A stretch of DNA of 41,802 nucleotides from Chiloscyllium plagiosum (Eukaryota). The translations under genes and the position numbers were made by a program. Positions 1 through 41,802 of the stretch are shown here, one piece after another (within the stretch, counting starts at the first letter, position 1; each line of letters starts with the position of its first letter). The notes under the pieces are model-generated. The model searched no databases. It saw only the letters and a list, made by a program, of their open reading frames with translations, and was not told the origin of the DNA. Location: NCBI RefSeq assembly GCF_004010195.1, contig NC_057759.1:3617171-3658972 (forward strand), given 5' to 3'.

Positions 1-430
1 CATAAACTGACAGGTATAGATTGATAACTGAACTCATATCCACATAGTAGAAACTGGCAGGGACTGGTTGATAAATACATTTTATACATTTTAAATAAAT
101 AGAATTGGTCCCTATGTGTTTCTCTGATGGGGATGTGCGAGTTCTGTTATCAATCTATACCTGTCAGTTTATGCGATGTGAATACATGAGTGTAGTTATC
201 AATCAGTCCCTATCAGTCTCTGCAATGTCAAAATGTATTTACCAGAGAGTGACAGGGACAGATTAATAACTACATTCATTCATACATTCGCACAGCTTAT
301 ACTGACAGGTACAGTTTGATAACTACACTCCGATATTCACAGACCAGAAACTAACAGGTACATGTTGAAAACTGTACTCACACATTCACCTAGCAGGAAC
401 TAACAGGTATGGATTGATAAGTAAACTCTC
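1..430. repeat. Degenerate ~50-bp repeat array with mixed orientation (core ACTGACAGGTATAGATTGATAAC)
   Basis: 1-28 is the exact reverse complement of 146-173. Further diverged copies lie near 195-225 (minus) and at 250-275, 301-330, 350-380 and 400-430. Confidence 0.7.
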
Positions 431-1004
431 CTATCCAGACACGCACTTGCATTGAGAAGTCCCATTTGTGAAGCTGTAGTGGTGTTGGTTAGTATCTGTT
501 TCTCAGTGAATTGGTGTAGAGTTCTTTTGCTACAATCACCAGACAAAAAGCAACTCGGGCCAAGAATGGAGTCAGACCTGCAGTTCTGTTTGAATTGCTG
601 GCCTGAAAGAAACACAGCCTAATGATTATAAAATGAATGTTACATTAAGTGAGTTTGACAGTATCAAACCTTTCAATGTTGATTTGCAGGAGATGACTCT
701 TCTCTCTTCCTCCAGACAATTACTTGAAGGACCAAGACAATGTAACATCCCCTCGGTACGAAGCCAAGTGTGATCAATTCCTTCTAACAAACAGCAGGTA
801 TATTATCACAGTCAGACTGAAGAATATACTTTAGCTGTCACAAAGCGGTCTGAATTAGACACACATTGAGCTCAATTTCCAATGATAATTTTTCAAAGCA
901 AGGGTGAAATACCACCAAGCAATTATAATTTTTTTTATCACTCTCCAATCTCAATTCCTATCACCCCATTTCCAATAAATGTTATCATTCACAATCGTAG
1001 AGTC

Positions 1005-1152
1005 ATAGTATCTTGAAAGTGGAGTCACAGGTAAACCAAATAGTGAAGTTGGTGTTTGGTATGTTTGCCTTTATTGGTCAGTACATTTGATCCTGGTCTC
1101 CCTGCTATAGCTTAGGAAAGATGTTGTAAAACTTAAAAGTGTTCAGAAAAGA
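1005..1152 (+). mobile_element. CR1 LINE (HER1-type) ORF2 3' fragment, 5' part of a copy split by an insertion
   Basis: Typical CR1 text 'gtggagtcacaggta...tttggtatgtttgcctttattggtcag...gttcagaaaaga'. The sequence resumes at about 1687. Confidence 0.75.
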
Positions 1153-1159
1153 ATAAAGC

Positions 1160-1686
1160 TGAGAAAATTTGGCATGATGATGAATACCTTTGCCAACTTT
1201 TATAGGTGCGCTACTCGAGAGTGTTTTGTCTGGATGTATCACTACCTGGTATGGGGTGGGGGGGTGGAAATAACTGTACCAATCAAGATCTGAGACGGTT
1301 ACAGAGAATGGTGAACTCTGCCTGGACAATCACAAAGGCTAACCTCCCATCTATGGAATCCATCTACCAAGCCTGCTGTCAAAGAAAAGCCACCAGCATT
1401 CTCAAAGATCCATCCCACCCTGGCAATGCTTTTCTACAACCTCTACCAATGGGGAGAAGGTACAGGAGCCTGAACACACGCACCAGTTGGTTGTGAAACA
1501 GTTTCTACTCTATTGTTTTTAGAATACTGAATGAACTCAAACTTTTAACATTTGCATGTACCTGTGTTTTTGTTTTGCTGCTGTTTATATATTATTTACT
1601 TATCTATGCTATTTAACTGTGATTTGCCTGTATTGCTCACAAGACAACTTTTCACAGTGCCTGGCTACACATGACAATAAACTCAA
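1160..1686 (+). mobile_element. Rex1/Babar-like non-LTR retrotransposon 3' fragment (RT C-terminal region and 3' UTR)
   Basis: ORF 1206-1496 reads 'QDLRRLQRMVNSAWTIT...LPSMESIY...KATSILKDPSHPGNAFLQPLPMGRRYRSL', the characteristic Rex1/Babar C-terminus. It ends in 'caataaactcaattca'. Confidence 0.8.
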
Positions 1687-2135
1687 TTCAGAAGATTTAC
1701 AAAGATGTTGCCAGGGTTAGAGGATTTGACCTACAGGGAGAGGCTGAATACGCTGGAGCAGAGGCTGAGGGGTGACCTTATAGGGGTTTATAAAATCCTG
1801 AGGGGCATGGATAGGATAAATAGGAAAGCTCTTTTTCCTCGGGGGGGAGGGTGCAAAATCCAGAGGGAATCAGTTTAGAATGTCAGGGGAAAGATTTGGA
1901 AGGGACCTCAAGGTCAAATCTTTCATGCAGAGGATGGTGCATGTATGGAATGAGCTGCCAGAGGAATTGGTGGAGGCTGATACAATTACAACAGTATCTG
2001 GATGAGTAAATGAATAGGAAGGGTTTGAAGGAATATGGGCCAAATGCTGGTAAATGGAACTAGTTTGCATCGGATATCTTGTCAGCATGGATGTGTTGGA
2101 TTGAGAAGTTTATTTCTGTGCTGTACATCTCTATC
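1687..2135 (+). mobile_element. CR1 LINE 3' end, continuation of 1005-1152
   Basis: 'agatttacaaagatgttgccaggg...gaggctgaggggtgacctt...tggaatgagctgccagagg...ctgtgctgtacatctctat' is the CR1 ORF2 end and 3' tail. Confidence 0.85.
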
Positions 2136-2914
2136 TATTTGATAACAGATGCTTTATTTCTGTTGACTTAAATATTGTGATAAATCAGAGCAAGGTACTA
2201 ATATTTAGATGTAAGGGAGAGAGAATTCCTCAAGTAGGGCACTATAATAGAGCCTGATTTCTGGTTTACTTTCTAATGAACAAATATTAACCACAAACAC
2301 CAATTGTGCATTTATTTTGTTTCATTTTTCTTGTTTTATTCCCTGCTATGATAGCACTGTGTCTGGATGGTTGACAGGCTGGGAGATTGTGGGTTGGGCC
2401 TTGATCGACTGATTTACTGTTTTATTGTTCTGCAAGGTGTAACGGGGGGTCAAAGCTTCAGCAGAAATCCAGCACAGCTGAGAATAGACAACATCTTACT
2501 CTGTGGGACCAGGGAGATCAACAGAGGACAGAGAAAACAGGACCTGAATCTGGGCTGACACCAGACTACCATGTTATCAATGCTTTGATTAGCAATGCCT
2601 ACCCTCTACGTTAACTTAGCTTCCCATTCGATTTGAATGCCACATACCCCCTCGATATTCAGGATTCAGTCCTTGTCATCCTGAAGCCACGTCTCTGTAA
2701 GGGGTGTCAGAGCATAATTCTCTTTAATGTGTGCAGTCCAATTCATTCACTTTTGTTACGATGCAGTACACGTTCAGCCACCACAGCTTTTAGTTCCAAT
2801 TTTTGTGATTTTTTTTTAATCCAGCTTCGATCGCAAGCACATTTATTCTCCTTGTCTCTGTCTGTCGTTCTCTGACATTTATTTTCCACATCACTACTTG
2901 CTCACCTGCCTTGA

Positions 2915-3435
2915 TTTGGATTGGCCATAACTAAATTGCCACACTGCCCAGGGATGTGCAGGTTAGGTGGGTTAGCCGTGGGAAATGCAGGGTTATAGTT
3001 TCATAGTAATCGAAGCAGGAGTAAGCCATTTGGCCTCTTGAGCCTGCTCGGCCATTCATTAAAATTGTGGCTGATCTATCCATAATCTCATTATGCTGCA
3101 ATATCCTGACTGCCCTTAATTCTCCTACCATGCAAAAACCCATCCAACTGTGTCTTGAATCTACTTAATGAAGCTGCCTCTATTGCTTACTTGGGCAGAG
3201 AATTCCATAGATTCACTGCTGTCTGGGAAAAGCAGTTCCTCCCATCTCTGTGCTAAATCTATTCCCCCTAACCTTGAGGCCAATGTCTCCTAGTCCAGTC
3301 TCACTCACCAGCAGAAACAAGTGGATAAGGTGGGAGAAGTTGGAGTTGGGTCAGATTGGCATGTTCTTCATAAGGGTCAGTGTGGACCTGATGGGCTGAA
3401 TGGCCTGATCCTGCACTGTCGTGCTTCTATGATTT
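2915..3435 (+). mobile_element. HE1-like SINE 3' portion (about 2915-2997 and 3320-3435) interrupted by an antisense CR1 fragment (about 2998-3320)
   Basis: 'aaattgccacactgcccagggatgtgcaggttaggtgg' and 'gatgggctgaatggcctg...ctgcactgt...tctatgatt' flank a minus-strand CR1 3' end. Confidence 0.6.
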
Positions 3436-3929
3436 ACCGCAGTTGTTTGCTCTGGGTCACAGTGCCCAGAATCTCCCACCGTCTGCAAATCGAAAGACAA
3501 GTCCCAACTTGCCCTCCCCTTTTTGAGTTACCTAACTGCTTAAATAATTTCTAGTGAATACAGCCCATCTCCCGCTGCTGCCTGTAAACTTTACAATGCT
3601 GATGAAACAATACCTGTAGTATTGAAAATCATAACGCTTCTAACGATACAAGTTACAATGTCCGAGGCTGAAACAAATGAGCAGTTGAAAACAAATACCC
3701 ACGTAACACTTCACTTACTACCGCTAAACCTTAATGCACTTCATCCCTACAATGCAATGAATTCCCACTTTTCACAAAAATCCCAGATCTACTCACGCAC
3801 TCAGTTGCTGTCTCACAAACGAAATATTTCACTGTAACTTCTTTTGCTCCCAGTAAGGGCAAAGCATCTTTGAAAGCTGCTCTGAAAGTCCAATGTTTAC
3901 CACAACACTTCTTTTACCAAACACATTAG

Positions 3930-4730
3930 TCAGACAGCACAGATACAGACCCTTTTGTCCAACTCGTCTGTGCCAACCAGATAGTATCATTTGCCAGCAT
4001 TTGGCCCAAATCCCTCTAATCCCTTCCTGCTCCTGTACTCATCCAGATGTCATTTAAAATGTTACAATTGTACCAGCCTCCACCACTTCCTCTGGCAGTT
4101 TGTTCCATATATGCACCACCCTCAGGTTCCTTTTAGATCTTTCCGCTCACACCTCAAACCTATGCTTCTAGTTTTGGACTCCCCTACACTGATCGTGGTT
4201 ATTCACCCTATCCCTGCCCCTTATGAACTTCAATAAGGTGGCCCATTATGATCTTCAATAAGTTCACCCCTCAGCCTCCAACGCTCCAAGGAAAACACTC
4301 CCAGCCTATTCAGCTTCTCCCTGTAGCTTAAAGTTTCCAATGCTGGCAACAGCCTTGTACATCTTTTGTTGAACCCTTTCAATGTTTTGCAACATCTTTC
4401 TTGCAGCAGGAAGACCAGAATTGAATGCAGTATTCCAAATGTGGCCCAATCAAAATCTGTACAGCCGCAACATGACATCCCAACTCCTGTACTGAATGCA
4501 CTGTCCAATAAAGGCAAACATTCCAAACGCTTTCTCCACTATCCTGTCTAACTGCGACTCCACGTACAAGGAAATATGAAGCTGCACTGCAATGTCGCTT
4601 TGTTCTGTGACATTCCCCATTAACTGTGTAAATCCTGCCCTGATTTGCCTTACCAAACTACAACACCTCATATTTATCTAAATGAAACTGCATCTGCCAC
4701 TCCTCCGCCCATCAGCCCATCTGATCAATT
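3930..4730 (-). mobile_element. CR1 LINE ORF2 3' fragment
   Basis: Minus-strand ORFs 'VESQLDRIVEKAFGMFAFIGQCIQYRSWDVMLRLY' and 'LSYREKLNRLGVFSLERWRLRGELIE'. Confidence 0.9.
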
Positions 4731-4902
4731 CTATTTATAATCAAACTTTCTTTCCTCTCACATTTACTAAAAGCTGAAAATCTCCATCCCATACACACTC
4801 CCTCCATTCTCACTTTGCTGAACCTAATCCCTGCTGTACCTCATCCGGAAGGGTCTGTTCATGCTTATTAACAGGCCCACACTCAGGAGGGATCTAATTA
4901 AA

Positions 4903-5260
4903 ACTTATAGAATAAAGAACGGCCTCGATAGAGTGGATCTTAGGAAGATGTTTCCATTGGTAGGAGAGACTAGGACCCGAGACCACAGCCTTAGAGTATA
5001 AGGGAGATCTTTTAGAATGGATATAAGGAGAATCTTATTCAGGCAGAGGAGTGGGGAATATATGGAATTCGTTGCCACAAGAGGCTGTGGAGGCCAGGTC
5101 ATTGAGTATATTTTAGACTGAGATAGATAGGTTCTTGAGTGTCAAGAGGATCGATGGTTATGGGGAAAACGGTGTTGAGAAACTCATCAGCTATGATTGA
5201 ATGGTAGATCAAACCTGATGTGCTGAAAGGCCTAATTTCTGCTCCGATGTCTAATGGTCT
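4903..5260 (+). mobile_element. CR1 LINE 3' fragment
   Basis: 'gatagagtggat...gaagatgtttccattggtaggagagactaggacccgag...gaaaggcctaatttctgctcc' is a CR1 3' region. Confidence 0.8.
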
Positions 5261-5339
5261 TTTGCTGTACTGGACATAGTATGAGAAATGGGAGCAGGTG
5301 GAGGCCATTTGGTCTTTTGAGCCTGCACCAGGCTCATAT

Positions 5340-5382
5340 GAATATACCTACATTTAGAGGAATATACCTACATTTAGAGGAA
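5340..5382 (+). repeat. 20-bp tandem duplication (GAATATACCTACATTTAGAG x2) at a CR1 fragment junction
   Basis: Seen directly in the sequence. Confidence 0.85.
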
Positions 5383-5800
5383 CTTTATTTCACTGGAGCA
5401 TAGGAGGTTGCGAGGTGACCTTATGCAGGTTTACAAACTCATGAGGAGTCGTGATGAGGTTAACAGTGGGTGTCCTTTTCCTGGGTTGGAGGTTTCAAGA
5501 TTAGGGAGAAAATTTTGAAGGTGTGAGGAGAAAGATTTTTAAAAGATATGAGGAGCACCAGTTCTTTCTGTTTACAGAGAGAGTGATTTGTCGTGGAATG
5601 AATGTCCAGATGTAGTGGTGGATGCAGGTACAGTTACGATATTTAAAAGACAGTATATTAGCAAGAGGAATTGAGTTCAGAAGTGGGGATGTCTTCCTGC
5701 AGTTAGGGGGTCATTGAATATATTCAAAGCTGAGTTTATCTGATTTTTGAACAACAAAGAATTGATGTTTCTGGGGGAAGGCAAGAAAATGGTTTGAAGA
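5383..5800 (+). mobile_element. Diverged CR1 LINE fragments
   Basis: 'tttcactggagcataggaggttgcgaggtgacctt...gtggtggatgcaggtacagtt...atttaaaagaca'. Confidence 0.7.
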
Positions 5801-6247
5801 CCTGTACAGAACAGTTACAGAGTCACACAGCACAGAAACAGACCTTTCAGTCTAACGTGTCCATGCTGACTATACTCTCAGACTAAACTAATCCCACGTA
5901 CCAATGTTCTGCAGCTCCTGGTGAACTTCTGCATTTGTGCACTACAGGTTGTCTCTGATTGGCAGGAGGATCCATTGGTCAATGGAAAGAAGGATGCTGG
6001 ATGTTTCTGTGGAGAATGAGGAGCATGCGTAGGATTTCACTGACACTGGTGAACAAGCGCAATATGACATGTGAAGATGCTGGTGTTACCGGCAGATTTT
6101 AAATGTCCAAATGCCAACAGCAGAAAAAAAAAGGCTGGACCCGGAATCCAACCCCACCCCCACCCCCCCGCCCCTCCACACACACACACACACAGGGAGT
6201 CAACATTTTATTCCTTTTGCATTTTGTCTGGCTGCTCAACTTTTGTA

Positions 6248-6560
6248 TGTCTTTTCCCCAGGGTAGAGGAGGTCCAAAACTGGAGGGGTATTGGTTGAGA
6301 GTGAAAGTGGAAAAAATTAAAAGGAACCTAAGGGGTAACGTTTTCACACAGAGGATGGTACGTTTTTGGACTGAGCTTCCAGTAGAAGTGGTGGAGACTG
6401 GTACAGTTCCAACATTTAAAAGGCATCTGGATGGATATATGAATAAGAAGGGTTTAGAGGGATACGGGCCAAACGTAGGCAAATGGGACTAAATTAATTT
6501 AGGATAGCTGATTGGAACGGACCGAAATGTTGGTTTCCATTCTCCTCAACCTTATGACAC
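6248..6560 (+). mobile_element. CR1 LINE 3' end
   Basis: ORF 'KIKRNLRGNVFTQRMVRFWTELPVEVVETGTVPTFKRHLDGYMNKKGLEGYGPNVGKWD' is the CR1 ORF2 C-terminus. Confidence 0.9.
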
Positions 6561-7149
6561 TATTTCTACATAGCCAGAACCAATTTCACAAGACTAAGAA
6601 TAGACCAATCACCCCTTCCAGCCTGTCCTCAACTGTGTGGCCTAACTGCATATTTCAATGCAAGTTTCAGAAAGATGCCCATAGCTTCCTAAAATAATTG
6701 AAAACGCTTTCAGACTTTAGTCATGTTTCTGAAGGTATCTTAGGTATTCTCAGTTTTAAGTGTCAGCAACCTTTCATGCACCTGTCTCCCAGGTAGAGTC
6801 ATCACCATCATATTTTCTCTCTCTCTCACACATACACACACACAAGGACTTGATACATCAATCAAGAGGCCTCAAGACATGAGAAAGGGGGGGGGGGAGC
6901 GAGAAAATGGAAAGGAGGACAGAGGATGGGGCAAAAAGAAAAAGTGGGAGGACAGATGGTAGGGGAAGAAAATGGGGGAGCAGAGAGTGAGGATTGGGGG
7001 TGCAGAGGGTAAGGAGAGAGAAAATGGACAGAGGGTGGGGGGAGAGACAGCACAAATTGCATCTTCCCCAGGCCTGGTGTCAATGTCCCATGAACTGGTA
7101 TCCACTCCTCCCACAGCAGACTTGGGGCAATCATTTCTCAATATAGCAT

Positions 7150-7410
7150 CATATAATCTATGCAGGCTATTTGGCCCATCAAATTCACAGCAACCTTCCG
7201 AACATCATCCCACCAATACCCTACATGCTTACCCTACAGCTCTGCAATTCCCTATGGCTAATCCACACTAATCTGCTCATCCCTGGGCACTTTAGCACAG
7301 CCAATCCCCCCGACACTGCACATCTTTGGACTGTGGGAGGAAACCAGACCACCCAGAGGTAACCCATGCAGACACAGCGGTAGTCGGTGAAGCAGCTCAC
7401 ACCTCCCCCA
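7150..7410 (-). mobile_element. Diverged HE1/V-SINE fragment
   Basis: 'ctgcacatctttggactgtgggaggaaacc...acccatgcagacac' is the reverse complement of the V-SINE core seen at 41740-41802. Confidence 0.75.
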
Positions 7411-8384
7411 GAGCCACAATTATTTTTAAATTGTCAGGCAATAATTCCAGTGAATGAACTGCAATTGATATTAAATCCTTTGAAACAAACAAATTTTTAC
7501 ACCACCAAACATTAGAACTTTGACATGAATGTTGTAGAGATTTTTGCAAACAAGTATGGAGAAAATTATTCAATAGGAGTAAAGTATTTAGAGTAATTTT
7601 ACAGAGGTAATTGCATCGGATAAAAGGGCTGCACATTTTGCCTGTTTAGTCAACATGAAGGCAAGATTTAAACCTGCACAATTGAGCCACCTGACATCAA
7701 TGATAATGGACGTTTGAAAGTATTTAATCATCATGGATAAGTCAACGGATAAATAAATATCAAAATAATGGATAAGTCATTGGAAAATGACATCTTGTTT
7801 GTATGATCTTATTCTCTATTATAAAAATAATCAGTCAGTCTTGAGCCAACTTAGCATCAACAACATCTCTGTTGCTGTCCCTCCTCCACATAGTGCCAAA
7901 CAGCGATCTATACAGGACCCAATCAACATCGAAGTTGCCACTTGTGTGGTGACATCTTTTTCTGCTGGGCCGATTCTTCTGTGCCATCACCTCAGCGTCA
8001 CCCATGTTAGTCACTCCAATGCCATTCGGCCCACGCCATCAATGTCACTGTGATGCTCATTGCACTCCCGTTTTGCTACCATTAGCACTGGACCCACAAT
8101 TAGTCGCTAAAAGCTTTCACCACTGCACCTACCTTGAAGATGTCGCCTCTGTCCCTGTAGCCACCGCTGATTCTGATGCAACGTGTCGTGCTTAGCTGGA
8201 AATATAAATAAGACCACGAGTTCCACTCTGGGCTCACTCAAGTCGAAGCTGGAATCCCTCGCTGATAACGTCCATGCTGAAGACAGTAGGTAAGTAAATG
8301 AAAAGAGCAGAAGAAAATAAAAGAGAGAAAGAAAGAAAAGAAAACCTATTGGAATGGATGAGCCTCGGCTAAGGAGCCCTACTC

Positions 8385-8515
8385 CACTGTCATATTTTCC
8401 AAAACCACCCCTCAGGATTTTATATGTTTTAGTTATGTCACCTCTGATCCACCTAAACTCTGAGGAATACAGGCCTAACCTCTCTAACCTATTCTCATAA
8501 ACCAATCTGCTCATT
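8385..8515 (-). mobile_element. Short CR1 fragment
   Basis: Minus-strand translation 'YENRLERLGLYSSEFRWIRGDITKTYKILRG'. Confidence 0.8.
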
Positions 8516-11199
8516 GCATTTGCACAGGGTGAGCTTGTTGTATTTCTGCCATGTGTGATGTGGTTGGTGGTTATGAACAGAGCCTTATTCACGATGCCAG
8601 AGCATATTATTGTCATCAGGACTTTTCTAGTGATTGCCTAATAAATAATATGCGTAGTGTTACAAACAATTGCAGCTTTGGGTCCTGCTATGATCGCGTT
8701 TGGAGCTTAAATCTAGGTACTGTGCTTAGATTGAATGAAATCCCCTCTCTTCACTCTATTGTTAAACTTGCTGCTCCTCTCTGGTAGCTGTGTTCAAATT
8801 GTTCCAATTACCTGTTGTTAATGGTCTCTTTATAATTACTGTCTGCTTTGCTGGTATCCTGTTGAGAACGAAACTATTCACCACACTGTGCACATCTTTT
8901 AAACTGGCTGTGACATCCAGGGAATGAAGCCTGTCTAGTCAGGTTATCAGTCGAATACTGTAAGTAGATTTAACTCAGGAAAAATAGTCTGCCATTGAAC
9001 CTAAGCGAAAGAAGTTCCACTTGGTTGGTAGTTGCTATGGAGGGAAGTTGAGCACAGGATCTGAGCTCATTGAAATGTAAAAAAAAGGGATGTTACCTGA
9101 TTTAAAATGCAAAATTGCTCAAAAATATAAGGGGTAGATACAGAAAGGTTGTTTCCCCTTGTCAGATTATTAGGAGTGAAGGGGCAATTGGCAGAATTTG
9201 TGGTTGCACATATAAGACAGAGGTTATATCTCAAAGGGTTCTGAATCCGTGAAATTCTACAGTGCAGATGATGTTAAAGCTTCGTCATTCGGTAAGTTCA
9301 AGAAGTGTAATCATTTCCTTTTGGGTAATGAGGAATTTAAACGTCAAGAGTAAAAAGCAGTAAAGTGCAATTAAGGATTGTTAGAATAAACAGGATGTCA
9401 ATTATTGAGAAGCAGACTTGTTGAGGGGATGAGATTCGTTTTTCTCATGTGGCTTTTTTTAATGAACGAAACTTATGGTGTCCAAAAATGCCTGTTGTTT
9501 TGACTATTCACAGATGTGTCTGAATGCTGTAGAGGAGGTAATCATTTCTGAAACTTAGATCGAGCAGGAAATCAAGGTGAAAGGGATCAGAAATGATTAG
9601 AATAATGTGGGAGAAATGATAAAAAATGATCAGAACAAGATCAGAAATGAGAATGATGTGGGAGAAAAAGTATTCTGGTACAAGTCTTGAAAGTTCAAAC
9701 TTAGGAAGAAGAAGGCTTTATTGGACTCCGCTGACCTTCGTTCACAGGAAGGGTCTGGCGATTGTAGGCCGTCCTGGCCACCTGGTGCCGTCTGAACCGA
9801 TTTCAGGTCCTTCTGGTGTCAACTCTCGTTTACCTATTCCCCCTTTGTCAGTCCGTTGCCTTCGGCACATCACAATGACGTCTCCATCATTTTATACTTT
9901 CCTCAAAACTCTGGATCGCCAAAATGAGGAAAGGACACTTCTGCAGAATGGGATGGACAATTTGAGTAGACCGGAAGTAATAACCTCAAATGAAAGAAGA
10001 TTGGATTGGACGGCAACGTTTGCTCATGTCATTTTTCTAGTGAGCATTGTGGCTTGCGTCTGTGATGCAGGACATGCATTGCCGCCTAGTATTGTCGGGG
10101 CAATGACTGCCACTTCACCATCTGCTGCGAAACCCTGCAATTAAACATCGAAATAGTCACAAACATTGAGCAGTGAGACGTTAATGTTATAAAATTAAAC
10201 ATCACCCGTGAAGTGTATCGAAGTCCATTAAATGATTGTGTTTCTTCATCACTTGCATATCCCTCTATCATTATTAGAAGTCGTTGAGTGACACAGATTT
10301 ACCTACAGACTGTCAAACACAGTGCCGTGACCCATTGCATACCCAGTGAGACCGTGACTTTCAGCAATCTGCTGGATTGTTTGGTATGCCTCACACATGC
10401 AGTCTCTCCTTTATCTCACTCTGCTGGGCACTGTTATAATGACACACATACAAAAAAACCCCAGAAAAATCACAATCATGCATCCACATAAACTTACAGT
10501 CTCACCTTCATCTCCTGTTGTGGAACAGAGTGAATATCACATATTCACAGCCTCATCTCTATACTGCGAACTTGACACTGCAGAAATCTAAGGATCTGTC
10601 TCTGTGACTTGTTTTTTTTCCTGCCCTACTCACAATGATTGTCAGATTTCGGACTCACAAACCCTCATAACTCTCCGCCCTCTCCAACTCCTGGAGCCCA
10701 TGCCATCTTATACCTTACTCAATCTAGAACTTTTTGCTACATCTGTAATATTCTTCATATATTACAATTACAGCTGCGTCTTCAATGTGCCATAATGTTT
10801 ACATCCTTTCGTGTCTTTTTTGACCTTCTCCAATTCTATCTTCACTTACATCGTTTGCTATTCTGCCATTGGCTTCATTGCCTCAATGATGCTCACTTTT
10901 TTCTTGACCAGTGTGTGCTTGACGTTTGTTCCATCAGAGCTATTTCTTACCTTTCAACATGTGTCCCTTCCTTTCAACAAAATAAAATATCACTCTTTCT
11001 TCTGACTTCTCTTCGCATAATACATTGCTATCAATATTGCAATGCATTATTGTTTAAATTGAATTAAATTGCTATTATATACAATCGAATTGTTTTTATT
11101 CACATTTTGCTACATAATCTTCCTCATGCCAGTTTCGTTTTTACATAATATACTTGCAAATTTAAGTGAAAACCTGTAGGGTTCTTACAAGACAGTGGG

Positions 11200-11640
11200 C
11201 ATGGCTGGTGTAGGGAATTAATGCCCCTAATGTGATACATATCATTTGGCCTATTCTGGATAGTATCATGCTTCCTGAGCATTCTTGGAGCTGTGTTCAT
11301 CCAGGCAAACAGCGCACTTCTGGCTTTTGCCTTATAGTTGGTGGCCTGGCTTTTGTGTGTCTTTAGGAGCATGAGTTGCTTGACGCATGATTCCCTACTT
11401 CTGTATAGACTTGCAGACATGACACACGTATCGCTGCTTCTGTTCTGTTCCTCGTCAAAGGTAACGCCAGGTTGTTAATAACGTTGATTTTTTTATCATG
11501 CAATTTCCCTGAAAGGCAAAATATAATAAATCAATCCCCCTTGTTCGAGATGACGATTCATTTGCAGCTATATGGCACAAACATTGCTTTCAGTTTGTTA
11601 GGCCAAGCCTAGATATTGTCTAGATTGTGTAACGTTTAGA
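11200..11640 (-). mobile_element. Old CR1/L2-group LINE fragment, same family as 12660-13290
   Basis: Minus translation 'YKAKARSALFAWMNTAPRMLRKHDTIQNR' matches 'PLAWMGAASTNLRKLDTIQDK' at 13130-13195. Confidence 0.65.
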
Positions 11641-12659
11641 TTTGTTTAGGGTTATTGGATAAGTATTGTTAATATGGGTTTATTAAGGGAGGTCAACTGT
11701 TCATAGTATGCACTAATGCGTTGCTGACGTGGTAGCACAGAAGTCCATATCAACAATCATTTACCTTATTATTTGGAGATATTATGGTTAGCAGTGTGAA
11801 AAGAAGTGCAACGATAAGAGATATTGAAAGGTGGAATGAATGGACACTATAAATCGACAAAGGAGCTTCCATTTGCTCCAGCCTGACTTAATTCATGGTA
11901 GCATGCTGCTGTTTTCCTGCATCTGCTTCCTGGTGCTCCAGGTGGATAGATCAATATCCCGAACTCATTGATGAGACAGTCCTCCAGAGGGAATGGATCA
12001 GCATCCGAACATGTTGATCACCCTGTTCCTCAAGGTGTGGGATCACGACCCGATCACATCAATGAGGAGATGGCAAAGTGGAGGAAAAGAGATGATGTGC
12101 AGAAGTAGATGAACTTCTTCCATATTTGTTATTCAGGGAAGTCTTACTTTGCTGTGCTCCTTTGTACAATTTCTGTTTGTGCAAAATAGTGGCATGTTCC
12201 TTCTGACTCAGACCAAGACATTTATCTCCATTAATTAAACAAAGATGAGCTGTTCAAAAACGGGCTATATCCGAAACGTTAACTTCTCCGCCTAGTGGTG
12301 ATGTCTGACTCGCTGTGTTTTTCCAGCCTCCTGCTTGTCTACAGGAGCCAGAAGCCGAGAATATTTATATATTTATTTCCTGGTATAAAGTGAATGGATT
12401 GAAAGAAAGTGAGAAACCAGAGGCAGGAATTTATAAACAGCAGAGTCTCAATCTCAGTTTAATTATTGAATTCAAATGTCACCATCTGAATGGTGAGAAT
12501 CGAACACCTGAGAGTGTTTTGTTGACTTTATGGATAAATAACAGTTGGATAAAAATGAAAATAACAATAGTTTATTAATTAGTAATCTATCAATAACAAG
12601 GTCCATTGCCTTCCCCTTCAACAACACAAGAAAGTCTATTCTGAATTTGCCTCATTCAG

Positions 12660-13290
12660 GGTAATGTCCAAGGCCCAACCACTTTCAGCTGCTTCATCAA
12701 TGACCCTCCCTGTCATGAGGTCAGAAGTGGGTATGTTCGCCAATGATTGCACGATGCTCAGCATGCTACGCAACTCCTCAGATACTGAAGCAGTCTGTGC
12801 TCAAATACAACATGATCTGGACAATATCCAAGCTTGGGCCGGCAATTGGCGAGTAACATTCACGCCACACAAATTCTAGACAATGACCATCACCAATAAG
12901 AGACACTCTAACCATCGCTCCGCGACTTTCAACAGTGTTACTATTACGAAAACCCCCATTGTCAACATCCTTGGAGTTATCATTGACCAGAAACTCAACT
13001 GGATTCATCACAAAACACAGTGGCTACACGAGCAGGTCAGAGACCAGGGAGACAGCGGCAAGTAACTCACCTCCTGACACCCCAACGTCTATCCACTATT
13101 TGCGTAGGTCAGGAGTGTGATGAAATAACCCCACTCGCCTGGATGGGTGCGGCATCAACAAATCTCAGGAAGCTTGACACCATCCAGGACAAAGCAACAT
13201 GCTTAGCTGGCACCACATCCATAAAATATTCAATCCATTCACCACCACCGCTCAGTAGCAGCAGTCCCTATTATTTACAAGATGCAATCG
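12660..13290 (+). mobile_element. CR1/L2-group LINE RT C-terminal fragment (frameshifted)
   Basis: 'VGMFANDCT' (decayed FADD motif), 'QIQHDLDNIQAWAGNWRVTFTPHK', 'VNILGVIIDQKLNW' and 'LRKLDTIQDKA'. Confidence 0.85.
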
Positions 13291-14120
13291 GTCTCGAGAG
13301 GGGAGCAGGGCACAAGATGGGAAATCCTTCAGTGATGGGGTGGGTGGGGACAATAAGACGGGGAGGCAGTCAGAGTGCAAGGGTTAACACAAGGGCATCA
13401 CACAGATCAGCTTCTCTGAAACCACAGCTCCGCTCTCTTCAACAACCTTTCATTGCTATTCATACATGGTTCGTGGGTGGCTGTGGCTGGGATGGCATTT
13501 GTCGCCCATGACTCGTTTTTGCCCTTCAGCAATTTGGGTGGAGGAGGGGATTTGAACTCCTTGAGTCGTTGCAGTCTTTTTAGAAAGAAGGAATATAATG
13601 TTTAAGTTTTTAACTCATGAGCGTACATGTGACATATCTAATTCAAATCAATTCACATGTATCTGCCACCCTTGCCCTTCTGGATGGAAGTTATTATGGT
13701 TTTGGAAGGTGTTGCCTGTTAACCCCTCATTCCTACTTCAGAGACATGGCAGAGGGGCATTGACTCGAAACTGTGACTCTAGGAAGCTAGTCAGTTTAAA
13801 GACGACAGAGGTGATTGGGTCTGTGCCACTTATGGGCATTGATTGCAATATGCTGCACAACATTTGTCATCTGAAATCAATTAACTATTTAAGGAAAACA
13901 CGGAATATGAACAATGTAGTGAACAGATTTATTCACAATTCAAAACCAGTGGGTAAGGGCTCATGAGGATGTGCAATATCAATAGAGACCCAGACTGCAG
14001 AAACTGCAGTTAACTTCATGCATGCCCTGAGATGCTCCTAGCTGTGGCACACATTTAGTCTTTCACAGTTCAATGGGTATAACGTATGCAGCAATAGAAA
14101 AGAACTTCCAGAACTCCAAT

Positions 14121-15072
14121 TCACCAGCGTGACATCCTATAATTCTGCACATCCCTCTGGCTCTTTTGGAAGCCAATGGATTTAACTGGAAAACAAAGGC
14201 AAGGAGTTCATTGAGCGCCACAGTCATTGGCTGCAACTTTCACATAATCTCAGGAGAGTTATCCATGAACTGTAGAGACAAATGTTGTCTGAGCTACTGA
14301 TGAGCAAACTGTATATAATGAACAGAGGACATCCCCAGGGGGGTAAATCTGTCGATTGCAGTTATGATGCGAATAAGTACAGGTGGTGACATGGTGTGTT
14401 TTAATGGAGACAATATACTGTTTATTTATTATGAAGGGAAAAAATATTCACAAAACATTTAAGATCTGAATTGGGGTTGTTCACTCATGGAAAATATCCG
14501 CAACTCTTCACCAAACACATGGTGACACGATTGTGGACTTTTGGAACTATCAATGGACTCGCCATCCAGGACGACCCAGCTCATGTTCTGAGGAGCTTCC
14601 ATTGAATCCCACCTTCGCAAATGGTAAAATTTGAATCATATTCAAATGGCCTAATGAAGGAAAGGAATATGTACTTGACTAATGTCCGTAAGCAAAGGTT
14701 TACCTTTACCCTTACCTAGTCTGATTTATGTCTGACTGCAGACTCAAAGTAATGTGTTTCACTCCTAAATGCCAATGGGCAATAAGGTATGTCAATAAAA
14801 GTTGACTTTGCCAGCGACGGCTGCGTCCCAAGAACGCTTACTATTCATTTCAAATGATGATTTGAGGTACTTATCAGCCGAAAGCTAACAGAATGGAACT
14901 TGGTCTTCAGAAGAATAAATGACGTCAATCCGCCCTTCTGAAAGTTTAGAACGGTTACTTGAGGAGATATGGACTCACTTGGAGAGGCAATAATTAATGT
15001 TACTCCTTCATCGACAGTGCCGGGCTGCATCATCATCAAGAGCTCAAGAACTAAGAACAGAATGGTTCTCAT
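14121..15072 (-). CDS. Candidate spliced small secreted peptide (52 aa) with a piscidin-like signal peptide; coding exons 15072-14979 and 14185-14121
   Basis: ATG at 15072; donor A|GTGAGT after 14979 (phase 1); acceptor CCTTTGTTTTCCAG| before 14185; in-frame TGA at 14123-14121; AATAAA at 13933-13928. Spliced product: MRTILFLVLELLMMMQPGTVDEGVTLIIASPIKSIGFQKSQRDVQNYRMSRW. No expression evidence. Confidence 0.45.
14535..14845 (+). mobile_element. Diverged tRNA-headed SINE-like element made of the 5' and 3' ends of the LINE at 29002-32646
   Basis: 'atccaggacgacccagctcatgttctg' and 'cttacctagtctg...gactgcagac...aatgtgtttcactc' align with the LINE 5' end; 'gggcaataaggtatgtcaataaa' aligns with its 3' tail. 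Confidence 0.65.
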
Positions 15073-15254
15073 GCTTCCCTGATTTTCTGCTGCAATCGAA
15101 GCTATCTACAGGATGAAAGCTCCTGAAATGATAACGCAGACGATCCTGTGATTAATAATTGCAAAATCCACAACATGAACAGAATCCATAATGCGTATGT
15201 GAAGGGGCCATTTCGCTTATGATTCAAGCAGGAACACACTCAGACTCTCACAGG

Positions 15255-15390
15255 TACAGAGTCTCTCTCTCACACACACAAACAAACACTCAAAGACACA
15301 CTGACGTGCACATAGAGACATTCACACACAAAAACACATGACCACACACAATCACATGCACAAATATACACACACACTAATGTGCAATGA
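15255..15390 (+). repeat. CA-rich low-complexity tract, continuing at 16610-17020
   Basis: Runs of (CA)n and ACAC variants. Confidence 0.8.
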
Positions 15391-15391
15391 C

Positions 15392-16610
15392 AAGAACAAA
15401 GAACAAAGAAAATTACAGCCTTTCGGCCCTCTAAGCCTTCTCCAATCCATATCCTCTATTTAAACCTGTCACCTATTTTCTAAGGGTAGGTATCCCTTTC
15501 CTCATTGCCTATCCAAGTAGCTGTCTAGATGCATCTTAAATGACGCTATCGTATCCGCCTCTGTCACCTCCACTGACAATACGTCCCAAGCACCCACCAC
15601 ACTGTGCGTTAAAAAATTCCATCCATATCTCCCCTAATCATTTCCCTGCTTACTTTCAACTCGTGACCCCTAGTAGTTGAATGCCCCACTGTGGGAAAAA
15701 AATGCTTCTTGTTATCCACCCTGTCAATACTTCTCATGACATTCTAGACCTCAAATCGATCCCCCCTCAACCATCGTCTTTCTAATGAAGATAATTTTAA
15801 TCTACTCAACCTCTCTTCATGGCTAGCGTCTTCCATACCAGGCAACATTCCAGTGAACCGCATCTATAAAGTATCCACATCCTTTTGGGAACGTGGCGAC
15901 CAGAACTGGGCGCAGTATTCCAAATGTGCCCGAACCAAAGTTTGATACAACTGTAACATGACCTGCCAACTCTTGTACTCAATACCACGTCCAATGAAGG
16001 AAAGCATGCCGTATGCCTTCTTGACCACTCTATTGACCTGCATTGCCACATTCAGGGAACAAAGGAACTGAACACCCAGATCTCTCTGTTCATCAATCTT
16101 CTCCGGGGCTTTTCCACTTACTGTACAGTTAACTCTTGAATTGGATCGGCCAAAGTGCATCAGCTCGCATTTGCCCTGACTGATCTCCACCTGCCATGTC
16201 TCCGCCTAATCTACAATCTGACTATGTTCTTCACTATCTTCTATTCCACCAATCTTAGTGTCATCTACAGACTTGCTAATCAGACCACCTATACACTCCT
16301 CAAGGTCATTTATGTATATCACAAACAACAGTGGTCCCATTAGTGATCCCTGTGGAACACCAATGATCACTGGTATTCATTTTGAGAAACTCTCTCCTAC
16401 TACTACTCTCTGTCCCCTGTTGCCAGCCAGTTCTTTATCAGTCTAGCGAGTCCACCATGGACCCGATGTGACTTCACCTTCTCCATCAGCGTACCATGGA
16501 ACCTTATCAAATACCCTACTAAAATCCATGTATAAGACAACTACAGCCCTTCAGTCATCAATCAACTTTGTCACTTCCTCAAGTAATTCTATGAAGTTGA
16601 CGAGACATGA
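15392..16610 (-). mobile_element. CR1 LINE ORF2 (RT and C-terminus) fragment with 3' tail
   Basis: ORF 'KCELMHFGRSN...EQRDLGVQ...VVKKAYGMLSFIGRGIEYKSWQVMLQLYQTLVRAHLEYCAQFWSP', minus-strand 'GVPQGSLMGPLLF', and a (TTCTTTG)-type tail at 15392-15412. Confidence 0.92.
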
Positions 16611-17020
16611 CCTTCATACATTTACATAAACGAAATCTCAAATGTGCCGTAACACACGAAGACTCACTCAGCCAGTCATACACATGCGCTCAAACACACA
16701 CACACAGACACACAGAATTTCATACTCACAAACACAAAGGCATACAGATTCAGTGTTGCACAAAAAGTAACATAGACTTACATAGGCACATAAATATCAA
16801 TTAAACGACCAGAAAGAAACATATAGACAGTCATTATTACACATACAGTCAAATACACGCCCACCCACGCAAACACAGACTTGAACACATCCACAATCGC
16901 AGACATATCCACATAGGCACACGCAAACACTCTCACGCATTCCCACACAGGTGCCATAAATAAACACACAGAGTAAGATGCAAACACATGCTGAAACACA
17001 TTCTAAACTCACACACAAAA
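16610..17020 (+). repeat. CA-rich low-complexity tract
   Basis: Degenerate (CA)n. Confidence 0.8.
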
Positions 17021-18384
17021 AGACCGTCTGACACATTGGAGACAGTGTTGGATAACTCATATTTGAGTTTTCAGCAGCATTCAGCTGCTGGGTTGTCTGT
17101 AACAGTACAATGGTTACTGTGTGGGATGGCTGATATTTGGATACTCAGTCGTGTTGTCTTCGGTAAAACAATATTGACAGTACTGTGAAATAACCAATTT
17201 ATGAAGACTCAGCAGTGTGCAAAGTGTTCTGTCAACAGTAATACATACCTGTACTGTGGAACAACTGAGATTTGGATGTTCCGCTGTGTGCAGCCTGTGA
17301 ATGGAACATTTAAACATTCAATGAGATATTCGATATTTTCCAGTCTTTGCGGTGAGACAACACAGCCTTTGTTGATCTCTGAGAGACTGAATGGAGCATT
17401 GTGACCGGCGAGATCCGCGTTAGAGGCAAACATTTATCGGAGCAATCCACTGTCCACAATGATCAGACATTGTTTCCCCTCACTTCTCTGAAATGAAAGC
17501 ACTTCTGTAAATTGTGTACACTCCCGGCTTTTAGCCCACTCTTCTTTCCCTGAGGCGAAATTCGTCGGTAGCTGATTCTCACCCACAAAGAGCTAACAAC
17601 AACAGGAACGTTACTAAACGCTCTTGTGGTGGTGTGCAAAAGTTCCTATGTCTCATCAAGAAGGTCTGGGTTCATATGCAACAGCTCCTATTCATATGTG
17701 GAAAGCACAAAACCAACTTCAAAATTGTAGCAATGTTTTGATCAGAATTAAGAATGGCTGCTGCTTGTTCAGGCCACTATTAGCATTAGAGAAAGCAGCA
17801 ATATTCTTTGTTTTAATCCACTGCAATTCTGCAGGGAATGATCTGTTTAGATTTTTGGAAGAGATTGAGAGTTTATGCCTTTCTACAAATGTTCATCGGT
17901 GTCTTTTCTTACCGGTGACACATGTACTTCTAACTTTTCATTGCATGACGAAGTGAGTTTCCAGCTTCCCTTCATGCAGCAGGACACAGTTGACCAGCCT
18001 TGAAAGCAATTTTCCTCATTCTCAAGCTCAACCGTCTCCCTGTTTCCATCACAATATATAAATGTTGATTAAGCTCCACCAACCTCGAACATTTCTTGGA
18101 AGCAGACCTTGACATTTACTCCTAGTGCGCTGGCATCAATAAATACCTTCCACCAGAACGGCGGATAACCTGTTGCTAACTTTGGGATTTGACTGTACAC
18201 ATATTATCTACCTTCTATCTTCAATTAAAACAGTGACCGCATTAGTTAGTCATTTCAGGTCTTTCAGCTGTGTTGTTATGTTTTAGGATTAAGGTTGTTG
18301 GACTCGAGGGCAATGAGTAGTAGGGGTTAGTGTCTTTTGTTCTAGGTATTGAATTTAGTTGTTTTAAACAGTGCTTGTGACAGT

Positions 18385-19930
18385 AACGGCTCTTTCCGTC
18401 GCCAGGAGTTTACTGAAGGTGGAGGAAGTGACCTTAGGATTTTGTAAAAGGTGACTAAGTTCAAGATGCTGGAATTAGCAGACAAGCTAGCATTGGAACT
18501 GCCTGATTCAGTGAGGAAAGCAGAGATAATTACATGAATAGCCTGGCATCTAAATTTGCGAGAAGCGCCATCAGAATCTTCAGGAATGGCTCAAATTAAA
18601 TTCGAAATGAAGCAGCTTGCGTTAGAGGCAAAAGACAAGAAATTATGGTTAAAAGCAAATGGGAAAGAAAAAAAAGAAATGAATCGCTTTAGACGAACTA
18701 AAAGAAAGAGAGAGAGAAATGAGAAACGGAAAGAGAGAGAAGAGAAAGACCTGGAGAAAGAGGAAAGGAAGAAAGGGTTTGAAATTCAGAAATTAGCATT
18801 TAGACAGGAAAGCCATCTGAAACAGGTAGAAATGAAGGCTGAAAGTAACTTATTGAGGAAGAGAATAAGAATGACCAAACCCATCGCAGCCAAAGGCCTG
18901 GTGATAAACAGTTTAAATATATAAAAAACATTGCCTAAAGTTAATGAGAAGGATGTGACAGACTTTTGCATCTGATGTGAAAAGGTGGCTAAACAAATGC
19001 GGTAGCCAGTAAGCAAGTGGGTTTTATTAACCCAAACAAATGTTCTAGGTAGAGCCAGTGACATATCCGCATCACTATTAGAGGAGGTAACTTCGACGCA
19101 TGAGCAAGTGGTGAAAGCCATCTTAAGTGCCAGAATCCTACAGACATCGTTTCCGGAAGTTAAAGAGGGACCTTGGTTAAACATGCATTCAGATTGAAAG
19201 AATCAAACAAAGTAAATTCGACAGGTGGATAAGGCATTAAAATAGACCAAATGTATGACATTCTAAGATCGACAATTATTTTAAAGGAGTTCAACATTTC
19301 ACTTCCTGAAGTACTGAGATCTCATGTGGAAGATCAGAGGGTTCAAATGGCAAGATGAGCAGCGGAAATGGCTGATGATTATGATTTGGTCCATAAAGCA
19401 AAATTCGGCTTCGAAAATCAATTTCAACAAGTAAGGGATAGAAATTTGGGGAAAGAAAAATTCTCACTAGGAAAGGAATTTGTGGATCTCTGAGAAAATC
19501 ATAAGGATAACTTACCACAGTGTAAAAAGGACACACTTGAAAGGCAAAGAGAATTTGAATAGCTCCAATATTTTCACTGCAATAAAGTAGGCAACATGAT
19601 ATCACAGTCTTAGTGAGTTAGGAAAAACATTGGGAAACTAGATGTAGGAAAACAGGGTAAGTCAGTGTATTTTATTGGAGTGGTACGAAAGTACAATGGA
19701 GACTAGAAAGCTGCACCAGAATGTACAACCAGTTAGGAGGTAGGTTAAGGAGGAAGTGTCAGACCTTCTTAAACCATATACCTGCGAAGATAATGTTTAT
19801 TCACATAGACAAGGAGCAGCAGATAAAGAAGTTACAATATTACGACATACAGTTTCCTCTCAATCTGTTACAAGATGAGGAGATGTGTACTTCTGAAAGA
19901 CTGTTGCCAGAATAGAGCTAGTAACTGGAA
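18385..19930 (+). mobile_element. Decayed Gypsy (Gmr1-like) LTR retrotransposon: gag and start of protease, copy 1
   Basis: Coiled-coil 'EEKDLEKEERKKGFEIQKLA', 'LPKVNEKDVTDF', a decayed zinc knuckle 'FHCNKVGN...SQ' at about 19570 and protease-like 'KEVTILRHTVSSQS' at about 19830. Many stops and frameshifts. Confidence 0.8.
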
Positions 19931-19979
19931 TTCACGTTCAGACAATCAAACATTAATTCAAACACAAAATAAAACTCAA

Positions 19980-20400
19980 GCGACATCAAATAACTCCCAG
20001 GGCAGGTAGAGTACGGGGATCTATACAGAATAAAGCAGCATCTGCGCTGTCCCACATTTAGGGCTAAAAGGCAGGTTAGGCAAGAGTTTGAAGGAGAATT
20101 AAGCTCCATCTATTATGCTGTAAATCAAAGGTGTCCAGCAGAGGTACAAGCATAGTCGAAAAGGTGCAACATGCGGTTAAATATAGAATTGTGATGTGGA
20201 ATAGCTGCCGAATAATTCCAGGACTATAACAGAATTAGATACAGAACAATGCTTAAACCATACTGACCCCATCAAACACTCCCAAGACAGGTATAGCTTG
20301 GGTTAGATGCAGAATAAAACTTCCCCTCCGAAAGCCCTCTTCAAACACACAGGCTGCGTTCAGCGTAACGTTAGATATTCTTCAAATCACTCTCTTTTCC
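19980..20400 (+). repeat. Degenerate ~65-70-bp tandem repeat (CATCAAACACTCCCAGGACAGGTA...GTTAGATACAGAATAAA-like)
   Basis: Recognisable units begin at about 19984, 20270 and 20341, with more diverged ones between. Confidence 0.6.
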
Positions 20401-20499
20401 TTCACACTGAAAGTAAATCTAAATCTAATCTTTCAAACTGTAAGTAAAACTGCCTTTACTCTTTTAATATAAAATTAAAGCTAACTTTATCTTGTATTA

Positions 20500-23400
20500 A
20501 CTCTTCCAGAAGAGTTTTCTAAGGGTGGAAGAAGTGACTTTAAAGGCTCTATCAAACCTTTAAACAAGGAAAAGCTACTGGAATTGGCAGTCAAGATGGA
20601 GATGGAGCTTCCTTCATCCATTTGAAAAGGAGAGATAATTGCAGTAATATCTCAGCATTTCAACTTGCTGGAAATGCCACCGGAATCTTTGGAGATGGTT
20701 GAAATTCAATTGAAATCGAAACAGCTTGATCTTGAGACAAAATAAAGAAAAGGAAAGAAAATGAAACTATGTGAATTACGATTAAAAGCAGAAGAGCAAA
20801 AGAACAAAAGGCCCTAGCAGAACAAAAAGAAACAGTGTGAAAGAGAGAGAGAGAAGGAAGAGAATGAATGAGAGAGAAAAGAAAAAAGAGGGAATTTGAA
20901 CTTCAGAAATTGGCACTTAAGCAGGAAAGTCGGCTTAAAAGTGTGAAGATGAAGGCTGAAGGTAAGTTTAGTGAGGAAGAGAGTGACGATGAGAAAATCC
21001 ACCGTTCTGGTGGGGATCGGTTTAAACATTTTCAAGCATTGCAGAAGTTTGATAAAAAGCATGTGGAAGCCTTTTTCATACCTTTTCAATAGGCGGCTAA
21101 AAGAATGCAGTAGCCACTGATTATGTTGGTTTTGTTGATCCAAACAGAACTTGAACGTAATGCTAGTGAGGTCTTTAGGTCGTGATCAGATTTGGTATCT
21201 GGTGCGCATGAGGAGATAAAGAAAGCCATTGAAGTGCACATGAGCTTGTGCCAGAAGTCAACAGAAAACTTTTCAGGAAACTAAGGTGTGACCCTGATCT
21301 AATCTACGTTGCGTTTGAGAGGATCAAACAACGTAATTTGGATATGGGTATTAAAAATAGAGTTAACCTATGAAGATCTTGGAGAAGCAATAATTTCTGA
21401 GTTCAAAAATTCCCTTCCTGAGATAGTCAGAACTCACGTTGAAGACAAAGATTTAAAATGGACAGATGAGTAGCTGCAATGGCTGATGATTATTAATTGG
21501 TTCATTAATTAAGGTTTGGCTTCAAACATCAGTTTCATTAATTGAGGGATAGAAATTCTGAAAAAGAGAAATCCTCACGTGGTAAAGGACCACATTGAAG
21601 ATCATAAATATAACCTACAGTATAAAAAGGAAACTCTTGAATTAGAAAGAGGAGTTTAAAATTGCCGGTGATTTCAATGCAATAAAGTAGGCCACGTGAA
21701 ATGACAGTGTTGATGGGATTCAAAAAGCACCGGGAAGCCACTAAGAAAACAAAATGGATAAGCCAGTGAATTTTGTTATTGTTGTAATGGAAAGCACACT
21801 GGAGGCTAACAGTCTGCACCAGAATGTACAGCCTAGTCGGAAGTTGGTCAAGGACGAAGTGCCAGATCTTCTTAAACCGTATTCTTGCAAAGGAAAAGTT
21901 TAGTCGCATAGGCCATGACTAAAAAGGAAATGGTTGCAACTATAAGAGGTACAGCGTCCACTCAAATATTGATGTTGAATGATGCAAAGACATACACCTC
22001 TGAAGGGCTAGTGCCAGAAAAAGTTCCAGTGAGAGCATTTCAGGATGAGACAACAAGTGCTCAGAGTGAGGATGGGGTGTTCTCTGAAGAGTGGAGACGT
22101 CGTGGTAAGAATACTGAACCAACTCTTCGCTCCAGGAATACAATTTATCTTTGCTAACGGTAGGAGTGCTGCCTACTGTGTTTGAAAACGCAGTGGAACA
22201 TCAGGCAACTGAGGTAGTCCAGGAAACATATCCTGGGATATTTCCTGAATGTGTGGTAACGAGGTCACAAACTGACCAGTTGGAACAGGAGAGATCAAAT
22301 AGTACAAATAAGAAAGTTGATTTGGAATTATCAGAGATCCTATTTGGTCAAATGGTCCAGACAAAGCAAGAGCAGATGTTTGACAAAGCAGACACCTTTA
22401 GCTCAGAGAAATTAACTGAGTTACGGAAGACTGATGAAAAACTAAAGCAATTATATCAAAAGGTATTCACAAAAAAAAATCTGAATAAATCCCTGAATGC
22501 TACTTTCCAAATAATTATGTCTGAATGAGGATTTGGAGACCACCACATATTCAAGCAGATGAGAAATGTGCGGAAATTCATAAAATCCTGTGGCCAGTGG
22601 GTTGTAGAAAGCATGTATTGCGGGTAGCACGTGAACTACCAATAACAGGTTAGCGTAAGAAAGCTAAATACAGAAGCTAAAATACAAAAAATATTTATTG
22701 GCCTAAACTGTACAAGGATGCACTTCAATTTTGCCAGACATGTCGTACCTGTCAGATAATTGGAAAGCCACAGGCAGTAATAAAACGCGTACCTTTAATA
22801 CCCATTTTGTAGTTGAGTGACCTCTTACAAGAGATCGAACTAATTGCGTAGGACACTTATCTAAAACAAAGAAAAAGTGGGGAAGAGTATTTGTTCACAA
22901 GAATGATTTCCAGAGTCATTCCATTACGTAATATCAAAACTAAAATCTTTATAGAGGAGTTACTCAAATGTTTCACCAAATATGGATTATCCACAGAGAT
23001 ACAATCAGATCAAGAGTCAATATTCAATCAACGTAATTCAATGAGGATATGGACAGCATCGGAATGAAACAATTCAAATCCATTGCGCACTTTCCAGAAT
23101 CGCAGAGAGCGTGAGAAAGTTTGAATCAGACATAAAATAATTTGTTGAGCGCTTATCGTTAAACTAGCCACATGATTGGGATGCAGGAATTCCATTTGTC
23201 CTCTTTGCCATCAGAAATGGACCATATGAATCGACGAAATTCAGTCCAGTTGAATTAGTTTTTCGGCATGAACTGTGAGGACTGCTAAAATTGATTAAGG
23301 AGAAATTGGTAAATCAAAATTCAGAGACCGCATATTAGGACTCAATGTCAAATTTTAGGGAATGGTGAAATAGAGCGGGGGAGACAACATTTAAAAGTAC

Positions 23401-24210
23401 CACAGCACGCAATGAAATCGGAAGGAGGCAAGAAATCAACAACGTGCCATTTTGCTCTCGGAGATAAGGTGTTAGTGTTACTTCCTGTAGTAAATGAACC
23501 TTTAAAATAATGTGCAGTGGACCCTATCAACTCGAAACGAGATTAATGGAGGTGAACTACTTGAAAACGACTGCAGGCAGAAAGAAATCTCATACCGTGT
23601 GTCACGTGAATATGCCCAAAAGGCATTTTGACGGGGAACAAAGCAAAAGGAGAATGTTTTATCAATTACAACACAAAGTGATGAATGAAGTTTAGAGGAA
23701 TCGAAATTGGACATTGCTGAAATTAATTGAACAATGATGAGTTTGTCAAAAGTTAAGATAACTTATTGAGTTACCTTCCAGAGGAAAATCGAAATGACCT
23801 GTAAGAGTTATTGCTATCACATGGGGAGACATGTGGAAATAAACTAAGAAATGCTACCCTAGTTATACATGATATATCCATAGGAAATGGTGTTCTGATT
23901 GAGAAACATCCTTGTATGCCTAACCTTCTAAAGTTGGCACAGGTTCAAAAGGAGATTGAAAGCATGCTCCAATATGACATATTAGAAGTGAGTTGCAGTG
24001 ACTGGCGCTCACCCATAGTAATGGTGCCAAAGTCAGATGGTACACAACAGTTATGTGTGGGCGATCGCAAAGTCAATGTATCCTATCCTGTTCCACGTTT
24101 GGAAGACTGTATCGAACAGATGAGACATGCAACTTGCATTTATAAGTTGGACTTGGTCAGAGGATACTAGTAGGTGTATTTGGCTGGAAGAGTGAAGCAT
24201 TTTTTCCCTT
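20500..24210 (+). mobile_element. Decayed Gypsy Gmr1-clade LTR retrotransposon: gag-PR-IN-RT (N-terminal part), copy 2
   Basis: gag 'REFELQKLAL...LQKFDKKHVEAFF'; knuckle 'FQCNKVGHVK*QC' about 21670; PR 'VATIRGTASTQIL'; IN 'YWPKLYKDALQFCQTCRTCQIIGKP', 'YGLSTEIQSDQ', 'DWDAGIPFVLFAIR' and GPY/F 'SGPYQL...NYL...CHVNM'; then RT 'SDWRSPIVMVPKSDGT..LCV..RKVN..YPVPRLEDCIEQ...KLDLVRGY'. Confidence 0.92.
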
Positions 24211-24214
24211 TGAC

Positions 24215-25460
24215 CAATATTTTTACATCTTCACTGTCCACTGGAGTAGTGCCAGATGATTAGAGGATGGGAAATGTTAGTAAATGTTTTTCCATGGAAG
24301 TGTATATGAACAATCCTGGGAATTTCAGAGCATTCAGTCTATGGTGGGCAAATTATTGGAGAGGAATCTGAGAGACAGGAGGTATAATTACTTGGAAAAA
24401 CATAGTTTGATTAGAGATAGTCAGCATGGCTTTGAGAGAGGTAGATTATACTTCACAAGCCTTATTGAATTATTTGGAGATGCAACAAATACCATCCATG
24501 AAGGTTAAGTTTGTGGTGTAATTGAATTTAAGCAAGGAGTTTTATAAGTTTCCTCATGGTAGGCTCATTCAGAAAGTAACGAGGCATGCGATACAGGGAA
24601 ATCTGGCTGTCTGGATACAGAATTGGCTGGGCCACAGAAAACAGAGGGTGTTCAGTGATTTTTCCTAGGGATTTGTTCTGGGACCTTTGCTCTTGTAAGT
24701 GTTTTTAAGTGGCTTGCATGAGAAAGTGGAAGCGAGTTTTAGTAAATTTTCTGGTGACACGAAGGTTGGTGGACTGGTGTATAGAGTCCAGGCCTGTTAT
24801 AGGGTGCAAAGGGACATTGGCAGGAGCAGAACTTGGCTGATAAGTGGCAGATGGAGTTCAAAATGGAAAAGTATGAAGTAATTCATTTTGGAAGGTTGCA
24901 TTTGAATGTAGAATATAGGGTTAAAGGTAGGATTCTTCACTGTATAGACCCCACAAGCTTGCTACTCAAATTAATAGGGTTGTTAAGAAGGTGAATGATG
25001 TGTTAGCTCTCATTAACGAGGATTGAGGTTAAGAGCCGTGAGGTGATGTTGCAATTCTATATAACCCTGGTAAGACCACTCTTGGAACATTGTGTTCAGT
25101 TATGTTCACCTCATTTTGTAGCATGTGGAATCTTTAGAGAGGATACAGAGGATATTTACCAGGATGTTGCCTGAACTGGTAGGCATGTCTTATGAAGAAA
25201 GATTAAGGGAGCTAAGACTTTTTGGAGCGAAGAAGCTGATGAGGGGCATAGATAGAGTGAGTAGTCTGAGACTTTTCCAAGGAAAGAAATGGCCATCACA
25301 AGGGGACATTTTTTAAGGTGATTGGGGAAAGGTTTAAGGGAAATGTTCGAGGTAAGTTCTTTATACAGAGAGTCAGAAAGAGTGGGATAAAAAGTCGGCA
25401 AATCATCAAGTTTTGAGGGGTCTCTCCTCTGCTGTACTGTTCTATGTTCAATGTTCTAAA
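24215..25460 (+). mobile_element. CR1 LINE ORF2 (RT) fragment truncating the Gypsy RT
   Basis: 'KLLERNLRDR...LIRDSQHGFERGR', 'SKFSGDTKVGG', 'LERIQRIFTRMLPEL..MSYEERLRELRLF' and the tail 'ctgtactgttctatgttc'. Confidence 0.9.
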
Positions 25461-26079
25461 CGTGGTCGGGGAGAGGGAAGGAAATACCAGAAACCAACGA
25501 TCCACAGGGAAGGTGCGACAGAAAGGCAGATAAATTGTGAGTGAGAGCCTTCAGAAAGGACAGAAACGTAGGACGAGAAATCCCAGAAGAACAGCCCCTG
25601 AAAAGTCTCATTTAATATATTTCCTATGTGGCAAACTAACTCCATGTTACCCTGCCCCGTGCTACACTCCTTGTTCTTGTGTCATTTTGCTCTCTTTTTC
25701 TCTGTCTCATTCCTGTCAAACTCTCCCTCTCTCTGTTCCAGCCACTCTCATACCTTCACGGTCAAATCTGTATCAGAACTTGCTTCCTCTTGAATATGAC
25801 TCTCTCCGATTGCCCTCACATATTCCGCTTCATTTCATCGGACTGCATCCACTAACAGATTGCCCATTACATACCTACTGTATTTAAATGCCCTCTCAAT
25901 CTCCATCGTTGTACAATCCTGTTTGCGTACAATCCGTGGGAGGGCTGGATTTTCCCAGTCTGTCATTTATAGGGGAGAAAGGTAGAGGTACAAATCCCAA
26001 GCTGTGAAAGAGCTGATATCTGATTTTCCGCCTGTCTGATGTCCCTGAACAGTCTTATCGATTATTCTTCGTATGTAGC

Positions 26080-26400
26080 TGCACAATCCATGATACCCTC
26101 CCCGGCCCCACACTTGCCATCATCGCGCTGTCTCCCTGTCTTCTGTGCGTCTCATATTATCCCTCTAAATCTCTCAGACCATCTCTCATACCTTCCCTGT
26201 CACTCTCGCTTAGCCTGTCTCATACCATCTTCGACAATCTCTCTCAGCCTCGCTCATATCCTTCCTGTCAATCTCTCTATTATCTGTTATACCTTCCATG
26301 CCAATCTCAGTCAGCTTCTCCTGCAACATCCTTGTCAACCTCTCTCATTCTGTCACTGCCAACTCTCAGTCAAACACTGTCTCATCTTGTCCTCAGAAAT
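26080..26400 (+). repeat. Pyrimidine-rich degenerate tandem repeat (CTCTCATA...CCTGTCA-like, ~30 bp)
   Basis: Recurring 'ctctcatac...ttcctgtca' motif, also present at 25690-25765. Confidence 0.5.
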
Positions 26401-27562
26401 TAAGTAGGAAAATTTCCTGTGTATTTGCCCTCCACATTAAAACTTCATTCCCCTTCCCCATCCTCCCGAACTGCCTCTCCTGCATTATTCCTCATTACCC
26501 AACCACCATAAATGAAAAGCAATCTGTATCTCCATTCAATACAATGCCTTCCCTCTGTAGGTTCCACACTCTAATGTGGAAGTCACAGTGAGTGCCAGCA
26601 AAGATCAACAGGACAGCCCAATCCCCCGGAACAGAATCAAAACAGAGAGAGAAAGCGACAGAGAGAGAGAGAACGCAAGGCGATAAGAACATGGCAGACA
26701 TGGAAGGAGAAATAGAGAGATTTTAAACACTGAGGTAGTGATGTAGACAGAGCGAGAATGATGCTGCAATGCAAGTAGAATGATCCAGCGACGCGAAGGA
26801 AACCTGCCCTCTCCACATTGCACACCAACCCTCAATACTTACTGGAAACATCTCTCTAACGCTATTGCACAAACGCTGTCTGTCATCAACTAAGTAGAAG
26901 CGAAGAGTGATAGTGATAACTCAGGAGAGAAATGAAAGCGGAGACAGGGAAAGAAAGAGAGAGAAATTGCCACGACGTCAGAAGGGTAGAAATGTCAGGA
27001 TAAATGCCAAGGAAATACGCAACGCATTTATTTGGCCCTGAAATCCTTCATTGAAATCATTTCCTATGGCGATGCCCACTAAATAGCATTCTGTCCTATT
27101 CTAAACGCCAAAACTCCAGTGCTTTCTGTCTATCTCTCCTAGAATCCTCACATTCTACCTACCACTCACTCCGCCCCTTCTCTTCAGGGCATTTGTACCC
27201 AGAAACAGTCTTTACATCGATAGTTATTGTGTTGGATGAGACTTTTGATTAGTTCTTGGAAAGGTAGTTACATTGAACATTGCATGTGGACAACACAACA
27301 AAGTCTCCAAAGAAAGAGAAAGCATCACCTTTCAATAACATCTCTAAACTTGGTAGAGTTTTTGGAGGTGAAGGATAGGACCAATAGCTAGTGATGTCAA
27401 TATCCAAAAAAGACCAGGTTTTGTTGTCATACTAAATATGCTTGTATGGAAAGGTAGAAGTTTGTTCAGTGTCTGCAGTTGAGTTCAATCTCCAAAGATC
27501 CTAATAGTGTTACTGGAGCGTTTCCCTCTTATCTTAATAAAGGGTTGCCTCAAATGTCTTAT

Positions 27563-29140
27563 CCAATTGTATCAAATACATCATTATCCATACCAGTGGA
27601 ATAGGCAGCTCCCAAAAAATGGGAGAGAAGAGATAAGAAAGTGAGAATAGTTTGAATGATCCAACAATGGATTAGAATTTAAGAACAGTAAACTGGAATG
27701 TTAAAACAAAGCATCAGGATCTGAGAACAATAAACTGGGATATTCATACAATGGATCAGAATCTGAGAACAACAAACTGGAATGGTACAATAGAAAGGAA
27801 ATTATTTTTGGGTTTTTCCTGGCTTTCTTATGACAGTTTATGGTTAATATTACAGATGGAAGCTGTACTGCTGATAATTCAGGCAGGTTACTGTCCCCTC
27901 CTCGCTATTGTTGATATCTCTGTCCAATTATTAATTCTGTAAATAATGTTGAATGCCATTGTATTTTTAAAATTCATTTTTGAGTCTTGGGCTCGTATTC
28001 TCTAAGCATTGATAGCCCATCCCTATTTGCCCTTGAGAAGGTGTTGGTGAGCTGCCCTCTTGATTCGCTGAAGTCCATTTGCTGTGGGTGACCCACAATG
28101 TNNNNNNNNNNNNNNNNNNNNNNNNNNNNNNNNNNNNNNNNNNNNNNNNNNNNNNNNNNNNNNNNNNNNNNNNNNNNNNNNNNNNNNNNNNNNNNNNNNN
28201 NNNNNNNNNNNNNNNNNNNNNNNNNNNNNNNNNNNNNNNNNNNNNNNNNNNNNNNNNNNNNNNNNNNNNNNNNNNNNNNNNNNNNNNNNNNNNNNNNNNN
28301 NNNNNNNNNNNNNNNNNNNNNNNNNNNNNNNNNNNNNNNNNNNNNNNNNNNNNNNNNNNNNNNNNNNNNNNNNNNNNNNNNNNNNNNNNNNNNNNNNNNN
28401 NNNNNNNNNNNNNNNNNNNNNNNNNNNNNNNNNNNNNNNNNNNNNNNNNNNNNNNNNNNNNNNNNNNNNNNNNNNNNNNNNNNNNNNNNNNNNNNNNNNN
28501 NNNNNNNNNNNNNNNNNNNNNNNNNNNNNNNNNNNNNNNNNNNNNNNNNNNNNNNNNNNNNNNNNNNNNNNNNNNNNNNNNNNNNNNNNNNNNNNNNNNN
28601 NCCAATTGTATCAAATACATCATTATCCATACCAGTGGAATAGGCAGCTCCCAAAAAATGGGAGAGAAGAGATAAGAAAGTGAGAATAGTTTGAATGATC
28701 CAACAATGGATTAGAATTTAAGAACAGTAAACTGGAATGTTAAAACAAAGCATCAGGATCTGAGAACAATAAACTGGGATATTCATACAATGGATCAGAA
28801 TCTGAGAACAACAAACTGGAATGGTACAATAGAAAGGAAATTATTTTTGGGTTTTTCCTGGCTTTCTTATGACAGTTTATGGTTAATATTACAGATGGAA
28901 GCTGTACTGCTGATAATTCAGGCAGGTTACTGTCCCCTCCTCGCTATTGTTGATATCTCTGTCCAATTATTAATTCTGTAAATAATGTTGAATGCCATTG
29001 TATTTTTTAAATTCATTTTTGAGTCTTGGGCTCGTATTCTCTAAGCATTGATAGCCCATCCCTATTTGCCCTTGAGAAGGTGTTGGTGAGCTGCCCTCTT
29101 GATTCGCTGAAGTCCATTTGCTGTGGGTGACCCACAATGT
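27563..29140. other. 539-bp duplication (27563-28101 = 28602-29140) flanking a 500-N gap (28102-28601); probable assembly artefact
   Basis: Same sequence at offset 1039, with identical ORFs at 27751 and 28790. Both copies abut the gap. Confidence 0.9.
27664..27790 (+). repeat. 42-bp minisatellite, ~3 copies (repeated at 28703-28829)
   Basis: AGAACA.TAAACTGG-type units start at 27682, 27724 and 27766. Confidence 0.75.
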
Positions 29141-29994
29141 TGATAGGGAGGGAATTACAGGAGTCTGACACAATGACTGTGAAGTAATGGAGTTATATTT
29201 CTAAGTCAGGCTGGTGAGTGAAGTGGAGTGGAACTTGCAGATGCTGGTGTTCCCAAGGACCTGCTGTCCTTGTCCATCAAGATGGAAGTTGTCATGGGAT
29301 TGGAAAGCGCTAAGGATCTGTGTCGAATTTCTCAGTGCTTCTTGTAGATAACGCACATAGCTGCTACTGAGCGCTGGGGGTCGAGGGATCGAATGTTTGT
29401 GAATATGAGGCCAATCAAGCGGGTTGATTTGTCCTGGATGGTGTTAAGCTTCTTGAGTGTTGTTGGAGTGCAGCAATCCAGGCAAGTGGGGAGTATTCAA
29501 ATCATACATCTGACTTGTGCCGTATAGATTGTTGATAGATTTTGGGGTGTCAGGAGGACAGTTACTTGCTGCAATGTCCCTCGATTCTGATCGGCTCATG
29601 CAGTCACTGTGCTTATGTGATGAGTCCAGTTGAGTTTCTGGTCAATAGTTACCGCAAGGATGTTGACAGTCGAGGTCTGGTAATGGCAATATCGTAGAAT
29701 GTCAAGGCGTGGTGGTTAAAGTATCTCTTACTGATGACGGTCATTGTGTGGCATTTTTGTGACGCGAATGTTACTTGCCACTTTTCTGACCAAGTCTGGA
29801 TAGTGTCCAGATCTTGTTGCAATTGAGCACGGAGCGCTTTTGAGTCTGAGGAGTTGCGAATGGTACTGAACACTGCAATCATCAGCAAACGCCATCATGT
29901 CCGACTTTATGTTGGAGGGAAGGTCGCTGAAGATTTTTGGCCTATGCCATGGCCTGAGGCACTTCTGCAGAGATGCCCTAGAACTGAGATCGCT

Positions 29995-30327
29995 GTCTAG
30001 ATAAAATAGTGCTGGAAATGCATAGCTGTTCAGGCAGCATCTGAGGAGCCGTAAAATCGACGCTTCGGGCAAAAGCCCATCATCAGAAATACAGGCAGAG
30101 AGCCTGAAGGGAATGAGATAAATGAGAGGAGGTTGGGGGTGGGAGAAAGTAGCATAGAGTACAATATGTGAGTTGAGGAGGGGATGAAGGTGATAGGTCA
30201 GGGGGAGGGGGGAATGGATAGGTGGAAAAGAAGATAGGCAGGTAGGACAAGTCATGGGGACAGTGCTGAGCTGGAAGTTTGGAACTGAGGTGAGGTGGGG
30301 GAAGGGGAAAATGAGGAAACTGTTGAA
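29995..30327 (-). mobile_element. Penelope-like element terminal region inserted in the LINE
   Basis: Minus strand 'tttctgatgatgggcttttgcccgaagcgtcgatttt..gctcctcagatgctgcctg...ttccagcac' is the typical Penelope-like terminal repeat text of fishes, preceded by a pyrimidine-rich UTR. Confidence 0.7.
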
Positions 30328-32191
30328 NNNNNNNNNNNNNNNNNNNNNNNNNNNNNNNNNNNNNNNNNNNNNNNNNNNNNNNNNNNNNNNNNNNNNNNNN
30401 NNNNNNNNNNNNNNNNNNNNNNNNNNNNNNNNNNNNNNNNNNNNNNNNNNNNNNNNNNNNNNNNNNNNNNNNNNNNNNNNNNNNNNNNNNNNNNNNNNNN
30501 NNNNNNNNNNNNNNNNNNNNNNNNNNNNNNNNNNNNNNNNNNNNNNNNNNNNNNNNNNNNNNNNNNNNNNNNNNNNNNNNNNNNNNNNNNNNNNNNNNNN
30601 NNNNNNNNNNNNNNNNNNNNNNNNNNNNNNNNNNNNNNNNNNNNNNNNNNNNNNNNNNNNNNNNNNNNNNNNNNNNNNNNNNNNNNNNNNNNNNNNNNNN
30701 NNNNNNNNNNNNNNNNNNNNNNNNNNNNNNNNNNNNNNNNNNNNNNNNNNNNNNNNNNNNNNNNNNNNNNNNNNNNNNNNNNNNNNNNNNNNNNNNNNNN
30801 NNNNNNNNNNNNNNNNNNNNNNNNNNNNNNNNNNNNNNNNNNNNNNNNNNNNNNNNNNNNNNNNNNNNNNNNNNNNNNNNNNNNNNNNNNNNNNNNNNNN
30901 NNNNNNNNNNNNNNNNNNNNNNNNNNNNNNNNNNNNNNNNNNNNNNNNNNNNNNNNNNNNNNNNNNNNNNNNNNNNNNNNNNNNNNGTGAACCGAATTGG
31001 ATGTAGAATAGTATCTGTGATGCTGGGGTCAACTGAAGAATCCCGAGCTAGATATTCGAGTCGACAGTCCGGCTGAAGATTGTTGCGAATGTATCAGTCC
31101 TATCTTTTGCAATGCAGTTCTCGGCTCCTCCATCATTGTGGATGGGGTTATCTGTGGTCCTTCGACCTCCAGTGAGTTGTTTAATAGTCCACCACCATCC
31201 ATGGCTGGATGAGAAAGGACTGCAGAGCTCAGATCCCATCTGTTGTTTGTTCGACCATTTAGCTCTGCGAATCACTTGCTATTTATGCTGTTTGGCACGC
31301 AAGAGGTCCTGTTTGTGAGCTTCACCATGTTGACGCCTCATTTTTAGATATGCCTGATTCTGCTCCTGGCATGCCTTCATACACTCTCCATTTAACCAGC
31401 GTTGATCCTTTGGCTGGATGGTAAATGTTGAGTGTGGAATATGCCAGGTCGTGAGTTTGCAGATTGTGCTGGAGTACTGTTCTGCTGCTATTGATGGCTT
31501 ACCTTACCTCATGGATGCCTAGTCTTGAGTTGCTAGATCTTTTCAAAGTCTGCCCCATTTGGCATTGTGATAGCACCATGCAACACGATGTAGGTTATTC
31601 TCAAAGTGAAGAGGGGACTACATCTCCACAAGGCGGGCAGTGGTAACATTTTACTTATAGTGTCATGGACAGATGCTTCTCCAGCTGGCAGATAAATATG
31701 GATGAGGACAAGTTTGTTTTCTCTTTCCCACTTGTTGCTTCCTTAACCACCTCCTGCAGACCCAGTCTAGCAGTTCTATCCATTTGGACCCGACTAGCTC
31801 GATCTGTAATGCTGCTGCCGAGCCACTCTATGTGGTGGACATTGAAATGCACCACCCAGAGTACATTTTGCGCCCTTGTCATCCTCAGTGCTTCCTCCAG
31901 TAAGATGACTCTTTGCTCATGTTTAACTTGAAGTCATGAGAGTTCATGAGGTCCAGGGTCGGTGGCAAGGACACCCAGGACAACACCCTCCCGATGGTAT
32001 GCACCTCGGCTAGGCCTGTCCTGCTGGTGGGATAGGACATATCCACGGATGGTAATGATGGAGTCTAGGGTGTTATCTGTAAAGTACGATTCCGTAAGAA
32101 TGTCTATGTCAGGCTGTTGCTTGACTCGTCTGTGAGATAGCTTTCCCACTTTCGGCACTCGTCGCCAAATGTTGTTAAGGATAACTTTGCA

Positions 32192-32285
32192 TGGTCGGCA
32201 GGACCGTTTGTGTTTATGCCATTGTCTTTTCCGGTTCCGCCTGGTCGGCAGGACCGTTTGCGTTTATGTCATTGTCTTTTCCGGT
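32192..32285. repeat. 50-bp-period tandem duplication in the LINE 5' region
   Basis: TGGTCGGCAGGACCGTTTG.GTTTATG.CATTGTCTTTTCCGGT at 32192 and 32242. Confidence 0.85.
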
Positions 32286-33009
32286 CCGTCTGGTTTCAGT
32301 TTTTTTTTGTTGCGACTTTCTATTGATTGATACAACTGAGGGGCTTGCTAAGCCGTTTCAGAGGGCAGTTGAGAGTCAACCACATTGCTGTAGCTCTGGA
32401 GTCACATGTCGACCAGTCCAGGTAGAGATGACAGATTTCATTCCCTAAAGTGCATTGATGATCCAGTTGGAATTTTAGACAATGTTTTCATGGTCATCAG
32501 TGGACTCGTAATTTCAGTTTTTTTAAATGCTTGGATTTAAATTCCACAAACGGCCAGGGCAGGATTCTAACCCACGTCCCCAGAACTGTATGATGGGTTT
32601 CTGGATTAACAATCGAGCAATCATACCACCAAGCCATCGCCTCCCCATGCACCGGTGCATTTTATTTCACTCAGAATATAATGAGAATGAGACAACTTAA
32701 CTGGAGCCTGAAAGGTCTGTAACAGGCAGATGGAAAGAACAGGTAATTAAAACATCCACAGGGTCCCAGAAGCAAAACTGAACAAAGTATCACTCATGTA
32801 AGGGTCAAGGAATTACAAATACTGCAATAAGTCATATTAATGTGTGGGCAGCATGACAAGTCGCAATATGATACATGAAATAATCAGGTACATTACACTA
32901 TCTTCTCGCTATGTGCTGCCTTCCCCGTCCTTAAGTCTCCATTCTCAATCGGAGGGTTTGGGTACCTAGGAAAATTTCCTTTTGTTCTGCTGGAAAGGGA
33001 CTAATTTGC

Positions 33010-33309
33010 TCAGCTTCCGAATCCATACGGACTGCGGCCCTAAAGCTTCAGAGCATACACCACATCCATGGCCGTGACCATCTTGCGCTTGGCGTGCTCA
33101 GTCTAGGTGTAGATGACCGCATCACATTCTCCAGGAAAACCTTCAGCACCCCGCGGGTCTCCTCGTAGATCAATTCAGAGATGGGTTTGAACCCTTCACA
33201 GCGAGCCAGGCGCCAGATGTCTGGTTCCATGATTCCCTGGATGTTATAATGGCACACAGCGGCGCTGCTTTGCTCCACCTTTTCCCAGGCCTATGCCTCC
33301 TCGAGACAT
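33010..33309 (-). pseudogene. H4: Histone H4 pseudogene (frameshifts and stops)
   Basis: [17 protein letters not shown] / [38 protein letters not shown] / [29 protein letters not shown]. Confidence 0.95.
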
Positions 33310-33364
33310 CACGTTTAGTCCTTTCAATGGCTGCTGAATGACATCAGAAGTGCCTCCCCTTTCT

Positions 33365-33400
33365 TTTTTTTTATAGAAACTCGCCCAACCTGACTGAGAA
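33365..33400 (-). promoter_or_regulatory. Remnant histone H4 promoter (TATA box and H4 subtype-element-like motif)
   Basis: Minus strand 'ttctcagtcaggttgggcgagtttctataaaa', about 60-90 nt upstream of the H4 ATG. Confidence 0.5.
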
Positions 33401-33797
33401 ATAGAAAACAGAGAGTGAAAGGCAGCCCGGAGAGGAAACTGTTTGACAGGTAGAGCAGACTTTCATCCGCCTCCAACTAACACCAGCACCAAAGTGTATC
33501 TATAATTAAACCTTTTCTCCCCAATGCTAGTTGTTCCTGACTAAAGGAGCGCAGGCGTGAGGCATTCCCCCAGCGATGCCATTGAGGAGCATTTATTCAA
33601 TGAGTGCAAGAGGTTTGTCTGAAACAGTCCGCAATGGAGAGATCAGCGCCCAGGGAAGTGTGGGAACAGCAGGCTCCTTCCAGCAGCATATCAGGATGTG
33701 AGCTTGGGACACACGGGGTGACTGCGACACCTTGATTGATTCTCAGTTACTTCAGGAAGAACCAGGAGTTTTTTNNNNNNNNNNNNNNNNNNNNNNN

Positions 33798-34850
33798 TCA
33801 TACCCTCAATGTCAATCCCTCCCTTTCACTCTCTCACTCTCTCTGCCTCAATGTAACTCTCACACCTTCACAGTCACCCTCACCTCCTGACGCTCACTAC
33901 CTCACTCTCCTTCATTTCCAATCTTACTCTCTCACTCCAACTCTCACTCCCTGACCGTCACTCACACTCCATCACACTCACTCTCACTATGTAAGATTCT
34001 TTCACTCTCTCACAGTCACATTCCATCCCTCAGAGCCGCACTCAGTTCCTCAATATTGTACTCACTCTGTCACTCTTACCATCTCACTCTCGCTCCCTCA
34101 CAATCTTACTCCCTCACACTTACTTCCTCACTGTCACTTCCACTCTGGCACTGACACTGTCACTCATTTACTCTCTCTGTAAATCTCACTGTCAATCTAA
34201 CTCCCTGACCGTCATTGTCTAACAGTCCATCACACTCTTTTTTACTCCATCACACTCTGTCTCATTGCATCACACTCTCTCTCATTTCATCACAGTCATG
34301 TTGACTCATTTACTCACATACTGACTCTCTCATGGTAGCACACACTCGCTCACAGTCATACTCACTCCCTTACAGTCACACTTTCTTCCACATTCTCACT
34401 TGCATGCCCTCACACTTACTCCCACACACATTTTTCTGCTCTCAGTCTTATCCCACATTCTCAATCCATCACACGCACACTCACTCCCTGACTCTCACGC
34501 TCACTACCTCACTCTCACTCGTTCAGTCACTCTCACTTCCTCACTCCAACTAAACATCCATCTCTCTCACTCTCACCATTTTACACTCAGCCTCACTCTC
34601 TTTCACTCACTGTCACTCCTTCACAGTCATTCTCACACTCTTACTGTCACACTCACTCCCTCACTGATGTCCTCATTCCTCCACTGTCATATTCTTTCCT
34701 CCTCTGGCTTGCTCCCTCTCCGCTGTCAGGTTCATTCCCCACTGTCACTCTCACTCTCTCACTGTAACACTCTATCCCTCATTGTTGCACTGACTTCCTC
34801 CCAATCAATCCCTCACTCTGACCCACTGTTGTACTCACTTCCTCACATAG
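33798..34850 (+). repeat. Long (CTCA/TCAC)-rich low-complexity tract
   Basis: Continuous 'tcactc/cacact' degenerate repeats following a 23-N gap (33775-33797). Confidence 0.85.
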
Positions 34851-35804
34851 ATCTATTGGTCCAAGAACTTTGTTTATTTGCAGGGCCAATGCTTTATTTT
34901 CTTTTTAAACAGCGGACTGTTAGAAGACACTGTGTGTCTGTGTGGTGTGTGGGAAATTCTGTTTCCATGAGTGAACAGCCTGACTCCCAGTAAGAACTCT
35001 GATACTTTTTTCTGCACAAGGCCTCATTGGTAGAATTCAGTAGCTGAACTGACAAGTTAGCTTTTGAATATTTCAATCGCACTGCCTGCCTGTAGTTTCA
35101 GAAGTTGGCCAGTCACATTTAATTCTCTCAGGGCGTTCACTTCAAACAGATTGTGGAATTTGCATCTTAATGAATTGAAACTTGCTCATCCTTTCTGAAA
35201 GAGTTTTCAGTATTCTGCTTCTGCTGACATTCTTAGAGCGCAGGGATTCCGAAAAGGAAACAATTTTGGTTACACTTGCACCTCCTCATGCACCATACTG
35301 ATGCTTTCACTGTTTCTGGACGCTGATAATAGTGTAACATTTAGCTTATATTGTCACTCCTCAGTCTGACAACCAAACAGAATCGGTTTACAACTCACCA
35401 TGTTTCATCTGTAGAAAGTTGATAAGTGATAATTCTCAAAGTGTAAATTGTAATTTAATCTGCAAAGCCAGGATGAATTCTTCAGAACCTCTCCGTCATT
35501 TAGCTATTTTAAGTCTGTTCACGGCAGCCATTTCATGTTAGCACAGCAGTGACAGTCACTATTTAAACATAGAAAGACAAGAAAAAATATGGACTTGTGG
35601 AGTCCGTGTGAATTTGAGTGCAGCATAGATACACCAGAATAGTAGCTGGACAGCAAGGAATCAATGATGAGGGAGTGGTGTGACACAGACCCAGGGTTCT
35701 TTCCAGATGTACAGGAAATGGAGGCTTGCGAAATGTAATGCAAACTACTGGAATACATGAGTGAGAAAGACTTCTTAGTGTTTCTGGATCTCTGTTTCTT
35801 ATCC

Positions 35805-36420
35805 ACATCATTGGATGAGAATGCACAAGGCATAATTAGTAATTTTGCAGATGACAGTAAACTAGGAGGTGTCGTGGACAGTGGGGAAGTTTATCAGAAA
35901 TTGTAGTAGGACCTTAATCCCACCTTGGGGACATTGCCTGAGAAATGGAAAATGAAGTTTAATATAGGTAAGTTTGAGATCTTTCATTTTGGATAATCAA
36001 ATCAAGTTCGGAGTTCCAAGGTGAATTGTAGAGCCGGAAAAAGTTTAATGGTTCAGAGGGATCTTGGAGTTCAGGTGCACGGTTCTATGAAAATTGAGAG
36101 ACTGGTAGACGGGGCAGTAAAGAACGCTTTTGAATCACTGGCCTTCTTCGATCATGGCATTGAGTATAGAAGCTGCGAAGTTGTATTGCAGTGAGGCTGC
36201 CCTTGGAGTACTGTTTAGTTCTGATCGCCTTGCTATAGAAAGGATGTTATTAAACTGGAAAGAGTGCAGAAGAAATTTACAAGAGTCTTGCCAGAACGGA
36301 GTTAGAAGGAGAGGTTGGACAAATGAGACCCTTTTTCCTTGCGAGCTTAGGAGACTGAGGAAGGATGCTATCGACGAGTATAGGATCATGAGAGGCCTGG
36401 TTACGGTGAATGCACTTGAG
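35805..36420 (+). mobile_element. CR1 LINE RT fragment
   Basis: 'ttggatgagaatgcacaaggcataattagtaattttgcagatgacagtaaactaggagg' (ISNFADDSKLGG), followed by 'agggatcttggagttcaggtgcac' and further CR1 text. Confidence 0.88.
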
Positions 36421-36673
36421 GATCTAAATTTTGAATTTAGGCTGTTGTCAGAATCAACAAGTACATGCAGGTTTTCATTAACCATAAATGGCTTTTCCAT
36501 TTAAAATAACACAACAATCTGGCTGCAAGTAATGATTTGACTCTCTGAATTTGAACTGATGCTTTGCTAAGTTGGTTGTGTTTAGAGATAAGACAGAACA
36601 ATGGATTTTTCACAATATGAACCATAAGACAGTGATTTGGTATTCCAACTAATCTTGAACTGCCGACATGAGA

Positions 36674-37095
36674 TGATGATCTACGTAAAGTAAGAACCCT
36701 TTCCCAGGGAATATCATTGGATTAGCCTGTTGTTAATCATGTCACCATATTACAATTAATCGGAATTTTCTTGTAATTAAGAACCCTTTCCCAGGAAATA
36801 TCATTAGATTAACCTGCTGTAAATCACGTCACCTTATTATATGTGACTGGTCTCTTCTTGTAATTAAGGCTGTACTATCTCTTAAAAAAATATAGATACT
36901 ATGTAATTTTCGAATATAATTGCGCCATTTCTCCACGGAACACAGAAGCTTTTAACCTCTGTGTTGCTGTAAAAATCTGCGCCAGGCTGCTTTAATTTAT
37001 TAAACTGTTAATCTTACTTTAAGCAGACCGTACTCCTAGTGATTCTTTTGACCGATCGTGAACCGAGAGGCCCTGCAAAGGGGTCTAGATCTTCA
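36674..37095 (+). repeat. 5' LTR of an endogenous retrovirus (~422 bp)
   Basis: TG...CA ends with a 9/10 inverted terminal match (TGATGATCTA / TAGATCTTCA). Contains two 87-bp direct repeats (36691-36864), a TATA-like GAATATAA at about 36912 and ATTAAA at 36999-37004, and is followed by a PBS. Confidence 0.75.
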
Positions 37096-37097
37096 TT

Positions 37098-37115
37098 TGG
37101 TGCCGGGACTCTTGG
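37098..37115 (+). promoter_or_regulatory. Primer-binding site complementary to tRNA-His
   Basis: TGGTGCCGGGACTC versus the tRNA-His PBS consensus TGGTGCCGTGACTCGGAT, located 2 nt after the LTR CA. Confidence 0.8.
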
Positions 37116-37498
37116 TTCGGCACGGACAGATTATAGACAGCGGTGTAAAAGACTTGAGTCCTTCACTGTTGAGGTTGAGGAATATGGCCGGCCAGATGTG
37201 AGTATTTTATATACGTTTTGTTTTCCTCCTCATTCAATTTGTGTCTGACCTGACCCCTTACTGTCTATTTTCTAGTCCAGCCCGAAAGGATCGGGTCTTG
37301 TCAAAGGAAGGGTTAAGAGAACCTTGTATTTAAAAAGGGAGGGAGTGACATCTAAGGGCAGACTTAAGAAACGGATCTGAAAACAAAGAGAGAGAGAGTC
37401 GTGAACCTCTCAGAGCTGAGAAACTCTGATTCGGTTGGATTGGCATGATTTAAATTGGCACTGAAGTTATACTGTGAGATAAGGAAGTTTGTTTAAAG

Positions 37499-39130
37499 AT
37501 GGGTCATCACATAGATGAGATGGAAGCTCCGTTTTCACCATTAGTAAAAACATGTGGGATGTTTCTGGAAAAAATCCAAAGCCTTTCGAAAATGTTCTGC
37601 CTCCCTAAATAAAGCATTGGGCGATGAGCAGTGGCCACTCAGTGGACCTAGAAGTATTCAATTAATCAAGTCAGCCCAGCAAATGATTTGACAAAGGAAC
37701 AAGAATTCCAAGATAAAGGAACTAATTAGACTGTGGAGACAATGCTATGATGAAACTCATAAAGAGTCAGTTTTGTGTTCATGGCAAAATAATGCCACTA
37801 AATTGGGAATTGAACTAACTGCTGATGGAGCCATGAAATCTATTGAGGTCATAAAAAACGAATGTGATTGAACAAAACCCCGCCAACAGAAACAACATGA
37901 GAAGTCACTAATCAAACTCCCGTTTCCCCATCCCCTCCCCAGTTCACTGACGCTGTTGCTTTCAACACTCGCAGTCAGCAAATATTGAAACAGTACAGAT
38001 CTTCTAATAAAGAACTCATGCAGCAATTAGAAACCACTTTACATTCTTCTTCTTAAAATGCGAAAGACGAAGCACCCACATTAGGAATGTTCTATGTCAA
38101 GCAACTACCGAACCGACAAGCTGCTTCTCCTAACGCTAATATCCGTTTTTATTGTCCACGGAAGCCCCACAAAAGTATGTCCATCCTCAGTAATGCACTC
38201 GACCGCCACAAGACTCCTCAGCAGTTCGTTGACTTTTAAACACCACAATTAAAACTTATGGTAGTAATGCCAATGACCGTTGGGTCCTACTTCCACAAGT
38301 GCTTACCCGCTCTGATTATATCCGTTTTACTGAATATATTAATCACAATAACTTTACTGCTTTCGCGAATGCTGTAGTCCAGGAAAAACAGCGACAAGAT
38401 AGTATTCGCGCTGTTGCATCTGCTATATTAGCAAAACCTATTGACCTTGCTCGCATCCTTGAACTTCGCCCCAAAAATAAGGAGTCTGCTTAAGATTTCC
38501 TTGACCGTTTTAGAGAATGTTATGAGTCCTATTCCAACGATTGGGCTTGGAATTTGAATGCAATTAATGTTCAGGATAATTCTATGATTTAAACGGCCTG
38601 CCGCCTTCTGTAGTCACTGCAGTCAAAACAAACAATCTAGACTGGATTGATGCCACCCCTAATCAACTCCATTGTTTTATTAGGGCCTTGTGGAATCGGC
38701 AGAATGAAGACAGTCCAACAATCCGTGTAAAAGCAGAATTTGTAGTCCAAGATGAGGAACCTCAACACCCAAGTGTGTCATAGTAGTGGCCCTGCACCAA
38801 TTCGAGGCCACAGTCGTGGGTATGGCAGAGAGAATCGCCCAGGCGTCCATTCACGGCCTGCTTTAATTGTAACAGCCTATATCACTTTACTCGTGACTGT
38901 CCGACTCGAAACTGCCTTACTTGTGGCAGCACCCTCCATTGGACCTCTAATTGCCCTAAAAGGGCCACACAGTGGAACCAAGGAAGCTTTCATGAGAATT
39001 ACCCTGAGAACTCCTATTACACTTGGGATAAACCTCCTGGTAACAATCATCCTCCACCACAAGCAAGAGTCAAAGGACTACCCCACTTGACCTACACATC
39101 TTTGGATGACAGAGAAATAGAAGTAATGTA
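37499..39130 (+). mobile_element. gag: Decayed gag of an epsilon/gamma-like endogenous retrovirus, truncated near the start of pro
   Basis: MG start at 37499; matrix motif 'QWPLSG'; MHR-like 'ILELRPKNKESA*DFLDRFRECY'; two CCHC knuckles CFNCNSLYHFTRDC and CLTCGSTLHWTSNC (38859-38955). Confidence 0.85.
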
Positions 39131-39289
39131 GGTTTAAATTAAGTTGCGAATCAGGAAAATGTGTTTTCTCTATTGAGGGCACTATAAACAAGACAGAAAC
39201 AAGACGGCGTCCGAGGGAGACTTGAATCTTTTTTTTAAAATGGAGAACAGACATAATGGGGTCAGGCTGTGAAGTTGTAGTTTTGAATA

Positions 39290-40060
39290 TTAAGTCCGAC
39301 AGGCTGTCTCGTACCAAAGCATAAAGTGATGTGTTACTCGAGCTTGGGCTGTGCTTCATTGGAACATTGCAGCTGCCCAGGACCGAAATATTAACATGAG
39401 CGCAAGGTAGGTCAGAGTTATGCCTACAGACAGATAGCAGTGTTCCTCAATGCACTCTCTGTTTAGTTTCACCAATGTAAAGGAGACTGCCTTGTGAGCA
39501 GCAATGACAACAGACTGGATTGGAAGAGTAAAGAGACATACTGCCTCACCTGGATGGTCTGTTTGGGACCTATGACATACAGGAGGCAAGAGGTAAATGG
39601 GCAAGTGTGTCAGCTTCTGCAATTACACGTGATGGAGCCATAAAGGAATCGGCAAGTGTTCAGGGTGTGGTAGGGAATCATAAAGAGAACGATGTCTGTG
39701 ACATGCTGACAGTGGACGAGAAGGGAAGATGTGTTTGATGATGTTGTCCTCCTGGAAGTGGTGGAAGTGGCAGAGGTTAATTCTTCATAAGTGGATCCTG
39801 TGAAATGGGAAGTGAAGACAAAGGGCATCTCTAAAATTCTGCTGGAAAAAGGGGAAGAGGTGACAACAGAACGATCAGATCAGTGCCCGTCACAACTGAA
39901 GACCCTGTCTATCAGAATTGGTGGGGTTTCTCATTTGAGGGAAAAGGAGGCTTCTCAATGGAATATGAAATCATCAAAAAGAAATGACACAGGTGAAGAA
40001 ACTGGTAGAATGGAGACACGAATCCTCACATTTTCAGCCAAATGTGGAAGTTGTGCCTGA
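39290..40060 (-). mobile_element. Old Penelope-like element remnant (GIY-YIG endonuclease region)
   Basis: Minus translation 'SFYIGETKQR' at about 39455-39486 and 'PFVFTSHFT' (PLVLTYHP-like) at about 39800-39825. Confidence 0.65.
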
Positions 40061-40249
40061 AGGAGTGAACGGAACAAAGAATCTAAATTGGAGAGTTTTG
40101 TCTGACATCTAGTCTAAAGCGGGATGTGAAAATAGTCCCAAGGAAGGTCAGTGGAAGTACGGTTGCAGGAATTTAGGCAAATATTTCATAATGCTTAGCA
40201 ATGATCGTTTCTGTTCCAAAAGAAGGACAAGATAATATGATGAACCTCA

Positions 40250-40695
40250 GGTTTGGGAGGTCGTGTTGCGGCTGTACAGGACATTAGTTGGAATATTATA
40301 TGCAATTCTGGTCTCCTTACTGTCGGAAGATGAGAAACTTGAAAGGGTTCAGAAAAGATTTACAAGGATATTGCCAGGGTTGGAGGAATTGAGCTACAGG
40401 GAGAGGTTGAGTAATCGAGGGCCGTTTTGCCTGGAGCAGCGGAGGCTGAGGTGTGACCTTACAGAGGTAAGTAAAACATGCGGTACATGGATAGGAAAGT
40501 CTTTTCCCTGGCATTGGTTTCGGGTGAGACAGGAAAGATATAAAAGAGACCTAAGGGGCAACTTTTGACTCAGAGGGTGGTACGTGTATAGAATGAGCTG
40601 CCAGAGGAAGTGGTGGAGGCTAGTATAATTGCGATATTTAAAAGGCATCTGGATGTAAATATGAATATGAAGGGTTTGGAGCGGTATGGGCCAGA
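40250..40695 (+). mobile_element. CR1 LINE 3' fragment
   Basis: 'MLRLYRTLV...KLERVQKRFTRILPGLEELSYRERL...EQRRLRCDLTEV...KRDLRGNF'. Confidence 0.9.
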
Positions 40696-40891
40696 ATGGC
40701 GTGGATATTACAAACAAGCATGTTGTTCAGGAAATAAAATTGCTGCCAATAAACAATTGGAATGTGTCTCAATATCAGGTAGAGGATAATGACCGGTAGA
40801 TCTACCACTGCCAAGGCCATCAGGTAATGACTGACACATGGAGACAGTCCACAATCTTCATAAAGCAGAACGATGATCGTCACTATGTTAA
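40693..40891 (-). pseudogene. Truncated exon of a GPR139/GPR142-like class A GPCR (end of TM1 to start of TM3)
   Basis: Acceptor 'actttcctcacag|' then VNIVTIIVLLYEDCGLSPCVSHYLMALAVVDLPVIILYLILRHIPIVYWQQFYFLNNMLVCNIHAIL (TM1 Asn, YLxALAxxD in TM2, TM3 Cys). The frame runs directly into CR1 sequence. Confidence 0.85.
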
Positions 40892-41289
40892 CTGTGAGGA
40901 AAGTATGCAAACAAAGTGTAAACAATCTAGAAACAAAGTTACCCATTTGATTAAGGGTCCAGTCAAATTTTCAAATATGTTACTTTATTAAGAGATTTTT
41001 TGGAAGAATTAGAGCTGAAATGATAAATGTTAACCTTTGAATTATTTACCCGAATGTGAAGCAATTCACAAGCCATACTCCCTCCTTAAAACCAGCCAAA
41101 CACGTCAACAGAAAAGATGATTTCTAGAACATTCTCACACGCTGGATTACTTGAGGGCAGATAGCGATCACATCTTTACAGTTGCTAATACAGAGAGTAA
41201 AGACGTTGCGATCACGAAGGATTCCTTGGTACGCTTAGCTCTAGTTCAGTTTACTGACATCTAGAGGTTCACAAAAGATACTGGGTATG

Positions 41290-41465
41290 GAATGTTCCCG
41301 ACGACTGGCTGCCTCTTTTCACAATTAGGTTAGGTTCTGGCCTGGGTGTACCCAGAGTAGGGGCACATGGCGTCCACCAACTCTCTCGAGGTCTTCATGG
41401 AGAAGTGGACACCGCAGGGCGTGGAGTGCTTCATTAACTTTTCCAGTTCTATTTGCATTTCGTCC
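41290..41465 (+). mobile_element. Tx1/L1-clade retrotransposon ORF2 C-terminal remnant
   Basis: Translation 'VLAWVYPE*GHMASTNSLEVFMEKWTPQGVEC' resembles the Tx1 ORF2 end (RARVSLEREHAVSTGTLEAFRERWAPQGLEC type). Confidence 0.6.
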
Positions 41466-41637
41466 TATCCTCCTCCCCACTTTTTCTCCTTTCAAAGTCA
41501 CACAGTTCCAGACAGAAGTGGACGCGATTATCATTGAAGATATCATCAAACCGACTCCGAATGAATAGATTTCATCTATCATCTTCATCACAAACCTGAT
41601 GGGACATAATGATTATGTTTGGACTTCTGAGAGTTGT

Positions 41638-41802
41638 GGGCGGCACGGTGGCACAGTGGTTAGCACTGCTGCCTCACAGCGCCAGAGACCCGGGTTCAAT
41701 TCCCGACTCAGGCGACTGACTGTGTGGAGTTTGCACGTTCTCCCCGTGTCTGCGTGGGTTTCCTCCGGGTGCTCCGGTTTCCTCCCACAGTCCAAAGATG
41801 TG
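41638..41802 (+). mobile_element. HE1 SINE (V-SINE superfamily), young-looking copy running off the window end
   Basis: tRNA head with A box TGGCACAGTGG and B box GGTTCAATTCC, then the V-domain 'gtgtggagtttgcacgttctccccgtgtctgcgtgggtttcctccgggtgctccggtttcctcccacagtccaaaga'. Confidence 0.95.

Follow-up and report, generated by a model that had tools for sequence, protein, structure and literature searches.

What kind of gene do two small exons on the minus strand of the Chiloscyllium plagiosum genome, between about 13928 and 15157 of the window (the whole 41,802-nt stretch of DNA analysed), represent? An initial annotation had read them as the gene of a piscidin-like secreted peptide, living or decaying. 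We find that the proposed peptide most likely comes from reading a beta-defensin copy, itself probably dead, in the wrong frame. The relevant features, in window coordinates, are the following.

15125–15157, minus strand: TATA-like hexamer at 15157 and initiator-like heptamer at 15131, about 28 nt apart; weak, a consensus match only
14979–15122, minus strand: putative signal-peptide exon; 50-nt leader, ATG at 15072, 31 codons plus 1 nt, phase-1 donor
14613–14650, minus strand: candidate middle exon of 38 nt, absent from the initial annotation; its acceptor ranks 31 among 2638 and its donor 27 among 2312
14063–14185, minus strand: first part of a probable decayed beta-defensin mature exon; frame 0 from the acceptor, stop at 14065–14063
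14121–14123, minus strand: TGA ending the 52-residue product; in frame with the CC pair, which follows 10 codons later
14070–14093, minus strand: probable C5–C6 pair; CC at 14093, then a basic residue and a stop at 14072–14070; in another frame than C2 and C3
13928–13933, minus strand: putative polyadenylation signal (AATAAA), about 140 nt beyond the CC-frame stop

On recheck every position of the proposed two-exon model was reproduced exactly (AG before 15122, ATG at 15072, donor after 14979, acceptor before 14185, TGA at 14123 and AATAAA at 13933), as were the length of the leader, the 94 coding nucleotides up to the phase-1 donor, the 52-residue product and the net charge of +4 over its last 29 residues. 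Splice sites on the minus strand of the window were ranked with a rough weight matrix, its base frequencies taken from general knowledge. By this measure the donor after 14979 ranked 18 among 2312 GT sites and the acceptor before 14185 ranked 18 among 2638 AG sites; the acceptor before 15122 reached only rank 95 and was outscored by one at 15105. Alternative phase-0 donors were weak (15003, rank 769 of 2312; 14958, rank 259 of 2312). The predicted 14979/14185 junction would remove an intron of 793 nt; within 3 kb of the donor there are eight acceptors that score comparably. Upstream of the ATG exon, the matches to the general TATA and initiator consensus suggest that this exon may be exon 1, with no non-coding exon before it; the AG acceptors at 15122 and 15105 speak for the rival reading.

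By hydropathy, the product of the signal exon has a basic residue at position 2, a hydrophobic core broken by Glu10, the glutamate against which the initial annotation had cautioned, and then a short putative propiece. Such a signal-exon pattern is common by chance, occurring 0.7 times per shuffled window (30 shuffles); the real window holds three such ATG sites (four rows). The locus stands above chance because of the defensin cysteine motif behind the 14185 acceptor, which had gone unseen in the initial annotation, and not because of the signal-exon pattern. No repeat match or second copy of the locus was found elsewhere in the window, and its neighbours on both sides are LINE-like pieces.

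In frame 0 from the 14185 acceptor the exon reads Ser-x4-Gly-x-Cys-x4-Cys-x2-Gly-Glu. C2 lies at 14149, in the context G-x-C2, and C3 at 14134 in the same frame; at the position of C1 (14170), with the right spacing to C2 (X6), stands a Ser codon one base from Cys. Avian beta-defensins are described by the motif C-X2-4-G-X1-2-C-X3-5-C-X2-8-G-X1-6-C-X5-6-CC (PMC11874394), and a similar beta-defensin motif is described in PMC3161384. Both conserved glycines are kept here (X4-G-X1-C2 and C3-X2-G), as are four of the six defensin cysteines (C2, C3, C5 and C6), with C1 replaced and C4 absent. The C3–C5 span measures 38 nt and contains no Cys codon in any frame; the published motif needs 45–51 nt. 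The CC pair is out of frame because this span lacks 7, 10 or 13 nt relative to the published spacing, and a single loss of that length would account for the missing C4 and the frame shift together. Six cysteines in one frame (C-X4-6-C-X3-5-C-X9-10-C-X5-6-CC) are not found at the locus; what remains fits descent from a beta-defensin. Direct splicing of the signal exon to this exon is phase 1 but out of frame with C2 and C3, whereas a three-exon model that includes the 38-nt candidate is in frame but phase 0. With six donors and the three-exon model tested, no splice product carried more than two cysteines, and a defensin fold would therefore be impossible now.

How often would a defensin motif stand behind an acceptor by chance? 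The acceptor itself had been chosen blind to the motif. We relaxed the published motif by allowing a near-cognate C1, not requiring C4 and accepting CC in any frame. These relaxations were set after the sequence had been seen, so the rates flatter the match: one of the 304 acceptors in the window had the relaxed motif, namely that at 14185, against 3 of 73,820 in 200 order-3 Markov resamples, and a looser cysteine-only motif likewise occurred at one of the 304, against 29 of 35,427 in 150 shuffles. A stricter motif (0 of 35,385) was fitted to the sequence and so is not counted as evidence.

The natural frames matched no Pfam family, PF00711 and PF13841 included. When X was set at the two breaks to give a read-through, its sole match among 24,736 families was Defensin_1 (PF00323; E 0.058). 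At 14.4 bits this match lies below the cut-off of 21.4, it is to the alpha-defensins and not to PF00711, and the read-through had been picked to keep the cysteines in register and was run with no control. Among solved structures neither the natural frames nor the X read-through had a match, an atlas search with the natural frame gave no usable match, and no candidate relative was found for the signal exon among proteins of 41–132 residues or for the cysteine exon among proteins of 31–102 residues. We rejected a representative-library match to a 1647-residue protein as a tandem-repeat artefact with no matched stretch. In metagenomes 590 pattern matches yielded none that was confirmed, and all 22 of the 22 loci retrieved with an 18-base pattern matched over just 18–24 bases, which is chance. 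Because no relative was retrieved for either exon, the motif and the layout of the gene, and no alignment, are what the assignment is based on.

The two exons are probably a beta-defensin gene copy turned pseudogene. They have the layout of a beta-defensin gene, with a signal exon, its signal peptide judged by hydropathy, a phase-1 intron and, about 800 nt away, a cysteine exon. For galliform birds a pseudogene has been defined by a frameshift before the last conserved cysteine (PMC11874394), and we class the shark locus as a pseudogene because that definition, applied here, covers it. The idea of a small secreted host-defence-type gene in a shark thus survives as to gene type; the family and the frame do not, the last exon being most likely a broken six-cysteine beta-defensin exon. 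The hedge that this might be a decaying copy describes its likeliest state. The ancestor would have made a prepropeptide that was secreted by means of its signal peptide and lost a propiece; the mature part would have carried three disulfides (C1–C5, C2–C4 and C3–C6) and served in host defence or signalling. The copy would have been duplicated within a large family and then have decayed, in a process of birth and death. Any transcript made today would encode a cysteine-free 52-mer by direct splicing or a two-cysteine 84-mer if the 38-nt exon were included; the two cysteines of the latter could not pair as in a defensin, and neither product would be able to form a defensin fold.

The 38-nt candidate was the sole stop-free one among ten candidate exons in the intron. 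Its inclusion converts phase 1 to phase 0 and brings the cysteine motif into frame, giving an 84-residue product with two cysteines. Such an exon arose in 6 of 2000 shuffled introns with thresholds set at the observed scores, in 98 of 2000 at looser thresholds, and in 3 of 189 stretches of real sequence, which overlap and include the locus itself. The out-of-frame direct splice could reflect a second frameshift in a gene with two coding exons, or the gene could have had three coding exons from the start; either fits. A further reading, which we hold improbable, takes the exon as genuine and as the mark of a subfamily of shark defensins built from three coding exons, whose piscidin-like leader (the signal exon together with the small exon) was joined to a beta-defensin cysteine exon. 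If this were true, any intact relatives would exemplify in living form the exon shuffling by which beta-defensins have been proposed to arise, with a cysteine exon combined with diverse leaders (PMC7203481), and piscidin and defensin genes could be linked in the jawed-vertebrate ancestor. The possible middle exon provides a handle on whether some shark defensins differ in their leader.

Read as a dead beta-defensin, the locus most resembles the vertebrate beta-defensins (PF00711) and in particular avian AvBD genes, in which a phase-1 intron separates the signal exon from the cysteine exon (PMC11874394); in finches the signal exon mostly lies about 700 bp upstream of the cysteine exon (PMC3161384). 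Alike are the signal exon, its phase-1 donor, the cysteine exon about 0.8 kb downstream, the G before C2, the spacing C2-x4-C3, the G after C3, the terminal CC and the position of all cysteines on one exon. Unlike AvBD genes, the shark locus has no C1 or C4 and its CC is out of frame, the signal exon encodes 31 residues compared with a signal of about 20, and the possible extra exon of 38 nt would make the last intron phase 0 in place of the conserved phase 1. Teleost beta-defensins are likewise small secreted six-cysteine genes, with three exons as in the alternative model here. Their cysteines, however, are split 4+2 over exons 2 and 3, whereas those of birds and mammals lie in one exon (PMC11541337, PMC3978493) and those of the shark locus all lie in the last. 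A phase-1 intron before the cysteine region is also common to big defensins (PMC7203481), which in the three-exon model only would share a longer N-terminal region before the beta-defensin-like domain. That region would be about 26 residues long and proline-rich here, with no dibasic site before it, and a conserved phase-1 intron immediately ahead of the cysteine domain would be missing from the three-exon model.

A single dead defensin copy is ordinary by itself: in galliforms 7 pseudogenes were counted among 354 beta-defensin genes, 4 of them by frameshift (PMC11874394). The present locus adds one death event to the shark beta-defensins, and a dead member with a possibly unusual leader. The range of the family is given as teleosts to mammals in PMC7203481, and the antimicrobial-peptide section of PMC6795676 lists no shark defensin; passages of PMC10707392, PMC13337447 and PMC6780625 added nothing on shark defensins or piscidins. 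Among the titles listed, our literature search showed none describing a shark piscidin or defensin, and since most subscription journals and supplements lay outside its scope, absence from print is not established.

The stretch was found in 4 of 16 listed sequencing runs, all from one study and none of them an RNA run; X1 and X2 are among these four, which may include the source of the assembly. Over the signal exon, an X1 contig (14874–15415) differed from the window by 10 substitutions in 542 bases and an X2 contig (14950–15284) by 5, in both cases with no gaps and with the exon length kept. Codon 4 encodes Ala in X1 and Ile in the window, a three-base change. An X2 contig over the last exon (13631–14388) carried 3 substitutions and no gaps, and the shortfall that leaves 38 nt between C3 and C5 was there too. 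The indel table of the compared samples had no entry in 13900–15130. The lesion is therefore not obviously an assembly error, nor is it confined to the window's assembly, with the caveats that the sample may be the assembly's source and that the differences listed are 79 rows short of the full set. In two runs, read depth over the bin holding the cysteine exon was about half that over other long contigs (21.8 versus 42–47 and 9.6 versus 18–19), a dip that is no finding by itself, depth here being no copy number, and serves only as a lead to a second haplotype. In single-cell RNA runs from one sample, 37 records of X5 matched among 12,955,460, a set amounting to about 2% of that run, all partially and in LINE-like bins only, and none of 8,328,510 records of X6 did; the unique parts of the 11-kb stretch were uncovered.

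Two further differences were seen in these contigs. The fit of the X2 signal-exon contig ends at 14950, 28 nt into the intron, where it joins letters matching a LINE-like piece near 15683; this break is possibly a polymorphic insertion. At 17124–17486 an X2 contig differs at 23 of 361 bases plus 2 gaps, the listed changes being common to X1, which suggests a divergent haplotype or a paralogue; most other listed contigs differ by 0–1%. A candidate non-coding exon at 17294–17249 was dropped, its donor G being absent in both X1 and X2.

Among the other readings of the locus, the one originally proposed placed the 52-mer in the piscidin family. A piscidin gene has four exons, the third of 19–49 bp, and encodes a linear amphipathic peptide together with a conserved signal of 22 residues and a C-terminal prodomain (PMC7369796; PMC3978493). 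The shark locus, like piscidin and pleurocidin genes, has a signal exon that possibly follows a non-coding exon and ends in phase 1, and the 38-nt candidate, an internal exon of similar size, would give the piscidin four-exon layout with its small third exon (PMC7369796). Its mature part is unlike theirs. The final 29-mer is no more amphipathic than its shuffles, its best helical moment being reached by 691, 1836 and 1706 of 2000 in 11-, 18- and 22-residue windows, and it contains no His, in agreement with the earlier caveat that this is not a classic piscidin helix. The 52-mer runs only 21 residues into the last exon and ends there, without a C-terminal prodomain. The comparison with Pfam profiles that the initial annotation had called for placed neither part in a family, with E up to 10 for the signal exon, although short signal exons often fail such scans. 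With the 38-nt exon included, the last exon, which bears the defensin cysteine motif, is read in the cysteine frame, and sea bass third exons of 19 or 40 bp (3n+1), against 38 here (3n+2), would set the next intron in a different phase, judging from the sizes given in PMC7369796. A true piscidin family member in the shark is thus extremely improbable, and the claim of a first shark piscidin falls away. We also regard it as very unlikely that the direct splice yields a living gene in new form, a secreted, cysteine-free cationic peptide encoded by what was once a defensin exon, read in a shifted frame. Such a gene would explain the strong donor and 14185 acceptor, the stop in the last exon, the retained polyadenylation signal and the net +4 of the last 29 residues; a recent pseudogene, however, would be expected to keep strong splice sites for some time, and the lack of amphipathicity beyond shuffles, the failure to retrieve a homologue and the Glu in the signal core all speak against it.

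The remaining alternatives concern whether the copy is dead in every individual and whether it was ever a gene. It could be that the allele in the window is broken while other individuals or haplotypes still have an intact gene, through segregating loss or copy-number variation. The signal exon is indeed polymorphic, as the 10 of 542 differing bases and the three-base change at codon 4 in X1 attest, and half depth over the cysteine exon in both runs would fit a second haplotype. Yet depth is no guide to copy number here, the haplotype in X2 differs from the window by three substitutions with no gaps, and more than one event is suggested by the two or more lesions (the change at C1; the frameshift and the loss of C4) and by Glu10 within the signal core; we consider a segregating break unlikely. 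The locus could also be made up of motifs that arose by chance in intergenic DNA rich in repeats, or hold the first exon of a gene unrelated to defensins with its other exons elsewhere. In favour are the ease with which signal-exon-like motifs arise in shuffled windows and the failure to find any database relative. Against this, the defensin motif lies exactly behind the acceptor that the initial annotation had chosen, no repeat match to the region was found within the window, and its DNA depth is low, unlike that of the flanking LINE pieces; we hold this account quite unlikely. A probable beta-defensin pseudogene is the reading we retain.

Several other elements were noted elsewhere in the window. 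At 10497–10514 on the minus strand, an acceptor at 10514 and donors at 10505 and 10497 would make micro-exons of 9 or 17 nt, inside a stretch of long, nearly invariant contigs (9439–10724). A decayed element that looks LTR/gypsy-like by eye occupies 18400–24200, with an internal duplication (18406–19808 versus 20512–21911) at 66.5% identity. A 539-nt duplicate of 99.8% identity (27563–28101 versus 28602–29140) flanks a gap of 500 N and is probably an assembly overlap artefact. At 38787–39128 on the plus strand lies a gag-like retroelement remnant with a zinc knuckle (zf-CCHC, E 3.9e-05). On the minus strand, 32990–33330 holds what we take, by eye, to be a frameshifted histone H4-like remnant; the one frame scanned had no Pfam match. 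A truncated GPR139-like receptor at 40641–40970 (minus strand) runs into LINE-like sequence near 40700; its 13 matches among 21 candidates are all carpet-shark proteins named 'probable GPR139' (Rhincodon, Stegostoma and Chiloscyllium), at 69–76% identity, which supports a shark source for the DNA. Finally, a SINE-like element at 41630–41802 (minus strand), presumably of shark type, matches 7319–7375 at its start with 91% identity.
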